A stretch of DNA of 64,000 nucleotides from NCBI GenBank assembly GCA_038114465.1, contig JAYNQW010000006.1, positions 43,059 to 107,058 of the forward strand, given 5' to 3'. The notes under the pieces were generated by a model, which was not told the origin of the DNA, ran no database searches, and saw only the letters and a list, made by a program, of their open reading frames with translations. This DNA comes from Rhodospirillaceae bacterium (GTDB lineage Bacteria > Pseudomonadota > Alphaproteobacteria > Rhodospirillales > CALINB01). Made by a program: the position numbers and the translations under genes. Shown in pieces: positions 1 through 64,000 of the stretch (position 1 is the stretch's first letter; every line of letters starts with the position of its first letter).

Positions 1-1113
1 GCTGCTTATGACGCGGGCGCGCGCTGGATCGTTTTGTGCGATACCAATGGCGGCACGCTGCCCCATGAGATCGAGGAAATTGTCACCGCGGTCGCAAAGG
101 AAATTCCCGGCGATCATCTCGGCATTCACTGTCACGATGATACGGGCAATGCGGTTGCCGGCAGCCTGGCGGCCGTGCGTGCCGGTGTGCGGCAAATTCA
201 AGGGACACTCAATGGCTTGGGTGAACGGTGCGGCAACGCCAATTTGATATCCATTATTCCGTCGCTGATTTTGAAGATGGGGTTTGAGACTAATGTGTCG
301 GCGGATCAGCTCACCCATCTCTCCCATATCTCACGCATGGTCGATGAACGCCTGGGCCGTACGTCGAATCAAGGCGCGCCGTATGTCGGCGATCGCGCCT
401 TTGCCCATAAAGGCGGACTGCATGTTTCTGCGATAGAAAAAGATCCACAATGCTACGAGCACATCAACCCCGAAACGGTAGGTAATGTGCGGCATATTGT
501 TGTCTCCGACCAGGCGGGTCGCTCAAATATTCTAGCGCGGTTTCGCGAGATCGGCCTCGAGATCGATCCAAAAAACCCGAAAATCTCATCTCTCGTGGAT
601 GAAGTGAAAGAACAGGAGTTTGCGGGTTACGCTTATGACGGTGCCGAGGCGAGTTTTGAGCTTCTTGCCCGGCGGGCACTTGGTGACGTGCCGGATTATT
701 TCAAGTTAGCGAGCTTTCGTGTGATCGATGAGCGGCGTTGGAACGCAAAAGGTGAATTGATCACGCTTTCGGAAGCAACAGTACGTCTCGAAACCAATCA
801 TCACCAAACCATGGCGGTGGCCGAAGGCAACGGGCCAGTGAATGCGTTGGACGCAGCTTTGCGCCAGGTGTTGACGCCGGTTTATCCCGAACTCGAGGAT
901 ATGCAGCTGATCGATTACAAAGTTCGTATTCTTACGCCGGGCGAAGGCACGCGCGCGGTCACACGGGTGATGATCGAATCGGCGGATGGTAAAGGCGAGC
1001 ATTGGTCCACTGTCGGCGTATCGCCAAACGTGATTGATGCATCCTACAATGCCTTACGTGACGCTATTGTCTTTAAATTATATAAAGCCGGTATTGAGGC
1101 GCGCCACCAATAG
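1..1113 (+). CDS. cimA: Citramalate synthase (LeuA/CimA family), 5'-truncated by the window edge
   Basis: Frame is open from base 1 (AAYDAGARWIVLCDTNGG). Motifs GIHCHDD, QGTLNGLGERCGNANL, AFAHKGGLH and regulatory domain GNGPVNALD...DYKVRIL. Confidence 0.9.
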   Translation, partial: AAYDAGARWIVLCDTNGGTLPHEIEEIVTAVAKEIPGDHLGIHCHDDTGNAVAGSLAAVRAGVRQIQGTLNGLGERCGNANLISIIPSLILKMGFETNVSADQLTHLSHISRMVDERLGRTSNQGAPYVGDRAFAHKGGLHVSAIEKDPQCYEHINPETVGNVRHIVVSDQAGRSNILARFREIGLEIDPKNPKISSLVDEVKEQEFAGYAYDGAEASFELLARRALGDVPDYFKLASFRVIDERRWNAKGELITLSEATVRLETNHHQTMAVAEGNGPVNALDAALRQVLTPVYPELEDMQLIDYKVRILTPGEGTRAVTRVMIESADGKGEHWSTVGVSPNVIDASYNALRDAIVFKLYKAGIEARHQ

Positions 1114-1140
1114 GGCGCCATACGATATGTAATGAACCCA

Positions 1141-1938
1141 ATGGCCGGTACGGACTCCACACAAACTTCTTTGACAACGGTATCAGATGGCGGCCCCGTG
1201 ATCGTTTTGGTCGAGCCGCAGCTGGGTGAAAACATCGGCATGGCGGCACGTGCGATGCTCAATTGCGGACTCTCGACCTTGCGTTTGGTCCGGCCTCGGG
1301 ATGATTGGCCGAACCGGCATGCGGTATCGGCATCAGCGGGAGCGACCAATGTCATCGACGCCGTGGAGTTATTCGATACAACGGCCGAAGCGATTGCCGA
1401 TTGTCGGGCCGTTTATGCGAGTACGGCGCGATCGCGCGACATGACCAATGAAATCCTAACCCCGCGGGCGGCGGCCAAAAACATGGCGGCGTACGCAGCG
1501 CAAAAAAGCAGAGTTGGGGTTTTATTTGGTAAGGAATCAAAGGGGTTAACCAACGATGACATCGCCCTTTCTGATGCGATTATTCACGTGCCGCTTAATC
1601 CGGCGTTTACATCGTTAAATATCGCCCAAGCCGTTTTCGTCGTTGCCTACGAATGGTTTCAGACTGTGCACGATGCTGAAGCAAACGTTTTTGCGATGCC
1701 GAAAGAAACCCGCCCCGCCAATAAACAGGAACTGCTCGGTCTCTTCGAACATTTAGAAAGTGAATTGGATGCTTGCGGGTTTTTGCGTGTGAAAGAAAAG
1801 CGCCCGATTATGGTGCGCAATATCCGGAACATTTTTCAGCGCGCTGCGATGACGGAACAGGAGGTTCGCACCCTGCGCGGTGTGATCAAAGGGCTCACAT
1901 CAATGCCGCGTACGGTCAAAAACAAAGACGAAAATTAA
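1141..1938 (+). CDS. trmJ: SPOUT tRNA/rRNA methyltransferase, TrmJ/LasT family
   Basis: VLVEPQLGENIGMAARAMLNCG, FGKESKGLTND, SLNIAQAV. Start could be 1132 or 1141. Confidence 0.85.
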   Translation: MAGTDSTQTSLTTVSDGGPVIVLVEPQLGENIGMAARAMLNCGLSTLRLVRPRDDWPNRHAVSASAGATNVIDAVELFDTTAEAIADCRAVYASTARSRDMTNEILTPRAAAKNMAAYAAQKSRVGVLFGKESKGLTNDDIALSDAIIHVPLNPAFTSLNIAQAVFVVAYEWFQTVHDAEANVFAMPKETRPANKQELLGLFEHLESELDACGFLRVKEKRPIMVRNIRNIFQRAAMTEQEVRTLRGVIKGLTSMPRTVKNKDEN

Positions 1939-1939
1939 T

Positions 1940-2437
1940 TTAATTCAGCTGCCAAATGGCGCCGTTCAAAACAGCAGCGTAGGCCGTCCAGAATAGATAC
2001 GGCAAAAATAAAAGCCCCGCGCGGATATCGATCCGCCAGAACTGAATAGTAGTGAGCAAAACCGCAACCCAAAGTGCAAGAATTTCAATAAACGCCACGC
2101 CAATTTTTTTTGCGCCGAAGAAAATCACCGACCAAAGCAAATTTAGAACAAGCTGTATCGCGAAATAGGTGAGGGCGGTTCTTCGGACTTCATCTTGTGC
2201 TGCGCGCCAGACTAAAAAACCGGCCAGCGCCATCATCATATAAAGGGTATTCCAAACAGGTGCGAACACACCATCCGGGGGCGTAAATGCGGGTTTGTTC
2301 AGGGTTTGATACCAAGTGCCGACGGAAGTTGCGGTTATAGCCCCGCCAATGGCGGCGACGGTAAAGCACACGGCAATAAAACTGCCGAGGGCAAACCAAA
2401 TCGGACCGCCCGGTCCTTTCGGTTGATAGAATATCAT
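1940..2437 (-). CDS. tspO: TspO/MBR family tryptophan-rich sensory protein
   Basis: WYQTLNKPAFTPP...FAPVWNTLY, LNLLWSVIFFG, LPYLFW. ATG at 2437 chosen because the longer ORF overlaps the tetR gene. Confidence 0.9.
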   Translation of the reverse strand: MIFYQPKGPGGPIWFALGSFIAVCFTVAAIGGAITATSVGTWYQTLNKPAFTPPDGVFAPVWNTLYMMMALAGFLVWRAAQDEVRRTALTYFAIQLVLNLLWSVIFFGAKKIGVAFIEILALWVAVLLTTIQFWRIDIRAGLLFLPYLFWTAYAAVLNGAIWQLN

Positions 2438-2447
2438 AATGCCGGCC

Positions 2448-3011
2448 TTACAGTTCAGCCGCTTTAAGAAGTTGTTCCGCCGATTTTTTAGCCTGCATCG
2501 CGGCATCCTTTTGATTGCCGACATAATACATCACCACGGCCCCCTCCATTAAAAGCGTAAGCCCCTGTCCAAGAAGATCAGGGTTTTTAAAACCAGCTTT
2601 TTCCGCCAAGTCGGTTATGTACTTAACGACAAGCCGTTTATTTTCGGCACAGATGACATGAATCGGACTTTCAGCTTCAGGAAACTCGGCCGCGGCATTG
2701 ATAAACATGCAACCGGAAAAATCGCGGGTTCCAAACCATTCATCCAACGTATCGAAAATGGCGAGCAATTGTTTGCGGGGCTCCTTCGCGCGGCTTTCAA
2801 CACCTTGCATAAACATGTTGCGAAAGATTTCGTCCCTTTTGCGAAGCGCGGCCAGGATGAGTTCGTCCTTGGACTTGAAGTGTTTATAGAGGGTCATCTT
2901 GGCGACCCCGGATTCGGTTAGGATTTTATCGATTCCGGTGGCGTGAAAGCCGTCCCGATAAAACAGATCAATCGCCGTATCCACCAGCTGTTCGCGTTTC
3001 GTTGAGGGCAT
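2448..3011 (-). CDS. TetR/AcrR family regulator (NemR/YxaF-like)
   Basis: N-terminal HTH GFHATGIDKIL...GVAKMTLYKHFKSKDEL; C-terminal GCMFIN motif. Confidence 0.92.
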   Translation of the reverse strand: MPSTKREQLVDTAIDLFYRDGFHATGIDKILTESGVAKMTLYKHFKSKDELILAALRKRDEIFRNMFMQGVESRAKEPRKQLLAIFDTLDEWFGTRDFSGCMFINAAAEFPEAESPIHVICAENKRLVVKYITDLAEKAGFKNPDLLGQGLTLLMEGAVVMYYVGNQKDAAMQAKKSAEQLLKAAEL

Positions 3012-3028
3012 ATTGCGGTCCTAATATT

Positions 3029-3046
3029 GACATACAGGTATGTCTA
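3029..3046. promoter_or_regulatory. Candidate TetR operator 1
   Basis: Palindrome GACATAC-AG-GTATGTC (3029-3044) just upstream of the tetR start; 3031-3046 matches operator 2 at 13/16 positions. Confidence 0.65.
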
Positions 3047-3188
3047 TTAAATATACAAAATTAATAATAAAATCAAGACATTGGTTGCAAGGCCGTCGTT
3101 GATTATAACCTGATAATCTAAAATACAACAATAAACTCAATGAGTTATATATGTATCCCGGCCTTCAAACGGGACACATATTTAAGGC

Positions 3189-3217
3189 TTGACAAAACAG
3201 ACAAGTCTGTCTATATT
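3189..3217 (+). promoter_or_regulatory. Sigma70 promoter with candidate TetR operator 2 in its spacer
   Basis: TTGACA (3189-3194), 17 nt spacer, TATATT (3212-3217); the palindrome AGACA-AGTC-TGTCT spans 3199-3212. Confidence 0.7.
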
Positions 3218-3282
3218 AACTCCATTCAAGCAATCCTCCCCCTGAGACCAGGCCCTGGGAGAACGAAAAGGAGACCCAAGCG

Positions 3283-3630
3283 ATGAAATTTTCAAAAGCG
3301 GTATGGAGCGCACTGACATCGGCCTTGATCGTCTTTTTTGTGACCTCAGAGGCTTGGTCTCAATCTTCGGAGAAAAACAGCCCATTGGTGTGCGCCCCAC
3401 GGGACGCGGCTATCGCTGAATTGTCCGGCCATTTCAACGAACAAGTGATTGGCCGGGGTTTGAGCACAAACGGACAAGCCATGTTGGAAATCTACAAAAG
3501 TAATGGTGGTTCGTGGACGGTCATTGTCACAGACGCCAAAGGCGTGAGTTGTGTTCTCGCTAATGGTCAAGTTTGGATCGTTACCCAAACGAACAATGAC
3601 AAATACGTTTTTGCCAAATCACGAAAATAG
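3283..3630 (+). CDS. Hypothetical secreted protein with two Cys
   Basis: AAGGAG RBS, signal-peptide-like N-terminus, C-x-x-R...GSWT...G-x-SC pattern resembling small alphaproteobacterial periplasmic proteins. Confidence 0.75.
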   Translation: MKFSKAVWSALTSALIVFFVTSEAWSQSSEKNSPLVCAPRDAAIAELSGHFNEQVIGRGLSTNGQAMLEIYKSNGGSWTVIVTDAKGVSCVLANGQVWIVTQTNNDKYVFAKSRK

Positions 3631-3639
3631 GTAACCGAC

Positions 3640-3732
3640 ATGACGAAAACCAAAAAAACAAAACTGAATATCATTATGGTGGTTTCGTCATTGATATTGC
3701 TCGGAAGTCTACTCTTCACATCACAAACATAA
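3640..3732 (+). CDS. Possible 30-aa small membrane peptide
   Basis: ATG..TAA encoding MTKTKKTKLNIIMVVSSLILLGSLLFTSQT (basic N-terminus plus hydrophobic helix), filling the gap inside the operon. Weak RBS. Confidence 0.35.
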   Translation: MTKTKKTKLNIIMVVSSLILLGSLLFTSQT

Positions 3733-3758
3733 ATTAACTTTTAAATAAGGAGACTACC

Positions 3759-4316
3759 ATGACACGCATTCAAGCCATCGATCCCAAGAACGCTCAAGGC
3801 CAAGTTAAGGAGCAATTGGACGGAGTTCAAAAATCCCTCGGACTCGTTCCCAATATTATCGCAACGATTGCACAATCGCCGGCGGCTTTGGAATCATACC
3901 TTGCGACCGGCAAGGCACTTTCAGGCGGAAAGCTCGATGCAAAATTACGAGAACAAATTGCTTTAGCCGTTGCTGGCGAAAACACATGCGATTATTGCGC
4001 GACGGCCCACACGGTACTCGGCAAAATGGCCGGCGTCGACGAAATCGAACTTGTGCGCAACCTCAAGGGCGAATCCGCGAACCCTCAAATTCAAGCGGCG
4101 TTGAAGTTTGCGAAAACGGTCGTCGAAAAACGCGGCTTCGTAACGGACCAAGAGCTGCAACAAGTGCGGGATGCCGGTTATGACGACGGCGAGGTTGTCG
4201 AAATCATTGCGCATGTCGCTCACAACATCTTCACAAACTACTTCAACCATATCGCTGGTACCGAAATCGATTTTCCGGTTGTCGATACGGGTGAAAAAGC
4301 AAAAGCCGCGGCCTAA
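3759..4316 (+). CDS. AhpD/carboxymuconolactone decarboxylase family peroxidase-related protein
   Basis: REQIALAVAGENTCDYCATAH (CxxC...H); AAGGAG RBS. Confidence 0.9.
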   Translation: MTRIQAIDPKNAQGQVKEQLDGVQKSLGLVPNIIATIAQSPAALESYLATGKALSGGKLDAKLREQIALAVAGENTCDYCATAHTVLGKMAGVDEIELVRNLKGESANPQIQAALKFAKTVVEKRGFVTDQELQQVRDAGYDDGEVVEIIAHVAHNIFTNYFNHIAGTEIDFPVVDTGEKAKAAA

Positions 4317-4330
4317 TGCCGTGACTTCTG

Positions 4331-4389
4331 GGCCGCCGTGTCTCTGCCCCCAGTCCTCCCCCCGAACGGCACGGCGGCCTCTTTCTTTT
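4331..4389 (+). terminator. GC-rich hairpin with pyrimidine tail (terminator or mRNA stabiliser)
   Basis: GGCCGCCGTG...CACGGCGGCC followed by TCTTTCTTTT. Confidence 0.5.
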
Positions 4390-4402
4390 AAGGATTTGAG
4401 CC

Positions 4403-5005
4403 ATGAGCGAATTGATCAGCGATATTGCCTTTACCCCGGCTGTAAAAGCCGTGCAGGAACGTAAAGGGTCCCGCCAAGGATATGCTGCGATGGAAGCCAA
4501 AGGCGGTTGGGTCAATGTGATTTCAAATGAACTCAAGGACTTTATCGCCGATCGAAATTCGTTTTACTTGGCAACGTCTACTGCCGACGGTCAGCCTTAT
4601 ATACAACACCGTGGCGGCAAAAAGGGCTTCCTCAAAGTCCTCGATGAACGAACGCTTGCTTTCGCCGACTTTAAAGGAAACCGCCAGTATATTTCGACCG
4701 GCAATGTCACGGAAAATGATAAGGCGTATATCTTCCTGATGGATTATGCCAACCGCCGCCGGATTAAGATATGGGGCACGTTGAAGGTCATTAATAACGA
4801 CCCGGCATTATTAAAGTCTCTCACCGATACCGATTACAACGGTAAACCCGAACAAGCCATGGTGTTTACCGTGACCGCTTGGGATGTGAACTGCCCGCAG
4901 CACATTCCGCAACTGTTCGATCAAGAGCAGGTGGAAAAAATGATTGCGCCCTTGCAAGCGCGCATTGCTGAACTCGAGGCGCGGTTGCAGATCGCTTATA
5001 CTTAG
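4403..5005 (+). CDS. Pyridoxamine 5'-phosphate oxidase-like FMN-binding protein
   Basis: SFYLAT...GQPYIQHRGG..GFL, FADFKGNRQYIS.GN, DVNCPQHIP. Confidence 0.88.
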   Translation: MSELISDIAFTPAVKAVQERKGSRQGYAAMEAKGGWVNVISNELKDFIADRNSFYLATSTADGQPYIQHRGGKKGFLKVLDERTLAFADFKGNRQYISTGNVTENDKAYIFLMDYANRRRIKIWGTLKVINNDPALLKSLTDTDYNGKPEQAMVFTVTAWDVNCPQHIPQLFDQEQVEKMIAPLQARIAELEARLQIAYT

Positions 5006-5024
5006 TAGCAGCGTAAAATGGTTT

Positions 5025-5588
5025 TTAAATCCGCTCTGATAACCAAATGGCGAAGCGAGAACTTGCTTTCACGGCTCCTTTCAGGACTTCGTACCCTGGT
5101 GCTTCTTCGGCGCCGTGCTCTAAGCTGGTGTCCCGGTGTTCGAGCTCTTCCTGGCGGAACTCTTCGAACGTGTCCTTGAGGTCTTGATCGTTTTCGTCCA
5201 GTTCCGCGACTTGTCCCGCATAATGCTCGTCAATCACTTCCTCGACTGCGACCGTGCACGCCATGGCGGCTTTTTCCCCCATCAGCGCCGTCGCCGCGCC
5301 GAGTGCAAAACCGGCAACGTGCCAAACCGGCAGTAGTGCCGTCGGGCGGACTTTGTTGTCGGCGATCAGCTCGTTGAATTTTTCAAGGTGCCGTTCTTCT
5401 TGCTTGGCCATTTTCTCAATGACGGGTGCGGATGGCGTGTTTCCGAGAACGGCCAATTGACCTTCATAAATGCGGACCGCGCCGTATTCGCCGGCGTGAT
5501 CGACGCGGATCATGCGTTCAACCATTTGCTCGCGAGTTAAATCACCGGGCAGGCGGTTTTGTTGCGTTGATTTAGGCGTTGCCGTCAT
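5025..5588 (-). CDS. coq7: Demethoxyubiquinone hydroxylase Coq7 (di-iron)
   Basis: MIRVDHAGEYGAVRIYEGQ, EERH, AMACTVAVEEVIDEHY, EELEH. The start at 5588 overlaps the dsbB stop. Confidence 0.92.
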   Translation of the reverse strand: MTATPKSTQQNRLPGDLTREQMVERMIRVDHAGEYGAVRIYEGQLAVLGNTPSAPVIEKMAKQEERHLEKFNELIADNKVRPTALLPVWHVAGFALGAATALMGEKAAMACTVAVEEVIDEHYAGQVAELDENDQDLKDTFEEFRQEELEHRDTSLEHGAEEAPGYEVLKGAVKASSRFAIWLSERI

Positions 5589-6100
5589 GTCCGTGCCTGT
5601 AAATATTTTGTGCTCGTGAAACAACCCGTCGCGAGAAGTACCGAATAGACAATGTTATACCCCGCCATCGAGATTCCGAAAAGTTGCCAGTCGACAACAT
5701 CACAGGCTTTCGGTTCACCTTTCATGAGAGCTTTCTGCATTTGCTCAAATGTTGAGCCGCCCGGCGTGCCGCCGCAAACGGCGGAAGCCCACCAATGCTG
5801 TTCGACCCCGACATGATAAACCGCCAAGCCAGCGCTGGCCAGAAAGACCACGCCACAGAGCATGATTACGATGGTTTGCGTGCGCCCGCCCTGAATGCCT
5901 TCCATCGGGCCGGCCAATGCAAGCAATGCTAAAATGCCCGCAATGGCAAACGGAATACGTTGATACAGGCACAGTTGACAGGGTTCGTAATCGAATGCGA
6001 TTTCAGCGGTATACGCAAAACCGAGGGCGCCGACACTGGCGCTGAGAATGGCCAGTGGGATCAACCGGGGCGCGCCGATCCATTTGAAAATCGATGTCAT
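5585..6100 (-). CDS. dsbB: Disulfide bond formation protein B family
   Basis: EPCQLCLYQR, YHVGVEQHWW, second Cys pair, LFGISMAGYN. Confidence 0.88.
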   Translation of the reverse strand: MTSIFKWIGAPRLIPLAILSASVGALGFAYTAEIAFDYEPCQLCLYQRIPFAIAGILALLALAGPMEGIQGGRTQTIVIMLCGVVFLASAGLAVYHVGVEQHWWASAVCGGTPGGSTFEQMQKALMKGEPKACDVVDWQLFGISMAGYNIVYSVLLATGCFTSTKYLQART

Positions 6101-6146
6101 AGAGACACATATAGTGCAAAGCGATCTTTGGAGCCAAGTGTCGCGT

Positions 6147-6794
6147 TTAAAATATATATTTCAGCAGGACAAATCCGCCGAACAGCAGGATAAAAAAGAG
6201 CGTCACCAGTTTCGCGAGGTGCTGCTCAATGAAAGCGCGGATCGGCGCGCCGAAATACCACAACAGGCCGGCGACAATAAAGAAACGGATACCGCGCGAG
6301 ATACCGGACGCTACCGTGAATGTCGTGAGATCAAGGCCGGTTACGCCGCTCGCAATCGTGATGACTTTATACGGAAATGGTGTCAGGCCGGCCCCGGCGA
6401 CAATCCATGCGCCCCATTCATTGTATTGTGCTTGAAAAGATTCAAATTTTGTCGCGTAGCCGTAAAACTCCATCAGCGGGCGACCGACGGCTTCGTAGGC
6501 GTAATGGCCGATCCCATAACCCGCCAGGCCGCCGGCGACGGAAGCAACCGTACATACGGCGGCGATACGCCAGGCTTTTTCCCGGGTCGCGAGTACCATG
6601 GGAATAATCAGGACATCCGGCGGGATCGGAAAAAAAGAGCTTTCAACGAAGGATACGATAGCCAACGCCCACAGAGCATGGCGGTGGGCGGCTAAAGAGA
6701 GGGTCCAGTCATATAAGCGTTGCAGCACGTGAAAATCAGCCGGGTGATGAGAAGGTCTAGTCAGTGTCGTGTCCGCAGGTGGTTTATCAGTCAT
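6147..6794 (-). CDS. YqaA/DedA (SNARE-associated) family membrane protein
   Basis: SFVESSFFPIPPD, GLTPFPYKVITIASG, SRGIRFF. Start uncertain. Confidence 0.88.
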   Translation of the reverse strand: MTDKPPADTTLTRPSHHPADFHVLQRLYDWTLSLAAHRHALWALAIVSFVESSFFPIPPDVLIIPMVLATREKAWRIAAVCTVASVAGGLAGYGIGHYAYEAVGRPLMEFYGYATKFESFQAQYNEWGAWIVAGAGLTPFPYKVITIASGVTGLDLTTFTVASGISRGIRFFIVAGLLWYFGAPIRAFIEQHLAKLVTLFFILLFGGFVLLKYIF

Positions 6795-6913
6795 CACCGA
6801 GAAGGGCAATCCGCGGCGCGCTGTTTTTGAGTAAATTTCACAAGGTCTTGTCATTTTCAAATGTCTTGTCTATGCCTTGTGAGGTGCTTTCTGAACATTT
6901 GCTTTCGTTGTAG

Positions 6914-8773
6914 GTGACGATGACAACCGATCAAAATACCGATATTCCGGCTTTACTTGAAAAGGGTCTCGAGCTTCATAAAACGGGTCAATTCCCTCAA
7001 GCCGAAGAAATTTACCGCGATATTTTAAACCGGCAGCCGGATCATGCCGATGCCTTGCATTATCTCGGCTTGTTGGCAGTGATCGGCGGAGAGGTTGAAA
7101 AAGGAATCGAACTGGTCGGCAGGGCGATATCGATTAATCCTGAAAACGCCGCGGCCCACAGCAATCTCGGTAACATGTTGCGTGACGCCGGACGCCTCGA
7201 GGATGCAATGACGCATTTACGCCGGTCCATCGATATTGATTCGACCTTTGCTTCGACGCATGCCGATCTCGGCCGGGCTTTGATGGATGCCGGGCAACTG
7301 GACGATGCCGCTGCCGCTTTGCAAAAAGCGGTTGAATTGGATAATCAACATTTAGAGTCTCTCAGCAATTTAGGGCTTATTCATTTAAGTCAGGGAAATG
7401 CGGCGGCGGCTTCGGATCATTTCAGCCAAGCTATTGCCGTTAATGCGGAGCTTCCTGATTTATTCCTCAATCACAGTTTAGCGCTGCAGGAACTCGGAAA
7501 TTTTGACGAGGCCCTGGAACAAATTAACCGCGCCTTGGCTCTGGATGCCGATCAAGTTGATTATGTTTTCAACCAAGGCACGATCTATCAGGACATGGGA
7601 CGTATCGATGATGCCATTGAAGCATATGAGCGTGCCGTTAAGCTTGATAAAAGTATGTTTCAAGCACGCTGTAATCTTGGTGCATTGCTTGAGGGTCAAG
7701 ACGGTCGCTTAGACGATGCTATCGATCATTATAAAAAGGCGCTGGCGATCGAACCGAATGTCCCCGCGGTTTTGGTAAATTTGGGCAACGCCTTACAGGC
7801 TAGAGGCGATATAGACGAGGCTTTGGAAAATTATGAAAAAGCATTCTCGATTTCACCGGACCCAGCGACTGAAATCATGCTTCGTCAATTACGGTCCCGG
7901 CAATTGCCACGGTGGCATTTTCCCATGCTGGCCGATGACAAAAGAAACAAAGCGTATCAGGACGCCATCGAAAAAGTCGTGACGCCCACATCGAATGTTC
8001 TCGATATCGGTACCGGCTCGGGGTTATTGGCAATGATGGCGGCGCGTGCCGGTGCGTCAAGCGTCACAGCGTGTGAATCATCGTCCGCATTAGCAGTGGC
8101 GGCAAAGAAAATTATCGGTCAAAACGGTTTTGCGGATAAAATCAAAGTCATCGAAAAAAAATCGAACGATCTGATCGTTGGCGAAGATATAACCCAACGG
8201 GCCGACGTGATTATCGCCGAGGTGTTTGACTCCGGCTTGCTGCGCGAAGGGGCTTTGCCGACTCTGCGCCATGCCATGGCGCAATTGGCGGTCCCCAGCG
8301 CTAAAGTAATTCCGGGTTCGGCAACGGTCAAAGGCAAGCTGGTATCGCTGCCGGTCTTAAGGCGGGTCAATCCGGTTCGTGATATTGCCGGCTTCGATCT
8401 CTCCGTATTCGATGACTACCGCAATCCGTATGCTCAAATTCAGGATTTAAATCACGAAGAGCATCAATCCCTAAGCGATGTGTTTACCATTGCAACGTAT
8501 GATTTTGCAGCTCTGAAACCTAAAGCGGCAACGGGCATAGAAGAAAAAGCCCTACGGGTGAAAGCCTGCGAAACAGGAACGGCGCACGCCGTCGTCTTTT
8601 GGTTCGACCTCACGCTCGCCGATGGCATCGTTTTATCATCGGGGCCGGATGACGGACACTCTCACTGGGGGCAGGCGGTACAGTTTTTCGATAAGGATAT
8701 TGAGATTACGGCGGGTGCCGATGTGCCGTTGACGGTGTGTCTCGGCGAAATGCAGATTACGTTTAAAGTTTAA
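6914..8773 (+). CDS. TPR-repeat protein fused to a protein-arginine-methyltransferase-like (PRMT7/PRMT9-like) domain
   Basis: About 9 TPR motifs over roughly the first 315 aa, then WHFPMLADDKRNKAY, VLDIGTGSG, VTACE, double-E loop EVFDSGLLRE, FWFDL and SHWGQ. Confidence 0.85.
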   Translation: MTMTTDQNTDIPALLEKGLELHKTGQFPQAEEIYRDILNRQPDHADALHYLGLLAVIGGEVEKGIELVGRAISINPENAAAHSNLGNMLRDAGRLEDAMTHLRRSIDIDSTFASTHADLGRALMDAGQLDDAAAALQKAVELDNQHLESLSNLGLIHLSQGNAAAASDHFSQAIAVNAELPDLFLNHSLALQELGNFDEALEQINRALALDADQVDYVFNQGTIYQDMGRIDDAIEAYERAVKLDKSMFQARCNLGALLEGQDGRLDDAIDHYKKALAIEPNVPAVLVNLGNALQARGDIDEALENYEKAFSISPDPATEIMLRQLRSRQLPRWHFPMLADDKRNKAYQDAIEKVVTPTSNVLDIGTGSGLLAMMAARAGASSVTACESSSALAVAAKKIIGQNGFADKIKVIEKKSNDLIVGEDITQRADVIIAEVFDSGLLREGALPTLRHAMAQLAVPSAKVIPGSATVKGKLVSLPVLRRVNPVRDIAGFDLSVFDDYRNPYAQIQDLNHEEHQSLSDVFTIATYDFAALKPKAATGIEEKALRVKACETGTAHAVVFWFDLTLADGIVLSSGPDDGHSHWGQAVQFFDKDIEITAGADVPLTVCLGEMQITFKV

Positions 8774-8801
8774 TCAGCATTCTATTTTCGGAATAATCAA
8801 T

Positions 8802-9329
8802 ATGGCGCGGCTTTCTTATATCGACGATGCGGCAAAGAAATCAGTAAAGGAATTAGCCGAACGGATCAGCGCGCAGCGAAACGGTAATTTACCGAATTTA
8901 TTTCGCATGCTGCTGCACAGCCCCAATGTTGCCGCGGGTTGGTTCGATTTCTTGTCATCAATCCGCAAAGAGTCGATCCTCGATGGCCGTACACGGGAAT
9001 TTGTCATTATCTATGTTGCGATGCTCTTGCGCGCCGACTATCCCATCAACGACCATATACCGATCGCTCTCAAAGAAGGTATTACCCAAGACGAAATGGA
9101 TGCTTTGGAATCGTGGCACACATCGTCGTTGTTTGATCAGCGCGATAAGGCGTTGCTCGCTTATGTCGAGGAATCGAGCGAGAACGTTCAGGTGCCTGAT
9201 GATGTCTTCGAGGATTTACGCCGGCAGTACAGCGACCGGGAAGTCATTGAGATCACCGTATTAATCGGGGCCTATCATCTCGTGGCTCGGTTTCTCGAAG
9301 CGCTGCAAATCGACCTCGAGCCGTCCTGA
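8802..9329 (+). CDS. Carboxymuconolactone decarboxylase family protein
   Basis: NLFRMLLHSP, LDGRTREFVI...ADY...H, EITVLIGAYH. Confidence 0.85.
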   Translation: MARLSYIDDAAKKSVKELAERISAQRNGNLPNLFRMLLHSPNVAAGWFDFLSSIRKESILDGRTREFVIIYVAMLLRADYPINDHIPIALKEGITQDEMDALESWHTSSLFDQRDKALLAYVEESSENVQVPDDVFEDLRRQYSDREVIEITVLIGAYHLVARFLEALQIDLEPS

Positions 9330-9470
9330 CCGGCGGCCAGCGCCAAGCTGATCGCATGAAGTGTGTTGAGGCCCTGTGCGACCGCCCACGTCGACAATCA
9401 TCACGCAATCGGCGACACCGTGCTCTTTTGCTATATCAACAGCGGCCGCCATTATTTAATTGGCGCTGTC
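9330..9470 (-). pseudogene. Probable remnant of a GlcG/HbpS heme-binding protein gene
   Basis: Reads SAN*IMAAAVDIAKEHGVADCVMIVDVGG, resembling the GlcG N-terminus; there is an upstream in-frame TAA and the frame breaks after VDVGG. Confidence 0.4.
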
Positions 9471-9646
9471 TTTTATGATTTGAAATATCCGATAGCTCAA
9501 TCGATTAGACAAGAACAGCCATTGTCATGATTGGTTCGGTAAAGACGTTGCTGCAAAGCGTTTCTCCCGCTAAAAAGCCTCATCCCGTTCTGATCATGTC
9601 AGGATCGGATCGGTAAACAGACATTAAATTTGATCGGATGGCACCT

Positions 9647-10621
9647 ATGACTAAAGCAATACAAATTCATGAAAACGGCGGCCCGGAAGTCCTGAAATAC
9701 GAAGATGTCGACGTCGGCGCACCCGGCGAGGGCGAAGCGCGGGTGAGGCACACCGCGATCGGCCTGAATTTTCTCGACATCAATCACCGCATGGGCGGTC
9801 ATGGTACGCCGACACCGCCAGTGATCCTCGGCACTGAAGGTATTGGTATTGTTGAAGAGGTCGGGCCCGGCGTGACGGAGGTTAAAGCCGGTGATCGGGT
9901 TGGCTATGCGCCACGCGCGGGGGCTTATTCGGAAGCCCGCCTTATTCCAGCGGATCGTTTGGTGCCGATTCCGGATGGGATCGATGATCGCACAGCTGCG
10001 GGGGCGCTGATGAAAGGCATGACGGCGGAATACCTGATTCGCCGTTGCTACGAAGTGAAAAAGGGTGAAACGATTGTTGCCTATGCCGCCGCCGGCGGGG
10101 TCGGTTCAATTCTATGCCAATGGGCGAAGCATTTGGGTGCAACCGTGGTCGGCATCGTCGGTTCGGACGAAAAAGCCGAGATTGCCAAAGCGAACGGGTG
10201 TGCGCACACAATTAATTACACGAATGAAAAGATTCCTGAAAAAGTTCGAGAGCTGACCGACGGTAAGGGTGTGCCGGTGGTTTTCGATTCCATCGGCGGC
10301 GCGACGTTCAAGGACAGTCTCGATTGCCTGGCCCCGCGGGGTTATATGATCAGCTACGGCAACGCATCGGGAATCGTCGATCCGGTCCCGCTGTCCGATC
10401 TGGTTTCGCGCGGTTCGCTTTATCTCACGCGCCCGACCATGGGGACTTACTGTGTTGCGCGTGAGGATATCCTGGCCGGCACAAAAGCACTTTTTGACGT
10501 AATGCAGGCCGGGCATGTGAAAATTTCGATCGGCCAATCCTATGCGTTGAAAGATATGGCGCAGGCGCACCGCGACTTGGAGGCCCGTAAAACAACGGGT
10601 TCGACAGTAATCGAACCGTAA
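9647..10621 (+). CDS. qor: NADPH:quinone oxidoreductase (zeta-crystallin/MDR family)
   Basis: GGPEVL, AIGLNFLD, AAAGGVG, YGNASG, GSLYLTRP, TTGST. Confidence 0.92.
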   Translation: MTKAIQIHENGGPEVLKYEDVDVGAPGEGEARVRHTAIGLNFLDINHRMGGHGTPTPPVILGTEGIGIVEEVGPGVTEVKAGDRVGYAPRAGAYSEARLIPADRLVPIPDGIDDRTAAGALMKGMTAEYLIRRCYEVKKGETIVAYAAAGGVGSILCQWAKHLGATVVGIVGSDEKAEIAKANGCAHTINYTNEKIPEKVRELTDGKGVPVVFDSIGGATFKDSLDCLAPRGYMISYGNASGIVDPVPLSDLVSRGSLYLTRPTMGTYCVAREDILAGTKALFDVMQAGHVKISIGQSYALKDMAQAHRDLEARKTTGSTVIEP

Positions 10622-10679
10622 ACATCAACGGGTTCGACGGTGATCGTGATGGCCCCGATATCAAGGCGCGCCATGAGAA

Positions 10680-11222
10680 CTATTGAATCATACGATCAAC
10701 AAGGCCGGCGCCGAGCCCGACTTTTTCGTAATGTTCCTTAACCCGGGCAATGCGCGTGAAGACGTCCTCGAAACCGGTTTGCCTGCCGTTTTCATCCACC
10801 ATGATGAGCGGACCGAAACTGTGGAACAGCGTCAGCATGTGACCCTCTTTGCCGTCTTCGCCGGGTTTGACGATCAGCGTGTGGGTTTCGCCGGCGGGTT
10901 CGTAGACGAATGTCCCCGCGGTCGCGGTCCAGTCGTGTTCGATGTAACCCCAGCTGCCTTCCAGGGTAAACCCGGTGACGGGCGCCGGGTGGCGGTGGCG
11001 GCCGATCACGCCTTCGCGCTTGGCCTTGGTGATGTTGACCCAGGTTCCTTGGGTGACGTTAAAGAGGAGCGGGCGGAACCAAACCTGATCGTTATCCTGG
11101 CGTGGCACCCACATGCGCTCGTCGTCTGAACCGGTATGGGTGACCATTTCGCGTTTGGCTTCAGGCGGCAGGGCGACGTCAATGGCCTGCATGGCCTGGG
11201 GCAATGTGTGAAGTTGAGCCAA
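10680..11222 (-). CDS. 2,4'-dihydroxyacetophenone dioxygenase-like cupin
   Basis: RHRHPAPVTGFTLEGSWGYIEHDW...YEPAGETHTL; TTG start after a GGGAGG RBS. Confidence 0.85.
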   Translation of the reverse strand: MAQLHTLPQAMQAIDVALPPEAKREMVTHTGSDDERMWVPRQDNDQVWFRPLLFNVTQGTWVNITKAKREGVIGRHRHPAPVTGFTLEGSWGYIEHDWTATAGTFVYEPAGETHTLIVKPGEDGKEGHMLTLFHSFGPLIMVDENGRQTGFEDVFTRIARVKEHYEKVGLGAGLVDRMIQ

Positions 11223-11329
11223 GAAAACCTCCCTTAAACTTATGGGTATGCTCCAAAAGTGGCTTTAGCTTAGCCCGAACGAGCCTGTCCGGCCAGCCCG
11301 TGAGCAGGTAACTTTTCGCAAGGTCCGTA

Positions 11330-11357
11330 TTGACCGGTTATCTTAGGGAACTATGAT
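11330..11357 (+). promoter_or_regulatory. Probable sigma70 promoter of tRNA-Leu
   Basis: TTGACC-16 nt-TATGAT followed by a GC-rich discriminator, about 20 nt upstream of the tRNA. Confidence 0.55.
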
Positions 11358-11378
11358 GGGCCCGCAAACCGCACCAGT

Positions 11379-11465
11379 GCCCCTGTGGCGGAATTGGTAG
11401 ACGCGCTGGATTCAAAATCCAGTTCCGGTAACGGAGTGGGAGTTCGATTCTCCCTGGGGGCACCA
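11379..11465 (+). tRNA. tRNA-Leu(CAA)
   Basis: GCCCCTG acceptor stem pairing with TGGGGGC, D-loop GGAATTGGTAGAC, anticodon arm CTGGA-TTCAAAA-TCCAG, long variable arm, TTCGATT T-loop, encoded CCA end. Confidence 0.97.
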
Positions 11466-11482
11466 TTTTTTAGATTTAATAA

Positions 11483-11803
11483 TTATTTGCTTTTGCAGTC
11501 CATGCATACGGCCGCGGCCGGGTAGGCGTTGAGGCGTGCTTCTGCGATTGGTTCATCGCATACCGTACAGATGCCGTAACTGCCGTCTTCGACGCGTTTT
11601 AAGGCGGCTTTGATTTCATCGATTTCCTGAAACGCCGTTTGTTCGAGGCTTTCGATAACTTCATCGCCCTCGGATTCGGTAGCCTGTTCTTCCGAGTCGG
11701 CACTCATGGGTTCGCGCAATGAACTTTCAAGTTCATCGGCTTTTTCGATGAGTTCTTGAAGTTTTTGCTCCAAGTCTTTTTTAATTGCTTCGGTGTTTAT
11801 CAT
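11483..11803 (-). CDS. DksA/TraR family C4 zinc-finger protein
   Basis: Coiled coil with DSEEQA tip; ALKRVEDGSYGICTVC...RL...CMDC. Confidence 0.9.
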   Translation of the reverse strand: MINTEAIKKDLEQKLQELIEKADELESSLREPMSADSEEQATESEGDEVIESLEQTAFQEIDEIKAALKRVEDGSYGICTVCDEPIAEARLNAYPAAAVCMDCKSK

Positions 11804-11899
11804 TGAGCATGATCTCCGGCAGCTAAAATGCAATCTACAGCTGATTGAGATCATAAAATAATATCCATCTCCCGCCAATCAACCTTTCGCATAAATTTA

Positions 11900-13264
11900 A
11901 TGACAGCCATAACAGCAGCCCTAGCCCAAAAATTAACGGATATCCGTTATGAAATGCTGCCGCCAGAAGCGGTGGATATGGCCCGGCGGCTTATTCTCGA
12001 CGGTATCGCCGTCGCGGTTGCCGGTGCGAGTTGGGCCGACGGACCGCGTATTCTGGCAGAACATTTACAAAGCCTCGGCGGCACGCCGGACTGTCAGGCC
12101 ATCGGTTTTGGTTTTAAAGCCAATCCCGTGCAGGCAACCTATTTGAATGGGACCAGCATGCACGTGCTCGATTATGAGCCGATGTGGAGCCCCGCCAATC
12201 ATGCCATCTCAACAACCTTGCCGGCCGTGATGGCTTTGTGTGAGACACTTAGAGAGACCAACGGGCGGGAAGCGCTGACCGCCCTCATCAAGGGAATCGA
12301 GGTGCAAGGTTGGTTGCGTGTGGCGAGCGGACAACTCGCGCCGAAGGATTTAACGTATCACCCGCCCGGGATCACCGGGCCCTTCAGCAGCGCCGCCGCT
12401 GCTGCACATATGTTGGGTTCCGACTCAACTCAACTGCGGCATGCGTTCGGCCTCGCTGCTTCACGCACGGGAAGTTTGCTCGCCAATATCGGTAGTATGA
12501 CCAAAGCGACCCATTGCGGTCTCGGCGGCTCGCTTGGCCTCGATGCGGCCTTGCTGGCGGCACGCGGCTTTACCGCCAATCCAAACATCTTTGAAGCCAC
12601 GAACGGTTTCGCCGCTATCGTGTTTGATGAAACGTTTGATTGTGATGCGTTGCTAAGCGCCGGACCGCCGTGGCGCATTGTGGATCCTGGCCCGGCCATA
12701 AAAATGTTTCCCAACCAATTCGCGACTCATTATGGCGTGACAGCAGGCCTGACGGTTCATCCCGATATTCCCTCTTCCGAAGCCATTCAAACGGTCACAC
12801 TCGTGACACCGTCAATGGCGTATATCGACCGTCCCAAACCGGAAACCGGACTCGCCGGAAAATTCAGCTGGCAGTATACTCTTGCGGCCGCACTGCTCGA
12901 TGGGCGTGTCGGTATCGACAGTTTTACCGATGACCGGCGGTTTCAGGCCGATATGGAAACCCTGTTGGATAAAATCACAATCGAAATGGATGACACGATT
13001 CCCGGCACGCTCGAGGATATGCACGTCGAACTTGATGTAACGCTGCAAAACGGCGAGGTGTTGCACACACGGTGCGACGGTCCGAAAGGATTGTGGGGGT
13101 CGCCGCCGATTGAGGATGAAGATCACCTCGTGAAGGTGCGCGATTGTTTGTCGCGTGCGTTAACGGACACGGTTATCGAAGAAGTTATCGAAAAGTGTAG
13201 AAAATTCGATTGTTTGGATGCAGACGGGATTCGTGCGCTCATGGCACAGACCGCAAAAAAATAA
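11900..13264 (+). CDS. MmgE/PrpD family protein (ACOD1/IRG1-like motifs)
   Basis: NGTSMHVLDYE...ANH, YHPP, TKATHCG, IKMFP, GKFSWQY. Confidence 0.88.
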   Translation: MTAITAALAQKLTDIRYEMLPPEAVDMARRLILDGIAVAVAGASWADGPRILAEHLQSLGGTPDCQAIGFGFKANPVQATYLNGTSMHVLDYEPMWSPANHAISTTLPAVMALCETLRETNGREALTALIKGIEVQGWLRVASGQLAPKDLTYHPPGITGPFSSAAAAAHMLGSDSTQLRHAFGLAASRTGSLLANIGSMTKATHCGLGGSLGLDAALLAARGFTANPNIFEATNGFAAIVFDETFDCDALLSAGPPWRIVDPGPAIKMFPNQFATHYGVTAGLTVHPDIPSSEAIQTVTLVTPSMAYIDRPKPETGLAGKFSWQYTLAAALLDGRVGIDSFTDDRRFQADMETLLDKITIEMDDTIPGTLEDMHVELDVTLQNGEVLHTRCDGPKGLWGSPPIEDEDHLVKVRDCLSRALTDTVIEEVIEKCRKFDCLDADGIRALMAQTAKK

Positions 13265-13285
13265 CTTTTTAAAGTTTGTATGCAT

Positions 13286-13320
13286 AAAAAAACAGCCCGG
13301 AAATAATATCCGGACTGTTT
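13286..13320 (-). terminator. Intrinsic terminator between convergent genes
   Basis: Minus strand reads AAACAGTCCGGA-loop-TCCGGGCTG followed by T7. Confidence 0.7.
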
Positions 13321-13342
13321 AATCTCTATTGCGAGGCAGCGG

Positions 13343-13603
13343 CTAGAAGCTGCAATAGCAACCGTTCGTCATGCCTTTTTTGTAGGTTTTGCCTTTGCAT
13401 TTTCTTTTGTCTTCTTTCTGGATGAAGGACTTGTCTTCACCACCGCAAAGGTCCTGACAGGCACTGACCTCTTTATTGGGTACGCAGGATACGTGCGTCC
13501 AGAGCTGATCGAATACCGACCAGTCGGTTTTCGGTTTATCTTCTCCGCCCGCGCAGCCTGCCAACAAAGCGGTCACGGCCAATACGGCAAAAATCTTTTT
13601 CAT
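13343..13603 (-). CDS. Small Cys-rich lipoprotein
   Basis: GGAGAG RBS, lipobox LLAGC (Cys17), six further Cys, own terminator. Confidence 0.8.
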   Translation of the reverse strand: MKKIFAVLAVTALLAGCAGGEDKPKTDWSVFDQLWTHVSCVPNKEVSACQDLCGGEDKSFIQKEDKRKCKGKTYKKGMTNGCYCSF

Positions 13604-13795
13604 AAAATACTCTCCCTAATGGTCCCTTTTGACAATGCGCAAAATTTAAAGACTTACGCCACTGTGCCTATCTTGCGCCAAAAGCCCATTAACATCAACT
13701 GATGGAGGTGCTTTTTTCGCCTGGAATTCTGCGGAAAATACGAAAATATACCGCACCGGATCGCTGTGATGGCCCGTTTGCCGGGTTTAAGCGGC

Positions 13796-14713
13796 TCAGG
13801 GTGCCGCGATGGGTTCGCCCTTGATCTGGGTCCGCCACATCACGCGTTTTTGGCTGTTATCGATGGCTTTACGGTGATGCAGTGCGCAGCGGTTGTCCCA
13901 CAGAATGCCGTCGCCGACTTTCCACTCATGGGTCCAGGCAAATTTCCATTGCGTCGCGTGGGCCCATAACGCATCGAGCAGTTTCTGGCTTTCGTCGTAA
14001 TCCATGCCGACGATGTAATTGGCGGGCGGTTTGCGCCGCCGGCCAAGATAAAGCGCGCGCTTGCCGGTAACCGGGTGAACACGCACCAGCGGATGTTCGG
14101 GTCCGGTGATGTCATCCCATGTTTCTGGCAGGGTTGCCGACGGGCGTACGACGCCGGCTGAGTTCCGGCTGCTGTCGTGAACCTGGTACTTGCCTTCGAT
14201 GGCTTGTTTTAAGTCATCGGGCAATGTGTCGTAGGCCATATATTGATTGCTAAAAGACGTCTCGCCGCCGCCGTCGACAGGCACTTCAATGGAATAAAGC
14301 AGGCTGCCCGCCGGGGGTGTGTCGACATAGGAGTTATCTGAATGCCAGTCGACTTCATGACTGCCGAGGCCTTGGTTGTGCTGCACCGGTTTGTTATCGG
14401 GGCCGATGTTGGTCACCATGGTGATTTCTTCGAGCCGGGACAGGTGGTAAGTCCCCGGCTTATTGCCGCCCGCCATATAAAATTTCCGCGACCCGGCAAC
14501 TTGAACACCGCCGAAAATTTTTGAGACTTTGACCAACCGCTCATCCGTTATGTCCTGACCGCGGAATTGCAGCACGAGATGATCCGCCCAGGCTTGATTG
14601 AGAGCCGCGGCAACGTCATCGGGAATGTCTTGGGACAAATCGATGCCGCGGATTTTCGCTCCAAGGGCGGCACCCGTCGGAATAATTTCAAGGTTTGAAA
14701 GCGTATTCGTCAT
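13796..14713 (-). CDS. TauD/TfdA family Fe(II)/2OG dioxygenase
   Basis: LGAKIRGIDL, WHSD, GGETSFSN, HPLVRVHPVTG, WDNRCALHHR. Confidence 0.92.
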   Translation of the reverse strand: MTNTLSNLEIIPTGAALGAKIRGIDLSQDIPDDVAAALNQAWADHLVLQFRGQDITDERLVKVSKIFGGVQVAGSRKFYMAGGNKPGTYHLSRLEEITMVTNIGPDNKPVQHNQGLGSHEVDWHSDNSYVDTPPAGSLLYSIEVPVDGGGETSFSNQYMAYDTLPDDLKQAIEGKYQVHDSSRNSAGVVRPSATLPETWDDITGPEHPLVRVHPVTGKRALYLGRRRKPPANYIVGMDYDESQKLLDALWAHATQWKFAWTHEWKVGDGILWDNRCALHHRKAIDNSQKRVMWRTQIKGEPIAAP

Positions 14714-14731
14714 GGTTGCCTCGCTGATGAT

Positions 14732-15718
14732 TTAATTTTGTTTGCCGCCGAAGGAACGTTTGTAGTTGGTGTCGATATACCACGAAACATAATCGATCAT
14801 GCTGACCGGTTCAAATTGTGCCGGGTTATCCGGCCCGCAGCAGGTATCAAGTGGGTCGGCAATCGTATCGTGATTGGGGTTGAAAAATGTTGCGATCGAG
14901 TAGCGGTCTTGTTTGGCCGGCAGAACGCGATGGGGTGTCGGCATAAACCGGCCGTTGGTCCAGCGGTTTAAATATTCACCGGTATTGACCAAAATACCGC
15001 CTTTCACATAGGGCGCATCCAGCCAGCTGCCCTCCGTCGTGAGAATTTGCAGCCCCGGTTCTTCTGTCGTCGGCAACATTGTGAGGAAACTGTGATCGCA
15101 ATGGGGCGCGATGCCGAATTGGTTTTCTTCAGCCGGCATCGGCGGATAATGCGCGTTGCGCGACCACATCAAGGGATCGGTAAAGTAAGGATCAAAAAAA
15201 TCCGCTGGTTTATCGAGGGCAAGAGCATAAAGCGGAATGAGTTTTCGGCCCAGCGTTACCATTTCTTGTTGATAAGCGATCATGGTTTCACGAAAGCCGT
15301 CAACATCGGGCCAGGGGTTAGGGCCGGCGAGGCGTTTGCCGGCTTTGATAAGCGGGTGGTTTGCGGGCCGTTCCAACGCGAGGTTCAAGGTCTCGTTGAG
15401 GTCGAGTTTTGTGTTCTCGTTGATTTTAGAGGACACATACACCGTCGATTTAGGCGGAATGTACCCGACGGAACGTTCGTTGATTTTATAGTTAAGTTTT
15501 TCTTCCGCCGGTTTGGCAAAGAACGCCTTTAGTTTATCGTAGGTCCGTTCCAATAAATCCCATGGAAAGCCGTGATTGACGGCAACCATAAAACCGATGT
15601 TTTCCTGTATATGGCGAAGCCGTGCGGCGAGTTGTTCGCGCGCGCCGTCCTCACCCGCAAGATAGGGCCCCATGTCCAGTTCCGGAATTTCCGTATAATT
15701 TTTTTGAAAAACCGTCAC
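14732..15718 (-). CDS. Isopenicillin-N-synthase-like Fe(II)/2OG oxygenase
   Basis: GFMVAVNHG, HYPP, HCD...H...RYS. GTG start at 15718 chosen, just downstream of the VOC gene. Confidence 0.9.
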   Translation of the reverse strand: MTVFQKNYTEIPELDMGPYLAGEDGAREQLAARLRHIQENIGFMVAVNHGFPWDLLERTYDKLKAFFAKPAEEKLNYKINERSVGYIPPKSTVYVSSKINENTKLDLNETLNLALERPANHPLIKAGKRLAGPNPWPDVDGFRETMIAYQQEMVTLGRKLIPLYALALDKPADFFDPYFTDPLMWSRNAHYPPMPAEENQFGIAPHCDHSFLTMLPTTEEPGLQILTTEGSWLDAPYVKGGILVNTGEYLNRWTNGRFMPTPHRVLPAKQDRYSIATFFNPNHDTIADPLDTCCGPDNPAQFEPVSMIDYVSWYIDTNYKRSFGGKQN

Positions 15719-15722
15719 GTGT

Positions 15723-16151
15723 TTACCCTTCGAAACCAGCGGCCTCTTCAGCCGGAAAATCGATTTCAACCATAATGCCGTTGGGGTCCTTGATGAAGAT
15801 CTGATGGGTGCCGTCTTCCGGTACCGTGCGCCGGTCCATCTTGATCCCGGCTTTTTCGAAACGCTCGACAAATTCATCGAGCCCGGTTGCCGTAAAGGCG
15901 ATGTGATCGAGCGGCCCGGTACTGGCCGATGTCTCGCCCATCCGCTGGTCCGTATAATATTGCTCGTCGGTTCCTTTGCGGAAATTCGCCATGTGCACAA
16001 TGGCGGTATCGCCGATGTAGAGCCAATGACCCGGAAAGGGGAAGGGCGGCCTGTAACCGTCTTCCATGCCGAGAAACTCTTGATAGAAGGCTTTGGTTTC
16101 TTCCAGGTTTTCCGTTTTGATGAGGAAGTGGCCTAACGTTTTCAGCGGCAT
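15723..16151 (-). CDS. VOC/glyoxalase family protein
   Basis: H..I...NLEETKAFY, RPPFPFPGHWLY, LDHIAF, QIFIKDPNGIMVE. Confidence 0.9.
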   Translation of the reverse strand: MPLKTLGHFLIKTENLEETKAFYQEFLGMEDGYRPPFPFPGHWLYIGDTAIVHMANFRKGTDEQYYTDQRMGETSASTGPLDHIAFTATGLDEFVERFEKAGIKMDRRTVPEDGTHQIFIKDPNGIMVEIDFPAEEAAGFEG

Positions 16152-16229
16152 CGTGTCACCGTTTTATGGGTTCAGGGGCGGCTGGATTTTACCGTTAACG
16201 GCCCGGTACCGCAAAGGGGCATCTCAGCC

Positions 16230-16269
16230 AAAAAATAAGGCCGGTACACACGACATTGTACCGGCCTTA
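16230..16269 (-). terminator. Intrinsic terminator after tctA
   Basis: 13-bp perfect stem TAAGGCCGGTACA/TGTACCGGCCTTA followed by T6 on the minus strand. Confidence 0.75.
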
Positions 16270-16290
16270 ATATGTGTAATTGAGTAACCG

Positions 16291-17793
16291 CTACACGTCT
16301 TCTTCGACGTCGAGGTTCCGCTTGGTCAGGCGCCGGATAATACCGGGCAGGAACAGGGAAAGGGCCGACATGACAAAGAGGGTTACCACGATGGGCCGTG
16401 ACATGATCAGCCAGATATCGCCTTGCGTCATCATCATGGATTGACGGAACGCGATTTCCATATTGTCACCCAGCACGGCGCCCAAAATGATCGGGGCCAA
16501 CGGATAATCGTATTTGCGGAAGTAATAGCCGATGGCGCCAAAGGCACACATAAACAGCACATCGAGGATCGCGCCGTTTTTACTAAGCACACCGGATGCC
16601 GCCACGACGATGATCATCGGCAGCAACCAGCGCATCGGTAAATACAAAATTCTTACAAACACGCCGACCATCGGCAGGTTGAAGATCAACAGCATGATGT
16701 TGCCGAGGTACAGAGCGGCGATCAGGCCCCAAACGATGTCGGCGTTTTGCGTAAACAACAGCGGTCCGGGTTGAACGTCGATGATGTAAAACGCACCGAG
16801 CATAACGGCCGTGGTTGCCGAGCCCGGAATACCAAGGGCCAACATGGGGACCATGGCGCCCGCACTGGCTGCGTTGTTGGCCGACTCAGGCCCGGCGACA
16901 CCTTGAATCATGCCGGTGCCGAACTTCTCGGGGTTTTTCGAAACCTGCACTTCGACCGAGTAGGAAATGAAGGCTGCAATGCCCGCACCCGCGCCCGGCA
17001 AAACACCGATAAAGAAGCCCAGAATGCCGCCGCGGAATATCGCGCCGACGCTCTCTTTTAATTCCTTGAGTGAGATGTAAATTTTATGTTTCAACACCTC
17101 GAATTTGCCGCCGGAGCGAATGTTCCGAGCGTTGATCAACACTTCAGAAACGGCAAACAGTCCCAATGGAACGGCTAGGAATTCGATGCCTTCCTGCAGA
17201 TCGGAAATGCCGAAAATGAAACGCCGGGCACCCATGAGGTCGGTGCCGACAGTGGCGACCATCAAACCAAGCAGCATGGCGATCATCGCTTTCGGCAACG
17301 ATTTGCCGGCCAAGGCCGCGACGGCCGTAAGGCCAAAGATATAGAGCGCAAAATACTCCTGTGAACTGAATTTCAAGGCGGCATCGGCGAGGAACGGCGC
17401 GAGCAGCATCAAACCGACCACGGCAATGGTTCCGGCGATGTACGAGCCGATAGCGGCGATACAGAGCGCCGGTCCAGCACGGCCTTTTTTGGCCATTTGG
17501 TGGCCGTCGAGACACGCGACCACGGCGGATGTATCGCCGGGCACGTTCAGAAGGATGGACGCTGTCGAGCCGCCATACATCACGCCGGTATAGGCGGCCG
17601 CCAACATAATGATGGAGCCGACCGGATCGAGTTTGAAAATCAACGGCAGTAAGAGGGCTAAGGCACCAGCGGAACCGACACCCGGCAACACGCCGATGAT
17701 GGTGCCGAGAAGGGCGCCGGCGAATGAATAAATTAGGTTCGTCGGTGTGAGGGCGACCTCAAATCCGAGCATTAATTGATCTAATACACCCAT
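16291..17793 (-). CDS. tctA: Tripartite tricarboxylate transporter large permease TctA
   Basis: GVLPG, YGGS..SILLNVPGD, PESANNA, LGIPGS. Confidence 0.95.
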   Translation of the reverse strand: MGVLDQLMLGFEVALTPTNLIYSFAGALLGTIIGVLPGVGSAGALALLLPLIFKLDPVGSIIMLAAAYTGVMYGGSTASILLNVPGDTSAVVACLDGHQMAKKGRAGPALCIAAIGSYIAGTIAVVGLMLLAPFLADAALKFSSQEYFALYIFGLTAVAALAGKSLPKAMIAMLLGLMVATVGTDLMGARRFIFGISDLQEGIEFLAVPLGLFAVSEVLINARNIRSGGKFEVLKHKIYISLKELKESVGAIFRGGILGFFIGVLPGAGAGIAAFISYSVEVQVSKNPEKFGTGMIQGVAGPESANNAASAGAMVPMLALGIPGSATTAVMLGAFYIIDVQPGPLLFTQNADIVWGLIAALYLGNIMLLIFNLPMVGVFVRILYLPMRWLLPMIIVVAASGVLSKNGAILDVLFMCAFGAIGYYFRKYDYPLAPIILGAVLGDNMEIAFRQSMMMTQGDIWLIMSRPIVVTLFVMSALSLFLPGIIRRLTKRNLDVEEDV

Positions 17794-17800
17794 AATACCC

Positions 17801-18295
17801 TCACTCGCCTGTAATCATGAGCCAGAAGTCCCCGGTCGCAAACGTGATGTCCAGGAACCAAACGAAGAAGGCATAACAAGCAGCGGTCAGAACGCCGGCG
17901 ACAATGGCCGATACCCACCATGTCCGTTCACCGAGAAACTTTACGCCGATAGTAACAAAGACAAAAGTTGCAGGCGGATAACCGATCAGATCAATGAGCA
18001 GAACATAGGCAATGACCATAAAAAGAATGGCCACGCCTCTGATTTCGTCAATGATGCCGACAATTTTTTCATATTGCATGCCGCCTGTGCGCCAAGCGTT
18101 ATAAAAAAAACAAGCGCACATCAGCACCCCAAATAATCCGACTAACTGAGGAAACGCGCCGGGACCGATTTTGTCTTCCATATTTGTTTTTGGAATGGAA
18201 TCGGCCTCAATAACATAAAGGACGAATAATATCGTCATTAGCGTGGCGATCATGCGATCGCCTTCAAAGAAGAGGCTTTTGATTTTTTGTCCCAC
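17801..18295 (-). CDS. tctB: Tripartite tricarboxylate transporter small membrane subunit TctB
   Basis: Multi-pass hydrophobic protein with GPGAFP motif, located between tctC and tctA. Confidence 0.88.
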   Translation of the reverse strand: MGQKIKSLFFEGDRMIATLMTILFVLYVIEADSIPKTNMEDKIGPGAFPQLVGLFGVLMCACFFYNAWRTGGMQYEKIVGIIDEIRGVAILFMVIAYVLLIDLIGYPPATFVFVTIGVKFLGERTWWVSAIVAGVLTAACYAFFVWFLDITFATGDFWLMITGE

Positions 18296-18380
18296 GATTC
18301 GAATCCCCTCAGTTTTTTCTTATCGTCGTTGGAAAAGGTGTTCTTTTATAAAGACTCTTTGAAAAATTTCAAAACGGCGT

Positions 18381-18407
18381 CCGCCGGGTCCCGATAGGAC
18401 CCGGCGG
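18381..18407 (-). terminator. Intercistronic hairpin after tctC
   Basis: Perfect 11-bp stem CCGCCGGGTCC-CGATA-GGACCCGGCGG with no strong U tract, typical after substrate-binding-protein genes. Confidence 0.55.
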
Positions 18408-18428
18408 CTGGCCAATGTTTATTTGCTC

Positions 18429-19442
18429 CTACGAGCTTTTCTTTTCTTTCTTCTTCTTTTTCTTCTTCTTTTTCTTACCGATCAGATTCAGCTCGGTGCC
18501 GAGCGCCAAGTAGTTATCAAACTCGGTTTTCAGCATCTTCGCGAGCTCATTACGTTTGATGAAAACCGGCGTCAGGTTGTTTTTCTTAACGTATTTTTTG
18601 AAGCTCGCATCTTTGCGGACTTTTTCGATGATACCCATCCAATATTTAACGGCAGCCTTGCTGACGTCTTTGCCCATCCACAAACCGCGGTATTGCTTCA
18701 AAACCGGGAAGCCGTAACCGGCTTCTTGGTATGTCGGCACTTTCGGGAATTCACCGAGTTTTTCGGAAGCGGCAATGATGCGCATTTTACCGGCTCTGAC
18801 GAATTGCAACAGCTGGCCTGGGTTTTCCATCACGAAATCGATGTGACCGCCGAGCAGTTTCAGAATGCCTTGATCGTCAAACGGCGTGTAGGTCCATTTG
18901 CATTTGATTTTGCGTTGCAGCAGGATGCTGTTTAAGGACGCCACGTTACCGAAGTCGCCGCCGCCATGGATAACTTTGCCCGGATTGGCACAGGCTTTGT
19001 CCATCACGTCTTTCATCGTTTTGTAAGGCGAATTGGCATTTACCGTCATCAGGTTCGGTGAAACGACCATCAGTGCCAACGGTGTGAAGTGCCACGGGCG
19101 GGTTTTTTGTTTCGCCAAAATCGGGTTGTTGACCTGCGACGGTGTAATCACCTGCATCATGTGGTTGTTGGCTTTGTTTTTGATGCTGAGGTGACGCCGG
19201 GCCCGGTCACCGCGTGCGCCGCGGATGGACAGAACTTTCACGCCTTTTTTAAGCATCGGTTTTGCCGCTTTTTCGACAGCCTTGGCAAACCGGTACGTCG
19301 AGGACGTCGTGCGGACGTGTGTGAGGATTTCGAGCTGCTTGGAAGGTTTCCAAGCGGCTTCGGCGGCAGCACTGGCAAGAATTGCCATCGAGGCAACGCC
19401 CAGGACGCCGTATTTAAACGTTGTCTGAATAGGGTTTTTCAT
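18429..19442 (-). CDS. tctC: TctC/Bug substrate-binding protein with poly-Lys C-terminus
   Basis: Signal peptide, WKPSKQLE, VNANSPYKT, LLGGHID, VPTYQEAG; upstream of tctB and tctA. Confidence 0.88.
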   Translation of the reverse strand: MKNPIQTTFKYGVLGVASMAILASAAAEAAWKPSKQLEILTHVRTTSSTYRFAKAVEKAAKPMLKKGVKVLSIRGARGDRARRHLSIKNKANNHMMQVITPSQVNNPILAKQKTRPWHFTPLALMVVSPNLMTVNANSPYKTMKDVMDKACANPGKVIHGGGDFGNVASLNSILLQRKIKCKWTYTPFDDQGILKLLGGHIDFVMENPGQLLQFVRAGKMRIIAASEKLGEFPKVPTYQEAGYGFPVLKQYRGLWMGKDVSKAAVKYWMGIIEKVRKDASFKKYVKKNNLTPVFIKRNELAKMLKTEFDNYLALGTELNLIGKKKKKKKKKKEKKSS

Positions 19443-19597
19443 TCGTTAAACTCTCCCAAAATCTCATAATGTGGTTCGAAACGTGGTTGACCGTGAAAGC
19501 CCTGCGGGAAATTGCAGTTACCAAAAGGAAACAATTAAAGATTTCTCGCTCAGGGTGTTCTTAGGTGGGCCCTCCCGGCCGTTTTAGCATTTTTATA

Positions 19598-19622
19598 CAT
19601 CGGTTCATATAATGAACCGATG
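19598..19622. promoter_or_regulatory. Palindromic operator in the divergent tctC/hydrolase promoter region
   Basis: CATCGGTTCAT-ATA-ATGAACCGATG with perfect 11-bp arms; a related site GTTTATATAATGAAAC lies at 19681-19696. Confidence 0.65.
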
Positions 19623-19743
19623 GTTTTCAACCTAACGCTACCGATTGTGCTTAACCGGTGCAAGAAAAAATCTTGGCGTGGTTTATATAATGAAACAAAT
19701 AATGGTGTTACCGACGCCGTGGGCGGTTTGCAGGAAAATTTGA

Positions 19744-20622
19744 ATGTCAGAAACGAGAGTATACCTAAAGTACACGACTGAAGAATTGCGGCGTCAATAT
19801 GATACCCGTGCCGGCGTGCCTGGCATCAATGAAATGGTCGCCGCCCGGCCCAAAATGGCGGCTTCTTATCGTGCTGAAGCGCCACAAGTAAGGCTTGATT
19901 TGGCTTATGGCCCGCGCGATCAGGAGACTTTGGACCTGTTTATGCCGGCCCGCGTCACTGAAGCGCCCGTGCATTTATTCATTCATGGCGGCTATTGGAC
20001 CATGATGGACAAAACCGATTTCAGCTTTATCGCAAAACCATATGTCGACGCCGGCGCCCTTGTCGCCGTCGTTAATTACGACCTTTGTCCGGTGGTGACC
20101 CTGCCCAAGATCGTCGATGAGATTCGCCGTTGCATTGTCTGGCTCTATCAACATATTGCCGAGTTTGGCGGCGATCCGAATCAAATTCACATTTCGGGTC
20201 ATTCAGCGGGAGGCCATTTAACCGGCATGATGCTGGCGACGGATTGGCCGGCATTCGATAAGACCGTCCCGGCGGATGTCGTGAAGTCGGCCGTGCCGAT
20301 GAGCGGTATCTATGACCTCGAGGCGATGCGCCATATTCCCTTGCAGGAGAAACTTGTCCTCGATGCGAAAACCGCGCGTGCCAACAGCCCGATGTTTTTA
20401 GATGTGATGAGTAAAGTGCCGAGCTTGGTGGCCGTCGGCGGCGGGGAAAGCGACGAGTTTCATCGCCAATCGTTGGAGTATGCCGATCACCTCAAAGAAG
20501 GCGGTGCGGAAGTTCAGTATATGGACTGTCCGGGGCTGTTTCACATCAGCATGCTGACCGAAACGGTCGATGCCGCTCATCCATTTACGCAAGCGAGATT
20601 ACGATTGATGGGCCTGCTATAA
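19744..20622 (+). CDS. Alpha/beta hydrolase, arylformamidase/kynurenine-formamidase-like
   Basis: FIHGGYW, NYDLCP, SGHSAGGHL, SGIYDL, ES.EF..QS, catalytic His. Confidence 0.85.
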   Translation: MSETRVYLKYTTEELRRQYDTRAGVPGINEMVAARPKMAASYRAEAPQVRLDLAYGPRDQETLDLFMPARVTEAPVHLFIHGGYWTMMDKTDFSFIAKPYVDAGALVAVVNYDLCPVVTLPKIVDEIRRCIVWLYQHIAEFGGDPNQIHISGHSAGGHLTGMMLATDWPAFDKTVPADVVKSAVPMSGIYDLEAMRHIPLQEKLVLDAKTARANSPMFLDVMSKVPSLVAVGGGESDEFHRQSLEYADHLKEGGAEVQYMDCPGLFHISMLTETVDAAHPFTQARLRLMGLL

Positions 20623-20635
20623 TTCGAAAGTAGCG

Positions 20636-21055
20636 TTAGTCTTTTTCCGGCTTGAAGCCTTCTTCGTAACGCGCACCGTCGCGCTTGCCGTCTGCCGGAT
20701 CGGCTTCGCCGACGCCGACGGTGGTGTCTTTACAAACGAGAAAGATCACATCTTCATCTTCTTCGGGGTCCGCAATAATGGAATGGACCGTGTTTGCCGG
20801 AATGTGAATCACGTGACCGGGCGGCGCGCGAAACGGTACACCGTCAATCTCGCCCATTAAGGCGCCCTGCATCACGTAGTTGAACTGTTCGTTTTTATGG
20901 ATATGCGGTTTTGAACCCGTGCCACGGGCTTTATGAATGTAGCCGAAATGCATTTTGTTGCCGGTTACCGCGGCGCCGAATGATGTTGAAAGCCCTGGCG
21001 CGACGACGGCCCCATCGGCATTGGCAATGTTCGTGACGTACTTATTCTGAGACAT
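20636..21055 (-). CDS. Cupin domain protein
   Basis: GSKPHIHKNEQFNYV...HIPANTVHS. Confidence 0.85.
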   Translation of the reverse strand: MSQNKYVTNIANADGAVVAPGLSTSFGAAVTGNKMHFGYIHKARGTGSKPHIHKNEQFNYVMQGALMGEIDGVPFRAPPGHVIHIPANTVHSIIADPEEDEDVIFLVCKDTTVGVGEADPADGKRDGARYEEGFKPEKD

Positions 21056-21079
21056 TTTAATCTTCCCTGCTGATAATCG

Positions 21080-21910
21080 TTAGCTTGCTTGTTGGAGGCG
21101 CGGCGGGTTGGTGCGCTTTGTCCTGAAGTCTTCGACCTTGCCGTCCGATAACTTTACGCCTGTGTTTTTAATGGCTTCATCATCAACCATTTGCAGCGGT
21201 GTGTAAAACGGATGATTGTGCTCAAGGCGCGGATTGTTGCGCGCGGCATTGTAGCAGAATATCAAGTACCAGCGCCGGTTCTCGGAACGGTTGGCGGCTG
21301 AACGATGCAGCAAGTTGCAATGAAAGAACAGGCCGTCGCCTGGTTCCATTTCGCAATGAACGGTTTCGAATTCCTCTTCCGCCCACTTCATGCGCTCCTG
21401 ATCGGCCCAGGCTTGATCGCCCTTGGTCAGGTCATGATCAATACGGCCCATGAGGTGGGAGCCCTTCAGCACTTCGAGACAGCCGTTTTCCTTGGTGGCG
21501 GGATCGAGCGGCACAATCACGTTGGCCATGTAGGGGAACTGAATGCCGTTGTGATACCAGTAACCGTAATCCTGGTGCCATTCCCAAGAGCCGCCCTCTT
21601 TCGGCTCTTTTGCGGTCAGTTTCGTGTGGTAATGATAAACCTCGCCGCCGAGCAGTTCTTCCATCGATTCAACAATGCGCTTTGAACGGGCGGCCAGGCC
21701 ATAGGAACTGTCGCCGGGGTGATTCCAGGAAATCAGTTTCGTCGAAAGGCCCTCGTTGTCTTCCCGGTCGAAAAAGTTGCTTTGAATATTGGGGTCGGTT
21801 TCGACCGCTTCGCGAATAATCGCCATCTCTTCGTTGTCGAAAAGATTACGGACAATATAAAAACCGTCTTTCTCGAATGATTGAATTTGTTCTGAATTCA
21901 GCGCGCCCAT
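21080..21910 (-). CDS. PhyH family Fe(II)/2OG hydroxylase
   Basis: EVYHYHTKL, WHQDYGYW, NGCL.V..GSH, FFHCNLLHRS..N.S...R. Confidence 0.9.
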   Translation of the reverse strand: MGALNSEQIQSFEKDGFYIVRNLFDNEEMAIIREAVETDPNIQSNFFDREDNEGLSTKLISWNHPGDSSYGLAARSKRIVESMEELLGGEVYHYHTKLTAKEPKEGGSWEWHQDYGYWYHNGIQFPYMANVIVPLDPATKENGCLEVLKGSHLMGRIDHDLTKGDQAWADQERMKWAEEEFETVHCEMEPGDGLFFHCNLLHRSAANRSENRRWYLIFCYNAARNNPRLEHNHPFYTPLQMVDDEAIKNTGVKLSDGKVEDFRTKRTNPPRLQQAS

Positions 21911-22007
21911 GTTTGGTCTCCTTTAATTGAGAGCCTAAAATTAATAGCCTAAAGTATAACGTTTTAATTAGATATTTGTTTTTTTTAAGTCAAATAGCGG
22001 CGGGAAT

Positions 22008-24167
22008 TTAAGACTTTTTTGCAATGAGCGCGTCGACGACACAAGCGCCTTGCCCGTTCGGATAAACGATAACCGGGTTTAAATCTGCTTCGCTGAAATG
22101 ATCTTTGAGATCGATTCCTATTAGCGATATCTTCACCAAAACGTCGGCAAGCGCGTCCTGATCGGCCGGTGGTTGCCCGCGCGCGCCCTCTAAAATTTTT
22201 GCGCCTTTCAGCTGCTTGAGCATATCGAGCGCATCCTGTTTGCCGAGTGGCGCGGGACAAAACGCGACGTCTTTCAGCACTTCAATGAAGATACCGCCCA
22301 AGCCGACCATGACCATGGGACCGAAGTCAGGGTCGTTGATCAGCCCCGCCGTCATTTCCAGGCCGGGGGATTTCATTTCTTCCATCAAGACGCCGTCAAT
22401 TTCGGCATCCGGCATATGATTTTTCACGTTACCGAGAATTGTCTCGAAGGCGTTCGCCGCCGCGTCTTCGTTGTCGATATTGAGTATCACGCCGCCGGCT
22501 TCGGTTTTATGCGCGATGTCGCCTGAAAGAATTTTCATCACGACGGGTGTGCCAAATGTCTTAAATGCGCTGCGCGCTTCATCCGGCGATGACACGATTT
22601 CGGTTTTCGGTACGGGAATTTCATAAAGACGCAGCAGTTCTTTGGCCTGGACCTCGTTTAGTTGATCGCCGCTTTGATTGAATACCTTGAGAGCCTCTTT
22701 CGCCTTGGCGCTGGGTTTGTCGGCCGGCGGTGGGTTTGTTTTCCAACGATCCTGAAAAGAGCCGTAATCGCTTAAGGCTTTCAGAGCGTGCAGGCTGCCC
22801 CGTTGGCTGACGTAACAGGGAACGTGATGGCTCGAAAGCAGCGCGACGTTTTCTTCCGACGGCGTTGTGTAGGAATACAGCAACACCGGTTTGTTGCTGC
22901 GTTTCACATGCGCCGCGATCTCCGGAGCTTGGTCTTCCATTTGCCCGTGCGGCCCCATGTTCTGCTGTACAATGACGGTATCAATATCCGGGTCATCGAC
23001 CAGGAAACCGACTGTTTGACCGAGCGATGTGGTGGTGCCGAATTTGTAGTTTGCTTGTGCCGTTAGATCGACTGGATTTTGCGGTGAACCATAAGTCGGA
23101 ATGACAGTGCGAATTTGATCTTGTGTCGCTTCGCTGAGCGCGGGAATTTCGAGGCCCATCTCCTCGCAAAGATCCGTCATGAGAATAGCATTGCCGCCTG
23201 AGACCGTGATCATGCCGACGCGATTACCATGCGGCAGCGGTGAACTGGTAAGCGCTAGGGCCGTGCTGATCATATCATCGGGATCAAAGCAGCGGATCAC
23301 GCCGTAGCGGTCGAACATCGCCTGATACGCGGTATCCGAGCCGGCTAAGTGCGCGGTGTGAGAGGCCGTTGCCCGCTCGCCGGCCGATGAGCGTCCGACC
23401 TTAGCGGCGATCAACGGCTTGCCTGCATTAGCCGCCATTTCGGCGATGGCGCGGAATTTTTGCGGTTCGCGCAAGCCCTCGATAAAGAGCAGCAACGCAT
23501 CCGTATCGTCACGCTGTAACGCGTAGTTTGCAAAATCAAGGGTTTCCAAATCGATCTCGTTACCGGTGCTGATGACGAACGAGTAATCGAGCCCCCAGCG
23601 CGCGCCCCGTAACAGTGCAAATGCCAATCCGCCACTTTGCGAAACTACCGCAACCCGGCCTGTTGGGGTTTCTGGTCTTTGATCGAGTGCACCGATGACG
23701 CGGCTGAAAGTCATCGCCATGCCGTCGGCGATATTAAACAAACCTTGCGAGTTCGGCCCGGCGACCCGAATAGGATACCGCGCCAAGATATCTTTGACTT
23801 GGTGATGCAGTGCGACGCCTTCTTCGCCGCCTTCGGCAAATCCGGATGATAAAATGTATGCGAACGGCACACCTTTTTTGGCACAAGCTTCGATTGTTTG
23901 CGGCACGTGTTTCGGTGGAATGACGATGGCGGCGAGATCGACGGTTTCCGGCACGTCGTCAATCGATGGGTAGGATTTTAGGCCCTGCACTTCTTCGTGG
24001 CTCGGATTGACCGGATAAATATTGCCGCTGAAACCGTTTGAGATCAGGTTGTCGAGAAGGCGGCCGCGAATAGTCGACTTTTCCGGTGAAGCGCCGATAA
24101 CGGCAACGCTCTTTGGTGAGAAAAATGTCGTGAGATCGGGGTGGGCGTTTGTTGTGTCAGTCATCAT
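22008..24167 (-). CDS. Acetate--CoA ligase family protein (ADP-forming acyl-CoA synthetase, fused CoA-binding and ATP-grasp domains)
   Basis: SVAVIGAS, GPNSQG, SQSGG, ASHTAHLAG, NPVDL, HKTEAGGV, DLNP. Confidence 0.9.
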   Translation of the reverse strand: MMTDTTNAHPDLTTFFSPKSVAVIGASPEKSTIRGRLLDNLISNGFSGNIYPVNPSHEEVQGLKSYPSIDDVPETVDLAAIVIPPKHVPQTIEACAKKGVPFAYILSSGFAEGGEEGVALHHQVKDILARYPIRVAGPNSQGLFNIADGMAMTFSRVIGALDQRPETPTGRVAVVSQSGGLAFALLRGARWGLDYSFVISTGNEIDLETLDFANYALQRDDTDALLLFIEGLREPQKFRAIAEMAANAGKPLIAAKVGRSSAGERATASHTAHLAGSDTAYQAMFDRYGVIRCFDPDDMISTALALTSSPLPHGNRVGMITVSGGNAILMTDLCEEMGLEIPALSEATQDQIRTVIPTYGSPQNPVDLTAQANYKFGTTTSLGQTVGFLVDDPDIDTVIVQQNMGPHGQMEDQAPEIAAHVKRSNKPVLLYSYTTPSEENVALLSSHHVPCYVSQRGSLHALKALSDYGSFQDRWKTNPPPADKPSAKAKEALKVFNQSGDQLNEVQAKELLRLYEIPVPKTEIVSSPDEARSAFKTFGTPVVMKILSGDIAHKTEAGGVILNIDNEDAAANAFETILGNVKNHMPDAEIDGVLMEEMKSPGLEMTAGLINDPDFGPMVMVGLGGIFIEVLKDVAFCPAPLGKQDALDMLKQLKGAKILEGARGQPPADQDALADVLVKISLIGIDLKDHFSEADLNPVIVYPNGQGACVVDALIAKKS

Positions 24168-24180
24168 GGTGAGTTTTCTT

Positions 24181-25248
24181 TTAAGATGCCGTGATCAGCG
24201 GCCATAATCCATCGCCGCCGTCTTGTAATGCCAGTGCGCCCAGCGTGACGGCCCAGTCGCCATCGGTACCGAACTCATCGCGCCAGGCCCACAGCCGGCG
24301 GGTGAGTTGATGCAACGGATGCTCGTAGGTAAAGCCCATGGCGCCATGCACCTGATGGGCGATGTTCGCCCCTTCGCTGGCGGCTTCACCCGCGCGTACT
24401 TTCGCCGCAGCAATTTGAAATTCGCCGCTGCTTGTTTCGAGCGCTTCGACGGCGGCATCCGATGCAGCACCCGCGGCGGCGGCTTCACCGGCCAGTACCG
24501 CCAGGGATTGCTGGATCGCCTGGAACTTAGCGATCGGACGGCCGAACTGTACCCGGTCCAAGGCATGCTGCACGGAAAGATCGAGTACCTGATCGAGCGC
24601 ACCGGCCATCATGACAACCCGGCTGAGCGCACCGAGGTATTCGAGGCTGGTTAAAGAATGATCCGGCAACGCAAAAACGGCGTCATCATGAACCGCAACT
24701 TGATTAAACGTTAAATCATCACGCGCTTCGCCGGCGATGTTCATGCCTTCTTTGATTGTACTTTCGCTCGGATCAAGAAGAATAAGTTGAGCATTGTCTT
24801 GCGCGTCCGTATGAACGGCCAAAATCGTTTTAACGTGACGTCCCCACGGCACGGCGGCGAGTGTGCCTGAAGCGCTCCAGCCCGACGTTTGTTTGCTGAA
24901 GGCAAGGGAACTGTTCGCCGTGTTTGTCGCAAATGAGATTGGCCCGCTCGGCGGCGTCACGCCGCAACGGCTCAGCAGCCAGGCGGCAATGACTGTTTCG
25001 GCAAACGGGGCGGGCACGGCAAATCGCCCGGCTTGGCGGACAAGCGCCATGGCATCGCCGAAGGCTGCACCAGCGCCGTTTTGTTCTTCGCCGACGGCGG
25101 CGAGCGTCAGGCCGTTTTCCTCCACGGCATTCCATAACGCTTGCGGCCACGTGCCTTGTTCGGCTTGATCGATGACGTCTTTGGTGGCGAGGTCAGTAAA
25201 TAACCGGCTAGCCTGATCGACGAGAATGGTTCTGATTTCATTACTCAT
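24181..25248 (-). CDS. Acyl-CoA dehydrogenase family, probable non-catalytic partner subunit
   Basis: RVQFGRPIAKFQAIQ, HQVHGAMGFT.EH; degenerate N-terminal FAD-binding motifs. Confidence 0.88.
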   Translation of the reverse strand: MSNEIRTILVDQASRLFTDLATKDVIDQAEQGTWPQALWNAVEENGLTLAAVGEEQNGAGAAFGDAMALVRQAGRFAVPAPFAETVIAAWLLSRCGVTPPSGPISFATNTANSSLAFSKQTSGWSASGTLAAVPWGRHVKTILAVHTDAQDNAQLILLDPSESTIKEGMNIAGEARDDLTFNQVAVHDDAVFALPDHSLTSLEYLGALSRVVMMAGALDQVLDLSVQHALDRVQFGRPIAKFQAIQQSLAVLAGEAAAAGAASDAAVEALETSSGEFQIAAAKVRAGEAASEGANIAHQVHGAMGFTYEHPLHQLTRRLWAWRDEFGTDGDWAVTLGALALQDGGDGLWPLITAS

Positions 25249-26405
25249 CGCAGGCCAAGCTCCCGGGCGATGATGCTGCGTAAAATTTCCTGCGAACCGC
25301 CGCGAATGGTCAGCGCGGGGGCAAGCGATGTCGCGAGATTAACGAATGTCTCGAAGCGTTCGCGGTCTTCGGCAGGGGTGTCGGCTTTCGGCCTGAATTG
25401 GCGCGCGATGTTTGGTACCCGTCTTTCGAAATTCGTGCCGATGTCTTTAACAAGTGCCGCCTCGACCGCCGGCGAGACTCCGGCTTGCAGCATGCTCGCG
25501 ACCGACAGCGACATTTGGCGAAGCGTCCATAATTGTGCGACCAACCGCCCGACGGCTTCTTGTGTGCGGGCATCATCCGTGTGTTGATGAATATGGGCAA
25601 GCTCGCCGAGAACAAGATACGTGCTGAGAAAGCGTTCCGGCCCGCTACGTTCATACGCAAGCTCGGCGGAAGCCTGCTTCCAGGCCTGATCCACTTCGCC
25701 GAGCAGCGCGTCTTCGGGCAGCAGCACGTCATCGAAAAAGACTTCGTTGAAATCATGTTGGCCCGTGAGATTGATGATGGGCCGAACCGTGATTCCGGGG
25801 AGCGACATATCGACGAGAAATTGCGACAAGCCATGGCGGCGGTTCTCTTCCGTTGCCGGCGAAGTGCGGAATAATCCGATCATGTACTGCGCACGATGGG
25901 CATTACTGGTCCAAATTTTTTGCCCGTTGATGCGCCAGCCCTCTTTGGTTTTGGTTGCTTTACATTGCGCGGAAAATAAATCGGAGCCTGAGTTCGGTTC
26001 GCTCAGCCCGATGCAGAAACAGAGTTCTCCTTTGCAGATCTTCGGCAGGAGTTCTTTTTTCTGCTGCTCGTTACCGAAGCGTAGCAGCAAGGGACCGCTT
26101 TGCCGGTCGGCGATCCAATGGGCGCGAATGGGTGCCCCCGCGGCCAGCATTTCCTCGCTGACTACATAGCGCTCGTCGAAGCTGCGTTCATGCCCGCCGT
26201 ATTCTTTCGGCCAGGTCATGCCGATCCAACCCCGCTTGCCGAGTTTTTGGCTGAACTCAAACGAGAATCCACCGCCGAACTCACCCGTCGGGGCGTAGGT
26301 GCCGGCCTCGCGTTCAGTCTTCAGGAAATCACGCACTTCCTGGCGTAAATCCTCGTACTGACGCGTATTTTCGGGTCGGGTGAGTTTAAGTCCTTGGAAC
26401 GTCAT
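25245..26405 (-). CDS. Acyl-CoA dehydrogenase
   Basis: GLSEPNSGSDL, NGQKIWTS, FNEVFFDDV, LAYERSG, TIRGGSQEILR. Confidence 0.92.
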   Translation of the reverse strand: MTFQGLKLTRPENTRQYEDLRQEVRDFLKTEREAGTYAPTGEFGGGFSFEFSQKLGKRGWIGMTWPKEYGGHERSFDERYVVSEEMLAAGAPIRAHWIADRQSGPLLLRFGNEQQKKELLPKICKGELCFCIGLSEPNSGSDLFSAQCKATKTKEGWRINGQKIWTSNAHRAQYMIGLFRTSPATEENRRHGLSQFLVDMSLPGITVRPIINLTGQHDFNEVFFDDVLLPEDALLGEVDQAWKQASAELAYERSGPERFLSTYLVLGELAHIHQHTDDARTQEAVGRLVAQLWTLRQMSLSVASMLQAGVSPAVEAALVKDIGTNFERRVPNIARQFRPKADTPAEDRERFETFVNLATSLAPALTIRGGSQEILRSIIARELGLR

Positions 26406-26621
26406 GGTCGTTTTTTAGTGATGATTTAAATCGAGGCCACTTAATACCGGCCCAGGACCCGGCTGAACAGGCTTTTTTGGCCAATTTACCGGCTAACTTT
26501 CGGCATGGAGCTTATAATACAAAATAATTATGTAATTTAATATATTTTACATTTTTATTTGACATTTTATAGGTTAATTACAATTATCAGTGACAAATTA
26601 AGCCCAACCAGGGAATACCTA

Positions 26622-28289
26622 ATGTATCGCTATGATGACTTCGACCGCACGCTGGTGACGGAGCGTGCCGTTCAATTCCGGGATCAAGTGAAGCGCCGCC
26701 TCGCCGGCGAAATCACGGAAGAAGAATTCCGCCCATTGCGGTTGATGAACGGGCTTTATATGCAGCTGCATGCCTATATGCTGCGTGTTGCTGTTCCTTA
26801 CGGCATGCTGTCGTCCGAACAGATGCGTAAGCTCGCACACATCGCCAAGCGGTACGACCGCGGCTACGGCCACTTCACGACGCGCCAAAACATTCAATAC
26901 AACTGGCCGAAACTTGAAGAGGTGCCGGACATCCTCGACGAGTTGGCAGATGTCGAAATGCATGCCATTCAAACCAGCGGGAATTGCATTCGCAACACGA
27001 CGGCCGATCAATTCGCCGGTGTCGCGGCGGACGAAATTGAAGACCCGCGTCCCTACGCCGAAGTCATCCGGCAATGGTCAACGCTGCACCCGGAATTCGC
27101 GTATCTGCCGCGAAAATTCAAGATGGCGTTAACCGGCTCGCCCGTCGATCGGGCCGCGGTTCGTTTTCACGATATTGGACTGTTAATGCGCAGGGGCACA
27201 AACGGGTCGTCCGATCAGACCGGCTTTCAAGTGATGGTCGGCGGTGGATTAGGGCGTACCCCGTTTGTGGCTAAAACGATCCGGGAATTCCTGCCGAAAA
27301 AAGATTTACTTTCATACCTGACGGCAATCATGCGGGTTTATAATTTGCTTGGCCGGCGCGATAACATGTTCAAGGCCCGGATCAAGATCCTTGTGCATGA
27401 GACAGGCACGGATAAGTTCACGGAGATGGTTGAAGAGGAATGGCAGCATCTCAAGGACGATCCGGCGTACGAATTACCTGAAGCTGAGCTGCAACGGCTC
27501 AAACCGTTTTTCGCACCGCCCGCCTATGAAACCCTTGAGGCGACGGTACCGCCGTTCGAAGAGAAGCGCTTGGCCGATCAGGCTTTCACCCATTGGGTGG
27601 CGCGTAACGTTGCGGAACACAAAATGCCCGGCTACGGGATCGTAACCGTCTCCCTGAAACCCGTCGGGGGTATTCCCGGTGACGCAACGGCGGATCAAAT
27701 GGATCTCATGGCGGATCTGGCGGACAAATACAGTTTCGGCGAAATCCGCGTGACCCATGAGCAAAACCTCGTATTGGCGGATGTCAAAAAAGTCGAGCTT
27801 TACGATTTATGGCAGGAGTTGAAACGCGGTGAGTTGGCGACGCCGAATGTCGGGCTGGCGACGGATATTATTTGCTGTCCGGGTTTGGATTATTGCGCCA
27901 TCGCCAACGCGCGTTCGATTCCGATTGCGCAGCAAATCAGTCAGCGTTTCGGCGATTTGAAATTGCAGCACAACATCGGCGATCTTAAAATTAAAATGTC
28001 GGGCTGCATTAATGCCTGTGGCCACCATCATGTCGGTCATATCGGCATTCTCGGCGTCGACCGTAAAGGCGAAGAGTATTACCAGGTTATGCTCGGCGGC
28101 GATGCCGGGGAAAATGCGGCGATCGGAAAAATTTTAGGCCCGGCTTTTTCAAAAGATACCGTCGTCGATGCTGTCGCGGCGATCGTGAATACGTATTTAT
28201 CGGAACGCGAGGACGGCGAAGCGTTTCTGCAAACTTATCGCCGAATCGGCGACGAGCCGTTTAAGGAGCGCTTGTATGGTACTGATTAA
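26622..28289 (+). CDS. cysI: Sulfite/nitrite reductase hemoprotein
   Basis: LRLMNGLY, HFTTRQN, TSGNCIRN, LPRKFK, CCPGLDYC, SGCINACGHHH; followed by DUF934. Confidence 0.9.
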   Translation: MYRYDDFDRTLVTERAVQFRDQVKRRLAGEITEEEFRPLRLMNGLYMQLHAYMLRVAVPYGMLSSEQMRKLAHIAKRYDRGYGHFTTRQNIQYNWPKLEEVPDILDELADVEMHAIQTSGNCIRNTTADQFAGVAADEIEDPRPYAEVIRQWSTLHPEFAYLPRKFKMALTGSPVDRAAVRFHDIGLLMRRGTNGSSDQTGFQVMVGGGLGRTPFVAKTIREFLPKKDLLSYLTAIMRVYNLLGRRDNMFKARIKILVHETGTDKFTEMVEEEWQHLKDDPAYELPEAELQRLKPFFAPPAYETLEATVPPFEEKRLADQAFTHWVARNVAEHKMPGYGIVTVSLKPVGGIPGDATADQMDLMADLADKYSFGEIRVTHEQNLVLADVKKVELYDLWQELKRGELATPNVGLATDIICCPGLDYCAIANARSIPIAQQISQRFGDLKLQHNIGDLKIKMSGCINACGHHHVGHIGILGVDRKGEEYYQVMLGGDAGENAAIGKILGPAFSKDTVVDAVAAIVNTYLSEREDGEAFLQTYRRIGDEPFKERLYGTD

Positions 28290-28770
28290 AAACGGCCAAG
28301 CCACCAACGATCCCTGGACGCGTGTCGCCGATCATGACGCCTTGCCTGAGGGGCCTGCGTTGATTTCGTTAGCCCGCTGGCAGCAGGAAAAAGAAACATT
28401 AAAAAAACGCGAAGCCCCTTTGGGGGTGGTTCTGAGCAGTGCAGATCATCCGTCATTGATTGCGGATGACCTGAAGAAGTTCGAATTAATTGCTCTCGAG
28501 TTTGAGGTATTTCGGGACGGCCGGAATTTTTCAACCGCGCGGGTCTTGCGCGACCGCTATGGCTTTACCGGCGAAATCCGGGCGGTCGGTCATATCCTGC
28601 GCGATCAATTTTTGTTCCTGCACCGGGCCGGTGTTGATGCGGTTGAAGTTCAGGCGGATGTAAAAAAAGCCGAAGCGGACTGGCAAAAGGCGCTCGCTGA
28701 AATCAGCGTATTTTATCAGGATACCCATGACGGGCGTGGCACCATTCTGCGCCGGCGGCATGGCCTTTAG
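28276..28770 (+). CDS. DUF934 family protein
   Basis: IAL.F..FRDGR.FS.AR.LR.RYGF.GEIRAVG..L.DQ; usual neighbour of cysI. Confidence 0.88.
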   Translation: MVLIKNGQATNDPWTRVADHDALPEGPALISLARWQQEKETLKKREAPLGVVLSSADHPSLIADDLKKFELIALEFEVFRDGRNFSTARVLRDRYGFTGEIRAVGHILRDQFLFLHRAGVDAVEVQADVKKAEADWQKALAEISVFYQDTHDGRGTILRRRHGL

Positions 28771-28958
28771 AGTTAAAAAACCCGGAATTCCAACATTTTT
28801 AACAAATTTGATGAAACTCAAAGACGGCTCTGCATGGCCCGTTGTAATATTTACATGGCCATCTTGGTTGCAATGAACAAAAAGCGACCATATTAATAAT
28901 TCAGGACTTTTTTAAGGAAAGTTCCGGTAGTATCCGGGGCGCGTAAAGGAGTTTCACT

Positions 28959-29975
28959 GTGGAAACAGTTGTTCGCCCGGGTGCGGATGTTATTACCGCC
29001 GATCAGCTTGATCCTTATCTCGACTTCGAGACCGAGATCGATCGTTTGCGCCGTGAAAACAACGCCGTCATTCTGGCGCACTATTATCAAGATCCGGATA
29101 TCCAGGACCTAGCCGATTTCGTCGGCGACTCGCTTGATCTGTCTCGGACGGCGGCAACCACGGATGCCGATGTCATCGTCTTTTGCGGCGTTCGGTTCAT
29201 GGGCGAAGTTGCAAAGATTCTTAATCCGGCACGGACAGTGTTGCTGCCTGATGCGGATGCGGGCTGTTCGCTCGAAGAATCATGTCCGCCCGATGAGTTT
29301 CGCGCGTTCCGCGAAAAGCATCCCGACCACATTGCCGTGACGTATATTAACTGCTCGGCGGAGGTGAAAGCGCTTTCCGATGTGATTGTCACGTCTGCGA
29401 ACGCCGAAACGATCGTGCGTCAATTACCGGCCGATAAGCCGATCTTGTTTGCGCCTGATCAACACCTCGGAAATTTTGTTGCCCGTCAAGCCGGCCGCGA
29501 TCTCACGTTCTGGCCGGGCTCCTGTATCGTGCATGATCAATTCTCCGAACGTGAACTGATTAAGCTGCAAAGCCAGCACCCCGAAGCGGATGTTATTGCC
29601 CATCCAGAGTGCATGGAGTCCATTCTCAAACATGCCGATCATGTGGGCTCGACCCGGTCGATCATTCAATACGCGCGCGATTCCCACAAACAGGAATTCA
29701 TCGTTGCGACGGAACAGCACATCATTCATGAGATGATGAAGCAGGCGCCGCAGAAATCATTTATTCCCGCGCCGGGCGCCGATGGTACCTGTAATTGCGC
29801 AAGCTGTCCGTTTATGGCCATGAACACGCTTGAAAAACTTTATCTGTGCATGGTCAACAACGCACCACGCATCGAGATTCCGGAAGACTTGCGCATTCTG
29901 GCGAAAAAGCCTCTGGACAAAATGCTGGAGATGACCCCGCCGGCGGCGAGCCCGGCACAAGCCGCAGCGGAGTAA
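28959..29975 (+). CDS. nadA: Quinolinate synthase
   Basis: ILAHYYQ, GDSL, FCGVRFM, AGCSL, YINCSA, CIVH, AHPEC, CPFM. Confidence 0.95.
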   Translation: METVVRPGADVITADQLDPYLDFETEIDRLRRENNAVILAHYYQDPDIQDLADFVGDSLDLSRTAATTDADVIVFCGVRFMGEVAKILNPARTVLLPDADAGCSLEESCPPDEFRAFREKHPDHIAVTYINCSAEVKALSDVIVTSANAETIVRQLPADKPILFAPDQHLGNFVARQAGRDLTFWPGSCIVHDQFSERELIKLQSQHPEADVIAHPECMESILKHADHVGSTRSIIQYARDSHKQEFIVATEQHIIHEMMKQAPQKSFIPAPGADGTCNCASCPFMAMNTLEKLYLCMVNNAPRIEIPEDLRILAKKPLDKMLEMTPPAASPAQAAAE

Positions 29976-30012
29976 AACCATTTCGATACAAGCCTGGGAC
30001 GCAATCGACCCT

Positions 30013-30819
30013 GTGATCGATGCGGCGATTGCCGAAGATGTTGGGGCGGGCGACATAACATCGCAAGCCTTGATCCCCGTCGATGCTCGTTATCACGGCA
30101 CATTGCGGGCCCGCGAGACCATGGTGGCCGCAGGCTTGGACGTTGCTGAACGCGTCTTCTTTAAAATTGAACCGGCTTGTACTTTTGAAGCAAAAGCCAC
30201 CGATGGCGATCAGCTTGAAAAAGGTGATATTCTCGCCAAAGTGCGCGGCCCGGCGCGTGGGCTTTTAACGGCCGAACGCACGGCGTTGAATTTTCTGCAG
30301 CATTTATCCGGCATCGCGACGTTGACGCGCTCTTATGCCGAGCTGATTGACGGGACAAACGCGGTTTTGCTGGATACGCGAAAAACGACTCCCGGTTTAA
30401 GAATTCTTGAGAAATACGCCACCCGCATGGGGGGCGCGACGAACCATCGTATGCGCCTCGACGATGCGGTCTTGATTAAGGACAACCACATCGCCGTCAG
30501 CGGTTCGATCGAAGAAGCCGTGAAGCGCGCCCGCGCAGCCGGCCTGACATCGATCGAAGTCGAATGCGACACCTTGGACCAAGTCGAACAAGCCGTTACC
30601 GCCGGTGCCGATATCATTATGTTCGATAATATGAATACCGAACAGTTAAAGCAGGGGGTCGCGTTGGTCGGCAGCAAGGCAAAAACCGAAGCATCCGGCG
30701 GCGTGACGTTTGAGACCATTCGTGCGATTGCCGAGACCGGTGTCGATACGGTTTCCGTCGGGCGAATTACCCAGTCAGCCCCCGCCGTCGATATCGGCCT
30801 TGATTGGGCCCTGGAGTAG
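30013..30819 (+). CDS. nadC: Quinolinate phosphoribosyltransferase (true start may be ATT at 29980)
   Basis: ED...GDITS, ERTALN, DTRKTTPG, NHR, IKDNH, EVECD, EASGG. Confidence 0.95.
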   Translation: MIDAAIAEDVGAGDITSQALIPVDARYHGTLRARETMVAAGLDVAERVFFKIEPACTFEAKATDGDQLEKGDILAKVRGPARGLLTAERTALNFLQHLSGIATLTRSYAELIDGTNAVLLDTRKTTPGLRILEKYATRMGGATNHRMRLDDAVLIKDNHIAVSGSIEEAVKRARAAGLTSIEVECDTLDQVEQAVTAGADIIMFDNMNTEQLKQGVALVGSKAKTEASGGVTFETIRAIAETGVDTVSVGRITQSAPAVDIGLDWALE

Positions 30820-30826
30820 GGACGTT

Positions 30827-31288
30827 ATGGCGACGCGGCTGTACGATAAAGAGTGGCGGGCCTTTGCCGAATGGTGTGAAGACCGGGGTTTGAAGTCGTT
30901 GCCGGCGCATCCTTGGACGGTAGCGGCTTACGTGCGCTGGTGTGAGCCGCGCCAAAATCTCCAATTTATTATCGATAGCCTGAAATCGATCACCCGGGTG
31001 CATTTGTTAAAGTGCCATCGCACACCGGAACGCAATGTGACAGTAAAGAAAATTCTGCGTCAGATCGAAGTGCGGGCCTTGAATAAAGACACCCGCGCGG
31101 CGTTATTCCAGGCCGAAGATTTCGCCGAAACCATGCAAAAGGCGGCTTCCAACGTCAAGGCCGAGAAAGATATCGATGATTTAACCACGCCGGTTTCCGA
31201 AGAAGAGCCCGAAGCTCTGGTTCTCAGGCGTTCCATGCGCTCGACCCCGAGACTCGTCCGGCGGCTCGAACGGCGTAACACGACCTGA
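30827..31288 (+). CDS. Hypothetical protein resembling the N-terminal (core-binding) domain of tyrosine recombinases
   Basis: Y...WRAF.EWC...G...LPA.P.TVAAYV...L..I...H; no catalytic R-H-R-Y domain. Confidence 0.65.
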   Translation: MATRLYDKEWRAFAEWCEDRGLKSLPAHPWTVAAYVRWCEPRQNLQFIIDSLKSITRVHLLKCHRTPERNVTVKKILRQIEVRALNKDTRAALFQAEDFAETMQKAASNVKAEKDIDDLTTPVSEEEPEALVLRRSMRSTPRLVRRLERRNTT

Positions 31289-31336
31289 TACAGTCTTCTC
31301 TTAGAAATGATACCGATTTACGTGCGGGTGTGACGA

Positions 31337-32530
31337 ATGCCGTCGTTTGAACATTACTGGCAAGCGTATCTTGAAACGCTTAAAGCGGAAAACCGTTTGC
31401 GCACCCTCGTGCCGGGCCGTCCGGACGGTGCTGCCGTTATCGAACGAAACGGTAAAAAGCTGATCAATTTTTCGTCGAATAATTATCTCGGCTTGGCTCA
31501 ACATCCGGCGCTGATCGAACGCGCGACGGCATGGACACAAAAGTGGGGGGCCGGAGCCGGCGCTTCACGGCTGGTGACGGGCACGCTGGAAATTCATACG
31601 GAACTTGAGGAAAAACTTGCGGCGTTTAAGAGAACCGAAGCAGCCTTGATTTTTAATTCCGGCTACCAAGCCAATGCCTCCGTCTTGCCCGCGATCTTCG
31701 ATAAAGAGGTTTTGGGTAATGCACCTTTGGTGTTTACCGATAAATTTGTGCATGCAAGCATTCATCATGGCTGTCATGCCGCCGGTGTCCGTCAAATACG
31801 TTATCGCCATAACGATTACGATCATCTCGAAACGCTGTTGCAAAAGCACGGTGATAACATCGCGCCACGTTTTATATTGACCGAGTCCGTTTTCAGCATG
31901 GACGGCGATTGTGCTGATATAACCGCGTTGACCGACTTGGCCCAGAAATATGACGCGTTTCTCTTTATCGACGAAGCGCATGCGACCGGCGTTTTGGGTC
32001 CGCAGGGCGCGGGTTTGTCGGCAATCATGCCCGGGCAAATCGATTGTGTGATGGGAACATTCAGCAAAGCGCTTGGTTCGTTCGGCGCGTACATCGCATG
32101 CTCGAATAAACTCAAGGACTATCTGGTCAATAAATGCGGCGGCTTGATTTACGCCACCGCCTTGCCGCCGGGTTTATTGGGCGCCATAGACGCGGCCCTC
32201 GATCTGGTGTCGTCATTGGATCGTGATCGCGCCATGCTTCAGGACAACGCCAAGCGACTGCGGCAATCGTTGAGCGACCATCAGATTGCCACGGCTGGTT
32301 CGACGACACAAATTGTGCCGGCGCTCACCGGTTCTGTTGAAGCAACCTTAATAGCCAGCCGCATGTTGGAAGATGCCGGCGTGCTGGGTGTTGCGATCCG
32401 CCCACCGACGGTACCCCAGGGATCGAGCCGGATTCGCTTCGCCCTGAGTGCCGCGCATACCGAGCAGCACATTCAAACGCTCCTGGATCTCGTGCCCGAG
32501 TTGGCGGCCTTACAGGCCAACGCATCATGA
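31337..32530 (+). CDS. bioF: 8-amino-7-oxononanoate synthase
   Basis: FSSNNYLGL, SRLVTG, SGYQAN, ESVFSMDGD, DEAH, TFSKALG, IRPPTVP. Confidence 0.95.
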   Translation: MPSFEHYWQAYLETLKAENRLRTLVPGRPDGAAVIERNGKKLINFSSNNYLGLAQHPALIERATAWTQKWGAGAGASRLVTGTLEIHTELEEKLAAFKRTEAALIFNSGYQANASVLPAIFDKEVLGNAPLVFTDKFVHASIHHGCHAAGVRQIRYRHNDYDHLETLLQKHGDNIAPRFILTESVFSMDGDCADITALTDLAQKYDAFLFIDEAHATGVLGPQGAGLSAIMPGQIDCVMGTFSKALGSFGAYIACSNKLKDYLVNKCGGLIYATALPPGLLGAIDAALDLVSSLDRDRAMLQDNAKRLRQSLSDHQIATAGSTTQIVPALTGSVEATLIASRMLEDAGVLGVAIRPPTVPQGSSRIRFALSAAHTEQHIQTLLDLVPELAALQANAS

Positions 32531-33177
32531 ATGCCAAGCCCGTCATCGTTTTTGTGCACGGCTGGGGATTCGATGCTCACTTATGGGACGGGATCTGTTC
32601 GGCCTTGGCGGATTTTCAGACGGTTACGGTCGATCTTGGGTTTCGCGGCGGCGGTACAAAAATGCCGGAAAAGATTTCCAGTCCGGTGATCGCCGTCGGA
32701 CATTCTTTGGGTTTCATGTGGTTGTTAAAAAACAAACCATTTCCCTGGCAAAAACTGGTCTCGATTAACGGATTTAGTAAATTTTTAGCCGCTGATGATT
32801 TCCCTTCTGGGCTCGATGCCCGTATTCTGAGCGTTATGACCGATCAATGCCGAAAAAATGCGCCGGCCGTTGTCACGGATTTTTTGAAAACCTGCGGCCA
32901 AAGCGAAGCCGTCGAAACCCTTGATCACGAGGCCCTTGTTCAGGGGCTTGCGTGGTTGCGCGATTGGGATATGCGAAAAACATTGGCCCGCGAAACAGCC
33001 CCCGTCATGGCTTTGGCCGGGCTACAGGATACGATTGTGCCAAAAGCACTGAGTGAAGCGTGTTTCCCCGCGCGAAAAAATACCAAGTTACATTGGCACA
33101 ATGGCGCACACTTGCTACCGTTAAGTGCGCCAAATTGGTGCGCCGACCGCATCCGGGAATTTGCCGTAAATTCATGA
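32527..33177 (+). CDS. bioH: BioH-like pimeloyl-ACP methyl ester esterase
   Basis: HGWG, GHSLG, D..VP, H; lies between bioF and bioC. Confidence 0.75.
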   Translation: MNAKPVIVFVHGWGFDAHLWDGICSALADFQTVTVDLGFRGGGTKMPEKISSPVIAVGHSLGFMWLLKNKPFPWQKLVSINGFSKFLAADDFPSGLDARILSVMTDQCRKNAPAVVTDFLKTCGQSEAVETLDHEALVQGLAWLRDWDMRKTLARETAPVMALAGLQDTIVPKALSEACFPARKNTKLHWHNGAHLLPLSAPNWCADRIREFAVNS

Positions 33178-33959
33178 CATCGCAAAAATTTAAAATCATT
33201 CATGCCTTCGACCAGGCATCGCCCCATTACGAGACGGCGGCGGGTTTACAAAAATCGGTTGCCGAAAATCTTGCTGGGAGAATTCAACGATTGCCGCTGA
33301 ATTCGAATCCGCGTGTTCTTGAAGTGGGCTGCGGGACCGGTTATTTGACACGAGCATTAATGCCCGCCATCGCCAATGCCGATTGGACCGTTTCCGATAT
33401 CGCGCCCACGATGGTCGAGCATTGCCGGCAATCGATACCGCATTCTTTCGATATCGAGTTTATCCAGATGGACGGCGAAACGCCGTGCGTTCAAGGCGGC
33501 TTCGATTTAATTTGTGCTTCACTTGTCTTTCAATGGTTCGAGGACCTTGAAACAAGTCTGGCGCGCCTCTCAAGTTTGTTGCGCCCCGGCGGTCATTTGG
33601 CGTTCGCAACCCTGGTGCAAGGCACCTTCAGTGAGTGGCGGGATGTGCACCGGATGTTCGGTTTGAGCGCGGCAACCCCGGCATTTCCGAGTGCGGCGAC
33701 CATTGACGGTTTTTGGCCGGACAATGATGAGGTTTCCGGTGAAGGCTCAATCGAAGAAGAAGCGATCCTGCAAACTTACGATACGGCGCACGATTTTCTC
33801 ATGACGCTGAAAGCCATTGGCGCGACGACGCCGGTGCGCGGACACAAGCCGTTGTCCGCCGGTTCAATGCGCCGTGTGTTGCGTCACTTGGACCGTAAAG
33901 GTTCATTGAAAATTACCTATCAAGTCGCCTACGGCATGTTTACACGGATGTCATCGTGA
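33174..33959 (+). CDS. bioC: Malonyl-ACP O-methyltransferase
   Basis: F..A...Y...A.LQ..VA, LEVGCGTG, FQWF, LKAIGA; biotin operon context. Confidence 0.88.
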   Translation: MTSQKFKIIHAFDQASPHYETAAGLQKSVAENLAGRIQRLPLNSNPRVLEVGCGTGYLTRALMPAIANADWTVSDIAPTMVEHCRQSIPHSFDIEFIQMDGETPCVQGGFDLICASLVFQWFEDLETSLARLSSLLRPGGHLAFATLVQGTFSEWRDVHRMFGLSAATPAFPSAATIDGFWPDNDEVSGEGSIEEEAILQTYDTAHDFLMTLKAIGATTPVRGHKPLSAGSMRRVLRHLDRKGSLKITYQVAYGMFTRMSS

Positions 33960-34606
33960 CCAGTATCGTTGACACGATTCAGAAGGCTGGCGGCGTGTTC
34001 GTAACCGGTACCGATACCGATATCGGCAAAACCGTTACCGCAGCGTGCTTGGTGCAGGCCCTCAAAGGTAATTATTGGAAGCCGGTGCAATCGGGCCTCG
34101 CCGACGGCACGGACACCGCGACGGTTCAAAATCTCGTGTGCCATGATGACCTTGTCTTGTTTCCCTCAATCTATGAATTGAAACAGCCTTTGTCTCCCCA
34201 CGAAGCAGCGCGTCGCGATGGGGTGAAAATTGCCATGAACCGGTTTCGGCTGCCGAAATCCGAACGGCCCCTTGTTGTAGAGGGCGCGGGCGGCGTGTTG
34301 GTGCCGCTCAACGAACGCGCGCTCATGATTGATCTCATTAAAAAGTTCAAGTTGCCGGTAATCGTGGTCGCGCGCAGTGGTCTCGGCACGATCAATCATA
34401 CACTGCTCACGTTAAAGGCGTTAAACGATAAAAAGTGTACCGTTTTGGGTGTGATCACCAACGGCTCGCGCAACGCGGCAAATGTCGCGGCTATCGAAAC
34501 CTATGGGCGTACGCGCGTGTTGTGGCAGCTTTCTCGGATCAAACCGTTAAATACCAAATCATTGGGCCGTGCCGCGATGCGTTTAGCGAAGGCGTTACGG
34601 GGATAA
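33956..34606 (+). CDS. bioD: Dethiobiotin synthase
   Basis: VTGTDTDIGKT, WKPVQSG, SPH, VEGAGG, LGTINHT. Confidence 0.95.
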   Translation: MTSIVDTIQKAGGVFVTGTDTDIGKTVTAACLVQALKGNYWKPVQSGLADGTDTATVQNLVCHDDLVLFPSIYELKQPLSPHEAARRDGVKIAMNRFRLPKSERPLVVEGAGGVLVPLNERALMIDLIKKFKLPVIVVARSGLGTINHTLLTLKALNDKKCTVLGVITNGSRNAANVAAIETYGRTRVLWQLSRIKPLNTKSLGRAAMRLAKALRG

Positions 34607-34610
34607 ATAA

Positions 34611-35924
34611 ATGAAAGACCCTAAAGCCATCATCGCTGCCGATAAAAATCACATTTGGCATCCGTTTACCCAGGCACAAACGGCACCCGATGCGATTCCG
34701 ATCGTGCGCGGCGACGGCGCAAAGCTGTTCGACGCCGATGGGAACGAATATCTCGATCTGATTTCGTCCTGGTGGGTTAACACTCACGGTCACGGCCATC
34801 CCAAAATCGCCGGAGCGATTGCCCGGCAGGCCGAACAGCTCGAACATGTCATCTTCGCCGGCTTCACCCACGAACCGGCGGTGAGGCTTGCGGAAAAACT
34901 ATCAAACGTATTGCCTGGCGATCTTTCCCGTGTGTTTTATTCCGATAATGGTTCAACGGCGGTCGAAGTCGCGCTCAAGTTGACGTTTCAGTATTGGCGT
35001 AACAAAGGTGAGGCGCGCAAAAAGTTTCTGGCTTTCGAGGGCGGCTATCACGGCGATACGGTCGGCGCGATGTCGGTTGGGCAAAGCTCCGGTTTTTTCG
35101 ATGCCTGGCAGGAGCTGCTGTTCGACGTCGGTACATTGCCGTTTCCCGCAACCTGGCAGGGCGATGACGATGTCGAAACAAAAGAAAAAAAAAGTTTTCT
35201 AGCGCTCGAGCAATACTTAAACGAACACGGTGCCGACACCTGCGCCATGATCCTGGAGCCGCTGGTGCAGGGGGCTGGTGGCATGCGCATGTGCCGGCCG
35301 GAATTTCTGAAATCTTTTGTGCAAAAACTGCAAACCGCCGGCGTGTTGGTCATCTTCGATGAAGTCATGACCGGGTTTGGGCGCACCGGTGATTTGTTTG
35401 CGTGCCGTAAAGCGGATGTCGTTCCCGATATCATTTGTCTCTCGAAAGGATTGACCGGCGGGTTTATGCCGTTATCGGCGACTGTTTGCCGCGATGAACT
35501 TTATGCGGTGTTTTTGGATGAAAGTTTTGACAAGGCGTTTACCCACGGCCATTCGTTTACGGCGAATCCCCTGGGCTGTGCCGCGGCACTGGCTTCGTTG
35601 GAACTGACGGTGTCTTCCGAAACGCAATCGCGGATCGATGTTATTGCTAAAATCCATAAGGACAGGCTCGAAAAACTTGCCGCGTTCGCGCCTTTGGAAT
35701 GTCCGCGCCAAACGGGGACCATCGCTGCGATTGACGTCAAAGCCGCTGATTCCGGCTATACTGCGGGCATCGGACCGGCCTTGAAAGCCTATTTCATGGA
35801 ACGAGGGTTATTGATTCGTCCGCTCGGCAATGTCATGTATGTGCTGCCGCCGTATTGTATCGCCGATGAAGACCTTCATCGTGCCTATGATGGCATTGAG
35901 GCGGCGGTGCAGACGATTTTATAA
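34611..35924 (+). CDS. bioA: Adenosylmethionine-8-amino-7-oxononanoate aminotransferase
   Basis: IWHPFTQ, SSWWVN.HGH, GSTAVEVALK, YHGDT, DEVMTGFGRTG, SKGLTGG. Confidence 0.95.
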   Translation: MKDPKAIIAADKNHIWHPFTQAQTAPDAIPIVRGDGAKLFDADGNEYLDLISSWWVNTHGHGHPKIAGAIARQAEQLEHVIFAGFTHEPAVRLAEKLSNVLPGDLSRVFYSDNGSTAVEVALKLTFQYWRNKGEARKKFLAFEGGYHGDTVGAMSVGQSSGFFDAWQELLFDVGTLPFPATWQGDDDVETKEKKSFLALEQYLNEHGADTCAMILEPLVQGAGGMRMCRPEFLKSFVQKLQTAGVLVIFDEVMTGFGRTGDLFACRKADVVPDIICLSKGLTGGFMPLSATVCRDELYAVFLDESFDKAFTHGHSFTANPLGCAAALASLELTVSSETQSRIDVIAKIHKDRLEKLAAFAPLECPRQTGTIAAIDVKAADSGYTAGIGPALKAYFMERGLLIRPLGNVMYVLPPYCIADEDLHRAYDGIEAAVQTIL

Positions 35925-35936
35925 GGGGAGAGCTGA

Positions 35937-36938
35937 ATGCTGGATAAACCCGCGCCCACCGAGACACAAGAACCTGCCGATATTCGTTTTGATTGGTCGC
36001 GTGACGAAATCGAAGCCTTGTTCGCTCTACCCTTGAACGATCTTTTGTTCCGCGCGCAAACGATCCATCGCCAATACTGGAAGCCTAATCAGGTTCAGCT
36101 CTCGACATTATTATCGATCAAAACCGGCGGCTGCCCGGAGGACTGCAAGTATTGCGCGCAAAGCAGTCATTACGACACCGGCTTAGGCGCCGATAAGCTG
36201 ATGGATTTGGATGACGTGCGCAAAGCGGCTGAAACGGCGAAGGCGGCGGGCGCGACCCGGTTTTGTATGGGTGCGGCGTGGCGTGAGTTAAAGGACCGCG
36301 ATGTCGATCAAGTCGTCGAATTGGTCGGTGAAGTGCGAGGACTCGGCCTTGAAACCTGCATGACTCTCGGCATGGTCACGGAGGAACAAGCCAAGGCCCT
36401 CAAAGAAGCGGGTCTCGATTATTACAATCATAACGTCGACACCTCGCCCGAGTATTACGACGAGATCATCACCACGCGCTCTTACACCGAACGTCTCGAG
36501 ACTCTCGATGCGGTGCGCGGGGCGGGCATTAAAGTGTGTTCCGGCGGCATCATCGGCATGGGTGAGAAAGAAACCGACCGGGCGGGTATGCTTGAAACCC
36601 TCGCCACGCTAAATCCCCATCCGGAAAGCGTGCCGATCAATATGCTGGTGGTCATTCCGGGCACGCCGTTGGAGCACGTGAAGCCGTTAGAGCCCTTGGA
36701 CTGGGTACGCACAATTGCAGTGGCGCGCATTTTAATGCCGAAATCTTACGTAAGGTTGTCGGCCGGGCGCCAGGAAATGTCCGATGAAACGCAAGCCATG
36801 TGTTTCTTCGCCGGCGCCAATTCGATTTTTTACGGCGAGAAGTTGTTGACCACGGGCAACCCCGACGTGCTCAACGACCAAGTATTGTTCGACAAGCTTG
36901 GCCTCGAAGCCGAACCCGGGCACGCCGCGTCGAACTAA
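35937..36938 (+). CDS. bioB: Biotin synthase (radical SAM)
   Basis: [37 protein letters not shown]. Confidence 0.96.
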
Positions 36939-36939
36939 T

Positions 36940-38121
36940 CTACTTCACCATCATCGTTCGCTTAACGGTATAAACTTTTTGACCCGGTTCGTTTTGATCC
37001 GTGCGCTTCAGCTGAATGACGCCCGCATAAGGGCCGGTTGGCCACGTTGGCGTTTTGCGTTTTTTGCCGGAGAAGCGAAAGGCGCGCGCCCGGTTTTTTT
37101 TGAATCTTAATTTGTGTTTGTGAAACGTCTTGCCGTCGGGCCCGATGATGACCATTCGCAGTTCATCGCCTTTGCGGATTTGAAACATGTCGACCCACAG
37201 TACCAAGGCAAAGGCCGTCCGGTTGAGGGTGGTTTTCCGGTAAGCCCCGGCGCGGGCTTTTTTGGAGTTCGGTTTCGCGCCGGCGAATCCGGCGCTATAA
37301 AGCGCGCTTGGCCCATAGGGAAGTTTGGCCAAGACATCCGATTGCCACAGGGGTTCTTTTCCGGGACCGCAGCCTTGCTTGCGGCTCAAGCCGACAAACG
37401 GGTCGATGATGTTTCCGTTCCGGCGAATGGTAATGTGAAGATGCGGATACTCGGTAAACCCCGATAAGCCGATCAGGCCGAGTTTTTGTCCTCGCGAAAC
37501 ACGCGTGCCCTTATTGACCGCGATACTGCCTCGGCGTAGATGGCAGTATTGGCTGGTAAATCCGTTTTCGTGTTTGATGGCGACGCCGTTGCCGCAAAAT
37601 TTTCCTTTGAGCGATTCCGCATCAATTTCTCTTGCGCTGATATCTTTCATGCTATCGCGCACGCCGGTAATGATTCCGGGGGCAGCGGCCAACACATCGA
37701 CGCCGCTCTTCATTGCCGCCAAATCCTGAATGGCAAAGTCGGTACCTTGATGATGCAGCCCGTTTTTGTTCTTTACGTTGTAGGTTGCTGTGCCGCACAT
37801 GTAATCTTTTTTGCCTTCACCCGGATCATGGTCAACGTAATTGGAGACCCAGCATGTTTTGCCGGGCTCGCACGCCACCGGCAGGCTGAGGGATAATAAG
37901 CCCGGCGTGCGTGGTGCGGGAGCGGGCTTCGCAGGCTGTTTCGGCTGTGGCTTTTGTTTTTCGGCTTGTTTTGACGGAACCGGTGGCTGAACGGTTGTGT
38001 GGCGAACGCTTTCACTAGGCGCAAGCACATAATAAACGCCAAGCCCAACAATGACGGTGCCGATGATTGCGAAAATGAGCGTTTTCGTTCGGCTTTTTTT
38101 TGTCGGATCGTCGTCTGCCAT
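36940..38121 (-). CDS. M23 family metallopeptidase with N-terminal membrane anchor
   Basis: HQGTD, CGNGV.I.H, YCHL, HLH; Pro/Lys-rich linker. Confidence 0.88.
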   Translation of the reverse strand: MADDDPTKKSRTKTLIFAIIGTVIVGLGVYYVLAPSESVRHTTVQPPVPSKQAEKQKPQPKQPAKPAPAPRTPGLLSLSLPVACEPGKTCWVSNYVDHDPGEGKKDYMCGTATYNVKNKNGLHHQGTDFAIQDLAAMKSGVDVLAAAPGIITGVRDSMKDISAREIDAESLKGKFCGNGVAIKHENGFTSQYCHLRRGSIAVNKGTRVSRGQKLGLIGLSGFTEYPHLHITIRRNGNIIDPFVGLSRKQGCGPGKEPLWQSDVLAKLPYGPSALYSAGFAGAKPNSKKARAGAYRKTTLNRTAFALVLWVDMFQIRKGDELRMVIIGPDGKTFHKHKLRFKKNRARAFRFSGKKRKTPTWPTGPYAGVIQLKRTDQNEPGQKVYTVKRTMMVK

Positions 38122-38302
38122 CAAAGTTCCCGGCTACCGTTTGCTCACATAGGGGGCATAGGTGGGCTTGCCTTCGGTTTTTTGATAATGTCCCGGAACA
38201 GTGGCGGTTTCCTAACGTTTTTTTCAGGAGTTCCGTGTATTTTCAGCACCCTTGCGCTTGGGTCTTGACCGGCTCCAGGCGCGCTGACATCTTCCAGCCG
38301 CG

Positions 38303-39238
38303 ATGCAGATATACCGAGATTTCAAAGACTTGCCGGCCGGCCTCCGAGGCGCGGCCATCGCCATCGGCAATTTTGACGGCGTCCACAAAGGCCACCAGGC
38401 GGTGATCAATGAAGCCGGGCGTTTGGCGCGTGCCAACGACAGGCCGTGGGCTGTGCTGACGTTCGAGCCCCACCCCCGCCAAGTCTTCCAGCCCGATGCG
38501 GCCCCATTACGCTTAACGCCAGGACCGGCCAAGGAGCGCCTGATCGCTGCTTTGGGCGTTGATCATCTTATCGTGCCGACGTTCGATCTCGATTTTTCCA
38601 AACGCGAGGCGGAAAGTTTCGTGCAGGATATCTTGATCGACGGGTTCGGCGCCCATCACGTGGTTTCCGGCTACGATTTCGCCTTCGGTCAAGGCCGCAA
38701 GGGCAATTGCGAACTGCTGCTGCGCATGGGCCAGGAACTCGGCTTCGGCTTCACCGCCGTGCAGGCGGTGCACGACGAAAACGGCGATGTGTACTCATCG
38801 ACCCGGATTCGCGAAAGTCTGATGAACGGTGATCCGAAAAAGGCCGCGCGGCTCCTTGGCCGGCCGTACGAGATCGAAGGGATTGTCGAACAGGGCGATG
38901 CCCGGGGCCGCACGATCGGCTATCGGACAGCCAATGTCGCCATGGGCGAGTATTTGCGCCCCGCCCAAGGGGTCTACGCGGTCACGATCGGGCTTGAAAA
39001 TGGGGTAGAAACGGCTTGGTACAAGGGTGTTGCCAACCTCGGGTCACGCCCGACGTTTGACGGCAAATCAGTTCTGTTAGAGGTTCATTTATTCGATTTT
39101 GACGGCGATCTTTACGGTCAAACCGTGCGTGTCGCCTTGATTGATTATGTCCGGGCTGAAAAGAAATTTGACGGCATCGATCAATTAAAGGCACAAATCG
39201 CCCAAGACAGCGAAAAAGCCAAAGAAATTTTGCAGTAA
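38303..39238 (+). CDS. ribF: Riboflavin kinase/FAD synthetase
   Basis: [40 protein letters not shown]. Confidence 0.95.
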
Positions 39239-39242
39239 AACC

Positions 39243-42107
39243 ATGACTACAGATTACAAATCCACGATCTTTCTGCCGCAAACCGATTTTCCCATGAAAG
39301 CCGGCTTGCCGAAGCGCGAGCCGGAGTTGCTGGCGCGTTGGGAAAAAGGCGATCTCTACGGCGATTTACGAAAGCAATCGGAGGGCCGCGAAAAGTTTAT
39401 CCTGCACGACGGCCCGCCGTACGCCAATGGCCATCTGCATATCGGTCACGCCTTAAACAAAATCCTCAAGGACGTCATTAACCGCTCGCAACAAATGCTC
39501 GGTAAAGACTCAACCTATGTGCCGGGCTGGGACTGTCACGGTTTGCCGATCGAATGGATGATCGAGGAGAAATACCGCAAGGCCGGTAAAAACAAAGACG
39601 ACGTGCCGGTGAACGAGTTCCGCAAGGAATGCCGCGCGTTCGCCGAAGAATGGATTAACGTGCAGCGCGAGGAGTTCAAGCGCTTGGGCGTGCTCGGCGA
39701 TTGGGACAATCCGTATACGACCATGACCTATCTGGCCGAGGCGCAGATCGTGCGCGAGCTGGGCAAGTTCCTGATGAACGGCTCGCTCTATCGCGGCTCG
39801 AAGCCGGTCATGTGGTCGGTGGTCGAGAAGACCGCGCTCGCCGAAGCCGAGGTCGAATACCACGATCATGAATCTGATCAGGTCTGGGTGAAGTTCCCGG
39901 TCACGACGGGCGATCTTACTGATGCGAGCGTCGTGATTTGGACGACGACGCCGTGGACGCTGCCGGGCAATCGGGCGATTTGTTTCTCCGAGCGCATTTC
40001 CTACGGCGTTTATGAAGTCACCGAAGCGAGTGATGACAATTGGGCGAAGGTTGGTGAGAAAATGATCATCGCCGATGCGCTGGCCGAGCAAGTCAAGGAA
40101 GCAGCCCGCATTGATGAGTGGAATAAAACGGCCGATGTCCCCGCCGAAGCCTTAGCGCGTTTCGTTTGCGCCCATCCGTTGAAATCCATTGGTTACGATT
40201 TCGATGTGCCGTTGTTGCCGGGCGATCATGTTACCGATGATACCGGTACCGGGTTTGTTCACACGGCCCCTGGCCATGGTGTCGATGACTTTGAAGTGTG
40301 GACGGCGAATAAAGCTGCACTCGATTCGCGCGGTATCGATACCGCCATTCCATACACCGTCGACGGCGACGGCTTTTATACCGATCAAGCACCCGGGTTC
40401 GACGGCAAGCGCGTGATTACGGACAAGGGCAAGAAGGGTGATGCCAACGAAGCGGTGATCAGTGCGTTGAAAGAGGCGGACGCGATCATCGCCCGGGCGC
40501 GCCTAAAGCACCAATACCCCCATTCGTGGCGCTCGAAAAAACCGGTGATTTTCAGAAACACGCCGCAATGGTTTATCGCCATGGACAAGGACTTGGGCGA
40601 CGGCACCACGCTACGACAGCGGGCCTTAGGCGAGATCGAAAAAACCCGCTGGGTGCCGGCGCAGGGCCAAAACCGTATCGGCGGCATGATCGAAGACCGC
40701 CCCGATTGGGTGGTCTCGCGTCAGCGCGCCTGGGGTGTGCCGATCGCGGTCTTTGTTGAGAAAAAAACCGGCGAACCGTTGCGCGATCAGGCCGTGGTGG
40801 ATCGCATCGCCCAGGCGTTCGAAAAAGAAGGCGCGGATATTTGGTTTTCAGCCGAGCCGTCGCGTTTCCTGGGCAATGATTACAACCCGGACGATTACGA
40901 GCAGGTCACGGATATCCTGGATGTGTGGTTCGACTCCGGATCGACCCATAGTTTTGTCTTAGAACAACGTCCCGAATTAACCTGGCCGGCGAATTTGTAT
41001 CTCGAAGGCTCCGATCAGCATCGCGGTTGGTTTCATTCTTCGTTGTTGGAATCGTGTGGTACCCGTGGCCGAGCTCCTTATGATGCGGTGCTGACGCATG
41101 GCTTTGTCATGGCCGAAGACGGCCAAAAAATGTCGAAGTCCTTGGGCAACGTGACGGCACCCCAGGACGTGATCAAGCAAAGTGGTGCCGATATCCTGCG
41201 CCTCTGGGTCGTCGGGTCGGATTATTCCGAGGATCTGCGCATCGGTTCTGAAATCCTAAAACAACACGCAGACGTTTACCGCCGCCTGCGCAATACGATG
41301 AGATATTTGCTCGGGAACTTGAATAACTTTCAGGACTCCGAACGGCTCGATCCCGCCGAGATGCCGGAATTGGAGCGCTGGGTGTTACACCGCCTCACCG
41401 AGCTTGACAGCATGTTGAAAAAAACGTGCGAGGATTACAATTTCCACGCGTTCTTTTCCGAACTGCATAACTTCTGTGCCATCGATCTTTCCGCCTTTTA
41501 CTTCGATATTCGAAAAGATTGTTTGTATTGCGACCCGGCCGCATCGATTAACCGCCGCGCCGCGCGTACGGTACTCGATATCCTGTTCGATACCCTGACC
41601 GCTTGGCTTGCACCGTTTATTTGCTTTACCGCTGAGGAGGCTTGGCAGGCCCGGCATGGTGAAGATGCGCCGAGTGTGCACGCCCGTACATTTCCCGATG
41701 TGCCGGGAACATGGACAAACAGCACGCTCGCGGCGAAATGGAAAAAAATCATGGCTGTGCGCCGTGTTGTGACCAAAGCCTTGGAAACCGAACGAGCAGC
41801 GAAAAATATCGGTTCAAGCCTCGAAGCGCATCCGAGCATTTATATCAGTGCCGAATATGAAAAAATCCTTGAGGGGATTGACTTCGCTGATGTGTGCATT
41901 ACTTCAAGTATCACTGCCATTACCGGCGATGTGCCGGCGGACGCCGTAACCTTGGAAGATGTTCCAGGTGTCGGGGTTGTTTTTGCGAAAGCCGCCGGTG
42001 AAAAATGCGAACGGTGCTGGAAGGTGCTTGGAGAAGTCGGTCAGGATGCCGAACATAAAACCGTTTGTTTGCGTTGCGCCGATGCCGTTCGCCAAGCGCC
42101 GGCTTAG
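39243..42107 (+). CDS. ileS: Isoleucine--tRNA ligase
   Basis: [34 protein letters not shown]-terminal CxxC...CxxC. Confidence 0.97.
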
Positions 42108-42121
42108 ATAATAGGAAGCCG

Positions 42122-42646
42122 ATGAACGGTTCATCTACAACGATAAAAATATCACTGCCTCACCGCACGTTTTATTGGGGGTTGGGGCTGGCTTCGTTAG
42201 TGTTGATTCTGGATCAACTCAGCAAATGGTGGATTGTCAGCGTTGTCATGCAGCCACCGAAAATTATTCCCCTGACGTCCTTTTTCAATCTGGTCTTAGG
42301 CTGGAATCGGGGTATTAGTTTCGGATTGTTTCACGGTGATTCCGCATTCAATGCCTGGGGGCTGCCCGCCATCGCACTCGTCATCACGGCGTTTTTACTG
42401 GTTTGGCTATGGCGCTCTTCCGGTATGATGATATCGATTGCCATCGGCTCAATTATCGGCGGGGCACTCGGTAATGTCGTCGACCGGTTAAGATTCGGCG
42501 CGGTTGCAGATTTCCTTGATTTTCATGTTTTTGGTTATCATTGGCCGGCCTTTAACCTCGCGGATATGGGCATAACCCTAGGTGCTGTGCTATTAATTTA
42601 TGACTCCTTGTTTGGCGGGGAAGAAATAAATAATAATAAAGGGTAA
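42122..42646 (+). CDS. lspA: Lipoprotein signal peptidase II
   Basis: DQLSK, NRGISFG, GALGNVVDR, VADF, FNLAD. Confidence 0.95.
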   Translation: MNGSSTTIKISLPHRTFYWGLGLASLVLILDQLSKWWIVSVVMQPPKIIPLTSFFNLVLGWNRGISFGLFHGDSAFNAWGLPAIALVITAFLLVWLWRSSGMMISIAIGSIIGGALGNVVDRLRFGAVADFLDFHVFGYHWPAFNLADMGITLGAVLLIYDSLFGGEEINNNKG

Positions 42647-42679
42647 TGGCCCCCAGAACCGAATGAGAAGAGCAGCGAT

Positions 42680-43294
42680 ATGAAAAGTAAAATTTCGATC
42701 ATTGCCGTCTTGGCGTTAGCCCCTGTTTTATTAACAGGCTGCGATAGCGTGAGTACGTTGATGGGTGGAAAGTCATCGCCGGATGAGTTTTCGGTTTATT
42801 CGCGTGCGCCGTTAAGCATTCCGCCTGAATTTAAATTACGGCCGCCGTCTCCGGGCGCGGCACGCCCTCAAGAAGTTGAGCCACGTGAGCAGGCTGAGAA
42901 AATCATTTGGGGAAAAGACCAGCAAGCATCTGCAGGTAATTTTCTTTCGCGTTCCGGCAATCAGCGGGGCGGATACGTACAACGCAGCACGCAGCCTCTG
43001 AGTCCCGGCGAAAAGGCGCTTGTCGTACAGAGTGGTGCCGATAAAGCGGATCCCGAAATCCGCGCGATCGTAAACAGGGAATCAGTCGTACCGATTGCAG
43101 GCAGCAAGACGATTGCCAATAAAGTGCTGTTTTGGCGTGATGCGAAAAAAGAAGTCAGCATCATCGATCCGGGCAAAGAAAATAAACGGATTCGTGATAA
43201 GCAGGCCGCCGGCAAGCCGATTACGAGCGAAGGCGTGCCGGTCATCGATCAGGAAATCGACCGCGGTTTCTTGGATAAGCTGCTGTTCAATTAA
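42680..43294 (+). CDS. DUF3035 family lipoprotein
   Basis: Lipobox LTGC, PDEF.V..RAPL.IPPEF.LRPP.PG; usual position after lspA. Confidence 0.85.
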   Translation: MKSKISIIAVLALAPVLLTGCDSVSTLMGGKSSPDEFSVYSRAPLSIPPEFKLRPPSPGAARPQEVEPREQAEKIIWGKDQQASAGNFLSRSGNQRGGYVQRSTQPLSPGEKALVVQSGADKADPEIRAIVNRESVVPIAGSKTIANKVLFWRDAKKEVSIIDPGKENKRIRDKQAAGKPITSEGVPVIDQEIDRGFLDKLLFN

Positions 43295-43438
43295 TCCCGG
43301 CGTTTAATTTCAGTCCGGCGTCAAATTAATTATTTGTCATAAATTCAGCTTCAAAAATCGTTTACACCGGCCTTGGCGGGCTGTTTAACGAGATACGCGT
43401 GCCTAGATGTTCCTGTATAGTAAAAGAGAGGCTAGGCA

Positions 43439-44833
43439 ATGAACGGCATTGGTTTTCGGCAAATGACGCGTTTTCGAATTTCGTTTTTATTAGTTTTATT
43501 TTTGGCTGCTGGATTTTCGGCGACAAGTTTTGCCGGCGTTTTTAATCCGCAAACATTCACGTTGAAAAACGGCATGCAGGTCGTCGTGGTGCCGAACCAC
43601 CGTGCGCCGGTGGTGTCGCATATGATTTGGTATAAAGTTGGTTCTGCCGATGAATGGCCGGGAAAATCAGGTGTCGCTCATTTTTTTGAGCACCTCATGT
43701 TCAAGGGAACAAAAAAATTCCCGGGTGCGACGTTTTCCCAACAAGTCGCCCGCAATGGCGGACGGGAAAATGCTTTTACGTCTTATGACTACACGGCTTA
43801 TTTTCAAAGTATCGCCGTTGACCGGTTGCCGATGGTCATGGAAATGGAGGCGGACCGGATGCGTGGCCTTACCTTAAGCGATGCAGATATTGAACCGGAA
43901 CGGCTTGTTGTGCTGGAAGAACGGCGTGAGCGGACGGATAACAACCCGGCCGCCTTGTTGAGTGAGCATGTCAATGCGGCGTTGTATTTAAACCATCCCT
44001 ACCGCCGCCCGATTATCGGTTGGCCGCAGGAAATAAAAGCGTTGAGCCGAGACGATTTGCTCAAGTTTTACCGGCACTGGTATACGCCCAATAATGCTGT
44101 GTTGATTGTTGCCGGCGATATCACTGCCGAAAAATTACGGCCCTTAGCCGAAAAATATTATGGTGTGATTCCGCGCGGTCCGGATATTCAGCGTGCGCGT
44201 CCGCAGGAGCCGCATCACGTCGCGCCCCGGGAAGTGACGTTACGGGATAAGCGCGTCCGCCAGCCGTCCTGGAGCCGGGTATTTTTGGCGCCGAGTTATT
44301 CGGCCGGCGACAGCAAGCATGCTTATGCTTTACAGGTGCTCGCCGAAGTTTTGGGCGGCGGGGCAACGAGTCCGCTTTACCGCTCGGTCGTTGTCGACAA
44401 GAAGCTCGCCGTTGCCGCCGGGGCCGGTTATGACCCGGATAATCTCGGGCCGTCCGAATTTCGATTTTACGCTTCTCCGCGCTCCGGCATCACCATGGAA
44501 ACGTTGGCAAAGGCCATGGAAGCCGAAATTAAACGGATCATCGAAAACGGCGTGACGACAGAAGCGGTGGAACGCGCGAAAAAGAGAATGCAGGATACCG
44601 CGATTTATGCCCGCGATTCGCTGCGCACGGGTGCCTATGTCATCGGCGGTGCCTTAACAACAGGCCGCACAATCGAAGACGTCGAATCATGGCCCGAACG
44701 GATTGCCGCCGTCACCCATGAGCAGGTCCAACAGGCTGCAAAAGCCGTCTTAAAACATCATCAGTCCGTTACGGCATTTTTGCTACCGTTGCGTAAGGCA
44801 AAACCGAAAATCAAACCGAAAGCCAAGCCATGA
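43439..44833 (+). CDS. M16 (pitrilysin-like) zinc peptidase, catalytic subunit
   Basis: HFFEH (HxxEH), NAFTS.D.T.Y, EER, HPY..PIIGW. Start could be 43463. Confidence 0.92.
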   Translation: MNGIGFRQMTRFRISFLLVLFLAAGFSATSFAGVFNPQTFTLKNGMQVVVVPNHRAPVVSHMIWYKVGSADEWPGKSGVAHFFEHLMFKGTKKFPGATFSQQVARNGGRENAFTSYDYTAYFQSIAVDRLPMVMEMEADRMRGLTLSDADIEPERLVVLEERRERTDNNPAALLSEHVNAALYLNHPYRRPIIGWPQEIKALSRDDLLKFYRHWYTPNNAVLIVAGDITAEKLRPLAEKYYGVIPRGPDIQRARPQEPHHVAPREVTLRDKRVRQPSWSRVFLAPSYSAGDSKHAYALQVLAEVLGGGATSPLYRSVVVDKKLAVAAGAGYDPDNLGPSEFRFYASPRSGITMETLAKAMEAEIKRIIENGVTTEAVERAKKRMQDTAIYARDSLRTGAYVIGGALTTGRTIEDVESWPERIAAVTHEQVQQAAKAVLKHHQSVTAFLLPLRKAKPKIKPKAKP

Positions 44834-46167
44834 AACATTTAAAATGGAAAATGATTTGGCTTGTCCTGCCATTGGCATTGATCGCTTCGCTGTTTGCAAG
44901 TCAGGTGCAGGCCAAAAAAGTACAGCGGGTCATCAGCCCGCAGGGTATCGAGGCTTGGCTGGTTGAAGACCACTCCAATCCGATTTTGTCAGTACGGTTT
45001 GCATTTCGTGGCGGTGCCGCGCTCGACCCGGCGGGCAAGGAAGGGTTGGCTAATATGGTTTCCGGCTTGCTGGACGAAGGGGCGGGCGATCTCGATAGCC
45101 AAGCTTTTCAGCGAAAGTTGGAAGATCTTTCCGTCCGGTTGCGTTTCAGCGCGGGGCGGGATTCTTTTTCCGGCCGTCTCAAAACCCTGAGCAAGCGCCG
45201 CGATAAAGCGTTTGATTTGTTGCGCGTAGCGTTGACGTCGCCGCGATTTGACGATGAACCGGTTGAACGGATCCGCAGTCAAATTATCGCCGGTTTGAAA
45301 CAAGAGCTGGAGGATCCCGATACGATTGCAAGCCGGGCTTTAATGCGCCGGTTATTTCCAAGCCATCCGTATGGGCGGGTCGTTCGTGGTTCGATCAAAA
45401 GTGTTCAATCCTTGACCCAAAATGATTTACGGGCCTTTGTGAAACAGCGGTTGGCTCGCTCAAACCTGATCATCGGTGTCGTTGGTGACATCCGTGCCGA
45501 TGAACTCGGCAAATTAATTGATAAGGCCTTTGCCGGCCTTCCCAAGGCAGCATCAACTGCCGCCGTCAAAGATGTTGTTCCCTTCACAGATGGCAAGGTG
45601 ACGGTTATCAAAAAACAATTTCCGCAAAGCTCTATCGCTTTTGCACAACGCGGCTTAATGAGAAACGACCCCGATTTTTATACATTATACGTGTTGAATT
45701 ATATTTTAGGCCGTGGCGGGTTTACCTCGCGCCTGTATCTCGAAGTGCGCGAGAAACGCGGTCTTGCGTATAGCGTCTCGACCGGATTATATCCGTTGGA
45801 TCATACGGCGTTGATTTGGGGGTCTTCGGGCACGGCGAATAAAAGGGCGGCGGAAACATTAAAAGTCGTTCGTGCCGAGTGGGCCCGGCTGGCGCAAAAA
45901 GGGGTTACGCCGAAAGAGCTTCAAGATGCAAAAACCTATCTGACGGGTTCGTTCCCGTTGCGCTTCACGTCGTCCGGGCGAATCGCATCCATTCTGCTCA
46001 GCATGCAATTCAATAATCTCGGCCTTGATTATCTGGACAAGCGGAACGGATTGATCGAGAAGGTTACGCTTAAAGAAGTTAACGCGCTGGCGCGCCGGCT
46101 GCTGGATCCCAAGAAATTAAGCATTGTCGTCGTCGGTGATCCCAAGGGCGTCAAAAACGGGCTTTAG
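44830..46167 (+). CDS. M16 peptidase, non-catalytic partner subunit
   Basis: Lacks HxxEH; SRL..EVREKRGLAY motif; translationally coupled to the upstream gene. Confidence 0.9.
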   Translation: MKHLKWKMIWLVLPLALIASLFASQVQAKKVQRVISPQGIEAWLVEDHSNPILSVRFAFRGGAALDPAGKEGLANMVSGLLDEGAGDLDSQAFQRKLEDLSVRLRFSAGRDSFSGRLKTLSKRRDKAFDLLRVALTSPRFDDEPVERIRSQIIAGLKQELEDPDTIASRALMRRLFPSHPYGRVVRGSIKSVQSLTQNDLRAFVKQRLARSNLIIGVVGDIRADELGKLIDKAFAGLPKAASTAAVKDVVPFTDGKVTVIKKQFPQSSIAFAQRGLMRNDPDFYTLYVLNYILGRGGFTSRLYLEVREKRGLAYSVSTGLYPLDHTALIWGSSGTANKRAAETLKVVRAEWARLAQKGVTPKELQDAKTYLTGSFPLRFTSSGRIASILLSMQFNNLGLDYLDKRNGLIEKVTLKEVNALARRLLDPKKLSIVVVGDPKGVKNGL

Positions 46168-46256
46168 CATTTTAAATTGCCTGTCTCGCAGACTGGCTGC
46201 ACTGTTCCGAGTCTGATAGTCTCTCCCGAACGCAAAAACGCATAAAGAGACGATTG

Positions 46257-47897
46257 GTGGCATTCGTGCAAAACTCGCCCATCTGGCAAGCCCTTCAAGA
46301 ACACGCCGATACAATCAGCAAAATTCACCTGCGCGACATGTTTCAGGCCGACGCCAACCGTTTTGAACGGTTTCATCATGTTTTTGGCGATATGGTTGTC
46401 GATTTTTCCAAGAACCGCATGACGGATGAAACGTTGGCATTATTGACCGATCTGGCGCGTGATACGGGTCTGGAAGACATGCGCGTGGCGATGTTCGCCG
46501 GTGAGAAAATCAATACCACAGAAAACCGTGCGGTACTGCATGTGGCCTTGCGCAATCGCGCGAATAAATCCATCACGGTCGATGGCGAAGATGTCATGCC
46601 GGCGGTTAATGCGGTACTGGCAAAAATGAGAACGTATGCCGAAGCGGTCCGGTCCGGACGTCAAACCGGATTGAAGGGAGACCGCTTTACCGATGTGGTG
46701 AACATCGGCATTGGCGGGTCCGACCTCGGCCCCGTTATGGTGTGCGAAGCGTTAACGCCGTACCGGCGTGACGACTTAAACGTTCATTTCGTTTCCAATG
46801 TGGACGCGAGCCAGATTACCGAAACGCTGAAAGACCTTAATCCGGCGGCAACACTTTTTATCGTTGCCTCAAAAACATTTACGACCCAGGAAACTTTAAC
46901 AAACGCGCAAACGGCTCGGGCCTGGCTCATCGAATCGCTTGGTGAAGGCGCGGTCGGCAAACATTTTGCCGCTATTTCGACCAATGCCGAAGCCGTAAGC
47001 GCTTTCGGCATCGATACCGAAAACATGTTTGAGTTTTGGGACTGGGTCGGCGGACGTTTTTCGTTGTGGTCGGCGATCGGTCTCCCCATCGCGCTTGCTA
47101 TCGGTATGGATCGGTTCGAAGAGATGCTCGAAGGTGCGCACGCGATGGACGAGCATTTTGAAAATACACCGCTTGAAAAAAACATCCCCGTTATTTTGGC
47201 CCTTATCGGTATTTGGAATGCTAATTATCTAGATGCCGCGGCCCATGCGGTATTGCCTTACGATCAATATCTGCACCGGTTCCCGGCGTACCTTCAGCAA
47301 GCGGAAATGGAAAGCAACGGAAAATCGGTGAGCCGCGAGGGTGCCGTGTTGGGCCTGAAAACCTCGCCCGTGGTGTTTGGCGAATCCGGCACCAACGGCC
47401 AGCACGCCTTTTATCAGTTGCTGCATCAGGGCTCGCGTTTGGTCAGTGCGGATTTTATCGCGCCAGCCCTCAGCCATAACCCGATGGGTGATCATCATTC
47501 GATCTTGTTGTCGAACTTCCTGGCCCAGCCCGAAGCCTTGATGAAAGGGCGAACGGATGAAGAGGCGCGCGAAGCGTTGCGGGATGCCGGGCTATCAGGC
47601 GATTCGCTTGAAACGCTGCTGCCCCATACGGTGTTTGCGGGTAACCGGCCGACCACGTCGATCCTGGTAAAACGCATCGATCCGCGCACTTTAGGGATGT
47701 TGATCGCCCTTTACGAGCATAAGGTTTTCACTCAAGGGGTCATCTGGGGTATCAATTCATTTGATCAGTGGGGGGTCGAGCTCGGCAAGAAACTCGCACA
47801 AAACATATTGCCCGAACTTAAAGACGATGCCGGATCCGGCGAGCACGACGCCTCGACTGCGGGGCTGATCAAGCACATCAAACGGCTACAACAATAA
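46257..47897 (+). CDS. pgi: Glucose-6-phosphate isomerase
   Basis: [44 protein letters not shown]. Start could be 46254 or 46257. Confidence 0.96.
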
Positions 47898-47900
47898 ACC

Positions 47901-49721
47901 ATGTACATTCGTCATCTGCCCGACAATATCGTTAATCAAATCGCTGCCGGCGAGGTGGTCGAGCGTCCGGCATCCGCCGTCAAGGAATTGGTCGAAAACA
48001 GTATCGATGCGGGAGCGACGCGCATCGATGTCGTGGTGCGCGACGGTGGGCAATCGGAAATGACCGTGATCGATGACGGCTGCGGCATGACGCCGGACGA
48101 ACTGCAACTCGCTGTCGAGCGTCATGCGACATCGAAGCTACCCGACGATGATCTCACGCATATCGGCACGCTCGGGTTTCGTGGCGAGGCGTTACCTTCG
48201 ATCGGCTCCGTGAGTCGCCTAGCTCTGACAAGCCGTCCGAAGGATGCCAAGGAAGCCTGGAAAATTACGGTTGAAGGCGGCAACACGGGTGATGTGCAGC
48301 CGGCATCCCACCCGCCCGGCACGCGCATCGAGGTCCGCGATCTTTTTTTTGCCACCCCGGCGCGTTTAAAGTTTCTCAAAACCCCGCGCACCGAGTTAAG
48401 CCACATCACCGAAACCCTGGAACGCTTGGCTATGGCTCATCCGGGTATCGGGTTTTCCTTGTCTGACGGCACGCGCAGTATCCTTAAGCTTTCGCCGGCG
48501 CAAGGCGATCTGTTTTCCGCCCGGCTCGACCGGTTAAGCGCTGTCATGGGCCGCGAGTTCGCCGACAACGCCATGAAAATCGATGCCGAACGTCAGAATT
48601 TAAAATTGACAGGCTATGCCGGACTGCCGACGTTCAATCGCGGCAATGCCGCCAAGCAATTCCTGTTTGTGAACGGCCGCCCGGTCCGCGATAAGCTTTT
48701 GTTTGGTGCCGTGCGCGGCGCGTACCGGGATTTTCTCGCTTCCGACCGCTATCCCTTGCTGGCACTCTTCCTCGAAATTCCATCTGATCAAGTCGATGTC
48801 AATGTGCATCCGGCAAAGACCGAAGTGCGGTTTCGTGATGCCGGCTTGGTGCGCGGGCTGATCGTTGGTGCTTTAAAGCATGCGCTGGCCGAAGCCGGGC
48901 ACCGGGCCTCGAGCACGGTTGCGCAAGCCGCCCTAGGCGCGGTCCGCCCCGGTACCGGCGGACTGGGTAGTGGCGCGGCCCCGGTTTATGCGCACCATTC
49001 GTCACACGCTTCAACCGGCGGGCTCGCCGAACAAGTCAGTGCTTTTCACGCTCCGCTGACGAATTTGGACGCGCCGCTCGATGCGCGGCCTGCGGAATCC
49101 GCTGGGGAGGCCTTACAAAACGATGCCGCAACATTGGCGGCCTACCCTTTAGGCGTGGCGCGGGCACAAGTGCATGAAACCTACATCGTGTCGCAAACCG
49201 CCGATGGTATTGTGATCGTCGATCAGCATGCCGCCCACGAACGGCTTGTGCACGAACGCATCACAAGCGCCATGCAGGACAAAGGTGTTTCCCGGCAGAT
49301 CTTGCTGATCCCGGAAGTGGTCGAGTTGGGCGAAAGCGAAGCCGTGGTCTTAACCGCACGGCAAAATGAGCTTGCCGAATTGGGCTTGGTCATCGATTCC
49401 TTCGGTGAAAGTACCGTCGTTGTGCGCGAAGTGCCCGCATTGCTCGGCGAGGTGAACGTACAGGGCCTGGTGCGCGATTTAGCAGCGGACCTTGATGAGT
49501 TGGAAGAGGCCATCGCTTTGAAAGACCGCCTTGGCGATGTTTGCGCGACCATGGCCTGTCACGGCAGTGTACGGGCCGGCCGAAAATTAAATGCTTCGGA
49601 GATGAATGCACTGTTGCGTGAGATGGAAGCAACGCCCCATGCCGGTCAATGCTCGCATGGCCGCCCGACCTATATCGAATTAAAGCTAGCGGACATCGAA
49701 AAATTGTTCGGCCGGCGTTAA
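47901..49721 (+). CDS. mutL: DNA mismatch repair endonuclease MutL
   Basis: [35 protein letters not shown]. Confidence 0.97.
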
Positions 49722-49728
49722 GTCGCCG

Positions 49729-50550
49729 ATGCTGTATGAAGCCATTCAGTTTTTAACGACTCCGTGTTCCTCTGCCGCTCGTAAACTCGGTTACCTCAGT
49801 CAAGCGATTGCGCTTGAGGCGCGTTATAAACGTTGCCGGTTCGGCTGGAGTCTGCATCTCAAAAACTCGCAAGAACTCATCCGGGAAGCCATCGCGCAAT
49901 GCCCGGGGCAGCGCAAGGCCGTCGTGCTCGGCTCGGGATTGTTGCTGGATATACCGATTGAGGATTTAAGTGCTGACTTTGAGCAAGTCGATTTGATCGA
50001 TATCGTCCACCTTCGCGCGGCCCGGCGCCGGGTTCAGAAATTTCACAATGTGCATTTAATCGAAACCGACATCACCGGTGTCGTGCAAGAGCTAGCCCGG
50101 TTAAAAGGAACCATGACGGGCTATACTGACGCCGGGCCCCCGGAAAAATCTTGGCCCCAACCGTATTGCGATGACCAGTTGTTTGAAGGTGCCGATTTGG
50201 TCATTTCGGCCAATATTCTATCGCAGCTCCCTTTGCTGCCGGAAGAGTATTTAACGAGTCTCGGCTGTGAAAATTCGAAGGCAATCGATAAATATGGGCG
50301 GTCAATCATCAACCATCATTTAAAATTATTAAAACATCTCGATTGCATGGTCTGTTTTATTGCCGATGTCGAGCGGTGTATATTGTCAAAGCCGAAACCG
50401 TCTAAAAACGAAAATTTATTATATGGGGTTAAGCCATTGATCGCGGCGCACAGTTGGATGTGGAATATCGCCCCGGCACCGGAAGTCGATCGCATGACGC
50501 ATGTCCATCACCGTGTCGTCGGTGGTATTATCCCGCCAGGAAAAGAGTAG
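49729..50550 (+). CDS. Hypothetical protein with SAM-methyltransferase-like motifs
   Basis: VVLGSG.LLDIP, LIDIVH, DITG, DLVISAN.LSQL. Confidence 0.7.
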   Translation: MLYEAIQFLTTPCSSAARKLGYLSQAIALEARYKRCRFGWSLHLKNSQELIREAIAQCPGQRKAVVLGSGLLLDIPIEDLSADFEQVDLIDIVHLRAARRRVQKFHNVHLIETDITGVVQELARLKGTMTGYTDAGPPEKSWPQPYCDDQLFEGADLVISANILSQLPLLPEEYLTSLGCENSKAIDKYGRSIINHHLKLLKHLDCMVCFIADVERCILSKPKPSKNENLLYGVKPLIAAHSWMWNIAPAPEVDRMTHVHHRVVGGIIPPGKE

Positions 50551-50558
50551 GAATCGAT

Positions 50559-51776
50559 TTGGCCGAACCGCAACAAGAACAGGTAGCGACGAAAATACCG
50601 GCAGGCGTTTGGGCGATCAGTTCGGTTAGCTTTTTCATGCAGATCAGCAATTCGCTGGTCTATTCTATTTTTCCGGTTTATCAGCGCGAAGTGCTCGGGT
50701 TTTCGATGTTTACCCTCGGGCTCATTGAGGGAATCGCGCACGCATCCATGGCGTTTTCGCGCTTCATTTCCGGCGCCTTTAGTGATTGGTTGGGGAAGCG
50801 TAAGCCGTTGGCGCTGACCGGTTACGGCCTGACGATGTTTACCCGGGCTGCCATTCCTTTGGTGCGAACACCGTTGGAGGTGGTCGGGATCCGGTTTGTC
50901 GAGCGTTTGGGGATCGGAATCCGATCAGCCCCGCGCGATGCCCTCATCGCCGATCACATACCGCGCAATATCGCCGGTGCGAGCTATGGATTACGTCATA
51001 GTTTAGATCGCTGCGGTGCGCTCATTGGCCCGTTGCTGACGATGCTGTTTATGTTTTTGCTCAGCAATAATTACCGGATTGTTTTCTGGATCGCTGTTAT
51101 TCCGGCCGTGGTTTCCGTCATCGTGCTGTATATTTTCGTGAAAGACGTGCCTGTCTCGCCGGCCAAAAGGGCTCAGGTTAAAGTCCGGTGGAAATTATCG
51201 GATTTAAGATCGTTTGGCGCGCCGCTCTGGTGGTTCATCGTCGTGAACCTCGTCATGCATCTATCCTATTTCAGTGAAGCCTTTCTCGTATTGCGGGCTT
51301 CGGATGCCGGGTTGTCTTCGGCTTACATCCCATTGGTATTAGCGATACAGAATTTGGTCATCGCTTCGACGGCGTATCCGATCGGAAAATTCTCAGATAG
51401 AATCGGCCGCACTAAAATCGTCGCCCTCGGTTTCTTTTTGATGATCATCGCGCACCTATTGTTGTCGGTTGCAACAACGGTCTGGCTGGCTTTGTTCGGC
51501 GCCGCCTTGTGGGGGCTGGTTCGTTCCGCGCGCAGCGTGACCAATGCCATCGTCTCGGATTTAGTGCCGAGTAATCTGCGTGGCTCGGCTTTCGGTGTTA
51601 TTCAGATGTCGCATGGTTTTGCCGGCCTCACGACAAATATCATGGCCGGCTATCTCTGGCATACTTATAGCCCGGAACTGACGTACCAAGTCGCTGCCGG
51701 TGTGACAGCGATTTCGCTTGTGCTCTTTTTGATGTGGATGCGCCGTTATGGGCATGTCCTCAAAAAGAAGCACTAA
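50559..51776 (+). CDS. MFS transporter
   Basis: SDWLGKRK and SDRIGR motif-A copies, about 12 hydrophobic segments, RSAPRDALIAD. TTG start inferred. Confidence 0.9.
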   Translation: MAEPQQEQVATKIPAGVWAISSVSFFMQISNSLVYSIFPVYQREVLGFSMFTLGLIEGIAHASMAFSRFISGAFSDWLGKRKPLALTGYGLTMFTRAAIPLVRTPLEVVGIRFVERLGIGIRSAPRDALIADHIPRNIAGASYGLRHSLDRCGALIGPLLTMLFMFLLSNNYRIVFWIAVIPAVVSVIVLYIFVKDVPVSPAKRAQVKVRWKLSDLRSFGAPLWWFIVVNLVMHLSYFSEAFLVLRASDAGLSSAYIPLVLAIQNLVIASTAYPIGKFSDRIGRTKIVALGFFLMIIAHLLLSVATTVWLALFGAALWGLVRSARSVTNAIVSDLVPSNLRGSAFGVIQMSHGFAGLTTNIMAGYLWHTYSPELTYQVAAGVTAISLVLFLMWMRRYGHVLKKKH

Positions 51777-52348
51777 AGTTTCAAGAATACCACCTGTGCT
51801 GCGCCATAATTTCGCCGGTCTAGCTCTTCAAAATCTTTTGGCGGCGAAAAGGGTTCTTTCGCCGGCACTTCAACAATGCAGAGCGATCCTGCACCGATCC
51901 AAGCTTGCGCGCGCAATGATTGAAGTGCATCGGCGGCCAGGTTGCTTTTATCAAGGCCGCTTTGATAAGGCGGGTCGAGAAAAACCAAATTGCACGGCGC
52001 TTGGGCCGCAAGGGGTGGCGGCGGGAGGTTGACGGCATCGAGCTTCAGTATGGTAACGTTACGGGCTTCACCGACCTGCCCGGCGTTTTCGCGAATGCAT
52101 TTAATGGCGCGTGGATCGGAATCGATAAAACAGGCGTGCTTTGCGCCCCGTGATAACGCCTCGAGGCCGAGCGCGCCGGTGCCGGCAAAAATATCAAGCG
52201 CCACGGCACCATCGATCGCGAAATCATGGATGCCGTGTTCGAGCACATTGAAAATCGCCTCGCGCGCACGATCCGAGGTCGGCCGGATATCTTTGCTTGG
52301 CAGGGCTTTCAAGGGCCTTCGTTTATGTTTGCCGCCGACGATGCGCAT
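51773..52348 (-). CDS. rsmD: 16S rRNA m2G966 methyltransferase
   Basis: MRIVGG, RPTSDRAREAIFN, FAGTGALGLEALSRGA, DPPY. Confidence 0.95.
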   Translation of the reverse strand: MRIVGGKHKRRPLKALPSKDIRPTSDRAREAIFNVLEHGIHDFAIDGAVALDIFAGTGALGLEALSRGAKHACFIDSDPRAIKCIRENAGQVGEARNVTILKLDAVNLPPPPLAAQAPCNLVFLDPPYQSGLDKSNLAADALQSLRAQAWIGAGSLCIVEVPAKEPFSPPKDFEELDRRNYGAAQVVFLKL

Positions 52349-52362
52349 GATTTTTCCGCGTA

Positions 52363-53112
52363 CTATTTCAAGGAGCCGATTTGCTCGGCGATAATTTTTT
52401 TCGGCACTTCCTTCACCCTGCCGCGTTCGAGCTTGCCGAGTTGAAAGGGGCCGTAGGCAATGCGGATTAAGCGATTCACGCTAAAACCGAGATGCTCCAT
52501 AACCCGGCGGACTTCCCGGTTCTTGCCTTCCTGCAGGGAGACCGTCAGCCAGGCGTTTGCCCCTTGTTGCTGATCGAGCACGGCACGGATCGGCCCGTAA
52601 CGCACCTTATCGATGGTGACGCCCTTCTCCAGCGATTTCAGTTGTTTCGGATCAACGCGGCCGTGCACGCGCACCCGGTAGCGCCGGATCCATCCCGTTT
52701 TCGGTAATTCGAGTTTGCGCGCAATATCGCCGTCGTTGGTGAGCAGCAACAATCCTTCGGAGTTGATGTCGAGCCGTCCAATCGACATCAGCCGGGGTAG
52801 ATTTTTGGGTAGCGCGTCAAACACCGTGGGCCGGCCTTCCGGATCGCGGTGTGTCGTGACCAGCCCTTTCGGTTTGTGGTAACTCCAAAGCCGCACTCGC
52901 TCGGCTTGCGGCAGGGGCTTGCCGTCGACTGTGATCGTATTATCCGCCGTGACGTTGAGCGCGGGTGAGGTGATGATGGTGCCGTCAACCGTGATGCGGC
53001 CGGCTTCGATCATGCGCTCGGCGTCGCGGCGCGAAGCGAGGCCGGCGCGGGCGATCACTTTGGCGATGCGTTCACCGGGGTTGGTTTCTTTGTCTGCCGG
53101 TTTTGCGTTCAT
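52363..53112 (-). CDS. rluB: rRNA pseudouridine synthase, RluB/RsuA family
   Basis: S4 domain (SRRDAE), GRLDINSEGLLL, EGKNREVRR. Confidence 0.88.
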   Translation of the reverse strand: MNAKPADKETNPGERIAKVIARAGLASRRDAERMIEAGRITVDGTIITSPALNVTADNTITVDGKPLPQAERVRLWSYHKPKGLVTTHRDPEGRPTVFDALPKNLPRLMSIGRLDINSEGLLLLTNDGDIARKLELPKTGWIRRYRVRVHGRVDPKQLKSLEKGVTIDKVRYGPIRAVLDQQQGANAWLTVSLQEGKNREVRRVMEHLGFSVNRLIRIAYGPFQLGKLERGRVKEVPKKIIAEQIGSLK

Positions 53113-53822
53113 GACCGTGCGGCGTCGATAAAGGCGGCAAAGATGCGTTCATCCGCCGGCGTGATCGAAAACTCCGGATGCCATTGCACGCCGAGACAAA
53201 ACTTGTGCTTTTTCGTCTCGATCCCTTCGATGACGCCGTCGGGCGCGCGAGCGTTGACGAGTACCCCGGCGGGCACGTCCTTGGCCGCCTGATGATGCGC
53301 GCTGTTCACTTCGATTTCCGTTTCACCGACGATGTCGAACAGCAACGTTCCTTTTTCGATGCTTACACTGTGTCCCGTTTCATGGCGCGGATTGGGCTGT
53401 TCGTGCGCGAGCGCATTGTCGACTTCATCGGGGATGTGTTGGATCAGTGTGCCGCCCAACACCACATGCAACAGTTGCTGGCCGCCGCAAATGCCGAGGA
53501 CCGGTTTGTCGGCGTTCAAGGCGCCGTCGATGATCGCGCGTTCGAACAAAGTGCGCTTGCTTTTGGTTTTGACCGTTTTGTGGCGTTCGGTCGCGCCGAA
53601 CAGGGCCGGGTCGACATCGAAATCGCCGCCGGTGACGATCAGCCCGTCGATCAAGCCGAGATATTGTCCCGCGAGTTCCGGTTCGTGCGGCAGCACAACC
53701 GGCAGGCCACCCGCCTGGCTGACCGCGCCGGCGTAATTTTCCCGGAGCGCATACCACGGATACTTGGAGTACGTGCCGGGCTCTTCCGAATCGATGGTGA
53801 TGCCGATGACCGGTGTTTTCAT
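53109..53822 (-). CDS. Gamma-glutamyl-gamma-aminobutyrate hydrolase family (peptidase C26)
   Basis: TGGDFDVDP, LGICGG.Q, VNSAHHQA, GVQWHPE. Confidence 0.9.
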   Translation of the reverse strand: MKTPVIGITIDSEEPGTYSKYPWYALRENYAGAVSQAGGLPVVLPHEPELAGQYLGLIDGLIVTGGDFDVDPALFGATERHKTVKTKSKRTLFERAIIDGALNADKPVLGICGGQQLLHVVLGGTLIQHIPDEVDNALAHEQPNPRHETGHSVSIEKGTLLFDIVGETEIEVNSAHHQAAKDVPAGVLVNARAPDGVIEGIETKKHKFCLGVQWHPEFSITPADERIFAAFIDAARS

Positions 53823-53895
53823 AACCGGCACTCTAGGCAGCGTTCGGCCTTGCAGCAAGCTTGACGGCGGTGTTGTGAACTTGCAGGGTGCGGCC

Positions 53896-54354
53896 ATGAC
53901 CAACGAGGCCGTAAATTATATGAACCAAGCCCTGGAACGGGCGAAGGCCGGGGGTGACGCGGGGGAAGTGCCCGTCGGCGCCGTGCTCGTCGAGCGCGCG
54001 AGCGGCACGGTGCTCGCCGCCGATCACAACCAAGTGGAAACACTCAACGATCCGACCGCGCATGCCGAGATGCAGGTGATTCGCGCCGGCGCGAAATCGC
54101 GCGGCGATAAACGCCTGGAGGGTTGCGATCTCTACGTGACCTTGGAGCCGTGCGCCATGTGCGCCGCGGCGATTGCCCATGCCCGTATCGGGCGCGTGAT
54201 TTTCGGCGCGTACGACCCGAAAGGCGGCGGCGTCGAACACGGCGCGCGGGTTTTCGAGCAACCCACGTGCCATCACAAGCCCGAGGTCGTCGGCGGTATC
54301 AACGAAATCGAAGCGGGTGAAATCTTAAAAACGTTTTTCCGGGAAAAACGGTAA
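53896..54354 (+). CDS. tadA: tRNA adenosine deaminase
   Basis: GEVPVGAV, DPTAHAE, TLEPCAMC, GAYDPKGG, FF..KR. Confidence 0.9.
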   Translation: MTNEAVNYMNQALERAKAGGDAGEVPVGAVLVERASGTVLAADHNQVETLNDPTAHAEMQVIRAGAKSRGDKRLEGCDLYVTLEPCAMCAAAIAHARIGRVIFGAYDPKGGGVEHGARVFEQPTCHHKPEVVGGINEIEAGEILKTFFREKR

Positions 54355-54360
54355 GGTTGC

Positions 54361-54684
54361 TTAGCCCTTAATTTGCTTGCTGATGTCTGAATGGTCCGGG
54401 TGGGATTCCTTGAACTTTGCCATTTGCTCATCGGACGCGGGCAGTTGGTGTTTCTCTTTCCAATCACCGTAGGCCATGCCATAGACGCGTTCGCGGGCGG
54501 CTTCGTAGTCCATCTCGAGGCCCTTTTCTTGTGCCGCCGCCAGATACCATTTGGCGAGGCAATTGCGGCAAAAGCCCGAGAGGTTCATCAAGTCGATATT
54601 TTGCACGTCGGTTCGTTTCTGTAAGTGCTCGACGAGGCCGCGAAAGGCGGCGGCTTCAAGCTCGGTGCGTATTTGATCGTCCAT
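54361..54684 (-). CDS. DUF1244 family protein
   Basis: ELEAAAFR.LV.HL..R.DVQNIDLMNL.GFCRNCL. Confidence 0.88.
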   Translation of the reverse strand: MDDQIRTELEAAAFRGLVEHLQKRTDVQNIDLMNLSGFCRNCLAKWYLAAAQEKGLEMDYEAARERVYGMAYGDWKEKHQLPASDEQMAKFKESHPDHSDISKQIKG

Positions 54685-54715
54685 GATCGTCTCCCAATGA
54701 TAAACGTTTGAAAAA

Positions 54716-56002
54716 TTACTTTTTGCTTTTGGCGCGGTCGATCGCGCGCCAGCCGATGTCACGGCGGCAGAAGCCACCCGGCCAATCGATCAAATCGACG
54801 GCCTTGTAGGCAAGCTTTTGGGCCTGCTTAATACCGTTCGCGCGCGCCGTGACGCCGAGAACCCGTCCGCCGTTGGCGACGATGCGGTGATTATCGAATG
54901 CCGTGCCGGCGTGAAAGACGACGACATTTTTCAGCGCATTGGCATCGTCAAGGCCGCGAATTTCAGTACCCTTGCCGTAGTGGCCGGGATAACCCTTGGT
55001 CGCCATCACCACCGTCAGCGCGGTATCTTTGTGCCAGTCGAGTTTTATTTTATCGAGTTTTCCTTCGGCACAGGCGAGCAACGCTTCGAGCGCGTCGGAT
55101 TTCAGTTTCATCATCAGCGCCTGGCATTCGGGATCGCCGAAACGCACGTTGTATTCGAGCAATTTAATGCCGTCATCGGTGATCATAAGGCCGGCGAACA
55201 GCACCCCTTTATAGGGTTTGCCTTCAGCCGCCATGCCTTTGATGGTCGGCAGGATGATGGTCTCCATCACTTCATCGGCCATTTTTTTCGTAATGACCGG
55301 AGCCGGCGTGTAAGCGCCCATGCCGCCGGTGTTGGGGCCGTGATCGCCGTCATGTGCGGCCTTATGATCCTGCGCCGAGACCAGCGGTACCGCGTTCTCG
55401 CCATCGACCAGCGCAAAGAAGCTCGCTTCCTCGCCGGTGAGAAACTCCTCGATCACGATTTCATCACCGGCTTCACCGAAAGGGCGCTCGACCATGATGT
55501 GATCGACGGCGGCGAAGGCTTCGTTCTCGTTACGGCAAAGGATGACACCTTTGCCGGCGGCGAGGCCGTCGGCTTTCACCACAATCGGGGCGTGATGGCG
55601 AATAATGTATTCCTTGGCCGAGTCCGGTTCATCGAAGCGTTCCGATTCGCCCGTCGGGATATCGTACTTGCTGCAAATATCCTTCATAAAGCTTTTCGAG
55701 CCTTCAAGCTCGGCCGCCGCCGCGCTTGGCCCGAACGCCTTGATGCCGTTTTCTTCGAGCACATCGACCAAGCCCGCGACCAAAGGCGCTTCCGGGCCGA
55801 CAACGACAAAATCGATTTTTTCGGAAACCGCGAAATCGACAATGGCGGGAATGTCTTCGGCGCCGATATCGATGCAGGCCGCAACATCGGCGATCCCGGC
55901 ATTGCCCGGCGCGCAAAACAGTTCAGAACAGCGTTTTGATTGGGCGATGGCCCAACAAAGCGCATGCTCACGCCCGCCGCCGCCAACCACCAAAACCTTC
56001 AT
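54716..56002 (-). CDS. purD: Phosphoribosylamine--glycine ligase
   Basis: GGGGREHA, PGNAG, VGPEAPL, KADGLAAGKGV, GPNTGGMG, EYNVRFGDPE. Confidence 0.97.
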   Translation of the reverse strand: MKVLVVGGGGREHALCWAIAQSKRCSELFCAPGNAGIADVAACIDIGAEDIPAIVDFAVSEKIDFVVVGPEAPLVAGLVDVLEENGIKAFGPSAAAAELEGSKSFMKDICSKYDIPTGESERFDEPDSAKEYIIRHHAPIVVKADGLAAGKGVILCRNENEAFAAVDHIMVERPFGEAGDEIVIEEFLTGEEASFFALVDGENAVPLVSAQDHKAAHDGDHGPNTGGMGAYTPAPVITKKMADEVMETIILPTIKGMAAEGKPYKGVLFAGLMITDDGIKLLEYNVRFGDPECQALMMKLKSDALEALLACAEGKLDKIKLDWHKDTALTVVMATKGYPGHYGKGTEIRGLDDANALKNVVVFHAGTAFDNHRIVANGGRVLGVTARANGIKQAQKLAYKAVDLIDWPGGFCRRDIGWRAIDRAKSKK

Positions 56003-56081
56003 CGCGCCAATCCTCTCATGCTTCTCATGATCCTCACTGGTATTTTTATTCGTTTGTCCTGTATCATACATACCCAAAGCC

Positions 56082-57569
56082 ATGGCGAAAGAACAATTCC
56101 AAGCAGAATCCGAGGGCAATTTGCCCATCCTGTCCGTCAGCGAGATTTCGCTGGCGCTCAAGCGCGAGGTCGAGGAGGCCTTCGCGTACGTGCGCATCCG
56201 CGGCGAGATTTCCGGCTTCAAGCGTGCCGCTTCCGGGCACATGTATATGACCCTTAAGGACGAGGATGCGGTGCTGGACGGGGTGTGCTGGCGCGGCACG
56301 GCGGGGCGTTTGTCGGTCACGCCCGAGGATGGCATCGAGGTCGTTGTCACCGGGCGGCTAACGACTTATCCGGCGCGTTCGAAATATCAGGTCGTGATCG
56401 ATCAGATGGAAATGGCCGGTGAAGGAGCGCTACTCAAGCTTCTCGAGGATCGGCGTAAAAAGTTGGCCGGCGAAGGGCTGTTCGATGAAGAGAGAAAACA
56501 GAAACTGCCGTATTTGCCTGAGGTAATCGGCGTCGTCACCTCGCCGACCGGGGCCGTCATCCGCGATATTTTGCACCGCTTGGCTGACCGGTTTCCGCGC
56601 CATGTGTTGCTCTGGCCGGTGCTGGTACAGGGCAAGGAAGCGGCCGAGCAGGTCGCTGCAGCCATTGCCGGGTTCAATCGGTTTCAAGCGAACGATCCTA
56701 AACTGCCGCGACCGGACTTGATTATCGTCGCGCGCGGCGGCGGCAGCCTCGAAGATTTATGGGCTTTTAACGAAGAGGCCGTGGTGCGCGCAGCCGCTGA
56801 GAGCGTGATCCCGCTGATCTCGGCAGTTGGTCATGAAACCGATACGACCCTCATTGACTTTGCCGCCGATCAGCGCGCGCCGACGCCAACAGCGGCCGCC
56901 GAAATGGCGGTGCCGGTGCGCCTCGAACTTCTCAGTGAAGTCGCGGAAGAAGGCTCGCGCCTGGTTTCGGCGGTCTCGCGCATCGTAACGGAACGCGCCA
57001 CGCATCTCGAAAATTTAAGCCGGGGTTTGCCGAACCTGCCGTGCCTGATCGAAGAAGCGGTGCAGCGGCTCGATGATTGGTCCGAGCGGCTTGAAAACGG
57101 CTTGAAAGCCTGGATTGCCCAGCGGCAATCGCGGCTGGCCGAATTGTCCGCCGGATTGTTAAATCCAAAGCCGATGATCGAACAGGGCGCGCGCGCGGTG
57201 CAATCAGAAGGCCGGGCCTTGGAATTGGCGGGTAAAAACTTTTTCAAGCACCGTCAGGACCGTTTAAATAATCTTGCGGGCCTGCTCGAAAGCTATTCAT
57301 TTGAACGCACCCTCGAGCGCGGCTTCGCGCTGGTTAAAGACGAGCAGGACCAACTCGTGCGTTCGGTGCGTGATCTAACGCCGGGGCAGGTGATTTCGGT
57401 TTCATTAGCCGACGGCAGCGCCGGCGCGACGGTTACGGACAACGTGCCTGTATCGGCGTCTTCATCGACGCCGTCATCAAAGCCCCCACAGGCATCCAAG
57501 ATGAAATCGGCGAAAAAGAAAAAACCGGAGCCGCCAGAAATCAACGATAAGCAGGGAACGTTGCTGTGA
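56082..57569 (+). CDS. xseA: Exodeoxyribonuclease VII large subunit
   Basis: GEISG...[42 protein letters not shown]. Confidence 0.96.
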
Positions 57570-58408
57570 AGCGGTGGCGGTTGTTTCTGGTTTTCAATTG
57601 TCTATGGGTTCTGGCTGCCTTGCCGGTTCAGGCGCTCGAATTAAACGGTTCGTTGATTCAGGGCGGACTTGTGATCGGCCGTGTCGACCCAGGAACGAAA
57701 GTTATATTCCAGGACCGTTTGGTGCGCGTTTCGCCTGATGGATTGTTCGCGATCGGTTTTGGCCGTAATGCCGCGAAAGAAGCGGTGCTGAAAATCAAAC
57801 GCCCCGGCGGTATCGTGATGCGCGAAATTCTGGATGTTAAACCGCGGCGTTATAAGATTTCCCGGATCGATGGATTACCGTCACGAAAGGTCACGCCGAG
57901 GCCCGCCGATATCAAACGTATCCGGGCTGATTCACGCCTGATTAAAGAAAGCCGGCGCCGTGACACGCCGAAGGCGTATTTCCGCTCGCGGTTTATGTGG
58001 CCCGCCATAGGGCGCATATCGGGGGTATTCGGCTCGCAGCGAATTCTTAACGGCAAGCCCCGGCGCCCGCATGTCGGCGTCGATATCGCCGCGCCGAAAG
58101 GAACGCCCGTGCGCGCCATGGCCGACGGGATCGTGACATTGGTACATCAGAATATGTTTTTTACCGGCAAAACGCTGATGATCGATCACGGTCACGGACT
58201 GCAGTCGGTGTATGCGCACTTAAGCGAGATCAGCGTCAAGGAAGGCACGGCCGTTCGAAAAGGTGATCTCATCGGGCGCATCGGCGCGACTGGCCGGGCG
58301 ACGGCGCCGCATTTGCATTGGGGGGTGAGTTGGTTCGCGACCCACCTCGACCCGGCCTTGGTCGTGGGGCCGATGCCGCGAAAAAAGAAATCGGTAAAAA
58401 AGAAATAG
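57566..58408 (+). CDS. M23 family metallopeptidase (secreted)
   Basis: [25 protein letters not shown]. Confidence 0.9.
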
Positions 58409-58414
58409 CGGATG

Positions 58415-59287
58415 TCAGTCCGGCCAGCGGTTGTGAATCCACAGCCATTGCTCCGGGTTCTGGCGTGCCCAGGTTTCCATAATTTTGTTGACGTTCGTCA
58501 TCGCGGCCTTGATGTCGTCTTGGCGGTTCGCCGTTTTGCGAATGGGTAGCGGTGGATAACAGGTGATTCGAAATCGAACGCCTTCGATGCGCTCGATTTG
58601 AACCGGTAAAACAGGCATATCGAATTTTAAGGCAAACTGCGCCAACGCCGGCGCGGTCATCGCATCGCGTCCGAAAAACGGAATAGGGATGCCGTCGTTC
58701 ATTTTTTGGTCGACCAGCATGCCGAGGTGACCGCCGCCGTTCAGAAGCTTAATGGCCTGGCGCGCGCCTTCGGAGCCTTTCGGGATCAACTCGCCCCGGC
58801 CCACTTGGCGTTGGCGAAAAACATTTTCCACATATGGGTTGTTCGGCGCGCGGTAAATCAGGTGAATCGGAATGCCTTCGTTCATGGCGGCAAGCGCCAG
58901 CACTTCCCAATTGGCGAAGTGTCCGGAAAAAAAGATGCCGGGTTTGTTATCATCACGCAGCTGCACGATCAATTCGTTGCGGACCACTTCGACATTGGCG
59001 TCGGGGCCGTCAAACTTAAACTGATCGAGATGGGGGTACTCGAAGATTGTTCTCCCGAGATTGTCCCACATCTTTTTGATGATATCGTCAATTTCAATAT
59101 CCGATTTTTCAGGAAATGTTTTTTTTAAATTTCGCCGCGCGGTTTTTGTCGCGCCCAACAAGGGACCGAAGGTGCGCGCAAGAGCACCGCCCATCGCTGA
59201 AGCCGTACGGAGCGGCAACATACGCATAAGGATAAACAGCACGTAAAGCGCTAAGGCTTCCAGAATGTGAATGAGGCGTCTTAACAA
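58415..59287 (-). CDS. lpxL: Lipid A lauroyl/myristoyl acyltransferase (HtrB/LpxL family)
   Basis: GHFANWE, LVDQ, FFG, PEQWLW.H.RW. Confidence 0.85.
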   Translation of the reverse strand: MLRRLIHILEALALYVLFILMRMLPLRTASAMGGALARTFGPLLGATKTARRNLKKTFPEKSDIEIDDIIKKMWDNLGRTIFEYPHLDQFKFDGPDANVEVVRNELIVQLRDDNKPGIFFSGHFANWEVLALAAMNEGIPIHLIYRAPNNPYVENVFRQRQVGRGELIPKGSEGARQAIKLLNGGGHLGMLVDQKMNDGIPIPFFGRDAMTAPALAQFALKFDMPVLPVQIERIEGVRFRITCYPPLPIRKTANRQDDIKAAMTNVNKIMETWARQNPEQWLWIHNRWPD

Positions 59288-59296
59288 AGGTTGTTC

Positions 59297-60301
59297 TTAC
59301 CGCTTGGGTTCGTCTCTATTGGGTTCATCGGGAAAGAGTTTATCGAGTAAATCGTCAACGGCGAATTCATCTTGCCATGTAATTTTAATGGATAATACGG
59401 CAATTCCCGCGCGTGAATCGGCAGGTAAGCGGACCGCATCCTTGGCCGTTGTCACCAGACGGGCCTGCTGGGCTTCGGCCCGTTCCCGCAAGTCCGATAT
59501 GTCTTGTGGCGAATAGGCATGGTGATCGGCGAAAGACCGCGTTTCGATAACATCGCAGCCGATCTGCGTTAAAAAATCGAAGAATTTCTGCGGCAATCCA
59601 ATACCGGCAAAGGCGAGAACGCGCTCGCCTTTCAATTGATCAGCTTCCGGTCCCGGCTCGATCCGGGCACGAAGGACAGGACGCGCCGTGTCGATTGTTT
59701 TAAGGACACCGGTCTGATCCTCGCCGATGAGAACCACGGCATCGGCTCGACCAAGCGCGGCCTCGGCGGGTTCGCGCAAGGGGCCGGCCGGAATTAGCCG
59801 GCCGTTGCCGAAGCCGAAGGCGCCATTAATCACGCAAACGGAAACCGTTTTGTGCACGCTCGGGTTTTGAAATCCGTCATCCATGACGATGGCCCCGGCG
59901 CCATCGACGGTTGCAGCGAGGATACCGTCTTTGCGGTTGCGCGATACCCAGGTCGGCGCGGTGCGTGCGAGCAGCAATGCTTCATCGCCGGTGTGTTCGC
60001 AAGCATGAGTTTCTGTATTGACCTTCACTGGGCCTTTTAAGGAACCGCCGTAACCGCGCGTGAGATAATGAACGCCGATGCCGCGTTCGATGAGGCGCCG
60101 GCCCAGACTGATCGCGACCGGTGTTTTCCCCGCACCCCCGGCGACGGCATTACCGATACATAAAACGGGAATGAGGGACTGCCAGGGCGTTGTGCCGCTT
60201 GTGCGGACCAGTGATGCCATGCGGTACAAAACGCTAAACGGTGTGAGGCACGCCGCTAACACCGATTTATTTTTATTGTACCAAAAATCAGGTGTTCGCA
60301 T
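59297..60301 (-). CDS. lpxK: Tetraacyldisaccharide 4'-kinase
   Basis: IGN..AGGAGKTP, RGYGG, GDEA, MDDGFQN, PAGPLRE, DHH, TTAKD. Confidence 0.94.
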   Translation of the reverse strand: MRTPDFWYNKNKSVLAACLTPFSVLYRMASLVRTSGTTPWQSLIPVLCIGNAVAGGAGKTPVAISLGRRLIERGIGVHYLTRGYGGSLKGPVKVNTETHACEHTGDEALLLARTAPTWVSRNRKDGILAATVDGAGAIVMDDGFQNPSVHKTVSVCVINGAFGFGNGRLIPAGPLREPAEAALGRADAVVLIGEDQTGVLKTIDTARPVLRARIEPGPEADQLKGERVLAFAGIGLPQKFFDFLTQIGCDVIETRSFADHHAYSPQDISDLRERAEAQQARLVTTAKDAVRLPADSRAGIAVLSIKITWQDEFAVDDLLDKLFPDEPNRDEPKR

Positions 60302-61595
60302 GATGATCCTTTTGTGGTGTCCCAGCCAAAAGCAGCGGCGTGATAGAATCATATATCCGGTCCAAGGCGCCGTCTTGTGATTGGGCGATTTGGGCGGCGG
60401 CAAGGGCAAGGCGTTTGCAAGCCGCCGGATCGTTGAGCAATTCACCGACGGTTTGGTGCAGCGTGCCGGCATCGGTTACTTCGCGAAAGGCGCCGGCCTT
60501 ACGAAGGTTGTCAGTAATGTCGGCAAAATTGATTGTATGGGGGCCTTGCACGATGGCGCATTGTAGGCGCGCCGGCTCTAAGGGATTTTGTCCACCGCCA
60601 TGGCCGTTCTCATCCGAAAGCGATTTTCCCATAAAAACGATATCACAAAGGCGATAAAACAAACCGAGTTCGCCCAAAGTGTCGGCAATATAAACGTCGG
60701 TTTCAGGGCTCGGCGCTTGTGATTGCGACCGTTGTGATGTTTTAAGGCCGGCTGCTTCGAATATCTCTTTGATCGTGTTGCCGCGTTCCGGGTGCCGCGG
60801 CACGACGATTGTAAGGGTACCGGGAGATGTTGTGCGTAGCGCTTGATGGGCTTCGGCGATGACTTCTTCTTCACCGGGATGGGTGCTGGCGGCAAGCCAG
60901 CAGGGGCGCTTGCCGATCATTGATTCCAGTTTCGCCATCTCTGCTTCGTCCACCGGCAAGGGGGGCGCTGAAAATTTTAAATTACCAAGGCATTGTGTGT
61001 TGGCGGCACCCAGGACGCGAAGACGCTCTGCATCCAGGTCGGTTTGACCGAGACAGAGTTTAAACGGCGACAGCAATCGGCGGATAAATTTCGCCTGGCG
61101 TTGCCAGCGGTCGAAGGAACGCGATGAAATGCGGCCATTGACCAGGGCCATGGGGATCGCGCGGTCATGGCATTCATGAATCATGTTCGGCCAAAATTCC
61201 GATTCGGCCCATAGCACGAGATCCGGTTGCCAGTGATTGAGAAACGGGCGGACATAAGCGAGGCAGTCGACCGGGACAAATTGGTGAAATGTGTTTTTGG
61301 GCAAACGCTCGGTCATGAGTTTTGCCGAGGTTACCGTGCCGGTGGTGATCATGATGTTGAGTTTGTCTTGTTCTCGGGCAAATTTTTCGATCAACGGTAA
61401 CAGCGAGAGCGCTTCGCCGATGCTTGCGGCGTGCGCCCAGATGAGCTTGCCTTCGGGGCGCGCCCGGCCCGGTTGGCCGAGACGTTCAGAGAACCGCTCC
61501 GGGTCTTCTTTGCCCTTGGTTTGCCGGTAAGCGAGATACAGCCGAATGAGCGGCCGGCCGGCGGATGTCAGGGCGCGGTACAGCGGTAGCATCAT
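60288..61595 (-). CDS. waaA: Kdo transferase
   Basis: WAHAASIGE, ESEFWPN, GNLK, AASTHPGEE, VPRHPERG, DTLGEL, GGQNPLEP. Confidence 0.95.
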   Translation of the reverse strand: MMLPLYRALTSAGRPLIRLYLAYRQTKGKEDPERFSERLGQPGRARPEGKLIWAHAASIGEALSLLPLIEKFAREQDKLNIMITTGTVTSAKLMTERLPKNTFHQFVPVDCLAYVRPFLNHWQPDLVLWAESEFWPNMIHECHDRAIPMALVNGRISSRSFDRWQRQAKFIRRLLSPFKLCLGQTDLDAERLRVLGAANTQCLGNLKFSAPPLPVDEAEMAKLESMIGKRPCWLAASTHPGEEEVIAEAHQALRTTSPGTLTIVVPRHPERGNTIKEIFEAAGLKTSQRSQSQAPSPETDVYIADTLGELGLFYRLCDIVFMGKSLSDENGHGGGQNPLEPARLQCAIVQGPHTINFADITDNLRKAGAFREVTDAGTLHQTVGELLNDPAACKRLALAAAQIAQSQDGALDRIYDSITPLLLAGTPQKDHHANT

Positions 61596-62314
61596 GAGGC
61601 GGCCTGTTCGGCTTGTTGCACCGGTGCCGGTTCAATTGTCGCGCAGCCGCATAAAGTGTCGGCTTCGTCGGTGACGGCGTTGAGGCCGTCCTCGACTTTT
61701 TGCCGCGCCGTTTCCATATCAGTGCCTTCGGTGTCGCGGTCGATATAAATCGGGCTTCCCCACACGATGACGCCGCGGGAAAACGGCCAAGCGAGAATAA
61801 ACCGGTCCCAGGAACCGAGGGCGCGACGACGGGTGATGCCGAAACTGGCGGGCACGATGGCAGCACCCGACAACTTGGCGACATTGACGATGCCGTCGCT
61901 CGCGCGCATGCGCGGACCGCGCGGGCCGTCCGGTGTGATGCCGATGCACTCGCCCGCCTTTAAGGCGTTCAGCATGCCGCGCAAGGCTGCCGTGCCGCCG
62001 CGGGTCGAGGAGCCGGCAATGGTCTTGATGCCAAAGTGCGCGACGGTTTTGGCAATCAGTTGTCCGTCCGCATGACTTGAGATCAGCATATGGATCGATT
62101 GCTGCTTGTCCCAACAGTGCGGCATCATCAGAAGCCGGCCGTGCCAAAAGCTAAGAATGAACGGCTGGTTCTTATCATGAAACGATTTCGGGATTTCGCC
62201 TCTAACGGTTTGCCAGCGGCTGGTTGCGTACACGAACCGAATGTAGCCTGCACCCAGCCAGCACAAAAAGCGCCTGACACTTTCTTTTCGGGAAATGGTT
62301 TTGATCAGCGACAC
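61592..62314 (-). CDS. DUF374 lysophospholipid-acyltransferase-like protein
   Basis: FWHGR, ISSHADG, GSSTRGG, TPDGPRGP, SWDRF...PF. Confidence 0.88.
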   Translation of the reverse strand: MSLIKTISRKESVRRFLCWLGAGYIRFVYATSRWQTVRGEIPKSFHDKNQPFILSFWHGRLLMMPHCWDKQQSIHMLISSHADGQLIAKTVAHFGIKTIAGSSTRGGTAALRGMLNALKAGECIGITPDGPRGPRMRASDGIVNVAKLSGAAIVPASFGITRRRALGSWDRFILAWPFSRGVIVWGSPIYIDRDTEGTDMETARQKVEDGLNAVTDEADTLCGCATIEPAPVQQAEQAAS

Positions 62315-62349
62315 CGGTGTTCTCTTTCAAACGCCGTTACGGCGGGTGA

Positions 62350-64000
62350 TTATTCGGCTTCGAAAAACTGCATGGCATAAAGACGGGCATACAAACCGTC
62401 GAGCTCCAACAGTTCTTGATGGCTTCCTTGTTCGACGATACGGCCATTATCCATGACATAAATGACATCTGCATCCATGACGGTTGAGAGGCGATGGGCG
62501 ATAACTAACGACGTGCGGCCATGCATCAATTCGTGCAGCGCAGCTTGAACCTGACGTTCGGATTCCGAATCCAGGGCCGATGTTGCTTCGTCAAGCAGCA
62601 GGATCGGCGCGTTTTTCAGCATGGCGCGCGCAATGGCCAGGCGCTGACGTTGCCCGCCGGAAAGTTTCATGCCCCGTTCGCCGACCGCGGTATCGTACCC
62701 TTGAGGCAGTTGTGTGATGTAGTCGTGTGCGGCGGCATGTTGGGCCGCTTCGATGATCTCCGCTTCCGTCGCGTTCGCGCGGCCATAAGCGATATTGGCG
62801 CGGATGGTATCATCGAACAGAGTGATTTCCTGACTGACGAGGGCAATGTTGGCGTGTAACGACGATAAGGTCGCATCGCGGACATCCATGCCGTCGATTT
62901 TTACGGTTCCCTGATCGACATCGTAAAAACGCGGAATGAGATTGAGGATCGTTGACTTGCCGGCACCCGACGGCCCGACCAGCGCGATTGTTTGCCCTGC
63001 CGCAACATTAAAGGAGATATCGTTGATCGCACTATGGCCGGGTGTATAGGAGAACGATACATTTTCAAACTCAATGCCACCCTGTGAGACAGATAAATCC
63101 TTTGCGTTATTTTTCTCGCGAATGTCGGGTTCAATATCCAAAATGGCAAACAAACGCTGCGCCCCGGCGAGACCTTCCTGCAGGCTTGCATTCAAATTAG
63201 CAAGCCGTTTCATTGGCTCATAGGCCAGCAACAATGCGGTGATGAACGAGAAAAACGAGCCTGGATCGGTCTGCTGTTCGATGACCCGGTAGCCGCCGTA
63301 GATAATGACAACGGAAATAGCAATACCGCCGAGGGTTTCCATGATGGGGCTTGAAAGTGCACGGACCCGGGCAGCCTTAAATGAGAGTTGGTAAATCCGT
63401 TCGACAATTTCGGCAATGCGGCTTTTTTCATAGTTTTCCATGCCGTAGGATTTCACCACGCGAATGCCTTGGAACGTTTGCTCCAAGAGGGCGGTAAACA
63501 GGCCGGTTTCCGCTTGCGTGTTTGCCGTAACTTTCCGCATGCGCCGCCCGAGCCGGACAATCGGGTATACGGCAATGGGAAACACGAAGAATGAGATGGC
63601 CGCAAGCTGCCAGTCCTGTAAAAACATCACGGCAACCAAACCGATAAGTGACAATAAATCTTTGCCAAGGCTGGTGAGAACGTTGGACACGGCGGCACGC
63701 ATCGCATTGATGTCGATGGTAAAGCGTGACAGCAATTGGCCCGTCTGGTTGTTTTGAAAAAAAGCGAGGTCCATGTGAGCGAGGTGGGCGTACAAGCGGT
63801 TTTGATTATCGGCAATGATTTTTAAACCGACATGACTCATCAACGTCGCTTGGGCGTAATTGGCGATTCCCTTAACGACAAAGGTTAATAAGACGGCGCC
63901 GCCGACCAGCCACAGCATAGTCTGGTCTTTACGGATAAACACGTCATTGACGACGGGTTCCATGAGCCAGGCGCTGAGTGCCGTGGCCCCCGCCATAATC
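62350..64000 (-). CDS. msbA: Lipid A exporter MsbA-like ABC transporter, 5'-truncated by the window edge
   Basis: Transmembrane domain plus GPSGAGKS, LSGGQRQR, LDEATSALD, IAHRLST; upstream of waaA and lpxK. Confidence 0.88.
   Translation of the reverse strand, partial: IMAGATALSAWLMEPVVNDVFIRKDQTMLWLVGGAVLLTFVVKGIANYAQATLMSHVGLKIIADNQNRLYAHLAHMDLAFFQNNQTGQLLSRFTIDINAMRAAVSNVLTSLGKDLLSLIGLVAVMFLQDWQLAAISFFVFPIAVYPIVRLGRRMRKVTANTQAETGLFTALLEQTFQGIRVVKSYGMENYEKSRIAEIVERIYQLSFKAARVRALSSPIMETLGGIAISVVIIYGGYRVIEQQTDPGSFFSFITALLLAYEPMKRLANLNASLQEGLAGAQRLFAILDIEPDIREKNNAKDLSVSQGGIEFENVSFSYTPGHSAINDISFNVAAGQTIALVGPSGAGKSTILNLIPRFYDVDQGTVKIDGMDVRDATLSSLHANIALVSQEITLFDDTIRANIAYGRANATEAEIIEAAQHAAAHDYITQLPQGYDTAVGERGMKLSGGQRQRLAIARAMLKNAPILLLDEATSALDSESERQVQAALHELMHGRTSLVIAHRLSTVMDADVIYVMDNGRIVEQGSHQELLELDGLYARLYAMQFFEAE

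Follow-up and report, generated by a model that had tools for sequence, protein, structure and literature searches.

Current reviews treat arginine methylation and the protein arginine methyltransferases (PRMTs) that write it as a eukaryotic system. Among the solved members of this family, PRMT9 (PDB 6pdm, 7rbq and 8rbk; human and bovine) is composed of three N-terminal tetratricopeptide repeats (TPRs) followed by two tandem PRMT modules, and its substrate is SF3B2, a spliceosome protein without a bacterial counterpart. PRMT7 (4m36 and 5eku from T. brucei; 4c4a from mouse) is devoid of TPRs and acts as a monomethylating (type III) enzyme. The animal, plant and fungal forms of PRMT7 carry tandem modules of which the second is inactive, accompanied by a zinc finger in animals; the trypanosome enzyme (TbPRMT7) has a single module. 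A comparable layout, in which a long N-terminal TPR superhelix precedes a protein-modifying enzyme, is found in OGT and SPINDLY (SPY), where the catalytic domain is a glycosyltransferase. PrmA is built around a class I Rossmann SAM core with a substrate-binding (L11) N-domain, and has neither the beta-barrel nor the double-E and HW loops of the PRMTs.

Bacterial members of the PRMT radiation have also been recognised. A passage of PMC3417536, which cites Aravind, Abhiman and Iyer 2011, presents them as 'peptide methylases' that occur in secondary-metabolite operons or in giant synthetases. The bacterial clade to which the gene described here belongs is likewise part of this radiation, but differs from the relatives depicted in that passage in being TPR-fused and stand-alone. 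The first-pass annotation of this DNA had put the gene forward as a candidate for an undescribed system, a term which is too strong for the class as a whole, because Aravind and colleagues had already noted bacterial PRMT relatives. A literature search short of most subscription journals returned no biochemical study of the TPR-fused clade or of any other bacterial PRMT.

The TPR-PRMT gene

The gene is located in a stretch of 64,000 nucleotides, referred to here as the window. The source organism is a marine bacterium. The open reading frame that had been proposed is present exactly as described, and its features are listed in Table 1. With regard to the start codon, an ATG at 6920 is preceded by the sequence AGGTGA at 6912-6917 and would yield a protein of 617 aa, a form that occurs identically in a public protein collection (P0002); this ATG is the likelier start when compared with the GTG. 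The claim that the protein is cytoplasmic and lacks a signal peptide agrees with its sequence, in which neither a signal peptide nor any membrane segment is seen, with a maximal 19-residue Kyte-Doolittle mean of 1.41 over the whole protein and of 0.74 at the N-terminus. From these features its location looks to be the cytoplasm.

Predicted promoters and terminators did not rise above the level of shuffled sequences (3 versus 3.4 expected and 6 versus 3.8, respectively). In the metatranscriptomes of four salt-marsh runs, 15 contigs of 151-240 nt matched with at least 99% identity, 12 of them inside the TPR-PRMT gene, which constitutes a weak sign of transcription, as such libraries can contain DNA.

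Table 1. Coordinates of the TPR-PRMT gene and its parts (positions are those of the window)
Feature	Residues	Position	Strand	Basis or details
Whole TPR-PRMT gene		6914..8773	+	GTG start at 6914, 619 aa
Nine TPR hairpins	10-313	6941..7852	+	Pfam TPR_2, AlphaFold model
Capping/linker helix, TPR array to catalytic module	317-328	7862..7897	+	model helix
N-terminal PRMT helices	334-355	7913..7978	+	aligned to PRMT9 'rwhfimlndtkrn'
Rossmann SAM-binding domain	356-466	7979..8311	+	Pfam, model, conservation
Double-E loop EVFDSGLLRE	436-445	8219..8248	+	E436, D439, E445
PRMT beta-barrel	467-619	8312..8770	+	Pfam PRMT_C, structure alignment
Dimerisation arm, in beta-barrel	about 479-523	8348..8482	+	helices H480-483, H497-502
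THW-loop equivalent SHWGQ	583-587	8660..8674	+	H584, W585, Q587

The catalytic module

The catalytic part is a complete single PRMT module, which includes the N-terminal helices, the Rossmann SAM site, the double-E loop, the HW loop, the beta-barrel and the arm. All the motifs read by the first-pass annotation were recovered, each of them as a single occurrence: the pre-motif helix WHFPMLADDKRNKAY (residues 334-348, nt 7913-7957), motif I VLDIGTGSG (residues 362-370), post-I VTACE (residues 384-388, with E388 as the acidic residue), the loop EVFDSGLLRE with its E-x8-E spacing, FWFDL in the beta-barrel (residues 562-566), and SHWGQ as the equivalent of the THW loop. Moreover, residues 491-609 score 50.2 bits with Pfam PRMT_C, whose cut-off is 27.

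The conservation of these motifs was counted in 255 single-module homologues. In the N-terminal helices, W334, H335, M338, D341, R344 and N345 are invariant or nearly so across the family, with R344 present in 251 of the 255 proteins. The glycines G366 and G368 are kept in 253 and E388 in 250, while in the double-E loop E436 is found in 253, D439 in 246 and E445 in 248. W563 of the beta-barrel is conserved in 254 homologues. In the SHWGQ motif the counts are 229 for H584, 253 for W585 and 242 for Q587, whereas position 583 is variable, and the loop of TPR-PRMT reads SHW rather than the canonical THW.

The TPR array

The estimate of about nine repeats made from the sequence fits the AlphaFold model, in which residues 11-313 form 18 paired helices, that is nine hairpins, with a pLDDT of 93-98 for the block; Pfam TPR_2 (E 2.8e-51) counts eight stretches. 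TPR Pfam families are also present in 114 of the best 120 homologues listed. On sequence comparison this part of the protein is evolving quickly; the same-genus orthologue is 47% identical, while the flanking genes retain 70-84% identity.

The array is similar both in sequence and in fold to the TPR superhelices of OGT and SPY (for OGT, phmmer E 2.9e-49 and Foldseek TM 0.68-0.82 on the target), while the catalytic domain of these proteins is unrelated to the module of TPR-PRMT. Position 6 of the repeat is an Asn in six of the nine TPRs. The threading of a peptide in the manner of OGT is only a lead, because an Asn at this position belongs to the general TPR consensus.

With full-length bovine PRMT9 (8rbk), phmmer gave one alignment stretch that covers the last two TPRs and continues into the PRMT module. 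When 105 residues of the TPR array were included in the query, the score against 8rbk rose only from 141.5 to 157.8 bits, a gain that amounts to generic TPR likeness. Since the TPR similarity is generic, no claim is made that the fusion arose together with that of PRMT9.

Relationship to PRMT7 and PRMT9

Searches with residues 325-619 against the sequence set of the PDB returned only PRMTs among the 60 matches listed. Mouse PRMT7 (E 2.4e-44) ranked ahead of PRMT9 (E 3.3e-40) and TbPRMT7 (E 9.7e-31), and PRMT1, 3, 6 and 8 followed at E 1e-13 to 1e-19, with PRMT1 at about 1e-19. At the level of structure, the full-length model (pLDDT 92.8) found full-length bovine PRMT9 as its best Foldseek match (E 7.7e-24, 462 columns). 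A model of the catalytic part alone (295 residues, pLDDT 91.7) was compared by VIA-align with 48,161 chains, and the top 15 were all PRMTs, with 266-291 of the 295 residues aligned and Z scores of 21.5-32.3. In this ranking TbPRMT7 (Z 32.3, 291 residues aligned) preceded PRMT9 (Z 31.5 at an rmsd of 2.3) and mouse PRMT7 (Z 30.1). The identity of TPR-PRMT to the eukaryotic enzymes is 27-32%, with 28-31% for PRMT7 and about 32% for PRMT9. In these sequence comparisons the assignment to the PRMTs is far beyond chance.

A YFxxY motif in the N-terminal helix is characteristic of type I, PRMT1-like enzymes. Its absence from TPR-PRMT had been reported correctly, as no Y..Y occurs within residues 300-345, and the matches to PRMT1, 3, 6 and 8 are also the weaker ones, which places the protein outside the type I PRMTs.

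The architecture of PRMT9, which the first-pass annotation had attributed to the gene, is shared in part. In both proteins the TPRs stand N-terminal to the PRMT module and are colinear with it, but TPR-PRMT has nine TPRs and ends at the first beta-barrel, without the second of the two tandem modules that follow the three TPRs of PRMT9. The two enzymes also have in common the WHF.ML.D..RN helix and an Asp in the double-E loop. The first of these had been named for PRMT9 by the first-pass annotation and is borne out by the alignment given in Table 1. The Asp that it had named in the double-E loop of PRMT7 is likewise confirmed, the mouse enzyme aligning as 'elfdtelige'. The loop of TPR-PRMT aligns with those of PRMT7 and PRMT9 in the same E-x-x-D-...-E-G pattern, and because the PRMT9 sequence ('tetvdaglfge') likewise contains the Asp, D439 does not separate one from the other. 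An acidic residue in the double-E loop is said to take part in the choice of Arg-X-Arg sites by PRMT7, reportedly in work of Feng et al. 2014.

With PRMT7, TPR-PRMT shares the wider double-E pattern E-x-F-D-...-G-E-G-A-L-P as well as the His-Trp of the THW loop. His584 has a counterpart in PRMT7 and in PRMT1, whereas the aligned residue of PRMT9 is a Cys. The expression 'PRMT7-like active site' is fair in view of this His at the THW position. The inactive second module that characterises animal, plant and fungal PRMT7 is missing from the one-module TPR-PRMT. Since the trypanosome enzyme is also single-module, this excludes only membership of the animal-type PRMT7 and does not speak against a PRMT7-like mechanism.

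Predicted homodimer and proposed mechanism

TPR-PRMT was predicted to form a homodimer with an ipSAE of 0.69, compared with 0.00 for the best of three controls. In a benchmark, 20 of 30 proteins with structures solved as pairs reached the mark for this score, compared with one of 23 solved as single chains. Between runs, at least 83% of the contacts agree, with a partner pLDDT of at least 87. The predicted interface places arm residues 481-516 against residues 330-349, 369-375 and 392-404 of its partner, with a contribution of the N-terminal PRMT helices, and would correspond to the canonical arm-to-Rossmann homodimer. Because the interface resembles those of solved PRMT dimers, the passing score may stem from this likeness. 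Both the fold and the dimer predictions draw on the resemblance of TPR-PRMT to solved PRMTs.

Judged by sequence and models, TPR-PRMT is a real and probably active bacterial PRMT7/9-like enzyme. It seems likely that it works in the cytoplasm as a SAM-dependent protein arginine N-methyltransferase, a bacterial representative of the PRMT7/PRMT9 branch with a single module. Two copies would assemble head to tail, with the arm of one resting on the Rossmann domain of its partner, and the resulting ring would stand in for the one to which PRMT7 and PRMT9 contribute a dead second module. In the active site, E436 and E445 would hold the guanidinium of the substrate arginine beside SAM, and D439 might favour arginines in basic sequence surroundings. 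Through its TPR superhelix the enzyme may bind either a partner protein or a segment in extended form, which would restrict it to few specific substrates, as has been proposed for PRMT9. The gene stands alone, without a conserved operon partner. The product would most likely be monomethylarginine or symmetric dimethylarginine; the type III chemistry of PRMT7, which yields monomethylarginine, is putative for TPR-PRMT and can be suggested only tentatively. An enzyme of this kind, with one module and a predicted homodimeric arrangement, would offer a simple model of a TPR-steered PRMT that is relevant to PRMT9.

Genomic context and the peptide methylases

TPR-PRMT is surrounded by genes for COQ7, DsbB, a DedA/VTT protein, a CMD protein and a quinone oxidoreductase, and no biosynthetic genes are present in these surroundings. 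The downstream CMD gene was not found beside the same-genus orthologue. To characterise the neighbourhood across the family, ORFs of at least 80 aa from 80 loci plus the window were clustered. The PRMT family itself was recovered from 74 of the 81 sources, followed by an ABC ATPase (13), acyl-CoA dehydrogenases (8) and LytTR regulators (8), and no conserved operon partner was found among these ORFs. The most widespread neighbour, in 13 of the 81 loci, is a generic ABC ATPase that gives no clue to the substrate. The Pfam families of 140 immediate neighbours at 73 loci are heterogeneous. PADLOC returned generic hits only, namely the mad2 methyltransferase core (residues 356-458) and TPR, and an anti-phage defence system was rejected.

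The context bears on the possibility that the enzyme is a peptide or natural-product methylase, which would act on small peptides of ribosomal or non-ribosomal origin, at an arginine or a guanidino group, and not on cellular proteins. Aravind and colleagues proposed such a role for the bacterial sister groups of PRMTs, and according to the passage of PMC3417536 the closest bacterial PRMT relatives are encoded in secondary-metabolite operons alongside dioxygenases, NRPS and amine oxidases. Genes of a similar kind are found next to some members of the family, as 2OG-Fe(II) oxygenases account for 5 and formyltransferase-like proteins for 4 of the 140 immediate neighbours, and these are concentrated in a sub-clade from Bacteroidota (loci L034, L044, L046 and L072) together with L064 and L076. 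Conversely, NRPS or PKS domains were detected in none of the 140 at E<=1e-8, and the gene in the window has the non-biosynthetic neighbours named above, and with gaps of only 53 nt on its upstream side and 28 nt on its downstream side there is no space for a precursor ORF. Furthermore, an array of nine TPRs is better suited to protein partners, and the nearest solved relatives, PRMT7 and PRMT9, modify proteins. A role as a peptide methylase thus appears improbable.

Relationship to PrmA and other acceptors

A PRMT fold could also serve another acceptor, such as lysine, glutamine, an alpha-amino group (as in PrmA) or a non-protein guanidino compound. In favour of this reading, Pfam PrmA matches residues 351-438 (E 5.5e-11), some sources name relatives of TPR-PRMT 'L11 methyltransferase', and the SHW loop departs from the canonical sequence. 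Nevertheless, the Pfam match spans only positions 154-235 of the 296 in the profile, which correspond to the Rossmann core that the two proteins share, and the NCBIfam model prmA (TIGR00406) reaches 40.8 bits against a cut-off of 183.15; TPR-PRMT also lacks the N-domain with which PrmA binds L11. The comparison of the fold with PRMT7 and PRMT9, which the first-pass annotation had put forward as a possible refutation, revealed the full PRMT beta-barrel and placed the PRMTs far above PrmA and the small-molecule methyltransferases, which align over about 120-140 residues with a Z of at most 13.9. PrmA, as the next fold class, was found at Z 13.9 (120 residues) and 13.5 (139 residues), compared with Z 32.3 over 291 residues for TbPRMT7. 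Given in addition that both guanidinium-binding glutamates are nearly invariant, an acceptor other than protein arginine seems quite improbable, and an identity as PrmA was rejected.

Distribution and origin of the family

The family comprises 831 clusters at E<=1e-30. Of 301 genomes sampled from the class of the source organism, 29 carry it, and it also occurs in Bacteroidota and Cyanobacteria. Candidate carriers in culture are Lewinella cohaerens DSM 23179, Roseivirga spongicola and R. seohaensis, Oceanospirillum beijerinckii DSM 7166 and Nostoc paludosum FACHB-159. In contrast, none of 14 well-known control genomes contained the PRMT_C family. Within the order, strong matches were found in 5 of 41 genomes, and this patchy distribution suggests that the function is dispensable. 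In a tree of 75 rows the phylum labels require six changes, compared with a minimum of four and a mean of 27.7 after shuffling. Judged by this tree, the family is old and its deep clades follow phylum. A second intact paralogue is encoded in the same genome, and two paralogues are also present in a genome of the same genus.

It is highly improbable that the protein is a scaffold without activity, or that it was recently acquired by stray transfer from a eukaryote and does nothing of its own in bacteria. The patchy distribution, the dead second modules of PRMT7 and PRMT9 themselves and the fast divergence of the TPRs would be in line with such a reading, but 246-253 of the 255 homologues preserve the residues for SAM binding and catalysis, identity to the eukaryotic enzymes is low, the deep clades track phylum, and two intact paralogues are retained both here and in the same-genus genome.

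Within the reading of TPR-PRMT as a protein arginine methyltransferase, a more speculative and rather unlikely extension is that the bacterial clade represents the prokaryotic stock of eukaryotic PRMT7 and PRMT9. The TPR fusion would then predate eukaryotes and may have reached them from a donor among the Alphaproteobacteria or another bacterial group, and living bacteria would methylate specific cytoplasmic proteins selected by their fast-evolving TPRs. If this were true, arginine methylation would be a regulated modification in bacteria, and about one in ten alphaproteobacterial genomes, together with many Bacteroidota and Cyanobacteria, would encode dedicated writers for it. With a rooted tree, the origin of the PRMT7/PRMT9 branch would become testable.

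The relatives of TPR-PRMT are numerous, conserved, spread over several phyla and, by their sequences, apparently active. As the first-pass annotation had anticipated, they are also mislabelled, being named TPR protein, TadD, precorrin methylase, hypothetical protein or L11 methyltransferase in the sources, and NCBIfam has no model that scores above its cut-off on the catalytic part of TPR-PRMT. Being both numerous and mislabelled, these relatives suggest that arginine methylation of proteins may be much more common in bacteria than has been assumed; if active, TPR-PRMT would be a dedicated bacterial methylarginine writer. In databases, the annotation of hundreds of entries could be revised. 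Relatives of about 680 aa with two modules were also considered as eukaryotic PRMT7 (best PDB match at E 1.9e-42), which they proved not to be. A search for their host with one of them (P0122) did not find it: among 401 genomes from the phylum, 6 gave matches at E<=1e-40, all of them to the C-terminal module of P0122 only.

Catalytic module and fold of the TPR-PRMT

The TPR-PRMT is probably an active protein arginine methyltransferase that works as a homodimer and chooses its substrates through its TPRs. The first-pass observation of a TPR-PRMT fusion is confirmed, and its interpretation is supported in all the parts that could be computed. The six motifs that had been quoted occur once each (residues 334-348, 362-370, 384-388, 436-445, 562-566 and 583-587), a motif scan finds no type I Y..Y motif ahead of the WHF helix, as had been read, and signal peptide and membrane segment are both absent from this presumed cytoplasmic protein. 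The ORF encodes 619 aa when counted from the GTG at 6914. The ATG at 6920, two codons 3' of it, is the likelier start, because it is preceded by AGGTGA (6912-6917) and its 617-aa product is the one found in the public protein collection.

Pfam places PRMT_C at residues 491-609 (50.2 bits against a cut-off of 27). A search of all PDB sequences with residues 325-619 listed 60 matches, all of them PRMTs. Mouse PRMT7 came at E 2.4e-44, PRMT9 from cattle and human at 3.3e-40 to 1.1e-38, T. brucei PRMT7 at 9.7e-31 and PRMT1, 3, 6 and 8 at 1e-13 to 1e-19. The PDB alignments also bear out two features named at first pass, the WHF segment of PRMT9 ('rwhfimlndtkrn') and the Asp inside the double-E loop of PRMT7 ('elfdtelige'). 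This Asp is common to the TPR-PRMT, PRMT7 and PRMT9. The HW-loop His is as in PRMT7 and the type I enzymes and aligns with a Cys in PRMT9.

The full-length AlphaFold model, based on 36 homologues, is confident (pLDDT 92.8, pTM 0.77) and runs from TPR hairpins through a capping helix and a Rossmann domain to a beta-barrel with an inserted arm. In Foldseek, full-length bovine PRMT9 matches it best (E 7.7e-24 over 462 columns); TbPRMT7, mouse PRMT7 and human PRMT9 come next. The catalytic part modelled alone (pLDDT 91.7) was compared, without Foldseek, with 48,161 representative chains. The top 15 were all PRMTs (Z 21.5-32.3, 266-291 of 295 residues aligned), with TbPRMT7 at 32.3, PRMT9 at 31.5 and mouse PRMT7 at 30.1, and below them came PrmA, at Z 13.9 and 13.5 over 120-139 residues, together with further methyltransferases of the Rossmann type. 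The PRMT assignment was to be given up if the beta-barrel was missing or if PrmA or small-molecule enzymes fitted better; since the PRMTs score so far above PrmA, it survives.

Gene neighbourhood and possible transcription

The TPR-PRMT gene is flanked on one side by a divergent gene for a DedA/VTT membrane protein and on the other by a CMD (AhpD-like) gene, the start of which lies 28 nt past the TPR-PRMT stop. This part of the window (2448-11222) is rich in redox and quinone genes.

Genes in the vicinity of the TPR-PRMT gene (coordinates in the window)
Feature	Coordinates	Remark
TetR-like regulator	2448-3011	sequence reading
CMD/AhpD-like gene, first of two	3759-4316	
PNPOx-like gene	4403-5005	
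COQ7	5025-5624	
DsbB	5585-6100	
DedA/VTT	6147-6860	divergent from TPR-PRMT gene
TPR-PRMT	6914-8773	+ strand
CMD/AhpD-like gene, second of two	8802-9329	
Quinone oxidoreductase	9638-10621	
ChrR-type cupin	10680-11222	

These redox and quinone neighbours show no conserved link to the methyltransferase. The orthologue from the same genus (L093, 8288-10546 (-), contig C16 of genome G001) occupies the same slot and adjoins the same DedA/VTT gene; no CMD gene was found beside it. Across 81 sources, no neighbour family has a gene in more than 13, and PADLOC returned only generic matches for the TPR-PRMT. Among 140 immediate neighbours of family members, the recurrent ones are lineage-specific: acyl-CoA dehydrogenases (9 ORFs at 5 loci), DJ-1/PfpI and ABC ATPase genes at Roseivirga-type loci, and, for the most part within a single Bacteroidota sub-clade, 2OG-Fe(II) oxygenases (5 ORFs) and formyltransferase-like genes (4 ORFs). 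The latter loci recall peptide-modifying operons that Aravind and colleagues have tied to bacterial PRMT relatives, and NRPS or PKS domains were found in none of the 140 neighbours; that the TPR-PRMT is itself a peptide or natural-product methylase seems rather unlikely. Four loci from Roseivirga and Cyclobacteriaceae (L034, L044, L046 and L072), directly beside oxygenase and formyltransferase-like genes, form a well-supported sub-clade that may be a functionally different branch. Loci L064 and L076 also lie beside genes of these types.

The DNA is present in seawater, estuary and salt-marsh metagenomes. Furthermore, 15 short contigs of at least 99% identity from four salt-marsh metatranscriptome runs, 12 of them inside the TPR-PRMT gene, are a weak sign of its transcription, since such libraries can carry DNA.

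Catalytic residues and predicted dimerisation

Methylation of a different acceptor by the TPR-PRMT is very unlikely; its Pfam PrmA match covers the Rossmann core only (profile 154-235 of 296), and no NCBIfam model exceeds its cut-off in the catalytic half, prmA reaching 40.8 against 183 bits. Residue conservation was counted in 255 single-module proteins, after alignment of the catalytic modules of the 270 of 271 stored relatives that matched the family profile, a non-independent sample with cluster members and fragments. The double-E loop is kept at E436 in 253, D439 in 246 and E445 in 248, the HW loop at H584 in 229 and W585 in 253, and the SAM-site and helix residues at G366 and G368 in 253, E388 in 250 and R344 in 251. 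Such retention marks an enzyme under selection and not a scaffold; an inactive or stray gene is highly improbable.

With regard to the homodimer proposed for the TPR-PRMT, the PRMT literature describes head-to-tail dimers and presents PRMT7 as a two-module pseudo-dimer with an active N-terminal and a dead C-terminal module. The TPR-PRMT carries a single module, and the prediction is that two copies of it pair (ipSAE 0.69, against 0.00 for the best of three controls). The mark passed here was also reached by 20 of 30 proteins whose solved structures are pairs and by 1 of 23 whose solved structures are single chains. At least 83% of contacts are shared between runs, with a partner pLDDT of at least 87. 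In the predicted interface, the arm (481-516) packs on the N-terminal helices and Rossmann surface of the other copy (330-349, 369-375, 392-404). The modelled pairing has the canonical PRMT arrangement, and the pass may therefore reflect likeness to solved PRMT dimers.

The TPR array

The model contains nine TPR hairpins (residues 11-313), in line with the roughly nine first read, and Pfam detects eight TPR_2 stretches (E 2.8e-51). TPR Pfam families occur in 114 of the 120 best homologues listed. When the last three TPRs were added to the query, full-length PRMT9 (8rbk) aligned unbroken across the TPR-module junction (chain residues 65 to 421), its score rising slightly, from 141.5 to 157.8 bits. 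The TPR-then-module architecture is thus common to both proteins; since the gain is small and TPR likeness generic, shared descent of the fusion is not claimed. The PRMT9-like architecture first proposed thus holds for the TPRs ahead of a PRMT module but not for the numbers, with nine TPRs and one module against three and two in PRMT9. The interaction of PRMT9 with SF3B2, its main substrate, is tight, and methylation is essentially limited to one site; by analogy, the nine TPRs may select a small number of specific targets.

In sequence and fold matches, the TPRs are also similar to those of OGT and SPINDLY, and six of the nine have Asn at repeat position 6. As this Asn is the TPR consensus, it gives no more than a lead towards an OGT-like threading of extended peptides.

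The L093 orthologue (752 aa) has two extra TPRs and is 47% identical to the TPR-PRMT overall and 62% in the catalytic part, compared with 70-84% for the flanking genes, the central TPRs being the most divergent region. Repeat number and repeat sequence in the array change much faster than the neighbourhood does. A second intact paralogue in the window's genome (L002, 1456-2877 (-), contig C10 of G000, about 102.6-104.0 kb) is 473 aa long, with around five TPRs. It carries WHFPMLNDSIRN, VLDIGTGSG, SEILDIGLLGEG and NHW as motifs and is 40% identical in the catalytic part; both copies are also found in G001. At L095 (contig C13 of genome G021), a PRMT module (7137-8108 (-), 323 aa) adjoins a TPR protein (8174-8965 (-), 263 aa) in a different frame, with overlapping open frames; the pair is either genuinely split or a single fusion gene interrupted by a frameshift.

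Distribution and previous descriptions

An exhaustive search of 1.84 billion cluster representatives gave 10,028 matches at E<=1e-3, 4,715 at 1e-10 and 831 at 1e-30; other methyltransferases and eukaryotic PRMTs must be among the weaker matches. At least 422 species-representative genomes encode a relative, among the 599 pattern matches listed. The 80 loci kept from such genomes belong to Alphaproteobacteria (Rhodospirillaceae, Dongiaceae, Ferrovibrio, Azospirillum, Bradyrhizobium, Maricaulis), Bacteroidota (Saprospiraceae, Lewinella, Roseivirga, Owenweeksia, Flavobacteriaceae), Cyanobacteria (Nostoc, Scytonema), Gammaproteobacteria, one Desulfobacteraceae MAG and one Streptomyces. Of 41 genomes of the window's order, 5 give strong matches and five further ones Rossmann-motif matches only (E 5e-5 to 1e-3). 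An even sample of its class has matches at E<=1e-30 in 29 of 301 genomes, and in 24 of 254 genera. No PRMT_C was found in the 14 well-known genomes used as controls.

A rapid maximum-likelihood tree built from 75 catalytic modules (the 80 family ORFs minus six covering fewer than 230 profile positions, plus the C10 paralogue) groups largely by phylum, with 6 label changes (minimum 4, shuffle mean 27.7), and hence points to a long residence in bacteria with some transfer. Being unrooted and built from bacterial sequences, it is mute on donor and recipient of the gene. The TPR-PRMT and the C10 paralogue fall in different alphaproteobacterial groups, the latter as sister to a Rhodospirillales MAG protein.

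That bacteria have PRMT relatives is not in itself new; Aravind et al. (PMC3417536), who point to their own 2011 chapter, are clear precedent for it. The idea of an undescribed system therefore has to be narrowed to experiments on the TPR-fused, stand-alone, PRMT7/9-like clade, for which it stands as far as could be found: full-text literature searches returned no biochemical work on a bacterial PRMT, and a PRMT7 review, in its accessible part, leaves bacterial homologues unmentioned and calls the origin of PRMT7 open. The expectation that database labels hide the family is largely correct, the names being mostly 'tetratricopeptide repeat protein', 'Flp pilus assembly protein TadD', 'precorrin-6B methylase 2', 'hypothetical protein' or '50S ribosomal protein L11 methyltransferase', but one JGI entry reads 'type II protein arginine methyltransferase' and one UniRef entry 'Protein arginine N-methyltransferase domain-containing protein'.

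Two-module relatives and a further fusion

Some metagenomic relatives carry tandem PRMT modules, with TPRs absent or weak (P0122, P0009, P0124, P0073, P0133, P0147, P0145, P0223 and P0070, 645-744 aa; the larger P0137, 1110 aa, and P0208, 960 aa). Their N-terminal module is degenerate, and the catalytic set is retained in the C-terminal one (GxGxG in 15 of 15; the first Glu position is E in 11 and D in 4), the reverse of the order in PRMT7. They are not orthologous to PRMT7 or PRMT9, their best PDB matches having E 1.9e-42 to 1e-24, and 401 genomes of the phylum gave no full-length match. Additionally, in a Thiotrichaceae MAG (L079, 1745-4135 (+)), a family member adjoins another TPR-plus-methyltransferase fusion of 797 aa, whose methyltransferase is of a different type (Methyltransf_25/31).
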